Below, one piece after another: positions 1 through 64,000 of a DNA stretch of 64,000 nt. Position numbers and translations under genes: made by a program. Source of the stretch: Raja brachyura. Its lineage: Eukaryota. The notes under the pieces are model-generated. The model was not told the DNA's origin, did not search any database, and worked only from the letters and a program-made list of their open reading frames with translations. How positions within the stretch are numbered: the stretch's first letter is position 1; each line of letters opens with the position of its first letter. The DNA is taken from assembly GCA_963514005.1 (NCBI GenBank), contig OY740801.1, positions 38,440,001-38,504,000 of the forward strand, given 5' to 3'.

Positions 1-729
1 GGCAGAATCCAAAGTACCGTTGAACTGTCTTCTCACTTGCTGCTCGCAGCGCACAGTACATAAAGTAAAGTGCACTCCCCTCATATTGGAGATTTTTATA
101 TATACTCCACTATATTGCTTGTTTGATTCTAGTTTGCTTCTTTAAGAGGAAGGATGTAGATTAACCATATTAATTTCTGCCAATATAACCTTCATCAGAT
201 ATACTATATATGATACACATTCCGCCATGCTATGCAATCCAGTCCGGGACTTGAGTAAGGAATGCAGTTACTGATAACAACCCTGCTTGTCCCTAGCTCA
301 GCAGTCTGTAAGATGATACCAGTGCAGTGGTATGTATTATTCTCTCTGCATACGTTTTAATAAAAGCCTTGTGATTCACCTAATATTTTGTAATGGAGTG
401 ATTATAAAACACTGGTAATGTCCATGAATCGCAGACTTCAAGCAGTCATTGCATGCAAAGGATATGCAACAAAATACTAAACATGACTACTTTCATTTAC
501 ATGACATTGCTGTGTCCCCAAACATTATGGTGCCCTGAAATGGGGGGACCATGTATAAACACTGCTGTAATTTCTACATGGTGAAAAATGGCCTTTATTA
601 AAATCTGACAAAGTCCGCTTTAACCACAAGTAATTTTTTTCTATTACAAATCTCAAATTGTGGAGTACAGAGGCAAATAAATAAATGATGGGACTTTGTC
701 CCAAACATTATGTTGGGCTCTGTATAATC

Positions 730-1125
730 CCTGCCCCCCCCCCCCCTCATAATCTCTCCCCTGTGCCCACCTGGGTACACAACCTCTTTCCCTGTCACCT
801 TCTCTCATTCCATGTATCCTTCCTCCGGCTTCACATTTCATGTCTTTCTCCTTTTCTGCTGATTTATCTCTGGCCATTTTTATCTCTGGTATTTGTCCAT
901 CTGCCAATCAAACCCCTCGCCTGTATCCACCTATCACTTGCCAGGCTTTACCCTGCCACCGACTCACTTACAGCTTTCTCCCTCACCCCACTGCAGTCAG
1001 TCTGAAGAAAGGTCTCTACCCAAAACTTCGCCGATCCCTGTCCTCCAGAGATGCTGCTGACCCGCTGAGTTAATCCAGCACTTGATGGCTTTTTTTGTAA
1101 ATCAGCATCTACAGGCCGTTGTACC
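730..1125 (+). mobile_element. Penelope pseudo-LTR fragment with a decayed hammerhead motif
   Basis: Pyrimidine-rich body followed by AGTCTGAAGAAAGGTCTCTACCCAAAAC..AGATGCTGCTGACCCGCTGAGT. Confidence 0.7.
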
Positions 1126-2666
1126 TACTTACATTCTTCATTTAACAGGTGCTGCACGGGACAATCGTCATAGGACATGCTGACCAGCAAGCCAGCCCTG
1201 CACAAAATAATGTTATAAACTGGATTAGTGCACGATAAAGGAGGTTTGGTTTTTGAAGTCACTTGCAGTGCAGGGCTCTGCGGAGCACCGATGTACAGAG
1301 GGACCTTGGGGTGCATGTCCACAATCTCCTGAAAGTGGCAACTCAAGTGGAGTCATTGCTGTTTTGTTGTTTAGGATGTATTGGCAAGTTACTGTTTTAA
1401 GATGATGCTCATCTGCTCACTATTGTTTATTGGTGTTTATTTTTCAACATGCAAACTGACTCCTCAATGAATTATTAACATTAATTACACAACTGGGAGG
1501 CATTTGAAGGTTTTAAGGAGCCACTTGAACAAGGTTTTGTTTTTGTATTTGCTTTCAGTGTAGGACTCTGAGGAGCACTGATGTACAGGGGGATCTAGGT
1601 GTGCACATCCATAACTCCCTGTAAGAGGCACCTCAAGTGGACATGGTGATAACAGCAGAGTACAGCGTACTTTCCTTCATCAGTTGGGCCATTGAGTATA
1701 AAAGGGGGGCAGTCGTGTTGCAACTGCATAGAACCCTGATTGGGCCACATTTGAAGCTTTGTGCTGCAAAACAGGAAGGATGTGGAGACTTCACAGGGGG
1801 AACAGAAAAGGTCTACCTGAATTGGAGAGTATTTGCTGCAGACAAAAATTGGATGAACTTGAATTTTTTCTATTGAGCGTAGGCGGGTGAGGAACACGAT
1901 TAGTCATTTTCCCAGAATGGAAATGTGAAAAGGTAGTTTTAAGACGAGAAGAGGAAATTTATGAAGTGCTTTTATTTAAATGTAAAGGCAGTAAGTGGCC
2001 GGAACCTGGTCAGAGGAAGTAATGGAAGCAGATATGAAAGCAACTTGCAAGAAGCACTTACACAGAAACATAAACAGGCAGGGAATGGAGGTGAATGGAC
2101 CATATGCAGCCAGTTGAGATCAATTTAGAAAATTAAATCATAGTTCAAAAAATGTACATGTAATAGCACAACCAAGGAATCAGTGACATGGGCAAGAAAC
2201 AATGGATTTCAGGAAAAGAGAGAGGTCCAATTTGTAACAGACCTTTTGAAGAGCCAACTATGCTGTACGCAAGACAGCAAATTGTAGACAATATTAATGT
2301 TGGGCGTGTGACCCAAAAAGATGTCTTAAAAAAAGCAAAAACTGAAGTAAAAGTGTGCCAAGTACCCGACCAAATATGCCTGCTATAAAATTCTTCTTTA
2401 GAAGCGAGTTCATTATTCCGAAAAACAGAAGGAATCATGGGATTTGTCAAAGGTCATTTGTGATAAAGAAAAAGCGAATGAAGCGCTGGCTGTATAAACT
2501 GTATAAATTGTTAAATGTTCTACCAATTAATTAATCTAGAATTCTGTCAACTCAATACCGGATAGGTGTTGCTCTTTTATGAACATTAATCCGATCTTAT
2601 TTCTATTTCACTTCACAAACCTACCCTCTGGAATTCCGCAGAATCTCTCCCGGCAGCGTTGGAGGA

Positions 2667-2669
<3 letters not shown>

Positions 2670-2711
<42 letters not shown>

Positions 2712-2719
2712 TATCTCTC
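2670..2719. repeat. (CT)n/(CTAT) microsatellite
   Basis: Directly visible. Confidence 0.95.
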
Positions 2720-3364
2720 CGAGGGGGTTAACCGACAGCCACTGGATGAAGTGAGAGGTGCAGCTGACAGTCCTGGCCCCGTCGGGCAACAGGTTCCTTG
2801 GAGCAGAGTTGAGCTGGAGTTAGCGCTTCATCTCCTCGCTACCTGGAAGCCTGTGCCGCCACGACTCGGAGCTGGTGTCCAGTCACCCCGGACATCTCCG
2901 GCCGCCCCCGAACAGGGATGGGACACTCAGGAGGGACGGGGACGGTAGTGAGACTCCGCTCACAAATCTGCCTTGATAACTTCCCCACCACCCACTGTCT
3001 TATTAAATCTTTCCCGTCTCACCTAAGTCCCCTAGTCCTTTTTGGTCCCAGACAATTTTCCTTCCTCCCTTCAACCCCACATGTTCCCGTGTCACCCTCC
3101 TTGCATCCTCCGATGACTTACCTTTACTTTAGTTAGATTAATTTGGTTTCGGGACACAGCACGGAAACAGGCCCTTCGGCCCACCAAGTCCATGACAATC
3201 ACCCGTTCGCACTTGTTCTACATTATCCTACTCCAGTAACAATTCAACAGAGCTTACAGCGCCAGAGACCCGGGTTCGATCCTGACTATGGATGAAACAC
3301 AGGTCTGTATACACGCAGCAGCTCAGCTGCCGAGAATATTTATCCCGAGTGACCTATGACCTGG

Positions 3365-4967
3365 CAGGGCCGGATTTAGATGAAGAGAGGCCCTAAGCTA
3401 TTTCACTTGTGAGCCCCCCCCCCCACGACTAGAGGACCATGACTACCCGACAGTGACAGTGTGACACTTTTAGATCCTATTGTATGTTGTCATTAAACAG
3501 TTGGTTTTAAAATACATATTGGATTCACCGAGGAGCAGGCGATACTTTACCTGGATCGCCGTTTGAAGCTCTGGAACGTTGGGCCTGCTGCTTCAACATC
3601 ATGGAGCTGTGGTTTGCGGAGCTCCCAGCCTCAGACTGCGCTGATTTCAACATCGCGGAGCCCTGGGATCCCTTTGCCGAGGGCCGCCAGTGTGAATCTC
3701 CATCCAGCTCAGCCTGTCGACTCCCGTTCTCCCGTTCCGACGTCGGATGGTGACCCCCAAAATTTAATTGTACCAATGGCCATGAGGGGGGGTGGGGATC
3801 CAAGAGGAGGGAGTCCATTGGGGCCTGGACAAGGGATCATCAATGGGGGCGAGGATTCCTTCCCATGGAAGAACGGTGTGAGGCAGAGGCTACGGAAGAA
3901 GAGCTCCAAATCGCGGCGGGCGCAGGACTCATTGAGGTGGGGACGGAGGGGGACAAAGGTGAGGCCAGGGCCAGCCTTAAGCCGATTGCTCCCAATTGGG
4001 CCCCACGAATAAGGGGGCCCCGCGCCAGTGTAATCTACTCTCGGCTCGGGTAGATGGACCCCGGGTGGAGGGGGGAGAGAGGGGCGGAGAGAAAGTAGGG
4101 GGGTGGAGGGGGAATGGAGAAGGGGGAGAGGGGGAGGTGGGTCAGTCCCGGGGCAGCGCTCCCGCCCATCCAGTCGCCGTGCTTCACGCACACAGCCCCG
4201 CTCCACCCCTCTCTCTCCCCGGGGAGACGAGGTGAACAATACACGGAGGGCCGGGCCGGGGGTTGGAGCAACGTTTACAAACCTCGGCCTCAGCTCACAC
4301 CTGTCCGCCCGGACCCCGGCATCCGCTCCTGCCGCTGGCCCTCTCCCTCCCTTCTCTCCTTCCCTTCGTCCCTTCTCAACTTCCCTCCCTCCTTCCTCTC
4401 TTTTCCCTTCTCTCATTCGCTTCATCCCTTCTTTCTCTCCTTCCCTCCCTCCCACACACACATTACGCACTGACAACTAACACACAGTTAGGATGGGGTA
4501 GAAGCCAAAAGGGTAGGATGGGGCTGAAGCCCAAAATTTAATACCCGGACTGTTTTTTCACCAATGGTTATTGGTTTTCCAGGATCTATTTATTAAATTA
4601 CTTTGGGTGGGGAAGAGCTGGGATCACATGGTTTGAGGGTAATGGGGAAGACCCAGTGGAATAGCCATTGAGATTACCAGGGTTGGCTGACTAGCACTAG
4701 GACCCAGCGCTGTCAAACCCGGGGGAGTGGGAGTGCAGCGTGGAAGCTTCAGGCCCGGTGCTGAACAGGCTGCAGGTAAGGCGAAGGCTGCTGGCGGGCG
4801 GTGGAGTGGCCAGGGTCAGTGGCAAAGAGTAGGAGGTCCCGGTGGGCGGATGATCGGTGGGGCGGCGAGGTTGGACGGGTCCGGTGAGGCAGCGAGGTGA
4901 GTAGGCCCCCCTAGATCTCGAGGTCCTAAGCTTAAGCTTGTCTAGCTTATACGTAAATCCGGCCCTG
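3365..4967. mobile_element. Non-autonomous hAT element (Tip100-like TIR)
   Basis: TIRs CAGGGCCGGATTTA / TAAATCCGGCCCTG with an 8-bp TSD TGACCTGG / CGACCTGG. Confidence 0.88.
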
Positions 4968-6068
4968 CGACCTGGGCATGCGCAGTTGAAATATCGAACT
5001 CGCGTATTAACTTTAACTCATTTAGTGTAGGGATAATATAAATTTAGCTTGAAAGGGGATTGAGGCTTGATATAAAATGAAGATTATAACAAATATGGTT
5101 GCAACTTACTAAATTGAACGAATAGGCCATTCGACCCAGGTGCCTGCTGCACCATTGCACAAGATTATGCCTAAAATCATTCCCAGCTACAATCATCAAG
5201 ACATAAATTCTGACCAACTCTTGTTGGAGCCCCACAATCAGCTACCTTTCCACGGGAAAGTCATAGAGTTGGGAAACAAACTCATTGGCCCAACTCATCC
5301 ATGCCAATCATTATGTTGGTTGTCGACAAACGGAGAGAGTATGAGGTGCTGTTTAGGAAGGAACTGCAGATGTTAATTTACACCAGACACAAAATGCGGG
5401 AGTAACTCAGCGGGACAGGCAGCATCTTTGGAGAGAAGGAATGGGTGACGTTTCGGGTCGAGACCCTTCTTTAGTCTGAATGCACTCCTCGCAGTAACCG
5501 AGGACTTGGGAATGCTGCCTCAGTCGGCTTTGGACAAAGACTGTCCATGTAGCCAATGAAGAGGCAGGCATAGCCAGGTCCATGGCTGCACCTTTACCAA
5601 TGAGTGCAAGAGACAAGAAGTCATGTTCCAGCTGCATAAAAGTTTTGCTAGGCAATGTTGAGTATTGTGCAGTTCTGGTTGCCCCATTACAGGAAGGATG
5701 TGGAGGCTATGGAGATGGTATTAGCTATCAGAGGTTGGACAAACTTGGATTGTTTCTCTGAAGAATTGGAGGCTGAAGGATGAACTAATACAAGTTCATA
5801 AAATGAGAGGTACAGACAGGGCAGACAGTCAGAATATTTTCCCCAGGGTAAGTCGAAATACGAGAAGGCATAATTTTACAGTCAGAGGGCAAACGTTTAA
5901 AGGAGATGTGCAAGCCTTGGTATTTTTTCCCCATTGAGAGAAATGTAGGTGCCTGGAATATGCTGCAAGGGGTGGTACTGGAATCAGAGACAATTTTAAG
6001 TGGCTTGTAAATAGGCATGCAAATATACAGGGAATGGACAGATATATGGACAACATACAGGCAGAAGA

Positions 6069-6415
6069 AGATAGGCGACGTTTCGGGTCGAGACCCTTCT
6101 TCCTTTTTCGTAGGGAGGAGGAGAACTTCTTCAAAGTAGGCATACCTTGAGGAGATATCGCAGTGGAGTAGACAAAGTGTTAAAGAAGGAACTGCAGATG
6201 CTGGAGAATCGAGGGTTACACAAAAAGCTGGAGAAACTCAGCGGGTGCAGCAGCATCTAAGGAGTGAAGGAGATAGGCGACGTTTCGGGAAGAAGGGTCT
6301 CGACCCGAAACGTCGCCTATCTCCTTCACTCCTTAGATGCTGCTGCACCCGCTGAGTTTCTCCAGCTTTTTGTGTAACCCTCGATTCTCCAGCATCTGCA
6401 GTTCCTTCTTTAACA
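6069..6415. mobile_element. Young Penelope-derived fold-back element
   Basis: Perfect 112-bp inverted arms 6178-6289 and 6304-6415. Flanking duplication AACATACAGGCAGAAGA at 6052-6068 and 6412-6428. Confidence 0.9.
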
Positions 6416-7106
6416 TACAGGCAGAAGAGGTTGGTTTACTTTGGCATCATGTTCAACACATACATAATTGAACAAAGGGTCTATTTCAGTGTAAAAAAGT
6501 GCTGGCAGGTCAGGCAGCATCTGAGGAGGGTAATGGACAGATGATGTTTCTGGTCTGAACCATTCTTCAGAATGATTGAGTTGGGGGGAGGTAGAGAAAG
6601 CTGGACGGATGAGTGAACCAAGGAGTTGCAGAGAGAATGGTCTCTGCAGTAAGTGTAGTGTGTGGTGAGGATGGTGCCTGTTCCTGTGCTGTACTTAATT
6701 TGTAGTAGGAGGAATCAAGGGAAATTGTTAAGAGCAAGAACAAGTGCCACCAGGCTGAGTAGATTTGTCATTGCAGAAAAATCTAGCAATATCGATACAA
6801 CATTCCAGAAAAACACCCATTCACTTAATCCATCTATTCCCTAGATATATCTACATTCATTTATATAACCTCGGATGACATTGCCAGAGGAAAAATGTCT
6901 GAATATTTCATGTAAATCACGGAGAGCAGCAGGTAGGAGAGTAGTATCTCTTCTCCCTAGAGAGCTGGGAGAGCGATAGCAACCAGAGACAAATACTTCA
7001 CTAAAATGTAATGGCACATAATTTTATTTCAGGGAAGGTTAGGTTTATTGTCAAAAGCACTTACAACTTATTTTATTGCAGCCAAGCAATTAAAAAAAAG
7101 TTATTT

Positions 7107-7380
7107 TGGTTTGAGAGATTTTGTAGAAGCAGGCCCTTCTGCCTACCGATTCCACGCCGACCAACAACCACTCATATACTAGCTCGATCCTACACATTAA
7201 ATACAATTACAGAAGCCAATTAACCGACAAACCTGCACATCTTTGGAATGTGGGAGGAAACCAGAACACCCGGAGAAAACCCATGCAGTTACAGGAAGAA
7301 CGTGCAAACTCTGAACCATCAGCATCTGTAGTCAGGATCGAAGTCTGGTCTCCAGCAATGTTCTACTGCTGTGCCACTGT
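7107..7380 (-). mobile_element. tRNA-derived SINE (HE1/V-SINE-like), diverged
   Basis: GGGAGGAAACCAGAACACCCGGAGAAAACCCATGCAG core. Confidence 0.7.
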
Positions 7381-9042
7381 GTAAACCCTATCACAGGTAG
7401 CTTATACACTTATGAAAAAGCTACTTGTTTTCACCTTTCTTCTCCCCCCTCCCCACCCCAAGGGTAGGTTGGTGAATAGTTATCCATCTGTAACCAATGC
7501 CTCCATAACACTTCTCCCATTATGCTTCTACCAAATGACACGACTCACCCCTTTTAGGGAGTTGGGGATCCCAGGAACTTGTGACAAGCCAACATTTGGG
7601 GCAGCTGGTATGGCCAGAAATAGACCTCAGACTTATAGGGACAGGTGCTCAAAGGCCAGACAGACCCATCCCATGGACTGAATCAGGCAAAGAGTTTAAA
7701 ATGGTAAAACAAGCAAACCAAAAATGAGCAGTATGATTTGCAAGGTCAATGATAGGTTGAAATGTCTCATTCCTGGATATAACTTAAAAATACATTGCTA
7801 TTTTGTTGCATATGTTGATCACCACCTTAGTGACTCCATCATGGCAATAATCCAAATAGACCCATCTTTTTGCTGATCTTCCCAATAATCACACTCTTAC
7901 TAACCTAACATCCAAGAATAGCCCATAAATGTTGACTTGAGGCCAACACCTTTCCATTAATTTTATGGTGAATTTTATTGATCCTCTGGGTAGTTAAAAT
8001 ACTTTTGTCCTGACCAACAAAATTTACTCCAAAAAAATACACAGTGCTCAAGTAACTCAGCGAGTCTGGAAGCATCTCCAAAGAACATGAATATGTGAGG
8101 TTTTGGGTCAGGGAAGGGGTGGTGGAGAACTGGGGACAGGACAAAGCCTGGCAAGTAATAGGTGGATTTACACAGGGGTAGGGGGTTGATTGGCAGATGG
8201 CTGGACCATCAGAGATGAAAAAATACAGAGACATGGATGGAGGGGTGTGAATTATGAAGCCAGGGAAAGATAGGGGAAAAGAGGACAGGGTGAGGGGGAA
8301 GGGGAGAAATGGGCATGCAACCCAGTTGGGCACAGGGAAGACTCCAAACTCGATGTATTTGTTCCAACTGCCATGCTTTCCTCTCAAGTCCCCTACATCA
8401 AAGACCCATATTACACAAAGCATTCGTCACCTTCCCTTTCAACTCAGCCCATTTCCTACAGAAACCCAATTTCTACAACCATCGTCCCTGTTTGACTATT
8501 GTAGAGTTTGCCCAACAGGGAAAACAGCAAGGATAAAAAGGCTATTTGTTTTTGGCAGGGAGGAAACATCTGAATAATGTTTTCTAATTCACATTGAAAA
8601 GCAAAGCTTTCCATCCCTCTAGCTAACATCTTGGTACATTTCTTATTTCCTATTAGTTTGGTGAATTGTGTGGGCACAGAAGCTTGGAAAAGTCTTTCTT
8701 GACAACATTACCTCACTGGTCACTACTGCAGATCAGCAAACCAAAATCAGATGGCATTAATATTACTGTAATGATGGAAGCATCGAGTGACATTCTGTTC
8801 ATAATTTTGCAGCTAATACCTCTGGAAGTTATGATCACAGAAATTCTCAGCTCCACTGGTATTAGTAATGCTGGGAAACTGGTTAGTATATTAATGTTGT
8901 TCCCACAGTATCAAACACTACAGAGATTTGTGGTATAATACTGGAAGATCAATGTTAAGTACCACCAAGTCCCTGAAAAAAGGTATTTGTAAAGAGAGGT
9001 AAAACATCCATGCAAAACAAACATTGTACATACAAGATCAAC

Positions 9043-9048
9043 TTTATT
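9043..9048 (-). terminator. Candidate polyadenylation signal (AATAAA) of the SUMO gene
   Basis: AATAAA about 230 nt after the stop codon, followed by TG/T-rich sequence on the minus strand. Confidence 0.5.
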
Positions 9049-9274
9049 GGGATTAATCCAAAATACAAAGAAAACAAAAACTGTTTCCAGAAAGTAAAAC
9101 AATGCAAAAAAAAAGCAAATATATTGCAAAGATGGCACACAGCTTTTTAAACAACCCCTTCCTCCAACACCTTAACATCCCAAATATTGCAGATTGTTCA
9201 GAATAGAGTAAAATACAGCCCGTTGAAAGAACATGTACATTGTGTGGAACATTATTTACATTAAATTACTGAGG

Positions 9275-9337
9275 TTAGCAGATTCCTCCCGTCTGCTGTT
9301 GGAATACGTCAATGGTGTCTTCATCTTCCATTTCCAA
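9275..9337 (-). CDS. SUMO3: SUMO2/3-like gene, last coding exon (LEMEDEDTIDVFQQQTGGIC*)
   Basis: Polypyrimidine acceptor ...ttggcag|, di-glycine motif QQQTGG, TAA stop. Confidence 0.96.
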   Translation of the reverse strand: MEMEDEDTIDVFQQQTGGIC

Positions 9338-11759
9338 CTGCCAAGAAAAAAAAAATTACCATCCATTTAGAAAAATAAAGAACAATATTTCACATCAACG
9401 TCTACCAATCTCACCCCCTCAACACCCAACTCCTGTCAAAACATTCATGGGTGACAATCATGTATGCTGGATGCTCCCAAACCCAATTTAAAGTGCTTCC
9501 TTCATATTTATAGCAATTAGGTGAATTACCCAAATAGGCGGAGGCAACACCATTGGTTCTTTGAGAGTCTCATTAGTGATTCTTCCTCATAGAGGTCCAC
9601 CACTGAATTAACCGGCAACTGGTGGTCTGGCACTTCCTTTAACCCGGACTAAAGTATGAGAGCGCATTTGAAAACTCCCCTGGAAGTCCCTCAGAAAATG
9701 TGGCACCTAGGCCGGGTGAGGCGGCCAATCTCAACCTCGTCATGACTTTCGTATCAATCAGGGGGTCAAATTTGCCCCCTCTAGAACTCCGGCCCAGCTG
9801 GAACCAGCAGATCTGTTCCCTTAGCCGATTTTGCGGGCTAACAACTCAGTTTCTCGGCGGATCGTTCCGGCACCGTTGGGTTCCACTCAGAGGCCATTAC
9901 CTCTGTTGGTCCAGCAAAATGGAAAATCCAGTAAGGCTCTGGAACCATGGGTGCCAAAAAAAAAAAAATCAACTGTGGAACGGTATCTAGTTAAAAATTC
10001 ACACATTTCTTCTATGAAAGAGCTGTGTTAGGATTTCTTCAATAGTCCATAAAGATGCTCAGCCGTTATAAAATGAGGGCAGACTCCAGGTTCATGAACT
10101 GTCTGAAGTGCAGTGCAGCTGATCATATCAAGATAAAACATTCATCTTAACACAAAAGTTTCAATTACAACATTCAGTGTCCATATATTTCCCCCTAAGT
10201 ACAACACTATTCCTGCAATCAGTGTCCCCAAAAACCTGCAGTAAGCAGTCAATGTAGATTTTGCTAATAATTTTGTTGCAAATTTAAATAAGGTGACTAA
10301 ACTTGAAAACAACTCTAAAAAGCTGAAAAACTCAGAAACCAGAAACTGAACGAACAAAATAACCCTTTTGGAGTTGATCTTTCCTCACCTCTCCTTAACC
10401 TTTTTGGGCGTTTTCAAAGTAACATAGTGACAAGAGTAAAGAGGAAGAGAGACCTGTTTCTCCATTTCTTTCATTTATCATAACTCAGAATATGTCAATG
10501 AAGGGAAGCATGGAAATGTACACAGCAAGCTCCATCAAGGGCTCCAAAGAAAATCATTAATTGATATTTTGCCTTATCTACTTCCAAATACAGATTCGCC
10601 AAACAGCTATTATTTGGATTTCCAGGACAGCAATCCTCATTTCCAATTTGTCCGTTAATCATAACATTGATTTCTATAACTGAGCCAATTACAGTTCTAT
10701 CCTTTCTGTAGAATAATGTTCCTGATCTGTGACGGGTGTACTAGACTTTACAGTAATAATTATTGCAGCAACTATTGGAATGGATTTACTCACATTTAGA
10801 AGCAATAAGCTAATAAGGGACATCCAGTATCGCTTTTTTCTGGGGCATGGGGCATTTCACGACCTGCAAACTTGATTAAGTTTTGTAAGTTTGCAGATCA
10901 CAAAAAATGGTGGAATTGCAGACATGAAGAAAGTTTGTCAAAAGATACAGCAGGATATAGACCAGTTTCAGATTTGTTTTTGGGGGGGTGAATAGCATTT
11001 GGAGTATTGTATACAGTACTGGCTACTCCATTACAAGGTGGATGTGGAGACTTTGGACAATGTGCAGAAGAGGTTTACCAAGATGCTACCTGGATTAAAG
11101 TGTATTAGCTCCGAGATTGGATAAACAGATTGTCTCTGGAGAGTCTGAGACTGAGAAGAAATCTGATAGAAGTTCATAAAATTACGCGAGGCAGATTGGG
11201 TAGACAGCCAGAATCTGTTTACCCCCACCCCATTCCTCAGGGCAGAAATATCAAATACTACTGCATAGCTGTAAGGGGAGAGAGACGGGGTTTAATGAAG
11301 ATTTTGTTTCTACATCAAGTGGTAGTTGTCTAGAACATGCTGGCAGTGGTAGTAATGGAAGAAGATACTATAGAGGCTTTTAGACAGGCACATGGATATT
11401 CAGGTAAAGATTTGAAGCGCGTGCAGGCATAAACATGGCATTATGTTTGGCACAGACAATATGGTCTTAGGGCCTTTTTCTTGGCTGCACAGTTCTGTGT
11501 TCTAATTAGATTGCAGGAAAGTAGTAAGCAACCTAGAAGACAAGCATTTTCTGGACCACGGCCAATACTGAGTCTGAAGAAGGGTCTCGACCCAAAACGG
11601 CACACATTCCTTCTCTCCAGAGATGTTGCTTGTCCCGCTGAGTTACTCTAGCATTTTGTGTCTACCTTCAATTTTAAACCAGCATCTACAGTTCTTTCCT
11701 ACACACTGCAACTAGAAAATGGAATTCCGCATCGGCAAATGCAGCATATGTATCATGTG

Positions 11760-13850
11760 GATACAAGGAACTGCAGATGCCCGTTTACAAAAAAGTGGCA
11801 GAGTAATTCAGCAACTCACGCAGCATCTCTAGAGAGTATGGAGAAATGAAGTATCAGGTCCGGACACTTCTTCAGAAGGATTGTAGACAGAAGGGAAGGG
11901 GGAGAGAAGAAGGAAAATAAAGCTGGAAGAGAGGAAGTACAGGGCAAGGCCTGATAGGAAATAGGATGATGCAGGTGAGGTGGGGGGAGGAGTTGGGGTT
12001 TGATAGGCAGATGGTGGAAAAGGCCAGAGATGAAAAGAGGTGTGAGGCAAAAGGGCTGAAGATTTGTGAATTGTGAAGCTAGAGGAAGGAATGTAGATGG
12101 AAGGGGAGGAGGAGGGGGGAATTGGTTGCGGATCCAGGTGGGGCACAGTGGTGAGGGATTTAGTGGGAAGGGGAGGGAGGGTTTTGTAGTTATCAAAATA
12201 TTGAGAATTCAATGTTCATACCATTGCGCTGTAAGCTACCCAAGCAGAATAGGAGGTATTGTTCCTTCAGTTTGCATACAACCCCACTCTGCAATGGAGG
12301 CGGCCCAGGACAGAAAGGTCAGAAAGGGAATGGGAAGAGGAGTTAAAGTAGTTAGCAACTGGGAGATCCGGTAGGTCTTGACTGGTAATGGGATCACACT
12401 TGGGGTGACGGAAATGTTAGAGGGTGATGTGTTGGATGCAGAGGCTAGTGGGCTGAAAGATGTGGATCTAGCCTTGCTCCATCAGGGAGGGACGGGGAGT
12501 GAGAGCAGAATTACGAGACACTGAGGAGACATGGGTTAGGAATCCATCTAGGAAGGCAGTGTGGAAAATCACATATACTAAAGAATGAGAACATCTTGGA
12601 AAGCCTCATCTTGGGAGCAGATGCAAATAAGGCAGACAAATTGAGAGTAGGGGATAGAGTCTTTGCAAGAGATAGGGTGGGAGAAGGTGTAGTCCAGATA
12701 ATTATGGGAGTCGGTAGATTTGTAGTAGTCATCAGTCAACAGTCCGTCCCCTGTGATGGAGACAGAGCAATCAAGAAAGGGGAGAAAGGCTTCAGAGATA
12801 ATCCAAGTGAAGAGGGCAGGGTGGAAGTTAGTGGTAAAGTTAATGAAATGAACAAGTTCTGCAAGTGCAGTCATCGATGTAGCAGAGTCGGCCAATGGTG
12901 TCAGTGTTTGGAACAAAGGAAATTAAGAGGAGTCAAAGGAGACGTTATTGAGGCAGAGGACTAATTCCACCAGGCAGAGGAGTGCGTTAGTCGAGGGAAG
13001 TTAATTGGGTCTTTATTCTAGGAAGAATCTGCATGGCCTCGAGACCTTAATAGGAGGTGGAGGTGTAAAAGGACCGTATATTCATGGTAAAGATGAGACG
13101 ATGTTGAACTGGAAAGTGAAAGTTATTGAAGAGTTGAAAGTCGTACGAGGTGTCTCGAATGTAGGTTGGAGGAGACTGGACAAGGGGGAGTGGGGGTTGG
13201 ATGAAATCAAGGTATTTGGACACACGTTCTGTGTGGCAGGAGCTGGCAGAAACAATGGGTTGGCCAGGAAAGTTCTGTTTGCGGATTTTGGGAACGAGAT
13301 AGAAGCGGACAGGGCAGGGTAACAATAAGGTTGGAGGATGTAGAGGGGAGATGGCCAGAGGTGATCAGATCCGAAACAGTCTGGGAGATGACGGCCTGAT
13401 GATCATCTGTGGGGTCATGGTCAAAAGGTAGGTATAAGGAGGTGTCCGACAGCTGGCGCCTTGCCTCAGCACGGTAGAGGTCAGCCTGTCATACGACAAT
13501 GGCACCTCCCTTATCGGTGAGTTTAATAACGATGTTGGGATTGTTGCTGAGTGAGCGGAGGGCTGTGGGTTTAGAGGGGGTGAGATTGGGGTGGGCGAGG
13601 AGAGTGGAGAAATTCAGATAGTTGTAAATGAAAGGATCCAGACTGGGTAGCAGGCCAGCAGCGATTGTCCATGAGGAGGAGGAATGTTGGAGAAAAGAAG
13701 GGGATGTCACTGGGAGGCAAGGACTCCTTACCAGAGAAATGGCCTGGAAGTGGAGGTGATTTTAGAGAAGAGTTCAACATCATGGCTTGGAATGTGAGGG
13801 GGGAAGGATAAAGGTTGGAATAGGGAGGGGGGAGAGGGAGGGGCTGCAGG
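11760..13850 (-). mobile_element. Penelope-like element (degenerate RT and GIY-YIG end, with pseudo-LTR)
   Basis: IVIKLTDKGGAIVV, FYLVPKIRK..PGQPIVS, YIRDT, YIDD, FLD..YYKSTDSH.YLDY..SHP and a terminal GMNIEFS, followed by a pLTR with a hammerhead-like motif. Confidence 0.9.
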
Positions 13851-13985
13851 ATGCTTTTATTGTATCATGTTGCTTTTGATAACATGGTAGAGATCTTTAA
13901 AAGGCAAGCATTAAGTTTGGTATAATTGTTTCATAGATGCTCAACCCAGCACACTGCTACTTTCAATCTAAGATAGATTACTCAC

Positions 13986-14057
13986 CATAGCCGGTGTATC
14001 AGTTTCATTTATCGGCTGCCCGTCAAATCGAAACCTGATCTGTCTGATCTGCAAGCC
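13986..14057 (-). CDS. SUMO3: SUMO2/3-like gene, coding exon 3 ([24 protein letters not shown])
   Basis: Conserved [19 protein letters not shown]. Acceptor tttgcag|, donor |gtgagt, 72 nt. Confidence 0.96.
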
Positions 14058-14639
14058 CTGCAAACAGAACATAGTCAGCATAAAAATGAGAAGTTGCAGA
14101 AGATTGGCACTCGCCATTCCATATTTTAAGCCCCTCATATCATTTTGTATTTTTCCCAAGTCCATCTCTGTCACTGTAGACTATTTTAAGAAAAGGTTTC
14201 TAATTTTATTTTAACTTTATCCTTTCAAAACCATCACCTATTTCAAAATTTCAAACATGCTTTGTTACATAGAGATTTCAGCTGATTTTCTTAAAGTAAT
14301 TTCTTTGATATTTTTGTACTGAGTGTGTGGTCAAAAAATAAAGCAAATTCCACTATGACCAGACATTCTATAAAATGTGTGCAGAGATTAATACAGACCA
14401 GTGTGGCAAGAAGATACTCAGTTCCATTTTTCCCCCTCTTGGGTCTAAAGGAATCAAGGAATGCCGGGGGGGGGGGGGGGGGGGGAAGCAGGAACGGGGT
14501 ATTGATTTTAGATGATCAGCCATGTTGAATGGCAGTGGTGGCTCGAAGGGCCAAATGGCATAATCCTCCACCTATTTTTCTACGAAACATTTTAAAAGCA
14601 CAATGAGCTGTGTTTTATGATAAATATGGAATAAGAATG

Positions 14640-16000
14640 TTTTTATCTATCTCAATTTTAGGTCCCATTACTTTGAATCCATGTCCCCTTGTTTGAGACT
14701 ATCCCACCGTTGAAAACATCCCTACATCTACCTATCCACCCCTTAAGATCTTATATATTTGAAGAAGGTCTCCACTCATTTGTCTTAACTCCAAGGAACA
14801 CAGACCCAAACTACTTGGTCTCTCTTGGCAGCACAACACCCTCATGACAGGAATTAGCCTGGTGAATTTCCTTTTCCTGTCGCCAATGTTATTACATTCT
14901 TTTTAGATAACAGGACCAAAGCTGTACATAATATTTGAGGTGGGACCCTCACAAACACAATCCAATCGAAACGAAAACCCTCTATTTTTAAACTCTAACC
15001 CTTTGCAATGAAGGCCAAAATGCACATTGGCCTTGGATGCCAGCTTTGTGATTTGTGGTCTAGAACACCTTGATCCACCAAATCACATGTATGCAGTCTC
15101 ACTCTATTTCAATAATAATCTCTTTTGATTTGTCTTACCGAAGTGCATGATCTCATACTTCCATTTCCCACATTAAACTTAATTTGCCAGTCTTTGGCCC
15201 ACTCAATCAATTAATGCCTCTTTGCAGAATCACAGTATCCTTACTGCAACATGCCCATCCACCTATTTTCACATCATAGGCAAATATAGAATCCTGACAC
15301 ACTGTTCCTTCCTCCATGCATTAATGCAAATAATGAACTGTGGTCTGATCAAGAACTGATTCCTGTGGTACTCTATTACTTTCTTCTAGTCTGAAAATCA
15401 CTCATTTATTCCAACTCCTTTCTACAAGATGGCTTTCTACATTCTAACATACTTCCTGATACCACATGCTTTTAATATATGCAGCAGCCCCCTATCTGGT
15501 ACCAAGTCACTTTCCGTTTGGAAATCTAAATCCACTAAAGTGCAAGTTCCCTCGATCAACTCTTGTTACATCTTCAAAGAATTCAAGCAAATCTGTCAAA
15601 TATATTTACCCTTCATATTTGTTATGTTACATCTAACGTGCCTTGCAAGAAAGAATTTCATTGTTTCATTTCAGATCCGGTGCATATGACTCTTAAAACG
15701 ATGCTGACTAAGTTTAATTATACTCTCCTTTCCTCACCGATTAGCTACGGTATTTCCTCTGATTATTGACTCACGTATTTTGACAATGCTGTTGAACTGG
15801 CTTGCCTCTGGCTTTTTTTTTGAACAATTGAGTCACATTGGCTAATTTCCATTCTTCTGGTCTCTTCCCAGAGTTCAGCAAATTATCAATAACATCAATG
15901 TATGGGGTCCATATTTGTGCAGCCACTTCCTTCAAACTCCTAGCCTGTAGTCCATTGGGTCCTGGGGGCCTGTCCACCTTTAGCCCTCTTAGAGTTTATG
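14640..16000 (-). mobile_element. Old CR1 fragment
   Basis: PGPNG..LKE..PEEWKLANVT.LFKK motif and decayed RT. Confidence 0.7.
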
Positions 16001-17461
16001 TGTTCAAAAGTTCAAAACCTCAATTTTGGAAATTGCTTTTGTAAGTTGGACCCTGTTATTTGAAATTAGCCCCAAAGTGAACAAAGCTGTATAAATGTTA
16101 ATGCATTTATTTACACATGCTAGAATTAACAGTATGCTTGTTCAATGGGCATCATTGAACCCATCATTTATGAGAATATACACTAATCTTTATGGAATTT
16201 TGAGCATTAAAATGCTATAATCGTCACATATAAATTACTGACATCTCTGCTTTGTGCAAAAAGGTACTGTTTCAATTAACTTATTCAGTTTAAACATTTG
16301 CACATGGTTTAAATTTTGTTTTCTCAGGACAAGCATCCATAATTTATAGAACGCATTCCTTAAGTAAGATCAGGACTCATTTACGTTAGCAGGCAAAATA
16401 ACGGCATTTTTAGATCTCATTTAGTTTAAGAGAGCCCACAATGATCTTCGACCTGCAAAAATGACTCAGTAGGTGTAAATATTGGTAAACCCAGAGTCAA
16501 AGCCATAAGGATCACTTTCTGGGAGAGGTCTTGCGTTGAAGCACTCATCATTAAATGTAATAATTTAACCACGATCTGCAGGACCATTCAGTTTACATGC
16601 CAACAAATGACTCATTTCATTGCAACATCATCAGACTGACAAAAAAAAGTCTCTCAAAAAAAACCCCAAACTAAATAGGACATTTGGTGAAGCACCTCAA
16701 TATCTCACTGGGCAAATCCATCACATGCTGTGGCCTCAAAAGCCGAGTAAACTCTAGTTGGAAGCAGGGCTTTTCACTATTCATCATGGTAGTAACAATC
16801 TTTGAAGTGCTGAGAGGTAGCCAAGTTGCATAACTAGTGTATAAATGTTACTGCAATTACATTTTCTACCATTTGGGTTTGGCAATTAAAGCCCGAGTCA
16901 CAGATTAGCAATGTGTTATTTTGTCAAAAATTTAACTGTACTTAAATGTTTAGGCAAGTGAAAATATTCTAGAGGGATCAGATGAATCAAACAATCTCCA
17001 GAATAAAGAAACACAGAAAAAAAAGTAAAGTTCTTTCTATTGCAACCAAAATAAGCTTTAGAACCAAACTTTAACACAGCTATGTCTGTGTTTTAAAGCT
17101 ACATCTTTCCATATTAAAAATGGAAAAATAATTCACCCTAGAGTCCAAAAAGGAAACAAACCAAGATGTTTCCCTCCCTAATTATGTATGAATGCCGATG
17201 TTGCCAACAGTAAACTGGTCACTGGCAAATTTAACATGTACTAGGAGTATGTTAATTAGTACGCATTTTGGTATAAACATGCTTTGTAATGTCCTCTCTG
17301 CTAGCTCTAAAGCAGAAAAACTGAAAACCAAAGATGCAGTCCCAGGTGGATTTAAGAGAAAAAAGGAGAAACACATTGGCCAGAGTCTATTTTACAACAG
17401 CTAATATGAAATTCAAAGAACAAGCAAATAATTCAAAACATTCCAACATATTAAGACTAAC

Positions 17462-17605
17462 CTGTCGCTCACAGTATGCTTTCATCAGCTTACTCAATGG
17501 TGTTTGCTTCTTTATCTTGAACTGTACAACAGACCCATCTTGTCCAGCCACTTTCAGGTTAATATGATCATTCCTCTGGTCATTTCCTTCGCTTTTCACA
17601 TTTTC
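17462..17605 (-). CDS. SUMO3: SUMO2/3-like gene, coding exon 2 ([48 protein letters not shown])
   Basis: Near-identity to the SUMO2/3 core. Acceptor ttag|GAA, donor CAG|gttagt, 144 nt. Confidence 0.96.
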
Positions 17606-17734
17606 CTAAAGCCAGGATTAAAAACATCGAATTTAATATACGCCCCAGAAAAATAAATACAATGATCAAATATAAACACTGCATTAGGTAATGGGGAGAC
17701 TAGATTTCAATAAAAGAAATCACTGGACTATTGA

Positions 17735-18920
17735 CTATCAATGCACTGGATTGAGTAACTCGGTGGGTCAAGCAGCATCTCTGGAAAAAATGGATAGAGA
17801 GGGCAGGTAGGGGATGTATTACTTGAAATTGGAGAAACCAATCCTGAAAAGTTGATATGGGAATGGGAAGGGGAGTTAAAATAGTTAGAAACAAGAATCT
17901 CCAGCAAACTTTGGCGAACAGAGCGCAAATGTTCTTAAAAAAAATTTTTTTTATTAGAAGTACATAATAAAAAAACATTTTGTTTGTGGTATTCAGACAT
18001 TCTTAATATTGCAAAATTATCAATTATTTAATAGTTCTACCTATATATATATATAAATATTTTTATATAGATAGAAAATAGAGAGAAAAAAACCAAAAAA
18101 GAGAATGGAATAATTAACTAATAATACATCATTGGAGATATGTCTGTAAATTATAAAATGTAACTCTTCATCTAATCCTTAATTCAGGTTTCAGTCAGGT
18201 TCTTGTGCCGAACCAGTTTGCCCCTTCAAATAGTCAATAAATGGAGACCATGTTCTGATAAAAAGTTCTTCTTTGTCTATTAAGACAAATCTTATTCTTA
18301 CCAAATGTAGGGTCTCCGACATTTCCATAATCCACATTTTGATTGTGGGGTTTATAGAGCGCAAATGTCAATGAAATGGTTGCCTAGTCTACACTTGATC
18401 TTGCTGACATTGGGAGCACTAAACACAATAGACAAGGTCAAAGGAGGTGTACTCTGTCTGACCTGGATGGAAATTAGAGAAATGTAGGGACAGGTTCTAC
18501 ATCACCTGCAGTTGCAAGAGGAAAGCACTGGAGAAGGATTGAGTTGGGCGGTACCAGATTAGCAAACCAACCAGTTGTGCAGACAGTGGTCTCTCCGGAA
18601 AGCAGAAAGGCATGCGAACAGGAAGATGCTGAAGCGGGTGGAAATATTAGAGAATGTGTTGGATGTGAATGTTGGTGAGTGGTCAGGCGAGGACCCAGGA
18701 AACTCAATTCTTATTCCATCTGGGGGGGTGAGGGGTTGCGAGAGCCAAACTGCGGAACACAAATGAAACATTGAATGAGGGATCCATCCACTACAGCAAG
18801 GGTGAAACACAATTGCAGGAGAAAGAGGACATCTTGGAGGTCCTAGAGTGGAAAGCCTCATTTTGTGAGCAGAATGTGGTGGATACAGATAAATTGAGAG
18901 TAAGGGATTCAGAAATTTCA
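17735..18920 (-). mobile_element. Penelope-like 3' fragment containing a nested L1
   Basis: Similar to 12200-12700 (GAGGACATCTTGGA..AAAGCCTCAT) plus pLTR sequence. Confidence 0.7.
17933..18355 (-). mobile_element. 5'-truncated L1-clade LINE
   Basis: C-terminal ..PTIKMWIMEM..FIRTWSPFIDYL, AATAAA and an A-tail. 13-bp TSD AGAGCGCAAATGT at 17920-17932 and 18356-18368. Confidence 0.8.
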
Positions 18921-18976
18921 GGAAGCATGAGTGAATAGAACAATACACCAGGATACAAAAAACAGATTTTTGGTCG

Positions 18977-19270
18977 AGGGCAGTGTAGGGGTAGAGATGC
19001 TGCCTCACAGCACAAGAGACCTGGCTGCAATCCTAACAATGGGTGCTGTCTGTGCAGTGTTTGTATATTATCCTTGTGACCACGTAGGTTTTCCCTGGGT
19101 GTTCCAGTTTTGTCCCATTCCACAGACATACAGGTTTGTAGGTTAATTGGCTTCTGTAAATTTCCCCTAATGTGTAGGATAGCATAGAACTAGTGTACGG
19201 TTGATCAATGGTTGGCATAGACTCAGTGGGCCAAAGGGCCTGTTTCCACAAAGTATTTCCAAACTCAACT
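18977..19270 (+). mobile_element. tRNA-derived SINE (HE1/V-SINE-like)
   Basis: tRNA-like head, V-domain-like core (GCTGTCTGTG..GTTT..CTCC..TTTCC) and CR1-like tail GGGCCAAAGGGCCTGTTTCC. Confidence 0.75.
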
Positions 19271-20231
19271 TAAATGTAGAAGTTGGAAGATGGGAGGCTA
19301 TTCGGGACTGCTGAAAAAAGTTAATTCCAGCAATGAATGTCATCATGAATCAGGATTTTCACTGCTAGGAGGAAGTCAGGCAATACTACCGGCATAAATG
19401 TGTATGAGTGCAACTCACCTTCATAAAATTAAAAAGATGTGAATTGTTTGTCTTAGCCTCATTCTGTAAGAATGATAAGGAGTCAGTGCCTCGAGCAGAG
19501 TTTGAGGCAGGGTCCAAAGACAAAGCCACTTTGTACACATTTAGTTGAAGGAAATGTTTATTTATCCAGTCTGGATATCGTGCAAATAGTATTAACAATT
19601 ACGAGGAAATTGATATGGTGAGTTTGGTTAGGATAGGTGGTGCCAAGAAAGGTTCATAACATGGTAGACCAAGCTGTTAATATTATTCAGGCAACTGGGG
19701 GAAAAGGCACTCATTTTTGTCTTGATTCCAAACTTAGGCCTGCTGGCAGTTTAGTTTCGATTTAACTTTTCTATGCACTTGACATAATTGCTACCAAAGA
19801 TAATTATTTTTTGAAACCAATATTCTAAATCGTGTCAAACAATATAATTAATATTATGCCTGCAATGTGGAATAATCCAAATCAGCAAAAAGATTTGTTT
19901 TAAAAACAGATCCTTTATGGATATAATTATGGCTATACCACAAGAATACCATTAATAAAGCACATATGGCTGCTATGCCATGTTCTTCAAGGATACTGCC
20001 TGGCCCGCTGAGTTTTTCCATCACTTTGAGTCCTCACATGCTGGACAATATTAGTGAAGTATAAGAGGAACCACTTTTGAGACTGCAAGATCCACAGTGC
20101 TGCTGAAACTCCAGGCTCTGCAAATAGAAACCTTGATTGCCACATACATAATTTCCTCTCAGAATGACATTACTTGTTGATACAATCAACTTTCCTGATC
20201 ACATTTCTGAAAGCAACCTTAAAAACACAAA

Positions 20232-20823
20232 AGGGCCTGTCCCACTTGGCCGTCATTATGCGCCATCATGCGTCGGCACAGCCGACTAGAGCGCGTGACA
20301 TCATTTGAAGATAGAAACAAAATGCAAGAGTAACTCAGCGGGACCGGCAGCATCTCTGGAGAGAAGGAATGGATGATGTTTCGGGTCAAGACTCTTCTTC
20401 TGTCTGAAGAAAGGCCTCGACCCGAAATGTCACCCATTGCTTCTCTCCAGAGATGCTGCCTATCCTGCTGAGATACTCCAGCATTTTGTGTCTATCTCCA
20501 ACAGTCTTGGCTCCGCTCTGGGAGTAAGAGTGGGGGTGAATCTGGATCCGCAACAGCTGTGAGCCCCAGGCCGAGCTCGGCGATCGTTTTCCTGCTTCTG
20601 CTGCTGTTGGCGGTGAGACGTTGCGCTATGCCAGGGTCTTGGGCCTGTCCCACTTTGGCCGTCAATTACACAACAGGCCGGTGGCGCGTGAAGATTTTGT
20701 GCAGGACGAAGCCCATACTCCTCCACGCCACTCCACACCACTCCATGCGCCTGTCCCGCGCTACCCACACGCTAGCAGGTCGCGTAAATGGCGAAAGAAT
20801 GACAGCCAATAGGGACACGCCCC
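20232..20823. mobile_element. Harbinger-type MITE remnants (two left ends, one right end) with a nested Penelope palindrome
   Basis: GGGCCTGTCCCACTT(T)GGCCGTCA at 20233 and 20641, and inverted TGACAGCCAATAGGGACACGCCC followed by TTA near 20800-20826. Confidence 0.7.
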
Positions 20824-21157
20824 TTAGGATAGACCGTAATTGCTGGAGTAACTCAGTGGGTCAGGCAGCATCTCTGGAGAAAGGAATAGGTGATGTTTTG
20901 GGTCAAGGCCCTTCTTCAGAATGTTTATTTCCCCAATTAGTAAATTCTTAATTCTGCATTGAACCTGGGAAGTTTTGCTGATAGGAGAAACATGGAACTG
21001 TAGATGCTGATTTATATTTTAAAAAGTCAAAGTGCTGGTGTAACTCAGTGGCTCAAGCAATATCTCTAGAGAATATGGACAGGTGATGTTTTGGGTTGGG
21101 ACCCTTTTGTTGATTTCTTAAAATAAACACAATATACAGTAGATGCTGGCAATCTTA

Positions 21158-23523
21158 AAAACATAGAAAATAGGTGCAGGAGTAGGCCATTTGGCCCTTT
21201 GAGCCAGCACCGCCATTCAATATAATCATGGGTGATCATCTGAAATCAGTACCCCTTTCCTGCTTTCTCCCCATATCCCTTGATTCCGTTAGCCCTAAGA
21301 GCTGTATCTACAGTGTATTCAGAAAGTATTCAGACCCCTTCACTTGTTCCACATTTTGTTACATTACAGCTTTATTTTTAAATGGATTAAATTATTTTTG
21401 TTTTATCATCAATCTCCACAGAATACCCCAGAATGAAGAAGCGAAACCAGGTGTTTAGAAATTTTTGCAAAGTAATTAAAAATAAATAACTGAAATATCA
21501 CATCAAAATAAGTATTCAGACACTTTGCGATGACACTCAAAATTGAGCTTAGGTTCATCCTGTTTCCATTGATTATCCTTGAGATGTTTCTGCAACCCGA
21601 TTGGGTAATTTTTGCCAGAGGTAAATTAAATTGATGGGACATGATTTGGAAAGGCACACACCTGTCTATACAAGGTCCCACAGTTGACAGTGCAAGGCAG
21701 AGCAAAAACCAAGCCATGAAGACAAAGGAATTGTCCGTAGACCTCCGAGACAGGATCTGGGGCAGGGTATAAAACAATGTCTGCAGCATCGCAGGACCCG
21801 AAGAGCACAGTGGCCTCAGCCATTCTTAAATGGAAGAACTTTGGAACCACCAGGACTCTTCATAGAGCTGGCCGCCCAGCCAAACTGAGCAATCGAGGGA
21901 GAAGTGCCTTGGTCAGGGAGGTGACCAAGAACCCGATGGTCACTCTGACAGAGCTTCAAAGTTCCTCTGAAATGGGAAAAACTTCCGGAAGGACAACTGT
22001 ATCTGCAGCACTCCACCAATCAGGCCTTTATGGTCGAGAGGCCGTACAGAAAGCACACCTCAGTAAAAGGCAAATGACAGCCCAATTGGAGCTTGCCAAA
22101 AGGGTTGTTTTTTCTGGTGCTCTGGTCTGATGAAAACAAGATTGAACTCTTTGGCCTGAATGCCAAACGTCACGTCTGGAGGAAACCAGGCATCGCTCAT
22201 CACCTGGCCAATAACAAACCGACGGTGAAGCATGGTGGTGGCAGCATCATGCTGTGAGGATGTTTTTCAGCCTTAGGAACTGGGAGACTAGTCAGGCTCG
22301 AGGGAAAGATGAACAGAGCAAAGTAGCTCCTTGATGAAAACCTGCCCCAGAATGTTCCTTGATGAAAACCTGCTCCAGAGCGTTCTGAACCTCAGACTGG
22401 GGCGGAGGTTCACCTTCCAACAGGGCAATGACCCTAAGCACACAGCCAAGACAAGGCAGGAGTGGCTTTGTGACAAGTCTGTGAATGTCCTTGAGTGGCC
22501 CAGCCAGAGCCCTGACGTGAACCCAATCTAACATCTCTGGAGGGACCTGAAAATAGCTGTGCATCAAAGCTTCCCATCCAATCTGACAGCTTGAGAGGAT
22601 CTGCAGAGAAGAATGGGAGAAATTACCCAAATACAGGTGTGCCAAGCATATAGCGTCATACCCAAGAAGACTTGAGGCTGTAGTTGCTGCCAAAGGTGCC
22701 TCAACAAAGTACTGAGTAAAGGGTCTGAATACTTATGTAAATGTGATATTTCAGTTAATTCCTTTGCAAAAAATTCTAAACACCTATTTTTGCTTTTTTA
22801 TTATGGGGTATTGTGTGTAGATTGATTATTTAAAAAAATGAATTCAATCCATTTTAGAATATGACTGTAACGTAATAAAATGTGGAAAATGTGAAGGGGT
22901 CTGAATACTTTTTGAATGTACTGTAACTCTCTCTTGAAAACATCTAGTGAATTGGCCTCCACTGCCTTCTGTGGCAGAGAATTCCACAGATTCACAACTC
23001 TCTGGGTGAAAGTTTTTCCTCATCTCATGCCTAAATGAATTACATGAATTTCTGGACTCCCCCAACATCGGGAACATTTTTCCTACATCTAGCCTGTCCA
23101 ATCCCTTAAGAATTTTATATGTTTTTATATGATCCCCTCTCACTTGTCTACATTCCAGTGAATATAAGCCCAGTCACCCCATTCTTTCATCATATGTCAG
23201 TCCCACCATCCCGGGAATTAACCTGGTGATCATATGCTGCACTCCCTCAATAGCAAGAATGTCCTTCCCCAAATTAGGAGACCAAAACTGCTCACAATAC
23301 TCCAGGTGTGGTCTCACCAGGGCCCCTGGACAACTGCAGTAGGACCTCCTTGCAAATGTATACTCAAATCCTCTCGCTGTGAAGGCCAACATGCCATTTG
23401 CTTTCCTCACTGCCTGCTGTACTTACATGCTTACTTTCAGTGACTGATGTACAAGGACACCCAAATCTCATTGCACCTCCCCTTTTCCTAATCTGACACC
23501 ATTCAGATAATAATCTGCCTTCT
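21158..23523 (-). mobile_element. CR1 3' fragment split by the Tc1 insertion
   Basis: RPHLEYCEQFWSP; the CR1 3'UTR is continuous across the TA site. Confidence 0.88.
21311..22923 (+). mobile_element. Tc1/mariner DNA transposon (IR/DR type) with decayed DD34E transposase
   Basis: TA target duplication and long TIRs CAGTGTATTCAGAAAGTATTCAGACCCC / GGGGTCTGAATACTTTTTGAATGTACTG. Transposase remnants [34 protein letters not shown] and [11 protein letters not shown]. Inserted into a CR1 fragment. Confidence 0.96.
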
Positions 23524-24831
23524 TAATTTAGAAAGTGTTTGGAAATATCAAAATCAAACAAAATTAATAAAGATCAAATCAAAAGGTAACTTTGCTTCAC
23601 ATTTAATATTAATTTCACATTATCTATTAATTTAAAGTAACTGGTAGACATTTGCAAAATGTACACTCGTTTTCAATATTTGTTTTGAAAAATGTAAGGA
23701 TTTTGAGCATCCATCAAGTTCTATGAAGGTAATTTTTTCCAGGAGGAAGACGTCTAATTGAAAAGAAGATATTTTCCTCGACGCAGTATATCCGTCAAAA
23801 AATAAAAACAATTAACTGACACAGCAAAACCCCACGTATAGGTATTTAAAAATGCAATGGACAAACACAAAATGATCACAATTGAGATCAAGAGTTATGA
23901 GTCGGTAGAATTCTCTGCCTCAGAGGGCGGTGGCCAGTTCTCTGGATACTTTCAAGAGAGCTAGATAGGACTCTTAAAGATAGTGGATATGGGGAGAAGG
24001 GAGGTAAGGGGTACTGATTGAGGGTGATCAGCCATGATCACATTGAATGGCGGAGCTGGCTCGAAGGGCCGAATGGCCTACTCCTGCACCTATTGTCTAT
24101 TGATTTTCGTCAATTGTGAACGTTTAGGAGTGCGAAGAAATAAGTTGTCAGTTACTAAAACTATGTGTCAGCTGTTGGATACTGATAAACCAGAGATTAC
24201 ACACATTGCCTAGTCATGATTGATCCGAAAACCTAGGTATGATTATGGGCGAGGCGGACCTTTGAAACAAACTGCTTTCGTTTCATGAATTGATGTATTG
24301 AAGTGAATTCGGTCAACTAGGGGAAATAGAAATGCGACCGCAGAAACACCCCGCCCGACGATTCCTCATGCCTTCCTCATGTGTGTGGCCTCAGCCTGCA
24401 CCAAATCCAATGGATTCAGGAAAACTGGAGGCTGCGTAAGTGTCGACTGCAGCAGCGACTGTGGCAGCCGGAAGCGAGTGCAGGCCCAGACCGCGGAGAC
24501 AACCTCACAGCCTTGGTTTTAGCGTAGCTGCATTTCAACTAAACTAATCCTGACACAGCTGCGGATGGGCTCCCGTCACCTGTACAAGGATCCACTCACT
24601 ACGCACTGTCGCCCTCGGCTTGATGCTGCAGGCCTGGATCAATGGAGAGCCCCCCCCCCCCGCCGCCCCCGGCCAGTCCCAGCCCTGCTGCCCGCAGCGG
24701 TGGACGAGGGCCATCAACACACCAACATTACACAACACCCGGGCCTACGGCACCCTCCTCCGGTCGGTCACTCCCTCCTCCCCGCATCTCCCTTCACCCA
24801 TCGTCACCGACTCCATCACAACAGGCCTCAC

Positions 24832-24855
24832 CCCCTTGGCTTTATCCTCCGCCAT
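24832..24855 (-). CDS. SUMO3: SUMO2/3-like gene, coding exon 1 (MAEDKAKG)
   Basis: The minus strand reads ATG GCG GAG GAT AAA GCC AAG GGG|GTGAGG inside a CpG island. It resembles the short MADEKPK/MSEEKPK first exon of SUMO2/3, and phase 0 fits exon 2. SUMO2 vs SUMO3 orthology cannot be settled by eye. Confidence 0.85.
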
Positions 24856-25577
24856 CTCACGGCTGCTGATGGCGCCCTGCAGTCTGCAGACCGCACGGTG
24901 GCCTCCCTCGCGTCGCAGGCGTCACCTCCCTGCGCTCGGCCCCGTCGCTCCCGCCTCCTCGTGTCCGCCCGCCCGCCAGCCCAGCGCGCGCACGCATAGA
25001 CGGACGCCGCTGCCGGGGTCACGTGGCCGACGCTCCGCTGGCGTCGGGCCCGGGCCCGCCCCCAGCACCAGCCCCCAGTACCAAAGATCCTCTATTATCT
25101 TTGACCAGCACCAGCCCCGCCTCCAGCACAGGGCACGCCCCCAGCACCAGCCCCGCCCCCTGCACCAGCCCCGCCCCCTGCACCAGCCCCGCCCCCAGAG
25201 TCTGAAGAAGGGTTTCGGCCCGAAATGTTGCCTATCACCTTTGCTCCTTAGATGCTGCTGCACCCGCTGAGTTTATCCTGTCTTTTGTGTTCCCCAGCAC
25301 AGGGCACGCCACCAGCACCAGCCCCGCCCCAGCTCTAGCCCCGCCCCCAGCACCAGCCCCGCCCCAGCTCTAGCCCCGCCCCCAGCTCCAGCCCCGCCCC
25401 AACATTAGCCCCGCTCCAGAATCAGCCCCGCCCCAACATTAGCCCCGCTCCCAGCTCCAGCCCCGCTCCAGAATCAGCCCCGCCCCCTATTTTCTTGGTT
25501 ACCGGGAGTTCCGTGTCACCCGCGTCTGAGCGACGTGGTGACCGAAGACCTGCAGGGGGCGAGAGCGAGCAGTCACA
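24856..25577 (-). promoter_or_regulatory. CpG-island promoter/5'UTR of the SUMO gene
   Basis: Very GC- and CpG-rich, directly upstream of the ATG. Contains an E-box CACGTG (25020-25025), an NRF1-like GCGCACGCA, a YY1-like ATGGCG and many GGGGCGGGG boxes. Confidence 0.75.
25053..25487. repeat. About 18-bp minisatellite (CAGCACCAGCCCCGCCCC) forming a GC-box array
   Basis: About ten exact CCCCGCCCC cores plus variants, interrupted by a Penelope-type fragment at about 25199-25290. Confidence 0.85.
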
Positions 25578-28500
25578 AAACCTACCTTCGGCGGCGCTCC
25601 AGACCTGTCACTGTCATTGGCTGTGTGCGTGACTCTGGCGCCTTTGAGTGGGGGGGTCGGGATTAAAATGCAGGTTTGTATTGCTTGTTATAGGATTTTC
25701 TCGGGTTGCTACCTGATGAAAGTCGATCGGACTTCCATTCCCGGTTCATTTTTTTAAAATCGCTGGACAATTTAATCGTTGGATTAAAGTAAAACGCGAC
25801 TTCTAACACCCTCAACACCTACATCGTGACGGATCGCAAAACCAGGACAAAACAATGGGTATGTCGCCTATTTTACATATAATCTTGCTTCTTGGGGTGG
25901 CTTTAGTCTAATTTTACGTTGCGGAAATGTTATTTGGGCCCCATACAGATCGGCCGATATGGGGTTAAAATTCACAGCAACGGCAATGTTCCAATTGATC
26001 GAATTCCAGAAACACCCACTCACAAGATGACTTAAATCCTCGTTTTTTTTTGGAAATTTCATGTCATTTGCCGTCTAAATCATCTATATTTCGTGTTATT
26101 ATCTCTCCGTGATCATTATTTAAAAAAAATATTCACAACAGCTTGAGTCACATGTATTGTGCAAAAAATAATAATTTTGATTATATTTTGAGTGGATGTT
26201 TTCTGGATTAATTTATGGGAATTAAACTTCTTCCATTGGGCCGATAAATTCATGAAAGTGAGATTAAAAAATCATGTTATATTGTGAATTATTGTGTGAA
26301 TGTTATTTGGACACTTAGGTTATTAAAAAAATGTTAATCTTAAGAAATGGATAGATGTTTAGATCTAGTAATTGAATTTAGATTATTTAAATTGATTTGA
26401 TGAAACTGATAAATATGATTTTTTGTTGGGTATTTACCATTTGTTTTAGCGTTTAACTTTATCATTTTAGCCTTTTTTACTAAAACTGCAAATAATAACT
26501 TGTTTCTGTTAATGCTGTTCAGTGTTTTTTTTTAAATTTACATTATTAACAGATGTCTCCGAAGAAGAAATGCAAAATTGTCAATCCAAAAGCCCAGCCA
26601 GGCATAGCTAGAGTTCAACCTGAAGTGAAGTTCTCTGTCATGCCCGAGTCTAAGAGGGATCTTAGAAATGGACACATCTTGTACTTGTATACCTCCTTTG
26701 GAAAAAGTCTGCCTGAAATAGAGAAATCGCTAAGTTCACATTTCCCTTTGTCGGGTGTGGAAGGCTATTCATTTGCTGCTGTTAACTCAAAAGTGAGGAC
26801 TCTCGTTAACCAGACTTTGCTTAAGTTTAAAAAACTCACCAATCCCAAGGAACTTGGAGCATTTATGAAAATTTGTGATGAAACTTTTAAACTTACAGAA
26901 GGCAGTCAACACATTTCTTTAGATGACATTCCACCGCCTGGTGCTCAAGATCCTGAATCCTTGACATCAGCCGAAAGCCAAGTGCCCATATTTCAAGACA
27001 CTGAGGACATGGGCGATGACAGTCATAGTCTGCATCCTCCACTGAATCTAGCAACGCCAACGACAGCTGCTGCATCACCTGAACCAATGCCATCGAAATC
27101 TAGTGTTTCAACAAGATGTAGCAGAGAATTTCTAAGTCTTTCACCAAGGAAACAGAAATTGAAGAAAAGACTAAACTTTCTGTCTGCATCCAAGGCTGCT
27201 CTTACACTAAAGTATTGCACAAAGATCAGTGAACTTAGGGCACAGTTGAAAATTCCCAAATGTGTAGTTAATCAAGCCTTAAAGAGAAAGCAAAAAAAAA
27301 GGATTTAAAGGACAGAAAGATTCAGGAACTCAAAACCAAATTACATAGGGAAACTTTTGCACGAGAGCTTGCTAAAACCAAGGCAGAGATTTTGAGACTT
27401 AAAAAAGCACACAGACAATTGCTGAAGTTTCGTGGCAGTAAGAAAAAGAGGAAAGCTGTTTCAATTCACCAGTACAGAAAAGTTCATGAAAAATTAAAGG
27501 ACAGGGAAGAGGATGTGAGACGCCTCGAATTTAACAAACTTGTCCTCAAAGAAACAATCGAAACTCTGCAGGCTGCCAGTATTGTCAAGTCAAAGGAGGA
27601 CCAGAAGACTTACTCCTCAACAACATGGATGCATGTGTTTGACTGTATTGTAAGCAAAACTCCCACAGCAAACATTCCAATCCTGATAAGCCAATTCTAC
27701 AAGCGGAGTGGACTTAATCTGGATCATGTTCCTCAACGCAGTGCAGTTGAAGTTATGGCTCGAGAATTGGGAGTTATTGCTGAGTTAGAATAGAATGCCT
27801 TTTATTGTCATTTAAACAGACAAGGTTTGAACGAAATTTCATTCCTGCAGTCATGACATTACAAAAAAAACAAGACACACCTTAACACAATTTACACAAA
27901 CATCCATCACAGTGAATCTCCAACACCTCCTCACTGTCCTTTTGTTCTTCTCCCGCGGTCCAGCAGTCCAACTGCAATGTCGAGGCAACTGCGGCTCACG
28001 ATGTTAAAGCCCTTGGCAGGCAATGGTAAGTCTCGCGGCCGTTTAAGCCGTGCCGGGCGATGTTAGGCCCCACTCCGAGCCATTTAAACCCCGCGATTTC
28101 GGTGGGAGAAGTTGCCGTTGCGGGAGCCCCGAAAAGCGGTCTCGCACCAGGGACCTGCGAGCTCCCGATGTTCCTGTCCACCGGGCCTGCGGCCAGAGCC
28201 TCCGAAGCTCCGAAGTCGGGTTGCAGCCGCGCGCCACCACAGCTCTCCCCGCTCCGAAGTCAGCCAGCTCCGCAATGGCGAGTCCACAGGCTCCGCGACT
28301 GGAGCCCTCAGGTTGTTTCCGGTTGGAGGCCGCCGGCGGCTGCACGATGTTAGGCCCACAGAAGAAGCGCCATCCTCCATGACTTCACCCAGGCTGAAGC
28401 AAATGTAGAACTTCAGATATTAGGCTTACTTGGCAAATATCTGACTGGGCCTTGGATGAAGCACTTCTACACTTCAAGCCAGAATCAGATCAACCATGTT

Positions 28501-29585
28501 AATGGCATCAAAGTGGTTAAAGGGGTGATTGCTGCTCTAAAGGAAGCCACAGAAAATCCAGACAACTTGATATTGGCAAGGGAAGATTTCTTCGGTGAGG
28601 AGGTGCATCTTCAGGAGCTACCAGTACACCCACAGTTCAGTTCGAAGATGAGGAGCTGTCTTCAAGCTGTCATCACTGTGTTGGAGAGGTAGTATAGTAC
28701 ATACTTTGAATTTGATGTAACTGGGAAATTGAAGGAGGAGACTGCATCAGCAAGATCACACAACATTAATGCGGAGGAGATAATGGGGATGTTTAGCTCA
28801 TTGAAACAGAAATCTCTCAAAGGCACTATTTGTTATTTGTCATGTAGGATGCGGGCCTGTAAGAATAGAACAGTCAATTACCTTGATAATCTCGAGGAGC
28901 ATTGTAGGGAGGAGGTGCTCTGTAAGGCAGTGACATGGGGGAGAGTGTAGAGGAACAGACGGAAGAAAAAAACAGAAGGAATTGAGAGCAGAAATCATCA
29001 TGTGACAGAAGAACAACCAGCATGCTCGGGACACGAAAGAGAGGAAAAAACTGGGGAAAAAATTGAAAGAGTGCTTTAAACTCGCATTTCAAAGTTTAAT
29101 CAATTCGCAGAGATTATCCAATTTTGGACTACTCCAAATATGATGATCTACAGGACATTATTAATGGAAAAGTAGTGGGTATTAAGGCATGTCATGCATG
29201 GTTTGAAGAGCAAAAACTTGTAGTTTACAATGCCAAAATTAAAAAGTTGAGGAAAAACAAGGTGTACAGAGTTGCTTATTGGTTGCAATCTGAGGAGTAT
29301 GATGATGCTACTGATTATGATATGCCAATGTACCAGCTATCAGCTAATCTTCTCCATAACGACTTGGTCTTCTGTTAGAAATTGTAATTTCTTTACCTAT
29401 CTGTTACGGACTTACAGCATATAATACAATAATATTACAGTTCTGATCTTGAGAATATCACATTTTTGAATTTTCAAGGCAGTGTGGGTGTTTATTACTA
29501 TTTCCATCACAACGGTCAATTTTGTAATTAGCTACAATTAGTTTAACTAATTATATGCTTTAATTTCAGGTCATCCAAGTAAGGT
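25578..29585 (+). mobile_element. Remnant of a DNA transposon with a large fragmented transposase-like gene (divergent hAT-like, tentative)
   Basis: Collinear ORF pieces 26553-27308, 27392-27793, 28456-28692, 28729-28950 and 29124-29378. Motifs LGLLGKYLTGPWM and SHNINAEEIMGMFS resemble the hAT C-terminal glutamate region. AT-rich subterminal DNA. Superfamily is inferred. Confidence 0.6.
27786..28380 (-). mobile_element. Unclassified retroposon 3' end (related copies near 52465-53100 and 60800-61370)
   Basis: Shared CATCACAGTGA/CTCCTCACTGT motifs, a GC-rich body and a GACAATAAA + short-repeat tail. Confidence 0.55.
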
Positions 29586-29867
29586 GTCTGCATACCGCAC
29601 GGTGGCCTCCCTCGCGTCGCAGGCGTCACCTCCCTGCCGCTCGGCCCCGTCATTCCCGTCTCCTCGTATCCGCCAGCCCAGCCTCGCCCCGCGCACCCAC
29701 AGACGGTCGCCGCTGGGGAGGTTACGTGGCCGACGCCCTGCTGGTGTCGGGCCCGTCCCCAGCACAGGGCCCGCCCCCTGTTTTCTGGGTTACTGGGTGT
29801 TCCGGGTCATCGGCATCCGAGTGACATGGTGACTGAAGATCTGCAAGGGGCGAGAGCAAGCAGTCAC
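29586..29867 (-). repeat. Diverged duplicate of the SUMO promoter/5'UTR, lacking the ATG exon
   Basis: Direct repeat of 24882-25070 plus 25477-25577. Both copies end at ...GCAGTCAC. Confidence 0.9.
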
Positions 29868-30472
29868 ATTTTCATGATAAAAAGCAAAGATACTGATAAA
29901 AAGAATCAAGTCAAGTCAAGAGAGTTTATGGTCATGTGTCCCAGATAGGACAATGAAATTCTTACTTGCTGCAGCACAACAGAATATTGTAAACAAAAAT
30001 AGTAAGATTAAATGAGAACTTACCAGTTTGAAGTTTGATCTTTATTTTATGAGGATTTGCGATGAGGGATTTCGTGAAGACCCCGCCAGCACGCATGCGC
30101 GACATTCTTCAAAGCAGCGGTGTGGAATCACAGATTAAACAACAATGACTAAATATAGTAAGATTGAAGAGACTATTACCAGTTGACCTTATAGTAGAGG
30201 GTTGGAAGCGGAGGGCACAAAATCCCTCATCGCAACTCCTCATAAAATAAAGATCAAACTTCAAACTGGTAAGTTCTCATTTAATCTTACTATTTCATTT
30301 CGGAGTCACGTAAGTGAGTTCATGAAGATTTCAAAGCTCTGTGATTACATGCCCTGGATCATGTCCGTGCTCGCACACTGCCGCAATTCTGATGGAAGGA
30401 GTACGTTAATGTATTTCAGACTTGACAAGCTGAAAAATAATATAGTATTTATTCATACAAATCAAAAAACCC

Positions 30473-31400
30473 TCACTCGGGGATAAACGTTTCTTGGGGA
30501 CCAGTCCTTAACACTGTCTCCGCAAACGTAGCGGGAGCGGCCACAGGTTTATTATAAAACCGCTGGAATGTAGCTTCGCTGGCCCAGCCTGCTGTAGCGA
30601 GGATATGGTCCATGGGAACCTCCATGGTCCTCGCCGCTGATGTGGATGCAGCCCTGGTAGAATGGGATTTAAGGATATTAGTATTAATACCTGGTGCATC
30701 CAAAACCACCCTGAGCCACCTGGAGATCGTCTGCACCGTCACCCTGTGATGGGGTTTTTTATGGCTGATAAGCAGGCCTTTCTCCATTTTCCTAATGGTA
30801 TGCGTCACTGTAATATAGTGACGTATGTACGTGGCTATGCAGAGCCTCACATCAACGGGGTATGCTGGGAATATTAATTGCAGCCCTGTGGTCAAGCAGT
30901 CCCAGGTCTATGCTGCTTGAGTAACTCATCTATGAAGAAAGTTACTCTCTCAAGGGTTGAGACCATATGATTCAATTTGATCTTTTGTAAGGTCTGGACC
31001 CGTTGAGCCGAGGTTAGCGCCATTAACATCACCATCTTCAGGGTGGGTTTATCCAGCGGTAGTCCAATCATTGGCGACCAACTCCTGAGTAGGGTAAATA
31101 CTACCCCTATATCCCAGGTGATGTTGTATCGTGGTCGGGGAGGGTTCGAATTGAAGATACCCCTCATGAATTTGGACACGAGCGGGTGAGATCCTACTCC
31201 TATACAAAGGTAGGATGACAATGTGCTCCTGGTACTGTTGATGGTGCTGTAGCTGAGGCCCTCATCATGGTGTAGCCCCGCTAGGAATTCCAACACATGG
31301 GGTATCGTGGCAGAGTCATACGTAATGTTAATCCATCTGTAGTAAGCCTCACATTTCCTGATTTGGGTGAGGTACTGTCATCTAGTGGATTCTCTGCACG
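30473..31400 (-). pseudogene. DIRS tyrosine recombinase (frameshifted)
   Basis: LSYSTINSTRSTLS, HPLVSKFMRG, SAQRVQ(catalytic R), HSTRAASTS and AGW..TF.RFY motifs. Confidence 0.92.
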
Positions 31401-31457
31401 ATGCTGCAATGGTGTCCATGGTCCTTGGTGTTAGTCCGTATTGCAGGAGTTGCCTCT

Positions 31458-33441
31458 TCAGAACCTGCAAGCCAACAGGTTCAGATGACCATGGCATGGA
31501 TGGTATTCTCCTGTTGTGGGGTTAGTTACCAAATCCGGGCATTTGTTAATATGTGCCCATGGTTCTTTAATCATCTCAAGGACCACTGGATACCATGGTT
31601 GTGTAGGCCAGTCGGGTATTATTAAGATGCCTTTTGCAGAATCTGATTTTATTTTTTGCAATACCCGACTGATGATGCAAAATGGAGGAAATGCATAGAA
31701 AACCATTTCCCCCAGTGCAACGAGAAAGCGTCCATCGCTACTGCCCCAGGATCTGGTTCCCAAGATACATATGTTGGTATCTGATGGTTCAATCTGGACG
31801 CAAAAAGGTCGATATCTGGTGTTCCAAATTTGGCGATAATTTTGGCAAATATTTGGGGATTTAACATCCACTCAATGTTATCATTGAATACACGTGACCT
31901 GGTGTCCGCCACTGTATTGAACTTACCTGGAAGGTAGGTAGCTGATATCCAAATATTTCTTGCTATGCACCAGAGCCAGATTGTGTTTGCCAATTCATAT
32001 GATTTAAATATGCCACCACAGTGGTGTTGTCTATTTGAAGACGGACATGCGTATGATGTAAATTCATGCAATAAGCTCGCAGCCCGTGAAATGCTCCTAG
32101 CATCTCCAAATAGTTTATTCCTTGTGATAATAGAAGGGTAGATTCGTGTAAATCCCATCTACCGCCACAACTGGAAGTAGTGTCGGTAGCTCCCCAGCCT
32201 TGGGCGCTTGCGTCGGTTTGTACCACGACTCACGGGTTCGGTACAATAATGGGATTGAATGAGTCATGAATATTATCAATCCACCATTGTAACTCAACTT
32301 TTGCCTTGATTGGCAGCTGTATAGGCCTATCAAAATGTCCAGCATTAGTTTTTAATGCTGACATTTTTGTTCTTTGCAAATTTTGATAGTGTAAAGGGCC
32401 AAATCATGCAGCTGGAAATGTAGCTACTAATTTCCCAATTACCTTAGCAGCATGTCGGATTGTTGATTTCCTGGCGCAAGCAAGGTTGTTACATGCTTCA
32501 ATAACATCCATTGCCTTGTTATCTGGGATGGTAACAAGCATTTGATTGGTGTTAATTGTGAATCCCAGATAATCCATGACCTATGAAGGGTAGAACTTAG
32601 ATTTGTCTGGATGGATGACAAACCCTAATTTTTGAAACAATGTTTTAGTAGCTGCTACTGCTAAATTTGTCGATTCCATGGTCTTTCCCACGATCAAGAT
32701 GTCATCTAAATATGCCATGACAATATCATTTTGTTTCCTCAGAGATGCCAATACTGGTTTCAAAATTTTTGTAAATAACCTAAGGGCTGTTGTAAGCCCA
32801 TTAGGTAGGGCTCTATATTACCATAGCTGATCCATCCAAACAAACTTTAAGAACTTTTGGTAATGTTTCCGTATTGATACTGAATAGTATGCATCTTTTA
32901 AACTGATGCATGCCATGCCATTTGGAAATCAGTGATTTAGCTGTTTCGAATGTGTCCATTTTAAAATGGGTATATTTTACATGAGTATTCAAATGGGTTA
33001 AATCAATAATAATCCTGCATCCACCATCTTTTTTAGTTTTGGTAAAAATGTTGGATGCAAACTCAAGAGGTTTGTGTGCCGTTTTCTCTATCACCCCCTT
33101 GGCATGTAGCCTCAAAATTTCCTCATGTCCTTCCGCTATTTCCTTACGGGAAAGTGCAAATTTCCGGTTTGGTGCATGTTGAGGCGGGGGAAGTTGTTCA
33201 TTTATGAATTCAATTTTATACCCCTGAATACTGTAATATAATATAATATAAATGAATCTAAAGTTATAGAGCTCCATATATCCCAGAATAACCATAATCT
33301 CCCACCAATTTGTGAGGTTAAACATGCAGCACTCGAATGAGAACCAGACCCCATTACCTCCATGGTTACCGACGGGCCCTGATGTTCTGGGTTTTGGCAC
33401 TCCATTGTGTTGCTGGATTGCGGGGTTGGCGCATCTTCCAC
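31458..33441 (-). pseudogene. DIRS pol: reverse transcriptase, RNase H and DNA N6-adenine methyltransferase-like domain (frameshifted)
   Basis: Fragments include GYKIEF, RIIIDL, FKMDT, YLDDIL, QTDASAQGWG, NTVADTRSR, PDIDLFASRLNHQ, YAFPPF and IPDWPTQPWY. Confidence 0.9.
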
Positions 33442-34842
33442 GTCGGTCGCTGTTGGCCCTGCCCTAAAAAAGGCTTTTGTTGTTGGGGTGCGGCCGGCGT
33501 GTAGGTCCTTGATATTCTTTCAGGTGGCCTCCGAGGTCTTACATATGGTGTTTGGCTGCGAGTAGCTGGCCTGCTGGAGGAAGGTGGTTTCATCAAACCA
33601 ACTGCCTTCGCCTCCTCGTCCAGGTCCTTGACCTGTTTGGGCAGGTCCTCACCGAACAGCTGTCTCAGTGGCGGCGTCGCAGATGCCTTCCACATCCCCG
33701 CGAACTTGGGGTTGAGAGTAGGCTTGATGGAGATTTTCCGGAAAGCATTAATTTCGTATTGTGTGTTACTCAATAGTGCAAGAGCATTTTCCTGCTCCTC
33801 CGTCATCTCCGTGCCATCAATAGATCTGGCAAAGGCCGTAATTCCTGATGTCAAAAGATTCAGGATCTTTTGAAGTTTAAGTTCCTGTGCCCTTATTCCT
33901 GGACTGATGTTGCCCCAGATGGATGTTCATTCAGTGATACACAATTGTTCGGGGCCTTATATTTGTTCATTGCCTCGGTTAGTACCTGATCCTGCAGCTG
34001 GTGTGTAGTAAGGACGTCAATACTTGCTGCTAGGGTACACAAAAAATGCTGGAGAAACTCAGCGGGTACAGCAGCAGCATCAAAGGAGTGAAGGAGATAG
34101 GCGACGTTTTGGGTCGAGAAGAAGAGTCTCGACCCGAAACGTCGCCTATCTCCTTCGCTCCTTAGATGCTGCTGCACCCGCTGTGATTCTCCAGCTATTT
34201 GTGTACCCTCGATTCTCCAGCATCTGCAGTTCCTTCTTTAAAACTTGCTGCTAGATTGGGCTGCAATGGCTGTCCTGAGTGCTTAGGTTCGGCAAATCTG
34301 GAAGCCACATCAAGAGGATCTTCTTGGGGTTTCTCAGCTGCTACAGGTTCCTCCGCCAACCCTTCTTCCACGTCAGCCAGCTGCTGACCCCTAGCACTCC
34401 CCACCGAAGATGTGAACATTCTGGGTGGCCCAGATGCATGTCTCCTGAAACTAGAGGACATCCGGTCCTGCTGCTGGAGATTTTGCTCAAGGAGTCGCTC
34501 CATCATGTGCTCCATACGGGCCATGCGACCACCGCCGCTATCTGCAGACAACAAGTCGACTTCCTCAGGTTCTCCTGAACTACTGAGGCTTCTGCCATCG
34601 GCCCGCACCTCGTCGAGGTGATGTCTAGGGTGCCTAGGCAGGATGTCGCTGCCTGTCGCTCCAGCGGGGCTCTGCGACTCCCGCGCGGACATGCCGCTGG
34701 TCCGCAGTCTTCCGGACTGAGGCGGCCTGCTTGTCTGGAAAGACATGAACGGTGAGGAGTCGGTTCCAGCCGCCGGAGCGGGGTTCACCGAATCAGAATT
34801 GCGGCAGTGTGTGGGCTTGCAGCCTGTCTTCCCCTGAGACAA
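33366..34842 (-). pseudogene. DIRS gag-like ORF1, interrupted by an insertion at 34034-34242
   Basis: ORFs 34195-34842 and 33893-34177 rejoin (PNLAAS|IDVL) when the insert is removed. LFGEDL motif in ORF 33366-33854. Confidence 0.75.
34034..34242. mobile_element. Penelope-derived fold-back element inserted in DIRS gag
   Basis: Same family as 6069-6415. 12-bp TSD ACTTGCTGCTAG at 34022-34033 and 34243-34254. Confidence 0.9.
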
Positions 34843-35911
34843 AGGCGACGTTCAGTCACGTCCAACCGCTAACGCAGGGTGCGGTGACCGGGATGATATA
34901 CCACCGGCCCGCGATCTGGCAGGCTCCCCCGGTGGTAAGTCTGCGCCGGCCGCACCTGCGGGGCTGCCAGACTCAGATCTCGGTCCCTCACCGGTCCGCG
35001 ATCTGGCGGACTGCTCCGGTGGCAAGTCGACGGGGCTCTTCGTCTTCTGTGCGGTTCTTCCTCTGGTCCGCCCTCTGGTGACCTGTATAGTAGGGGACAC
35101 AGAACGTGCCGCAGAGCGGGTAATACGTTTTCCCCACTGTCCCTATGTTTAGGTGACAGTGGTAGGGAGTCAGGGTCTTGCCTACCCTGCTCCCGCATGG
35201 TGCTCCTACCACTATGTGGCTCCATGGACAGCCGTGGTGGAGAGTCGGGTCCTGGTTTAGTAGGGCTCTCCGACTTCCGCGTCCTTTTCCCAGCCCAACG
35301 AGCGGGTGCTGCTGTTGTAGCGGGCAGCTCCGGGGAATGCAGCCGCTGACTCCTGTTAGAAGTCCTGCGGCTGGAAGCATATTTTGAACTCCTTTCCATC
35401 ATCCCTGTGAACAAAAAATTAAATCCACAGGAACTAACCAACTCAAGGTTAGTTCCTCTTACCTGAGCGGTCCTTTTTGAAGGGCTGGTGGAGGAGCACA
35501 CTCACTCCCGCAGCCGTCGACTGCAACTGCGAGCAACAATATCTCGCGCATGCGTGCTGGCGGAGTCTTCACGAAGTCACTCACTTGACTCCGAAATGAA
35601 ATACAGAACAGTTCAGTTCAATATAAACATAAATAAGCAGATAAAATGCAATAGGTTGTTACAGTTCAGAGTCTGTTTGTTGGCAAGTTTAATAGTCTGA
35701 TGGCTGTGGGGAAGAAGCTGTTCCTGAACCTGGATGAAACAGATTTCAGGCTCCTGTACCTTCTGCCCGATGGTAGCGGAGAGATGAGTGTGTGGCCAGG
35801 ATGGTGTGGGTCCTTGATGATGTTGGCTGCCTTTGAGGCAGCGACTGCGATAGATTCTTCGATGGTGGGGAAGTCACAGCCGATGATGGACTGGGCAGTG
35901 GTCAAAAATGA

Positions 35912-36662
35912 AAATAGACAATAGGTGCAGGAGTAGGCCATTTGGCCCTTCGAGCCAGCACCACCATTCAATGTGATCATGGCTGATCATTCCCAATCAG
36001 TACCCTGTTCCTGCCTTCTCCCCATATCCCCTTACTCTGCTATTTTTACGAGCCCTCTCTTGAAAGCATCCGGAGAATCTGCCTCCACCGCCCTCTGAGG
36101 CAGAGAATTCCACAAACTCACCGCTCTCTGTGAGACAACGTGTTTCCTCGTCTCCGTTCTAAATGGCTTACTCTTTATTCTTAAACTGTGGCCCTTAGTT
36201 CTGGACTCCCCCAACATCGGGAACATGTTTCCTGCCTCTAGTGTGTCCAAGCCTTTAACAATCTTATATGTTTCAATGAGTATCCTCTCATCCTTCTAAA
36301 CTCCAGAGTGTACAAGCTCAGCTGCTCCATTCTCTCAGCATATGACAGTCCCGTCATCCCGGGAACTAACCTTGTAAACCTACGCTGCACTCCATCAATA
36401 GCAAGAATGTCCTTCCTCAAATTAGGGGACCAAAACTGCACACAATACTCCAGGTGTGGTCTCACTAGGGCTCTGTGCAACTGCAGAAGGACCTTGTTGC
36501 TCCTATATTCGATTCCTCTTGTTATAAAGGCCAACATGCCAATCGCTTTCTTCACTGCCTGCTGTACCTGCATGCTTACTTTCATAGACTGATGTACAAG
36601 GAGCCCCAGATCCTGTTGTACTTCCCCTTTTCCCAACTTGATGCCATTTAGATAGTAATCTG
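35912..36662 (-). mobile_element. CR1 3' fragment
   Basis: ORF 36238-36636 [13 protein letters not shown], with a (CTATTGT)n tail. Confidence 0.9.
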
Positions 36663-38495
36663 TAAAAGAATGAAAACACCAATAAGAACATGAGATAGAC
36701 TTGAGATAGACGCTGGAGTTGACGATTTTTTAGGCGACTGCCGGTGACTGTCATAGTCCTGGCAGGTCGCCGAAAAACCAGCAACTGCACCCTCCCTATG
36801 ACAATGTCTACGACAAGCTACAACAACCTACCACCTAGTCGACGGCAAGCTACCGACAACCGGCGACCCAATCGTCGCGCCTTAGGACGTCCACCCACGA
36901 CAAGCTACGACCCTGTCGGCGACAACTGAAGATAATTCACATCATTTTGGCCTCAAAAACAATGGAATCACCCAGTTTTCCTATAAAAGTGGTTGTACGG
37001 TAGGGTTTCCAATCATTGCAACACAGAAACATATCAATATTAAGTGGAAGGCAAATAAATTAAAACTTTTCACAAGCTGTGTGTGACAAAGAATTTCAAT
37101 TCACAAAAAGTATTATAAAATGAGATACCTGGTGAGCCTGCTGATGTGGTGGTCCCATCAGTCCCATCTGTTGCTGTCCCATGTGTCCCAACAGCTGCAG
37201 AACCTGCAACACATATTAATTCATTGTTAATATTTCATACAAAAACAGTAATATTAAGGTCAAATATTTAAGTAAAATGTTCCCAAAATTCCACAAAAAT
37301 TACTTAAAATATTTACCGGCTGGGAGACGTTATGGGCCATCGTCATGGCAGCCATGATATAGTTGAACCACATGTTTGCTGGTATCTTAAGCAGCTCAGT
37401 TTTACGAATCCCAGAAAGGTGTCAACAGCCCTCTCATGAGGTATCTGGGGCTGTGTCATGGCCTCCCTGGCCTCTGTTGCATGAGCTGCAATGGGGGGAA
37501 AAAAAAGATGGATGGATGGAAGACAAATTTCCTCAAAAGTACTTACCGCCTTGATCAGCTCCTGCTGACTTGCCTCTCTCTCCTCTACCTCAGTTGCTGT
37601 TGGGGTGGAGCCTGGAGTGGAGCTGGCAGTGGTCCTGCTTCTCTTGCTGTGCTGCTGACGGGTGGAGGGTGTGGATCCAGAGGTTTCCTCATGTGGGTCA
37701 AACTCCTTTTCGCTGGACCTACTGTGCAGCGGATTCTTGTCAAATGGAGGAAAATGGGTCTTGACCAGAAACGTCGCCTATTCCTTCGCTCCGTAGATGC
37801 TGCCTCACCAGCTTTTTTTGTCTACTTTGGAAGAAAATAAATGTGTTTTGCAAACTTTCAAGAATTTCAAGATAAGGCTCTAAAAAATAGCGGAGTCAGG
37901 GGATATGGGGAGAAGGCAGGAACGGGGTACTGATTGGGGATGATCAGCCATGATCACATTGAATGGCGGTGCTGGCTCGAAGGGCCAAAAGGCCTACTCC
38001 TGCACCTATTGTCTATTGTCTATTGTAAGACCATCAGGACATGGCAAGCAAGATGGCAATCAAATTATCAATTTCACAATAACCATTTTATAATAATTAC
38101 CTTCTTGGTGCTCTGTCTCCTCTCCACTCATACTATATGTGAACTGATAATGTCCCATTCGTCGACGATCCACTGCTGCCTAAAGTTTTTGCCACCAGAC
38201 CCAGACTTGTTTGCACTCTGAGACAGTTTGCCATATCTGGTTCTCTGGCTTTTGAACCACAGACAGAGTTGGGTGTTTGTAAAAAAAAAAGAATTAAGGC
38301 CAGTGTGAAATGCCTACCTGCAAGAAAATGGAAGAGCTACTGCTGGAAACTTGAAATATTAACAGACTACGTGTTACCACATATGAAAAAAAAATACACA
38401 GAAAAAAAAATAACGCCAAAATATACAATGTACAGGCAAACTTGCTGGTGGCACTATTATCTGTCCACAATTTCATGTCATGGCAAACAAGATGA

Positions 38496-39449
38496 CAAAC
38501 AATAGACAATAGGTGCAGGAGTAGGCCCTTCGGCCCTTCGAGCTAGTACCGCCATTCAATGTGATCATGGCTGATCATCCCCAATCAGTACCCCGATCCT
38601 GCCTTCTCCCCATATCCCTTGACTCCTTTATCTTTAAGAGCCCTATCTAGCTCTCTCTTGAAAGTATCCAGAGAACCTGCCTCCACCGCCCTCTGAGGCA
38701 GAGAACTCCACAGACTCACAACTCTCTGTGAGAAAAAGTGTTTCCTCGTCTCCGTTCTAAATGACTTACCCCTTATTCTTAAACTGTGGCCCCTGGTTCT
38801 GGACTCCCCCAACACCGAGAACATGTTCCCTGCCTCTAGCGTGTCCAAACCATTAATAATCTAATATGTTTCAATGAGATATCCTCTCATCCTTCTAAAC
38901 TCCAGAGTATACAAGCCCAGCCGATCCATTCTCTCAGCATATGACAGTCCCACCATCCCGTGAATTAACATGTAAACCTATGCTGTACTCCCTCAATAGC
39001 AAGAATGTCCTTCCTCAAATTAGGGGACCAAAACTGCACACAATACTCCAGGTGTGGTCTCACTTAGGCCCTAAACAACTGCAGAAGGACCTCTTTGCTC
39101 CTGTACTCAACTCCTCTTGTTATAAAAGCCAACATGCCATTCACTTTCTTCACTGCCTGCTGTACCTGCATGCTGACTTTCATTGATGAACAAGGACACC
39201 CAGATCTCATTGTACTTCCCCTTTTCCCAACTTGACACCATTTAGATAGCAATCTGCCATCCTGTGTGTTTAACCTCACATTTAGACACATTAAACTGCA
39301 TCTGCCATGCATCTGCACACTCACCCAACCTGTCCAAGTCACCCTGCATTCTCATAGCATCCTCCTCACAGTTGACACTGCCACCCAGCTTTGTGTCATC
39401 TGCAAATTTGCTAATTACTTTGAATCCCTTCATCTAAATCATTCATGTA
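38496..39449 (-). mobile_element. CR1 3' fragment
   Basis: ISKFADDTKLGG, TRGHSL and the CR1 3'UTR. Confidence 0.9.
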
Positions 39450-40842
39450 CAGTGCATTCAGAAAGTATTCAGATCCCTTCACTTTTCCACATTTTGTTAA
39501 GTTTCAGCCTTATTCAAAAATGGACTAAATTCTTTTTTTTTTTAATCATCAATCTACACACAATACACCATAATAAAAAAGCAAAAACAGGTGTTTAGAA
39601 ATATTTGCAAAGTAATTAAAAAGAAATAACTGAAATATTACATTTACATAAGTATTCAGACCCTTTACTCAGTATTTTGTTGAGGCACCTTTGGCAGCGA
39701 ATACAGCCTCAAGTCTTCTTGGGTATGACTCTACAAGCTTGGCACACCTATATTTGGGTAATTTCTCCCATTCTTCTCTGCAGATCCTCTCAAGCTCTGT
39801 CAGGTTGGATGGGGAGCATCGTTGCACAGCTATTTTCAGGATCCTCCAGAGATGTTTGATTGGGTTCAAGTCCGGACTCTGGCTGGGCCACTCAAGGACA
39901 TTCACAGACTTGTCATGAAGCCACTCCTGCGTTGTACTGGCTGTGTGCTTAGGGTCGTGGTCCTGTTGGAAGGTGAACCTCCGCCCCAGTCTGAGGTCCA
40001 GAACGCTCTGGAGCAGATTTTCATCAAGGATCTCTCTGTACTTTGCTCCGTTCATCTTTCCCTTGATCATGACTAGTCTCCCAGTTCCTGCCGCTGAAAA
40101 AACATCCCACAGCATGATGCTGCCACCACCATGCTTCACCATAGGTATGGTATTGGCCAGATGATGAGCGGTGCCTGGTTTCCTCCAGACGTGATGCTAG
40201 GCATTCAGGCCAAAGAGTTCAATCTTGTTTTCATCAGAATAGAGAATCTTGTTTCTCAGACCTTTTGGCAAACTCCAAGCGGGCAGTCGTGTCTTTTACT
40301 GAGGAGTGGCTTCCGTCTGGCCACTCTACCATAAAGGCCTGATTGGTGGAGTGCTGCAGATATAGTTGTCCTTCTGGAAGGTTCTCCCATCTCCACAGAG
40401 GAACCCTGGAGCTCTGTCAGAGTGATCATCGGGTTCTTCGTCATCTCCCTAACCAAGGCCCTTCTCCCCCGATTGCTCAGTTTGGCCAGGCCTATGAAGA
40501 GTCCTGGTTGTTCCAAAGTTCTTCCATTTAAGAATGACGGAGGCCACTGTGCTCTTCGAGACCTGCAATACTGCAGAAATAGTTTTATACCCTTCCCCAG
40601 ATCTGTGTCTCAGCATAATCCTGTCTCAGAGGTCTACGGCCAATTCCTTTGTCTTCAGGGTTGGTTTTTGCTCTGCCATGCACTGTCAACTGTGCGACCT
40701 TATATAGACAGGTGCGTGCCTTTCCAAATCATGTCCAATCAATTTAATTTACCACTGGTGGACTCCAATCAAGTTGTAGAAACATCTCAAGGATAGTCAA
40801 TAGAAACAGGATGAACATTAGCTAATTTTGAGTGTCATAGCA
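39450..40842 (-). mobile_element. Second Tc1 copy of the same family; one TIR deleted
   Basis: TA followed by the CAGTGCATTCAGAAAGTATTCAG TIR. ORF 39669-40142 reads KHGGGSIMLW...QQDHDPKH...WPSQSPDLNPI...GASTKY. Truncated near 40842. Confidence 0.95.
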
Positions 40843-41959
40843 TAGCTGATACCACTCGACCAGCTCTCCTTGTTCCCGGCTGAACTCATGAGGAACTACC
40901 TTGGGCCTCCTGCCCTTCTTCACCTCCTCCTGGACAGTGGACACATTAGAGACAATGGAGGCATCAGAGTCCTGAACATCATCTGATGATAGGTCAGGAT
41001 CAGCAGCAGTACCTGTAGTCTTGGCAGGACAGCTAGTCCGGCTGGGGTGGTGGTGGGGATCCAAGCCATCTCCCTGGTCTCCACCTGAGCTTCCTCCTCC
41101 TGGGCCTCCTCCACATGGGTCTCCTCAATCTTCACCTGCCCGGTGGGTGGGGATGGGGGTTGGGCCTTGCCCTGGGGCTGCCCCTTCCTTCTCCTTGGAT
41201 CCATGTTGCACTATACAATGTCCCCAACACAAAATGCACAATGTCCACACACTATAGTCGCCTGATCACATGGAGCGTTTCCCACGGAAGCGCCACTGTC
41301 GTAGCCTGGCGTAGCTAGTCGCGTCAACTGGAGCCGATGGTCACCAGCTGTCGTAGGTTGTCGCCGGTATGTCTGTAGCTTGTCGTCGGCATGGTCATAC
41401 ATTGTTGTAGATAGTTGGAAAACCCATACCTCCAGATTCAGGGACAGTTTCTACCCAGCGGTAATCAGGCAACCGAACAATCCTCTCATTACCTGGAGTG
41501 CAATCCTGACCTCTCATGCACCTTATTGGAGATATTTGAACTGCTTTATTTGGACTTTATCTTGCACTAAATGTACCCATGATCCTTTACCTGCACACTG
41601 TGGCCGGCTTGACTGTAATCATGTGTAATTTTTTTTACTGGATATCAAGCAAACAAAAGCTTTTCACTGTAACTCACCATTCATGATAATAAACCAAAAA
41701 CAGAATAAAACTGACTGCAGATGCTGGAATCTTGGGGGGGGGGGGGGAGTATATGACTCTGTAACTTGCATCACCGTGTACTTATTTTTGTTGCTGTTTT
41801 ACTGCTTCTATGTGACTTTGCTCTTATTTGTAAGCCGACTCAATGCAGGATACATTTTAAACATTGAGATGTAAAGCTTCCACCTGCATTACCAGGTGTG
41901 GTGAAACACGTGTCTATTGTTTCAGTATTAACCAAAGATCATAGCGCTTTGGTATTAAC

Positions 41960-42141
41960 AACATTGGGTAAGTTTGGTTCTGAGCTGCGAACCGCTGTTA
42001 CTTCCGGGGTTGTGAAGTTACAGGCGGTGAAATCACATGTTGCAAGTCTGCCAGCCGCGGGCTCCAGTGTATCAGACGGTGACACCAAACCAGGTGCTGC
42101 TGAATCAAGTGCATCTGCAGGGAAGACGCTAATTCTCCGAC
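41960..42141 (+). promoter_or_regulatory. Putative promoter/5'UTR of the MFSD1-like gene
   Basis: Local CpG enrichment and an ETS/GABP-type ACTTCCGG near 42000, upstream of the ATG. Confidence 0.5.
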
Positions 42142-42163
42142 ATGAGCCAGCCAGCAGAAAGAG
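42142..42163 (+). CDS. MFSD1-like MFS transporter, coding exon 1 (MSQPAER + first base of Ala)
   Basis: ATG AGC CAG CCA GCA GAA AGA G|gtcagc. Phase 1 joins exon 2 (G|CC). It lies downstream of a CpG-containing region with an ETS motif. Confidence 0.75.
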
Positions 42164-42292
42164 GTCAGCATTAATTAGAACGCCTAAGATTTTTGTTTAA
42201 AAAGGAACTGCAGATGCTGGGAAAAAAACGAAGATAGGTTAAAATGCTGGAGAAACTTAGCGGGTGAGGCAGCATCCATGAGCGAAGGAATA

Positions 42293-42325
42293 GGTGACGT
42301 TTCGGGTCGCGACCCTTCTTCAGAA
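42293..42325 (-). ncRNA. Minimal type I hammerhead ribozyme motif in a Penelope pseudo-LTR copy
   Basis: The minus strand reads CTGAAGA-AGGGTCGCGACCC-GAAA-CGTC^ACC: intact CUGANGA/GAAA core, stem II GGGTC/GACCC, palindromic ACGT stem III and a GUC cleavage triplet. Confidence 0.65.
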
Positions 42326-45147
42326 TGCCTATATATTTCTCGTTGGTCGGAATGACTTTCTGTGCTATTAACTCTTAACAAAAAGGTATATCAGGAATGC
42401 ATGCGTGATTGAAGAGTATTGCTGAAATGACACAAGGAACTGCAGATGCTGGTATTGCAACAAAAAAAAGACACAGTGCTGGAGTAACTCAGCGGGGCCA
42501 GCAGCATCTCTGGAAAAAAGTGGATGAGTGTCATTTTGCTCCGGGGACCCTTCTTCAAGTGTCAATGTGCGGCACGCCGAATATCATTTAAATTCCTTGC
42601 AGTTGTGCGAGCACCTGCTTTCAACTTTACTTTTTTTTAAATTCTCTATTTACGGGGTGACAGGATTTAAGAATTTAGGATGGATTCCTTTAATCTGCAC
42701 ACACGCAGTCCTGAACAAAGTCCAGTCAAACCGCACTTCCAATGGAAAACCAACGTTCAGTTAGAATTGCAGCTTGCTTTATAACACAGCAGATAACATT
42801 TACAGAACAGTAGATAATGGCAACAGTCCCAAGATTTGATTTTTTTTTTATAAACAAAAGTAAGGAATACAGAAATAATAATCTTTACCATTGGTCACCT
42901 AATTAGCAAGCAGCCATCATCTTTGTGGACTTTATGCTGCTGTTTTACTTCTTGTATATTAATTTGCACTTTTATTTTAAGATGACTCTGTAGAAGGCAT
43001 TTTAAACACCAAGAGAGAGAGTCTTTATTGTCATGTGTCCCAGATAGAACAATGACAATCTTACTTGCTGCAGCACAACAGAATATGTATTATATACACT
43101 GAAAACAATCTGATAAGAGGGAAAAAAAGAAAAAAACAAGTTCAGTGTGTATAAATGCACACAAATACACACACACATATATATACACATACTCAAAAAA
43201 CAAACTATAGTAGTGCAATAATTATAATAATAGTCTATTGTAGTTCAAAGCTTATTGGAGGTTATAACATTTAATAAGCCAATGGCTGTAGGGAAGAAGC
43301 TGTTCCTGAACCTGGACGTTACAGTTTTCAGGCTCCTGTACTCGCTTCCTGATAGCAGAGGTGAAATGAGTGTGTGGCCAGGATGGTGTGGGTCTCTGAT
43401 GATGCTGGCTGCCTTGTTGAACAGCGATTCTGATAAATCACCCACCGTGGCGACTGGGACCCAACAGGCCCCACTTAGTCTAGTCAAAACTTTTTGTCTG
43501 AATGTTTAATTGCTAGAACTGCCAGACTGTTCTCAAGGGTCACAGCAAGCCAGACACCAAGTGCTGCTGGAAGATCGTAGACTTGGTGAAAGACGCACTT
43601 GGATCTGCCCAATATTTGTTGGTCTTCCAATACCACAAGATGCCCACGAGTGAACGTTACCACATGGCATTTTCCAAGCTGCAGGAGTACATGCTGAGAG
43701 ATGCGTTGAAGCATGATGTCGCCAACAAGGCTTTGTGTGGAAAGACTATTTTACGGCTCTGTTGCCGTGAGTCATTGAGCTCAGGATACTTCCGGTTTCC
43801 AGCCCCGCGACGTGGATGCTTCTGCAATGGGGCCTGTGCTGAGGTAACTCAGCGGGACAGGCAGCGTCTCTGGTGAACATGGATAGGTAATGTTTCAGAT
43901 CTGAACCTTCCTTTGGGTGAAGAAGAGTCCTGAGCCGAAACATCACCTATCCATGTTTTCTTGTGTTGAGTTACCACAGGACTTTGTCCTTTTAAATAAA
44001 CCAGCATTATGGACTATCTTTGATCGGACTTTACTGGCTTTACTTTGCACTAAACGTTATTCCCTTTTCATGTATCTATACTGTAAATGGCTCGATTGTA
44101 ATCATGTATTGTCTTTCCGCTGACTGCTTAGCACGCAACAAAAGCTTTTCACTGTACCTCGGTACACGTGACAATAAACTAATCTGAACTGAACTGCAGT
44201 TCCTGCTGTCTCCATTTGTAAAACCAACACTATTCACATTGGAGCAACACACAATCTCCGCGGGATGAGTGACTGATGCAGGATTATAACTCCTTCCACC
44301 TCCCCCCCCCACCCCTGATGATTGTTGCTCTAGATTCCCGCCTCTGTTGTCCCTTCTGTTGCTATTAATCGGACCTTGCAATATACTATGTTGGAGTCTC
44401 CCCCTCAATCTGCCACAATGGTTTCGTATCTGCAATCAATGGTAATGTGACAGCACTCCTTTCTAACCTAAGAAATATAAATCCCCACATATATTTTGCA
44501 TTCACTGCAGTGAAAACTTCCCCTTTATTGGCATCTGCTGCTGGCCAGTTTCACATCACCGGCATTCAGCAGCAGTCATAACAATGGATAGTCACAGATA
44601 TGGAACGAGAAGACATTACTAAATTAACATGATGCAGAAAAATGGTAAATAAAACATTGCACCATATCCTTAATCTCAAAGTAGTAATTGCTGCATCATT
44701 AGTGCATGCTTCCAAATTCCTTAAATTTCTATTAAGGAAATTATAGTCTTATGTTCATAAAATTAATGATTTTAATATAGATTGATAAGCAAGAACTTGC
44801 AATGTAATTAAAAGTTTTCTCAAGTCTCTAGTAACTAAGTGGATGGTTCACAGGATATTTTAGAATGGAATTACTTTTAGTTTGTAAATTAAATTAGTTT
44901 GTAAACTCTGGTTGAAGAAGTCTGCAAAGAGCACAGTATAGAAATTGGTTAAGGTAAATCAGGTGTTAAAGAGCATGGGTACTGATCATTAACAAGGCTT
45001 TTTATTGGAACGAGTTTGGAAAGGAACACAAGAATGATAATGGGAAACAATGAGAGAGCACTTCACCTGAAGTTGGATGATTCAATGTTCAGCCTAGAAG
45101 GGAGCAAAGTGCCCAGGCTGCAGATCAGAACTGGTTGGGTTATTTGG

Positions 45148-45502
45148 CTTGGACAGGCTAGATGCAGGAAAAAAAGTTCCCGATGTTGGGGGAAGTCCAG
45201 AACCAGGGGTCATAGTTTAAGAATAAGGGGAGGCCACTTAGGACGGAGATGAGGAAAAACGTTTTCACCCAGAGAGTTGTGAATCTGTGGAATTCTCTGC
45301 CACAGAAGGCAGTGGAGGCCAATTCACTGGATGTTTTCAAGGGAGAGTATAGATCTTAGGGCTAATGGAATCAAGGGATATAGGGAGAAAGCAGGAACGG
45401 GGTACTGAATTAGGATGATCAGCCATGATCATATTGAATGGTGGTGCTGGCACGAAGGGCCAACTGATCTACTCCTGCACCTATTTTCTTTGTCTCTATG
45501 TT
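45148..45502 (+). mobile_element. CR1 3' fragment
   Basis: SRTRGHSLRIRG plus the CR1 3'UTR. Confidence 0.85.
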
Positions 45503-45673
45503 TTTTTTCCCAGGATTTTCTGTTTATATTCAGATTCCAGCACCTGCAGTTTTATTGATTTCCAAATAATGTGTTAAGTTGTTCTATAATTGACAATATT
45601 GCACATTGACAAAATGAATGTTACACCCATTCATTCTGTATGCTTTTTACACCCCACCCCTCTCATCTTTCAG

Positions 45674-45774
45674 CCTATTACAGGTTCCTGTTACTATTTT
45701 TCAACTGCCTGATGACTTTCGGATCCTATTTCTGCTTTGACATTCCCAGTGTGCTTCAGGAGCAGTTCCAGGGG
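45674..45774 (+). CDS. MFSD1-like transporter exon 2 (AYYRFLLLFFNCLMTFGSYFCFDIPSVLQEQFQG)
   Basis: The TM1 signature FGSYFCFDIPS resembles FGSYFCYDNP of MFSD1. Sites tttcag| and |gtgagt. Confidence 0.92.
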
Positions 45775-46602
45775 GTGAGTACTATATTGCCCACAGGATG
45801 AACTTGTTACCTAGTTAGTCACAAGAATGTGCAAATAACTTGCAACAAACCTGCTCTGTCTCCCTTTCCAAGGAACACTCTGCCTGCATGGTGCATTGGG
45901 CCTATAATATACGTCATATTCACTGTATGTTTACCAGCATGTAGTCGTGACGGCAAGACCTCCAGCTCAGGAACAGGCAGTTCAGCTCACCAAATCTACG
46001 GCATACATTGGGCACCTGTACACATTAGCCTTGCATTCTGCTGATATTATTCTGCTGATATTCATGTCCCCCTAGATATTACTACTCACCTCACCATTCA
46101 AGCCAATTTACGGTGGCCATTTAATCTATTAAGCGACAAACCAGACCAAATCCATACTATTACTGGGGAACTTGCAAACTCCACGCAGACAGCAACAGAG
46201 GTCACAATTGAACCCTCATTGCAGAGCTCCTTATCTCTTTGAATCAAAAACACAGAATACTCAAGAACCCTTGGCCTTCTTGTTTAAGCACCGATTGTTG
46301 TCAGGAGTGCACTGTCTGCCTGGTAATCATGTCATATAACAAGGTTTGGGATAGATTGTGTGCAGCCAGAGTCTCGTATTAATGTGACCTTACAAACGCA
46401 GCCACATGAGGGTGACAAGGGCTCAATAGAAACATAGAAAATAGGTGCAGGAGTAGGCCATTCGGCCCTTCAAGCCTGCACCGCCATTCAATATGATCAT
46501 GGCTGATCATCCAACTCAGTATCCTGTACCTGCCTTCTCTCCATACCCCCTGATCCCTTTAGCCACAAGGGCCACATCTAACTCCCTCTTAAATATAGTA
46601 AA

Positions 46603-47427
46603 TTAACTGGCCTCAACTACCTTCTGTGGCAGAGAATTCCAGAGGCTCATCACTCTCTGTGTGAAAAAAGTTTTCCTCATCTCGTTCCTAAAGGAATTCC
46701 CCCTTATCCTTAGACTGTGACCCCTTGTTCTGGACCTCCCCAACATTGAGAACAATCTTCCTGCATCTAGCCTATCCAACCCCTTAAGAATTTTATAAGT
46801 TTCTATAAGATCCCTCCTCAGTCTTCTAAATTCTAGCGAGTACAAGCCAAGTCTATCCAGTCTTTCCTCATATGAAAGTTCTGACATCCCAGGAATCAGT
46901 CTGGTGAACTTTCTCTGTACCACCTCTATGGCAAGAATGTCTTTTTTCAGATTTGGAGACCAAAACTGTACGCAATACTCCAGGTGTGGTCTCACCAAAA
47001 CCCTGTACAACTGCAGTAGAACCTCCCTGCTCCTATACTCAAATCCTTTTGCTATGAATGCTAACATACCATTTGCGTTCTTCACTGCCTGCGGCACCTG
47101 CATGCCTACTTTCAATGATTGGTGTACCATGACACCCAGGTCTCGTTGCATCTCCCCTTTTCCTAATTTGCCACCATTCAGATAATAGTCTACCCTCCTG
47201 TTTTTACCACCAAAGTGGATAATCTCACATTTATCCACATTATACTGCATCTGCCATGCATTTGCCCACTCACCCAGCCTATCCAAATCACCTTGCAGCT
47301 TCATAGCATCCTCCTCACACCTAACACTACCCCCCAGCTTAGTGTCATCCGCAAACTTGGAGATGTTGCATTCAATTCCCTCGTCCAAATCATTAATATA
47401 TATTGTAAATAACTGGGGTCCCAGCAC
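46603..47427 (-). CDS. CR1 ORF2 reverse transcriptase C-terminal fragment
   Basis: [33 protein letters not shown] and TRGHSL. Confidence 0.8.
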   Translation of the reverse strand: MLGPQLFTIYINDLDEGIECNISKFADDTKLGGSVRCEEDAMKLQGDLDRLGEWANAWQMQYNVDKCEIIHFGGKNRRVDYYLNGGKLGKGEMQRDLGVMVHQSLKVGMQVPQAVKNANGMLAFIAKGFEYRSREVLLQLYRVLVRPHLEYCVQFWSPNLKKDILAIEVVQRKFTRLIPGMSELSYEERLDRLGLYSLEFRRLRRDLIETYKILKGLDRLDAGRLFSMLGRSRTRGHSLRIRGNSFRNEMRKTFFTQRVMSLWNSLPQKVVEAS

Positions 47428-48354
47428 TAGTCACTGCCTGCCATTCTGAAAAGGGTCAGTTTACTCCTACCCTTTGCTTCCTGTCTGCCAGCCAGTTCTC
47501 TATCCACATCAATACTGAATCCCCAATACCATGTGCTTTAAGTTTGTATATGCTAATCTCTTATGTGGGACCTGGTTCTCCCTTATCCACTCTGCTAGTT
47601 ACATCCTCGAAAAATTCTATAAGATTCGTCAGACATGATTTACCTTTCATAAATCCATGCTGACTTTGTCTAATGATTTCACCACTTTCCAAATGTACTG
47701 CTATCCCATCTTTAATAACTGACTCTAGCAGTTTCTCCACTACCGATGTTAGACTAACTGGTCTGTAATTCCCTGTTTTCTCTCCCCCTCTTTTTTTTAA
47801 AAAGTGGGGTTACATTAGCTACCCTCCAATCCTCAGGAATTACTCCAGAATCTAAGGAGTTTTGAAAAAATTATCACTAATGTATTAATTATTCTGTGGC
47901 TACTTCCTTGAGTACTCTGGGATGCAGACTATCTGGCCCTGGGGATTTATCGGCCTTTAATCCATTCAATTTACCCAACACCACTTCCCGGCTAACCTGG
48001 ATTTCACTCAGTTCCTCCACCTTATTTGACCCCCGGTCCCCTGCTATTTCCGGCAGATTATTTATGTCTTCCTTAGTGAAGACAGAACCAAAGTAGTTAT
48101 TCAATTGGTCTGCCATGTCCTTGTTCCCCATGATCAATTCACCTGTTTCTGACTGCAAGGGGCCTACATTTGTTTTAACTGAATATCCCTGGATGTTCAG
48201 CTCCCAGCCTTGGCCCCCCTGGAGCCATGTCTCCGTGATCCCAACTATAGCATAGTCATTAATAGCTATCTGCACATTCAACTCATCCACCTTATTACGA
48301 ATGCTCCTTGCATTGAGACACAAAGCCTTCAGACTTGTTTTTACAACACTCTTA

Positions 48355-48942
48355 AGGGCCTGTCCCACCAGCATGCAACTCGATGCAATTAGCGCGACCT
48401 AACGTGGTCGCTTGAGCCGTCCGGCGTCGCGGGGCCGGTCCCACTTCGATCGCCGGAGCCGTGCGGAATTGTGCGGAGTTCGTCCCGAGTTCGTCCCGAC
48501 GCCGCGCGGGGCTCCGAAAAACCGACAATGTCCAAAAATCCCGCGCGGCAACGGTTTGTCGGCTCGCAGTCGCCGCGACATTTACACACCGCCCGGACAT
48601 CGTGCCTCCGTGAAACTATTTGTAAGTGCCTCCGTGACCCTCTATGTGTGTGGCTCCGTGGCCCTGTATGTGTGTGTGTCTCGGTGCCCCTCTCTGTGTG
48701 CCCCTCTAAGTCCTGGCGAACTTACCTTGGACTTGCTTCAAGTTCGCCTCGCTTTGCGCCGCGTTGCGCCACTCACCCAACCTCCGCGCGGCCCCTACTG
48801 CCGGTTTAGTTGCGCTTGCCGCATGCAGGCGCATGCTGGTGGGACCGGCCCTGTACAGGGGATCACCCGACCTCCGCGCGGCCCCCGCTGCCGGTTTGAT
48901 CGCGTTCATCGCATATAGTTGCGTGCTGGTGGGACAGGCCCT
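48355..48942. mobile_element. Non-autonomous Harbinger/PIF element (MITE)
   Basis: 26-bp TIRs AGGGCCTGTCCCACCAGCATGCAACT / AGTTGCGTGCTGGTGGGACAGGCCCT (1 mismatch) with a TTA target duplication. Inserted at the CR1 ORF1/ORF2 junction. Confidence 0.92.
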
Positions 48943-49273
48943 TTACTCCTTTTACAATTATGTTGACAAGTGGCCCCTTTTGATTTTTGCCCTGGAAACC
49001 CACCACCTCTTATTCTCTGTTTATTTTTTTTTTCTTCTTTCCCCCCCTACATGTTGGGTCTGTGTGCTTCCCTTCTCTGCCTCCTGCCTCAGACCCTGTC
49101 TACTGGCTTTCTCTATTTGAGTCCCTCCCCCCAACCATTCTAGTTTAAAGTCCCCCCCGGTAGCGTTTGCAAATTTCCGTGCCAGGATACTGGTCCCCCT
49201 CGGGTTCATGTGCAACCTTTTTATACAGGTCACTCCTTCCCCAAAAGAGGTTCCATTGATCCAGAAACTTCAA

Positions 49274-50152
49274 TCAGTCCTTCAGCCAGGCATTTATCCT
49301 CCACCTTGCTCCATTCCTACTCTCACTGTCGCGTGGCACAGGAAGTAATCCTGAGATTGTTATCTTTGCGGTTCTTTTCCTTAACTCTCTTACTAACTCC
49401 CTAAATTCTCCTTTCAGGATCTCTTCTCTTTTCTTACCTATGTCATTGCTACCAATGTGTACCACGACCTCAGGCTCCTCTCCCTCCCTTTTCAGGATGT
49501 CTTCGACACGTTCAGCCACATCCCGGACCCTGGCACCAGGGAAGCAAACTATCATCCAGGTCTCCGGACTGCATCCACAGAATCGCCAATCTGACCCCCT
49601 AACTATAGAGTCCCCTATTACTAATGCCCTCTTCTTTTCCTTACCCTTCTGAGCAACAGGGCCAGTGTCTGTACCACAGGCCAGGTCGCTGTTGCTACCC
49701 CCAGGTAGGCTGTCCCCCCCAACAGCACTCAAACAGGAGTACTTATTTCCAAGGTGTACAGCCACTGGTGTACTCTCTAGCGCCCGCCTCTGCCCCTTGC
49801 CTCTCCTAACTGTGACCCATGTGTCTGCCTCCTGTGGTTTTGGAGAGACTACCTCCCTGTAACTCCTGTCTATGACTTCCTCACTCTCCCTGACCAGACG
49901 GAGGTCATCGAGCTGCTGCTCCTGGTTCCTAACACACTCCTTTAGGAGCCCCATCTCGACGCACCTGGTGCAGATGTGGATGTCTGGAGGGCTAGCCGAC
50001 TCCATGATCTCCCACATCTGACATCCGGAACAGTAAGCTGCCCTGGCACTCATACTCCCCCTTACCCTAGATACAACACAAAATACAATATACAATAGAA
50101 AAATACAATACAAAGTACAGTACACTACAAACTGCTGGAATCTGACTGCCAA
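49274..50152 (-). CDS. CR1 ORF1 protein (zinc finger, coiled coil, GDSL/SGNH esterase)
   Basis: CSGCQMW...CTRC, VIGDSIVRG, CFPGARV and VHIGSND. Confidence 0.8.
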   Translation of the reverse strand: MAVRFQQFVVYCTLYCIFLLYIVFCVVSRVRGSMSARAAYCSGCQMWEIMESASPPDIHICTRCVEMGLLKECVRNQEQQLDDLRLVRESEEVIDRSYREVVSPKPQEADTWVTVRRGKGQRRALESTPVAVHLGNKYSCLSAVGGDSLPGGSNSDLACGTDTGPVAQKGKEKKRALVIGDSIVRGSDWRFCGCSPETWMIVCFPGARVRDVAERVEDILKREGEEPEVVVHIGSNDIGKKREEILKGEFRELVRELRKRTAKITISGLLPVPRDSESRNGARWRINAWLKD

Positions 50153-51384
50153 TCAGCTGCGTACTCAAGTCCACGGATTTAGAACGTAACGGATTTGCCT
50201 TACCGCTCAGATGTAGCTCCTCCCTCACCAACGGCTCCCAGACCTCTCTGAATGCTGGAGATGTTGTCCTGGGAGAGGCTTATCCTTCCAATGAATTTGG
50301 ATTTTGTGGAGACAACGTTGATGGTACTTTTCTCTGATTCAATTTGCCTGTGCAGGTAGTCTGGGTCCCAAATGCATATGAGGGGGGGGGGGCAGAAATC
50401 ACTATTCTCAGAAGGTCATGAGTTTTGTGCCTACTCTGAAATCTTCAAATATCCTTTTCCTCAATTAATCGAGTGCGGTTCATAATCACTTTAAAGGCAG
50501 TGATGAGTTTCTTCATTGGGGGCTTCCGTTTACCAAGGTCTTGGTCTGATTTAAAAAATATATCGTTAGAGGGCACTGAGGTACATCATGGGCAGGCTTG
50601 GAGATGCGGATGATAAGTGAAACCTCATCTGTTTGATGCTTTGAAGCAGTCTTTAGTTTAGTTTAGAGATGCAGCTTAGTTTAGGGATATTAGTTTAGAG
50701 TCAACAATATTGTTGAAGCTTAGCATTTGATTGTGTCCATACAGTAGCTGTATCGTCTCCAAATAGTTGCTTGACAACTGAAGTCTGGGTGATTTTGGTT
50801 CTGAAATGCAGTCAGCATTAGTTGAACAGTTTCACATTAGTTCTGCAGATCAGGCCCATATGTGTGGGAAGTTTGTTGGAGCTGAGATGTAACGTGGTGA
50901 CAAGAAAGATAGAGAAAAAATAGCACAGCTGCCAACACATTTTAACAACCAGTCGTCTTTGCGATTGTTTTATTGTAGAGCTGTGGGTTGGTATCATGAC
51001 TGTGGAGCAAGCCAAAGATGCAGATTTATTTCTCTGGACATCTGAATTTCAGAAAGGTATTTCGCAGCCCCTCCTGATGAATGGATTCAGAGGTTCAAAG
51101 AGGTCTATGTAGAGTGGCTGTGCAGATTCCTGCATTGTTCTTGCAGTTAAAGTAAAGTGAAATATCCTTTATTGTCATTCAGACCTTTCGGTCTGAACAA
51201 AATTTAATTACCTGGCAGTCATAACATATAATAAAAAACAAAGCACACAATAAACACATATTCAAAGCCTTAAAGTCTTTGTCGTCTTCTCGCTCTGCGC
51301 TGAGGCGATCAAGGCCTCCGATGTTATCGTCCACTAGGCCCGCAGCCGAGCCTCCAAAGCCGGGCTGCCGCCGTCGCCGGAACG

Positions 51385-51800
51385 CTGGAACACCGCCACA
51401 GCTCTGAAGCCGGGTCGCCGCTGGAACGCTGGAGCCCCGCAGCTCTGAAGCCGGGTCACCGCTGGAACGCTGGAGCACCGCAGCTCTGAAGCCGGGTCGC
51501 CGCTCGAACGCCGCTGGAGCACCGCAGCTCTGAAGCCGGGTCGCCGCTGGAACACCGCCACAGCTCTGAAGCCGGGTCCGCCGCTGGAATGCTGGAGCCC
51601 CGCAGCTCTGAAGCCGGGTCGCCGCTCGAACGCCGCTGGAGCACCGCAGCTCTGAAGCCGGGTCGCCGGTGGAATGCTGGAGCACCACAGCTCTGAAGCC
51701 GAGTCGCCGCTGGAATGCTGGAGCCCCGCAGCTCTGAAGCCGGGTCGCCGCTCGAGCGCCGCTGGAGCACCGCAGCTCTGAAGCCGCCGCCGCTGGAATG
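51385..51800. repeat. About 41-bp GC-rich minisatellite, 10 units, inside a retroposon-like repeat (about 51150-52075)
   Basis: AGCTCTGAAGCC recurs at 51400, 51441, 51482, 51526, 51562, 51604, 51648, 51689, 51730 and 51774. Confidence 0.95.
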
Positions 51801-53202
51801 CTGCCGCAGCTCCGAGGCCGCCAGCTCCACCATTAGGCCTCAGCACAGACGGAGACGGTGACAGGGCCACAACAAGAAAAGTGGCAGCCCCCTGAAGGGA
51901 GAGACTAAAACCCTGTTTCTCCCCGCCTCCCCCCCCCCCCCCCCCGCAACACACATACACAGCCTAATAAACCAAAATTCTAACTAAAACAGACACAAGA
52001 AGACAAAAACAAAAGAAAAAACAAATGGACTGCAGGTGCGCCGCAGCTGCCAGGCAGCGCCGCCACTTCCGGAGAAACACTGTTGTCTGGCAGTGTGGAT
52101 CATGTCCATTGTGCCTTTAGATGGACAGACTCCACAATATAAATTGGGTGCCACTCTTCAGTCATTGTGTAGGAGAGAACGGCAGATGCTGGTTTACAGC
52201 AAAGATAGACACAAAGTGCTGGAGTAGCTCAGCGGGTCAGGCAGCATCTCTGGAGAGAAGGAATCGTAAAACGTTTCAGGTCGAGATGCTTCCTTGGACT
52301 GAGTCAAAGATATAGAGAGATAATAATAATAATGCATTTTATTTATGGGCGCCTTTCAGAACACTCAAGGACACCTTACAGTTAAAACAAGCTAATTACA
52401 AACATATAAATACAGCAATAATACATAATTCAGAGAGAGAGTAGCGGCAGGTACTCGCGCCAGTGTTCAATCTCTCTTCCGGCTTCCATAAAATAACAGA
52501 ACCCACAATGAACACAGTTTAACATCCACCACAATGAGTCTATCAGGCACCTCCTCACTGTGATGGAAGGCAAAAGTCTTAAAGTCTTTATCTCTTCCTT
52601 CCTTGTTCTCCCTCTGCAATCCAGGCTTTTGATGTTGGGCCCCGCTGTGTGATGGTAAGTCCCGTGGCCGAATCCGAGCTCCGCGATCGGGCTGGTTCAA
52701 ATTCCGGGGCCCGGGGCGGATGAAGCTGCCACCGTCCAGTCCAGCGGACGAAGCTGTTGTTGCGGGAGCTCCGGAGAATCAGTCACCAAGCTGGGACCTG
52801 CAAGCTCCCGATTTTGTTGTCCACTGGGCTCCGAAGTCGGGCCGCCGCCGCAGCGTCACCACAGCCCCGAAGTCGGCCAGCTCTGCGATGGTGTGTCCTG
52901 GCTCTGCCTCCAGAGCCTCGAGGTCGGCCCCAGTTGGAGGCTGCCAGCTCCACGATTAGGCCTCAGCGCAGACAAAGACGGGGATACGGCAAAGAAAAGG
53001 TCGCATCCCCCTGAAGGATGGGACTAAAACAAGTTCCCCCACCTCCCCCCCCACATATGCACAACTAAAAATAAACTAAAACATACGTCCAACAAGACAA
53101 AATTTGGACAGAGCCAGCGTTCACTCTCACTTCTGAGATAGACAACAAATTAATGGAATATATGCAAAAAAGTACGATGATCAAGGAAAGGTGAACTCGT
53201 TA

Positions 53203-53397
53203 GTTACACAAAAAGCTGGAGAAACTCAGCGGGTGCAGCAGCATCTAAGGAGCGAAGGAGATAGGCGACGTTTCGGGTCGAGACCCCGAAACGTGGCCTA
53301 TCTCCTTCGCTCCTTAGAAGCTGCTGCACCCGCTGAGTTTCTCCAGCTTTTTGTGTAACCCTCGATTCTCCAGCATCTGCAGTTCCTTCTTTAACAG
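53203..53397. mobile_element. Penelope-derived fold-back element
   Basis: Same family. 13-bp TSD GGTGAACTCGTTA at 53190-53202 and 53398-53410. Confidence 0.9.
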
Positions 53398-54161
53398 GGT
53401 GAACTCGTTATCTAGCTACAGCAAACAATGGGTTCCATATTTCCTTGATCGTTACTTTTTTGCATATCTTCCATTCATTTGTTCTATATCACTGTCTATA
53501 TCTCTCATTTCTCTTTCCCCTGACTCTCAGTCTGAAGAAGGGTTTTGACCCCAACCGTCACCTATTCTTTTTCTCCAGCGATGCTGCCTGATCTGTTGAG
53601 TTACTCCAGCTTTTTGTGTCACTCTTCAGTCATTTATCTATTGGTCAGTCCTGAAAATGCACTGACTTGCATGGTAGTTTAATAAGCCTGCGTGAACGCA
53701 AAAGGTTATGTGAAGATAATATCTACATATCTTTTGCTTCCCCCATCCCTTGTCGTTTAAGGCGAGTTTATCTTATGGAGCTTTATTAGCTTTTGCAAAA
53801 TGTTAGTTATTTGTTTTGTTTGATGCTGGGAAATTTACAACCATGTCATGTTAATGAAGATGATCGCACTGGGGATAGCGGAGATAGGGGATATGGGGAG
53901 AAGGCAGGAACGGGGTACTGATTGGGGATGATCAGCCACGATCACATTGAATGGTGGTGTTGGCTCAAAGGGCCGAATGGCCTACTCCTGCACCTATTGT
54001 CTATTGTCTATAAAGTAATGTTTTGTTGAGGTTGGTCACAGATCTGGACTGGATTACAAATATGAGTGTGAAAAAAAGGATTGGGATTAACAGATGAATT
54101 GCGTTCTATGTCTGTCCTCTGTTGTCTCTGTCTGACAGTGTTGTGGCCCGTTCCATTCCAG

Positions 54162-54271
54162 AATCTCACTTGTCTTAATGCTAATGACTCCAATGGGACA
54201 ACAGATTGTGTGGAGGGACTGGGAATGACCCCACAGCAGTACAACCTTCTCTATGCTATCTATGCGTGGAC
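54162..54271 (+). CDS. MFSD1-like transporter exon 3 (NLTCLNANDSNGTTDCVEGLGMTPQQYNLLYAIYAWT)
   Basis: The YNLLYAIYAW motif resembles MFSD1 TM2. Sites ttccag| and |gtaagt; phases are consistent. Confidence 0.92.
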
Positions 54272-55844
54272 GTAAGTATCTTACGTAATGAAATAAATAC
54301 TTTCACATTGTCCACAAGAGCTTTTTTTTATTTTTTCCAGCGCTCAAGCTAGGTAATAAATTTCAGTACAGTGATTCATTTTCATCCATCCATTTTACAT
54401 CAGTAAATGTTACCATTTATCACCATATGTGAACACATGACTCGTGTTTGTTACTGATGAGCAGGGTGAGGTAGCAAGTTTAAACAGGCTCTTCAAGTAC
54501 ATGGCTCACCGTGTATTCATTTTCGCTGAACTTGCACAATCTCCTAAGCATTTGTAGTTAGAGAGATAGTTATTTGTTGGCACTTAGAACAGAAACAAGC
54601 CCAGTTTTGCTTTTACTGTTTTCCACTTTAAGCGCACTGTAAACGACCATGAAAATGTACAGGTCTTTCAGCGCACAATGCCCCTGCCGATCATGATGCT
54701 GTTAAACTAATCTCTCTGCATGTCCTCCATTCCCTGAATCCCCACATGCCTATCTAAAGCCTTTTAAATACCGATCATATTTGCCTCCACCTCCACCCCT
54801 GGCAGCACATTCCAAGCATCCATCACTCTGTGTGTGTCTGAAACAAAACTGCCCTGCATATCTCCTTTAAACGTTGTCCCTCTCACCTTAAAGCTATCTC
54901 TTCTAGTCTTTGCCATTTCCACGTTGGATATGGGAGGAGAGGTTCTGATTGTCTATCTGTGCCTTTCATATATAGCTCATACCACCCTACAGCTAATACC
55001 CTATAATCCAGGCAATGTTCTGAATAGACACACAATGCTGGAGTAAATGGGCAGCATCTCTGCATAGAAGGAACGGGTGATATTTTGGGTTGAGATCCTT
55101 CTTCAGACTGAAAGCCAGGTGAGAGGAAGACAGAGATAAGGAAGGGCAAGGTGTGAAAACGAGACTTCAAAGGGGATGATTGATCGGGTTAAAACGTGGT
55201 CAGAGAGCCGGAAAGCAGGAGGCATCACAGACGGGGAGCAGCGGGAGAGAATTTCGCAGAACTCTCGTCGGAGAGAGGAGGAGAACTTCTTCAAAGTAGG
55301 CGATTGAGAAGATTTCACAGTGGAACAGACGAAATGTGTAGAAATGTGCAGATGCTGGGTTAGTCGTCTGCATCCTCTCCAATGCCGTCACTTTCTGCCG
55401 GTAATGGAGCAACCAAACCTGCGCACAATTCTTCAAATGCAGCCTAACCAAGTCCTGTAAAGCTGCATGACTCTGGTGCTGTTTCCCTTAATGCTACTTT
55501 CTTTGTTGATAATCTGGGATTTTCTGCTCTTAAAGGTTCCATTGCAGATTGCTTTTCCAACTGAGCGAGTTTTCTGGATTGATGAAGAACCTGTTTTTGT
55601 GAAAACGTTACTTTGTTCAACTTTGCCCAAGGCACAGCTTTCATTGTTGCTCTGGTTTGGAGTGATTCCAATTACATACCAATTAGCATCCAGTATTCTA
55701 CTGGCACAAAGACAATAAACTTTTGAATGTGAATTGTGAGATTCTACAAAAGTGGCAGGGATGAGAATAGTTTTGAGCAGTTGAGCTGGGAGTCAAGGTG
55801 AAGAGAGAGGAGATTGAAGAATAATTTATTTTGACATTAATGCT

Positions 55845-56150
55845 TTGTTTAGTTTAGAGATGCAGCGCAGAAACAGGCCCTTCGGCCCACCGAGTCTGTG
55901 CCGACCAGACATTCCCGCACACGAACACTTCCCTACACAATAGGGACAATTCCAATTCCTACCAAAGTCAATTAACCTACAAAACCTGTATGTCCTTGGC
56001 ATGTGGAAGGAAACCGGAGTACCCAGAGAAAACCTATGCGGTCACAGGGAGAACGTACGAACTCCGTACAGACAGCACCTGTAGTCATGATCGAACCCGG
56101 GTATCAACTCTATCACTGTATTACGGTGCCACCCTTTGATAGACACAAAT
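55845..56150 (-). mobile_element. tRNA-derived SINE (HE1/V-SINE-like)
   Basis: Reverse complement of the same family; B-box-like GGTTCGATC near 56090. Confidence 0.75.
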
Positions 56151-56209
56151 TCTTGGGTGTGTCTTTTTAATTGTATTCTCTAATTGCATTTGTATTTTCT
56201 CTCCTGTAG

Positions 56210-56265
56210 AAATGCTCTGGTGGTGATACTGGCAGGTTTCCTCATAGACAAGGTGGGAAACCGCG
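56210..56265 (+). CDS. MFSD1-like transporter exon 4 (NALVVILAGFLIDKVGNR)
   Basis: MFS motif A (GxLxDxxGxR). Sites ctgtag| and |gtgagt. Confidence 0.92.
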
Positions 56266-58445
56266 GTGAGTCTGAAGAACTGTATGAACGTCCGCAGGGA
56301 GCCCAATAAATAAGCCATAGGGAGTTCCTCTTATCCACAGCACAACAGGTTCTTCAGCTTATAATAAATCAGAAATAATTCAGCAGGCACATGTTGTCAC
56401 AAAAACCTGAGTGTTGAGAATGCTGATGTTAGTTGGGTGTGTCTGCGAAGATGCATGTTTGTTAGGTGCACTTCAATAGCCTAAGCATTTGGGAAAGCGT
56501 GCCATTTCCTCTAACTGGAACTCTCTGAGTGGCATGATTCAGGAAGCCTCTATATCTATGCCACTGATTCTTTTCAATCTGGTTCACCAGTATTTGCACA
56601 TTACTGCTTTGATCAGAAAAATGTACTTTATACCAGAACATAAAAATGTAGTCATCTTCTTAAGCATGGAGACCATCAAAATAACAACGGTTTTAATTTT
56701 TTTTTCCTCACAAATACTTTGTCTAACCTTATAACAGACAGAAAGTCATTAGTTAAGCAGCTGAAGATGGTTGTGTTTTGGGTGCCCCAGTGTGGTATCC
56801 TGACTGACTTCCATCAGCCCCGTTCACCTTCCCCAACGCCTGAAGTCCTCTGTTGACTTCATGCTAACAAGGATCCATGGTGCTGCAATTGGTTAAATGG
56901 TGTCTCGAAGTCCAGGACAGTAATTCTCACCCAATTTTTGGAATTTGGCTGGAAGGCTTCAATGAGCATATTATTGGGTACTAATGGTGTCCTTTCTGTA
57001 TTCCGTATTTTCGATCTTTTCTGATATCCTGAAGTGCGAGTAAGAAATAGAAAACTCCGGGAATCGTAAGAAAATTGGGAATGTTTGTAATGTGGTCAAC
57101 CTAAGTACCAAACAAACTGGAAAAGGATTATGGAAAATTAGGCCAATAGTGAAGGTAGCTTAAAGACACTTTCGAAGAGGCTATAAATAGATTGGGGAAG
57201 TGGTTACATTAGAATGCATTAGCATACTATCAGGCTCTTGAATACAACATAATACTAACCTCAGCAACTTTGGACTGCCTTTGTTGCACTAAGGACTTTT
57301 TTTTTGTACTAGAATCACTATTATCATTTTATTGAATTTTTAACAATTATATATTATCTCTGAATATTGCATTTACAGGCCTGTCACAGTGCTGCAAGTA
57401 AGAATGTCATTGCTTCATTGTCATTATATTGGATGATTAAATATTCTTGACTCCACAGCTAGCTGGACCATAAAGGTTGTAGTGCAGCAGAGTTGATCAT
57501 GATGTAGACATCCTTGGAACAGAAAAATAAGGCCCCAAATTAGATCAAATCTGTCATGCGGATAGAGGCGACTCTCACAGAGGAGAAACAACAATCAAAT
57601 ACTACAAAGAAAAGTAGTTCATAAGTTCTAGGAGCAGAATTAGACCATTCGGCCCATCAAGTCCACTTTGCCACTCAATCATTGCTGGCCTATCGTTCCC
57701 TCTCCACGCCATTCTCCTGCCTTCTCCCCATAACACCTGACACCTGTACTAATCAAGAATCTATCTATCTCTGCCTTATAAATATCCATCGACTCACAGC
57801 CTTCTGAGGCAAAGAATTCCACAGATTCATCACCCTCTGACTAAAGAAATTCCTCCTCATCTCCTTCCTCAAAGAACATCCTTTAATTCTGAGGCTTTGA
57901 CCTCTGGTCCTAGACTCTCTCGCTAGTGGGAGTTAATTCACGTGTTAAATTGTGATCAGCCATGATCACAATGAATGGCGGTGCTGGCTCGAAGGGCCGA
58001 TTGGCCTCCTCCTACACCTATTTTCTATGTTTCTAAATTCTTGTAACAACAGCATCAGCATGCTTAGGAAAGGTGGGGGGGGGGGGGGGGGGTAGTAAAA
58101 TATTGATGGGATATGCTAAGTCAAAGACACTAAAGGTTCTACTCTAGTGTCTACCAAAACAGTTGTGTACATGTTTAGTCCTAGATAAGAAAAACATGAA
58201 ATATTTTTTCAAGTAAAGCCAAGGAGATTGAGAGAAGGGAACTACAGTCATTTTAAAATTGGGTTTGTGAAAAGGTTTATTGATCAATGATAAATGACTG
58301 GGATAATCTCCCAGGAAAAATATTTGGAACATTTAAAAATAAATTGGCATCTTGGGGTATATATGTTGATATATTAAATGTTCTAATTTTAATCATAAGG
58401 TAAATCTTCCCTGGTTGAAACCGTTTGATGTATTTTCCCCTACAG

Positions 58446-58589
58446 TTGGTGTCCTCTTGTTCTCCTTTCTTATTGTGCTGGGCTCGGCCACCTTTGCTTT
58501 GGGATCTCATTTCAAGGGGACCTGTTACCTATTGCCTCTGATGCTCATCGGCCGACTTCTCTTTGGCTCAAGTAATGGGTCACTCATGA
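58446..58589 (+). CDS. MFSD1-like transporter exon 5 (VGVLLFSFLIVLGSATFALGSHFKGTCYLLPLMLIGRLLFGSSNGSLM)
   Basis: MFS motif B (GRxxxG). Sites ctacag| and |gtaagt. Confidence 0.92.
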
Positions 58590-59537
58590 GTAAGTACTAG
58601 TTCAACCTCTTGGCACCAGACTGAAAGGAAAAGGCCAGGGCTTACAACATTGTCTGAACTGTTAAATCATTCATTAATTTAATGTTGATCATTACAGCAC
58701 AGGAACACGCCTTTCACCTTTCAGCCCATGATATCTGACCTAACTATGATGTGAATTCAAACCAATCCCATCTGCTTGCACATAGTTCATACCTCTCCAT
58801 TCCTTGTCTGTTTGTGTGCCTATCTAAATGCCTCTTAAATGTTGCGATTATTCAAGACAGTTTAAATGACAACCACTGCTGTTGCTTTTTCACCACTTCC
58901 CCTGGTAGCGCATGCAAGACATCTACCTCCTTGCATTTGGGAGGGAAAAAAACTATCCTTGTAAATCTCCTTTAAATTTGCCTCATGAATCTCCTTCTTG
59001 TTGTTCACTATCCAGGACAACGTGCATTTTAATTAATATTCCTAGTTGAATTATTCCCTTTCTTCCTCAAGGATTGACTGAATATGCATTTCAGTCTTTG
59101 TGAAATGAAAACTTTGGAGTTTTGTTTTCACAGTTGATAGAGGTCCTTAGGATACTAGCACTGCTGGTGAGGACAGCAATTATATGTACAACTGTCCTCC
59201 AGAAGATGATGGTGAATCTTCTTGAAGTGCAAGGGTACAAAGTCCTGGAGAAACCCAAACTGGTCAGGCAGCATCTGGGGAGGGAATGGACAGGAGATAT
59301 TTCAGGTCGGGACAGTTCCTCAGATTCTTTCTGGCAATTTGGCATTTTGACAGATGAAACAGAACTCCACAGTCTGTCCGTCAGTGGTGCTTGTGAGTGA
59401 TGTGGGAGGAAAGGACAGTGTATGAACAGCAAACATGTCCATCATCACACTGTCATTCAGCAGATGGTTGGAGGTCATTCTGTTTCTTGTCTCACTTAAG
59501 CTTGGGTTCTCTGCTAATTCCGTAAGGTGCTAGCTTA

Positions 59538-60727
59538 AACTAGCTCCTTACACTGCACTTCATCCTAGAGCACCTAGACCGCCAGGAGACCTATGCGAGA
59601 ATCCTGTTTGTTGATTTTAGCTCTGCATTCAACACCATTGTGCCAGAGCCGCTACACTCCAAACTTTCCGAGTTGACTGTGCCTGAACCCCTCTGTCGGT
59701 GGATCACCAGCTTCCTGACGGACAGGAAACATCATGTGACGCTGGGAAAGCACATCTCGGACGCGCAAACGCTCAGCATCGGAGCACCTCAAAGCTGCGT
59801 ACTCTCGCCTCTCCTCTACTCTCTCTACACCAACGACTGCACCTCCACAGACACCTCTGTCAAGCTTCTCAACTTTGCAGACGACACAACCCTGGTTGGA
59901 CTGATCCAGGATGGGGAGGAATCTGTCTACAGACAGGAAGTATCACAGCTGGCAGCCTGATGCCGTCGCAACAACCTAGAGCTCGATCTTAAGACAGTGG
60001 AATTCATTGTAGACTTTAGGAGAACTCCCCCTCCCCTCACCATCAACAACACCACAGTCACATCTGTGGAGTCTTTTAAGTTCCTGGGAACCATCATCTC
60101 CAAGGACCTTAAGTGGGGGGCTACCGTCGACTCCACAGTCAAAAAGGCGCAACAGAGGATGTACTTCCTGTGGCAGCTGAGGAAGCACAATCTGCCACAG
60201 GCAATGATGGTCCAATTCTATACGGCCATCATAGAGTCTGTCCTCACCTTCTCCATCATGGTCTGGTTTGGCTCAGCCACCAAGCAAGCGAATCGTCCGA
60301 TCAGCAGAGAAGGTTATTGGCTGCAACCTTCCCTCCATTGATGAACTGTACACTGCAAGGGCTAGGAAGCGAGCGGGCAAGATCATCTCTGACCCCTCTC
60401 AGCCTGGCCACAAACTCTTTGAATCACTTCCCTCTGGAAGGTGACTCTGGACTGTCAAAGCTGCCACAGCCAGACATAAAAACAGCTTTGATCCACGAGT
60501 AGTTGCTCTACTCAACTGCCAAAAATCTGTAGCCTCCCTTTGATCTGGTATTTTGTTGGTTTACAAGCTTGATCAATGGTGTTTTATCATTAATGTTTTA
60601 TTATTAATGTTTAGTGTTTTCTGAGTCATTCGTAACTGTCACTGTATGTCATGTTGTTACTTGTGGGCGGAGCACCAAAGCAAATTCCTTGTATGTGAAT
60701 ACTTGGCCAATAAACTTATTTACTTAC
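59538..60727 (+). mobile_element. Rex1/Babar-type non-LTR retrotransposon, 5'-truncated RT
   Basis: YARILFVDFSSAFNTIVP, GAPQSCVLSPLLYSLYTNDC, FADDTTLVGLI, FKFLG and IESVLT, with an (ACTT)-type tail. Confidence 0.88.
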
Positions 60728-61713
60728 TCCTCCACATCAAGAGCTTATGGGCAATTAGTGTGAATACCAGATTTCTTAACTTCACCCGAAGCAACAGTCT
60801 GTTTGTCCCTTACTTCTTTGTTGTTTCTTTGGATGTGTTAAATGTATGTTTTAGTGTTTTTTAGCTTGTTTTATGTGGGGAGGTGGGTGGAAGTTGGGGG
60901 AAACTTTTTCTAATCTCTTACCTCGACAGAGATGCAATTTTTTTTCTATATCGTATCTCTGTCTGCACTGCGGCCAAACTACAACGAGTTGGTGGCCTTT
61001 GCTGGAGACCGACTTCGAGAGCTCCACCGCGGGTGCCTGCGGGCTTTAACATCACGGAGCTCGTGGTCTCTGGTTAGAGACTGACTTCGGGAACTCCAAG
61101 GCGCAGGAGTTTCGATTGCCCCAGTGCGGGGGCTTCGATTGCCCTGACTCTGGATGGTTCGACTGCCCCGAACCCAGGAGAATAAAAGAGGAAGAAGCTT
61201 GGACTTCATTGCCTTCCATCACAGTGAGGAATGTGGGGAATCTGCTGTGGTGGATGTTTATGTTAACTTTTATGTAGTTGTGCGTCTTGTTGCTTTTTTT
61301 TGTATGGCTGTATGGTAATTCGTATTTCACTGTACCTTAATTGGTACACGTGACAATAAACTGACTTTGAAACCCACGAAACCTGTCGCTGTATTGTATT
61401 GTAGATTTGGGATTTATCTGTTGTATGCAAGAGGGACCCGGTGCGGGGGGCAACTGAGAACAAAGAGGGACCTGTGGGGACCATGATGAATACTTTGTCA
61501 CTTTGTCGGCCCCTCTACTTTGCGACTATTTGCATGGTATATGCTATGGTATACAAAAGAGAGAATTTCACTGTGACATGTCACGTGTTAATGAAGTATC
61601 AATTAATCAAGTATGCTGATTAGTGCCTTTTCCCAGTTGTGTGTGTGTTCTTTTGTGATGTGTGTGAACCCATTAATTCACTTTCTGTTCCTTCTCTCTC
61701 TCCAAACTCTCAG

Positions 61714-61872
61714 TTGCACAAGATCGAATCGTTGCTTTCTGGTTCAAACGCAAGGAGCTGGCTTTGGCTTTTGGGCTAATAATGGCCTTCTCTCGTTTTG
61801 GCAGTGTCCTCAATTTCTTATTAACCCAGTCTTTAGAGGCACGTTTTGGGATTCAATGGACTCTTTGGGGAG
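61714..61872 (+). CDS. MFSD1-like transporter exon 6 (IAQDRIVAFWFKRKELALAFGLIMAFSRFGSVLNFLLTQSLEARFGIQWTLWG)
   Basis: MFSD1-family WFKxKELxLxFG...RxGS motif. Sites ctcag| and |gtaagc. Confidence 0.93.
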
Positions 61873-62134
61873 GTAAGCATGGATATGAAGAATTTTTGTT
61901 GGCCGTGGATTTGAAAGATATTTGTGTGAGGAAAGTGAAATCAGTCCTGTGCTGATTATTGTATCATAATTGGAGGATGAGAATATTATATATGCTAAAT
62001 TTGTCTAATATATTGGTCTTGTAATTTATTTTAACCAGATTGTACTTTAAGGAAATGTTTTCCATCAATTAACACAAAATGACAAAGCCAAACAGATATT
62101 TGTAGAGCTGCGTTTCACTGAGAGATAATTAAAT

Positions 62135-62805
62135 TGTGAAAAATATACATCTTCTAGATGAGCTGGGACGCATCCTCAGTGATGTGGCCTGGGGTCATCG
62201 GGTGTTTCGGGTCTCACAACATCAGACAGCTTCGCCCAGGCGACCCAGCCGGGGTTGATCAGGCCCCGACTTGCGTCCCAGCAGGAACCGCATACGGATC
62301 AGCCATCTTAATAACTACTCTGCAGGGGTTGGGAGACTCTAGTGCATGGAGGGACTGGGCTCTGTGGGGTGACTCTTGGCCGGGCTCCTCCTGCGCCTCA
62401 CCAGGTTCAAGGCCTGTGCGCTGCACCTCTTTCTCCTTCTCCGAGCATTTCAGTAGCTTTGTTGGGTGACTTTCTCACGAAAGACGCAGACTGGGGTGTT
62501 AACCCAGCCTTTCCCGGGTGCCGTCTTTCCGTGCCATCAACTGTCTCTCCAGTAGTCACCAAACTATTCTTGGTCTATTCCTAGGTGCCACTGGCTGAGC
62601 CAGACTTCAATGTGAAAAATATACATCTTCTAGATGAGCTGCGACGCATCCTCAGTGATGTGACCTGGGGTCATCGGGTGTTTCGGGTCTCACAACATCA
62701 GACACCCTCGCCCAGGCGACCCAGCCCCGACTTCCGTCCCAGCAGCAACCGCGTACGGATCAGCCATCTTAATAACTACTCTGCAGGGGTTGGGAGACTC
62801 TAGTG
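62135..62805 (-). mobile_element. About 1.4 tandem units of a short non-autonomous retroposon (HERO-like ends, tentative)
   Basis: 62135-62344 and 62611-62805 are direct repeats (period 476). The 3' part resembles, from memory, the HERO 3'UTR, and the spacer resembles its 5'UTR. Confidence 0.55.
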
Positions 62806-63676
62806 TGGTTTAGATATTAAGTGGTTTAGATATTAATGCAAATTCTGTTTTGGCATCACTGAACATGGAATAAATAAATTGAATTGCGCATCAGAATCTT
62901 AAGGAGCTCTGTTACTTGTGGTGCTTTAAAGCCTTTACCTTCTTGCCTCCTACTGCATATAATCTCATCACAACAGGTTTATCTTAATTAATTTTATTAA
63001 AGATGTATGGAATGAAATACCAAATTTAAAATCATGCTGTCAGATTGTTTTGAGAATCTATCAGGGTCACGAATATCCTTCAAGATTTTTAGGCAACACT
63101 GGTCTGGCTGTCTGTGACCTCAGACCATTCTGCAATGTAGTTGACCCCTACCATGCTCTCTGAAATGGAGTAACAAAACAATTTATTGTACCAAACCACA
63201 AATAAATATCACGTGTACTACAATCAAAGGGTGGTATGAAATAGGCAAAAATTACTGATCTTGCCAGATCTCATAAATAAATTGTCAAATATTTAGCCTG
63301 ATTTGTTAATCTTTACATTGGCTTTCCATTGTAATATGTGTAAGAATGTGCTCAGATCATTACTGCGTCTGGTTTTGCCTTGCCTTCTTCATTCCTCCCC
63401 TTCTCTCCTGTGCAGCAAAGTCCAAGTCATGCTCTGACCTGTCACATTACTCTCTGTATGAAGCCAAAACAGCATCACTGAGTTACACTAGCTTTTTGTG
63501 TCTATCTTCAATTTTATTTCATGTTCTTTCCAAGGGTGAATTTGTGACATAAATGCAAGAGGCTGCACTCGGCTGCCGAAGTTCTGGCTGTCACTGGTGG
63601 GACCATCTGATATTCCTGTTTGTTGCAGCGTATTCTTTGCCAGTCATGTAGGGTCTCCTGTGGTTCATTTTCTCAG

Positions 63677-63792
63677 GAACCTTGCTGTGTGTTCTTAGCT
63701 TTGTGTCGGCCATCATCGTTGGCATCCTGGATGTGAATGGAGTAAAACAGCTGGGACTAGATGGAGTCCTTCAGCAGGAATCCAAGAAAGTG
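63677..63792 (+). CDS. MFSD1-like transporter exon 7 (GTLLCVLSFVSAIIVGILDVNGVKQLGLDGVLQQESKKV); gene continues beyond the window
   Basis: TM6 plus the central loop. Sites tctcag| and |gtaggt; in phase with exon 6. Confidence 0.88.
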
Positions 63793-64000
63793 GTAGGTAG
63801 ATTCATGGACATGGTATTTAATCTTCCATAAACTATTGCTTCTGGATTCAGAATTGATTATCTGTTATCGCCAGTCATTGTGGAGAGTAATCCTTGGTCT
63901 CTGAAGTAGATCTCTGGGAGTTGGGATTCATAAAATCAGCTTACAATACTTTGGCTAAATGGGACTTACTCCGTCTTCACCCCCCCACTCACCCACAACC

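Follow-up and report, generated by a model that had tools for sequence, protein, structure and literature searches.

The fold-back insertions found in a 64,000-nucleotide stretch of the Raja brachyura genome (the window; contig OY740801.1, positions 38,440,001 to 38,504,000) are head-to-head insertions of the pLTR of an endonuclease-bearing (EN+) Penelope-like element (PLE), a structure already known, and they probably form when reverse transcription is primed on both strands of a staggered cut and the 3′ ends of the resulting pair of cDNAs anneal. The hammerhead motif, which the earlier note had made the pivot of the inversion, appears to be a bystander in fold-back formation. The origin of the inverted pLTRs and of the tails of PLEs is called open in the consulted portions of three reports (PMC3846280, PMC8557442, PMC11167929). 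In this young family, tens of thousands of copies supply countable junctions that separate models of PLE replication, and such a record of junctions formed in vivo is a usable clue to an open step of that replication.

The features in the window are listed in Table 1, with pLTR positions numbered from the C of CTGAAGA as +1; the GUC cut would come after +28. As the earlier note had described, the three young insertions share a fixed right end, and each has its own exact target site duplication (TSD), of 17, 12, and 13 bp; that of element 1 was confirmed by hand. The 112-bp perfect palindromic arms reported for element 1 were recovered letter for letter, but its left part totals 221 bp of element sequence, not 112. 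Specifically, this left part reaches, atypically, about 70 nt past the end of the right arm into the 5′ region of the element (73 nt that are 100% identical to the post-tail segment of the copy at locus L005) and then continues through an A-run, which was likely left when the template switched to an RNA ending in oligo(A), into a second short unit. Tails are present on both arms, a rare arrangement; the 35-nt tail of the direct arm is at 6379 to 6413, and the final bases of this arm are shared with the TSD. The hammerhead remnant of element 1 retains stem II and GAAAC-GTC, and the complete core is absent from all three young copies, which lack the CTGA box and whose direct arms begin at +3, +3, and +9. 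The arms of element 2 are joined at a microhomology of 2 nt, and element 3 is centered on stem II, with the loop oriented as in its inverted arm. Two older pairs, previously placed at about 20305 to 20497 and 43840 to 43975, are real and have 5′-edge junctions, but they are decayed, and a search for TSDs of at least 6 bp found none in either. The symmetry center, said to lie in or beside the motif, lies beside it in elements 1 and 2 and in both older pairs, and inside it only in element 3.

TABLE 1 Fold-back insertions in the window and their parts
Feature	Position	Strand	Basis or remark
Element 1, left TSD	6052-6068	+	17 bp, exactly repeated at 6412-6428
Element 1, second short inverted unit (pLTR about +3 to +36)	6069-6102	-	Inverted match, blastn
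Element 1, linker joining the units (short A-run plus G)	6103-6106	-	Read from sequence
Element 1, stretch that follows the tail (from the 5′ region of the element)	6107-6177	-	Not in right arm
Element 1, inverted pLTR arm (+18 to tail end)	6178-6289	-	Exact reverse complement of 6304-6415
Element 1, minimal-hammerhead motif, truncated (+3 to +28)	6289-6314	+	Sequence, junction map
Element 1, direct pLTR arm (+3 to tail end)	6289-6415	+	blastn, tail pattern, junction map
Element 1, right TSD	6412-6428	+	Exact copy of left TSD
Older-subfamily fold-back	20305-20501	.	96-nt arms, 83%, joined at 5′ edge of core
Element 2	34022-34254	.	12-bp TSD (34022-34033/34243-34254), exact
Element 2, inverted arm (+93 to +12)	34034-34119		
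Element 2, direct arm (+3 to tail)	34118-34242		
Older decayed fold-back	43876-43957	.	38-nt arms, 79%, joined at 5′ edge of core
Element 3	53190-53410	.	13-bp TSD (53190-53202/53398-53410), exact
Element 3, inverted arm (+92 to +9)	53203-53286		
Element 3, direct arm	up to 53397		

Family members were counted by sequence-pattern matches in a searched genome of 2.7 Gb. A 35-mer from the right end of the element has 20,235 exact matches genome-wide; the family thus comprises at least 20,235 tail-bearing copies, far beyond chance. Because longer copies with the same end encode, upstream of it, a reverse transcriptase (RT), a CxxC linker, and a GIY-YIG-type end, the short copies (stubs) are identified as the pLTR of an EN+ PLE; copies at loci L088 (3307 to 5221, frameshifted) and L089 continue into this same pLTR. 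The RT piece matched RVT_1 with an E value of 6.9e-05, which does not reach the Pfam cut-off, and had 0 matches among PDB sequences; the endonuclease piece had no match in Pfam. GIY-YIG clusters were found in the Atlas at 0.96 to 0.97, with the family on 13 to 22% of their members. The linker ahead of the GIY-YIG region reads PCNRKRCHTC or PCNRKRCYTC and conforms to CX2-5CxxC, a linker between RT and EN that, according to the relevant part of PMC8557442, defines the Neptune clade and is common to Nematis too; by its linker alone, the element is classed as putatively of Neptune type. The hallmarks of EN+ PLEs were all found, namely, an RT followed by a C-terminal GIY-YIG and joined to the pLTR (on ORF pieces), direct or inverted pLTRs with an optional 30- to 40-bp tail, and TSDs of variable length.

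The Penelope-like origin that the earlier note had proposed is therefore borne out by the RT/endonuclease-coding copies that carry the same pLTR, whereas its separate, non-coding fold-back family is contradicted by these copies and by the flanks of the symmetric junctions, which were independent in 20 of 20 sampled. A DNA MITE, for which a single shared junction with TIR-type ends would speak, was ruled out by the asymmetric ends, the TSDs of 11 to 19 bp, and the many different junctions. One junction recurs, solely through carriage inside a separate 3-kb element; a fold-back master that spreads as a unit was rejected, since this recurrent junction is one insertion carried by its host. The host element, which we presume to be hAT-like, is non-coding and 2.97 kb long, is 98 to 99% identical among six loci (L209 to L214, e.g., C1:39412500-39421500), and has short inverted ends, 8-bp TSDs, and several pLTR fold-backs inside, which it has spread to roughly 180 places (extrapolated).

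The ends of the two arms were mapped in a sample of 100 copies, all with the exact tail and all located within the initial 6 Mb of a single contig. An adjacent inverted arm is present in 42 of them (L057-4381, with an arm of an older subfamily, was left out of the fold-back counts). Inverted arms end between +88 and +102 in 36 of the 42, near +94, so that the left arm is not freely variable in length as had been thought; direct arms end between +127 and +132, near +129, this end being fixed by the tail anchor. When loci were chosen without regard to the tail, exactly one tail was found in 37 of 38 (26 of 27 once re-amplified copies are removed), and both arms are tailed in 2 elements among the 100 5′-edge fold-backs listed. 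Among the 42 fold-backs, 11 combine a shortened tail arm with a full tail-less arm, and 3 have the opposite arrangement. A TSD, mostly of 11 to 19 bp, was found in 36 of 44 fold-backs, with a median length of 15 bp, and in 23 of 48 direct copies; this count omits copies continuing past the tail or having no flank. A tail of 30 to 40 bp is a known feature of PLEs in the consulted parts of PMC3846280 and PMC8557442, and in vitro the tail of another PLE lies between two RT start sites, as stated in the portion of PMC11167929 that deals with them. By analogy with these sites, which they match, the two arm ends observed here would be two RT start sites. At L088 (3307 to 6746), two long parent copies lie tail to tail about 20 bp apart, one ending at each start site.

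At the opposite side of the pLTR, the 5′ ends of the arms are concentrated at the 5′ edge of the hammerhead core. Between −40 and +80, 44 of 81 such ends fall within −5 to +4, where a uniform distribution would place 7.5%; 9 of 84 lie in stem II and 1 of 84 at +28 to +30, and in 14 of 42 fold-backs neither arm ends within −5 to +4. The earlier idea that junctions are made anew at each insertion and cluster near the motif is thus upheld, and their spread along the pLTR is not uniform. Genome-wide, 2,501 tail-bearing fold-backs have two arms that extend to the 5′ edge of the core (including roughly 180 re-amplified copies, by extrapolation), versus 96 centered on stem II. Copy boundaries, each recognized by three non-matching letters upstream with one of four patterns that differ slightly in their specified letters, number 2,887 at −3 and 2,538 at −4, compared with 191 at +29, the GUC cut, and 196 at +33, the one control position; with no excess over the control, a role for the cut site is not supported. 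Solo copies display the same peak (24 of 58 in −5 to +4), several of them adjoin the TSD directly at −3 (L196, L197, and L201), and 23 of 58 non-fold-back copies reach beyond −12, through the site into the ORF. Most copies chosen by a −3 boundary (L179 to L208) stop at the first start site and are tail-less, a full tail having been found by eye in 8 of 30, and the family is consequently larger than the tail count.

The letters at −3, CCAGTCT, are initiator-like, and we infer that −3 would be the 5′ end of the RNA and likely the transcription start. The family also occurs in two other organisms in contigs that are only guessed to be RNA; 24 to 36 of these have loose ends ahead of −4/−3 (contig sets X2, X4, and X5, plus L035 at 1393/1394), although contigs cannot show an RNA start. 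A smaller second group of 5′ ends lies at +3, often after G or TAG (L006, L043, and elements 1 and 2 of the window), and may stem from a minor start site or from the self-templated addition of a few letters. Tandem arrays of three to five units of 61 to 65 nt, each unit spanning the interval between the cut site (+29) and the first start site, occur at L156, L161, and L177; the linker letters vary between the units of L156, and one array was also seen at the control position. The arrays starting at +29 could stem from repeated re-priming by RT on cleaved RNA.

The two arms are most commonly joined within a seven-letter near-palindrome, CAG-x-CTG, at −4 to +3, the center letter of which depends on the arm that supplies it. 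Relative to the tail arm, this letter is T in 354 cases and A in 364 (P = 0.74 for 1:1), which contradicts a snap-back of the tail-primed cDNA, since that would predict T only. In the stem-II class (n = 96; counted by hand), the loop is in the sense orientation in 30 cases and antisense in 47, while 9 are loop-less and 10 are of other types; loop-less perfect palindromes at 2-nt microhomologies make up 7 and 8 pairs among the 100 matches listed at +29 and +33, respectively. Both arms carry the variant T44C in 301 elements, and a single arm does so in 23 (about 120 versus 20 without the re-amplified copy), whereas independent templates at a frequency of approximately 5% would give about 1 to 38, and this concordance indicates that the arms come from one source. 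One junction is common to 30 of the first 50 concordant T44C elements listed, and the 9 of these whose flanks were read represent one insertion inside the host element; among the sampled fold-backs, 4 read C/C at site 44, 1 reads C/T, and 33 read T/T. As the arms retain many private changes, wholesale later homogenization is unlikely. The junction letters supplied by either arm, the loop-less palindromes, the truncation pattern, and element 1 together argue for RNA-templated synthesis of each arm, followed by annealing of the two cDNA ends, which, as part of the whole model, is probably correct. Where the 5′ region of the element meets a next pLTR unit, short A-runs were found in four of four joints (in the window linker and at L005, L035, and L043), as if RT, on reaching the RNA 5′ end, had switched to a 3′ end made of oligo(A).

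According to the model that we favor, the target would be nicked in a staggered manner about 15 bp apart, and both of its strands would prime cDNA at the two RT start sites, copying one RNA or RNAs of one source locus. The cDNAs would run off at the RNA 5′ end, −3, and their ends would pair through the short self-complementary letters thus exposed, mostly CAG-x-CTG and rarely stem II, after which repair would fill in and resolve the central mismatch either way; a solo stub would result where only one cDNA persisted. The hammerhead would mark the place merely by lying three bases behind the RNA start, and its cleavage would not be needed. In vitro, the protein of another PLE, a Poseidon element, is able to nick both strands and to extend them, does not depend on hammerhead cleavage, and is predicted to be dimeric (PMC11167929, in the portion consulted). 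An even chance is given to a wider proposal, which would replace antisense self-priming, that the fold-backs preserve, as fossils, the intermediate through which PLEs normally integrate: a dimeric RT-endonuclease would use the two tail-bounding sites of one RNA to prime both target strands, and each of the two cDNAs, once they met at the capped RNA start, would template the second strand of the other. If true, this reading would account in a single step for inverted pLTRs, one-sided tails, and the abundance of solo pLTR stubs.

The main rival retains the priming of both strands but makes the join intramolecular, in that the first-finished cDNA, whichever of the two it is, folds back, copies itself, and then anneals to a short opposite cDNA. 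Shared variants fit such a single-strand snap-back equally well, and short, locally templated inserts at junctions are also explained; the 1:1 center could likewise reflect this route, or later flipping of the center, instead of annealing of two full cDNAs. On the other hand, the commonest junction would require a 1-nt loop, the loop-less palindromes of the stem-II class and of the 2-nt microhomology pairs would have to form, and the extra left-arm sequence of element 1 would still require RNA-templated synthesis, so that we regard an intramolecular join as rather doubtful. Self-priming on an antisense template, put forward for head-to-head palindromes by Arkhipova et al. in 2013 (PMC3846280, in the section concerned), likewise leads one to expect palindromic junctions and shared variants; alone, however, it predicts neither two fixed arm ends 35 nt apart, nor the same −3 boundary in solo copies, nor the sense-strand A-runs seen at all four unit joints, and it is accordingly quite improbable here.

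A further possibility would leave the rest of the two-cDNA model in place and ascribe the pile-up at −3/−4 to a splice-site boundary or to a road-block for RT or protein at the hammerhead fold. The −3 site also reads as a 3′ splice acceptor, with a pyrimidine tract and CAG before −1, and an intron of Drosophila virilis ends at helix I in the pertinent passage of PMC4209133. The counts that bear on a cap-derived G are ambiguous: G precedes the −3 base in 53 among 100 matches listed versus about 29 expected, with many of these G residues originating in the other arm or in inserts; a lone G follows the TSD in only 2 of 30 loci. Yet the junctions contain no common upstream exon, the boundaries include letters −2 to −5 of unspliced sequence, and many copies read through the site into the ORF, which makes splicing or a road-block unlikely. 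The route suggested by the earlier note, in which the stem-II hairpin serves as the snap-back or template-switch point and yields a non-coding family, was assessed here for a tail-primed cDNA and with the cleaved hammerhead end as an alternative point; it can point to element 3 and the 96 genomic copies centered on stem II and to the few tandem arrays that begin exactly at the cut site. As the main pivot, stem II is refuted by the 26-fold-commoner 5′-edge junctions; moreover, snap-back of the tail cDNA predicts loops that are all sense, but 47 of 77 are antisense, cut-site boundaries do not exceed the control, and the insertions have independent flanks. We consider this route very improbable; stem II would serve, at most, as a minor source of microhomology.

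In LINE-1 twin priming, both target nicks prime on RNA, and the inverted 5′ part comes to lie within one TSD. The proposed formation of fold-backs from two annealed cDNAs resembles it in the priming at two nicks and in the inverted part inside one TSD; the LINE-1 parts, however, cover different stretches of RNA, whereas here both cover the same stretch from fixed internal sites. Closer to the present family, published complex insertions of EN+ PLEs have an inverted, 5′-truncated pLTR, a one-sided 30- to 40-bp tail, a TSD, and a palindromic junction (consulted parts of PMC3846280 and PMC8557442), and they share with it the head-to-head layout, the tail (35 nt here) on one arm, the junction overlap, and an inverted arm shorter than the direct one. 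Unlike the insertions described in those parts, thousands of copies here are stubs of about 220 bp; their TSDs measure about 15 bp versus 8 to 10 bp in the rotifer cases reported there, and their junction statistics favor two annealed cDNAs, in contrast to the self-priming on antisense RNA given in PMC3846280. In the in vitro work on PAc (Poseidon, Anolis), as far as the consulted text of PMC11167929 extends, two internal RT start sites likewise bound the tail, both strands are nicked and extended, hammerhead cleavage is dispensable, and no reads end at the cut site; PAc belongs to another clade, and the family here has the CxxC linker. That text offers neither an explanation of inverted pLTRs nor a map of the RNA 5′ end. 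Outside subscription journals and supplements, no publication that explains PLE palindromes by two annealed cDNAs was found, and no relevant literature on cartilaginous fish.

The minimal hammerhead motif that had been noted in the pLTR was confirmed by inspection of the parent pLTR, which has the core boxes, helix II, and a palindromic helix III; helix I comprises about 2 bp and helix II 4 bp. Rfam searched at the gathering score gave 0 matches, and single-strand MFE folds were not hammerhead-shaped. The motif agrees with the minimal type I hammerheads of PLEs in CUGANGA with an extra A, G10.1-C11.1, and the palindromic helix III, and differs from those treated in the consulted part of PMC4209133 in its short helices II and I, as in the D. 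virilis variant, and in the young window copies that lack the CTGA box. The same source mentions opposed hammerhead motifs 100 to 700 bp apart, as well as solo motifs, for PLE pLTRs. Non-LTR retrozymes, in the available portion of their description (bioRxiv 10.64898/2026.07.22.740005), are also short, non-coding, hammerhead-bearing pLTR derivatives of PLEs, and the few tandem units here (L005, L035, and L043) recall them; they form head-to-tail arrays with intact ribozymes, whereas the present elements are single head-to-head insertions. Classification of the window elements as non-LTR retrozymes was rejected on their head-to-head arrangement and broken cores. Thousands of near-perfect hairpins of 180 to 220 bp are present in this genome and might give rise to dsRNA on read-through; folding predicts long dsRNA from a read-through copy.

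Several other repeats lie in the window. A separate MITE-like element at 29997 to 30295 has inverted ends of 80 bp (98%) around a middle of 139 bp, and a different repeat, presumably a LINE-like end, forms inverted pairs at 37870 to 38648 and 45413 to 46512, with arms of 150 and 87 bp, respectively. On the minus strand, positions 55260 to 55358 hold an older relative (78 to 80%) of the tail and 5′ region of the element.
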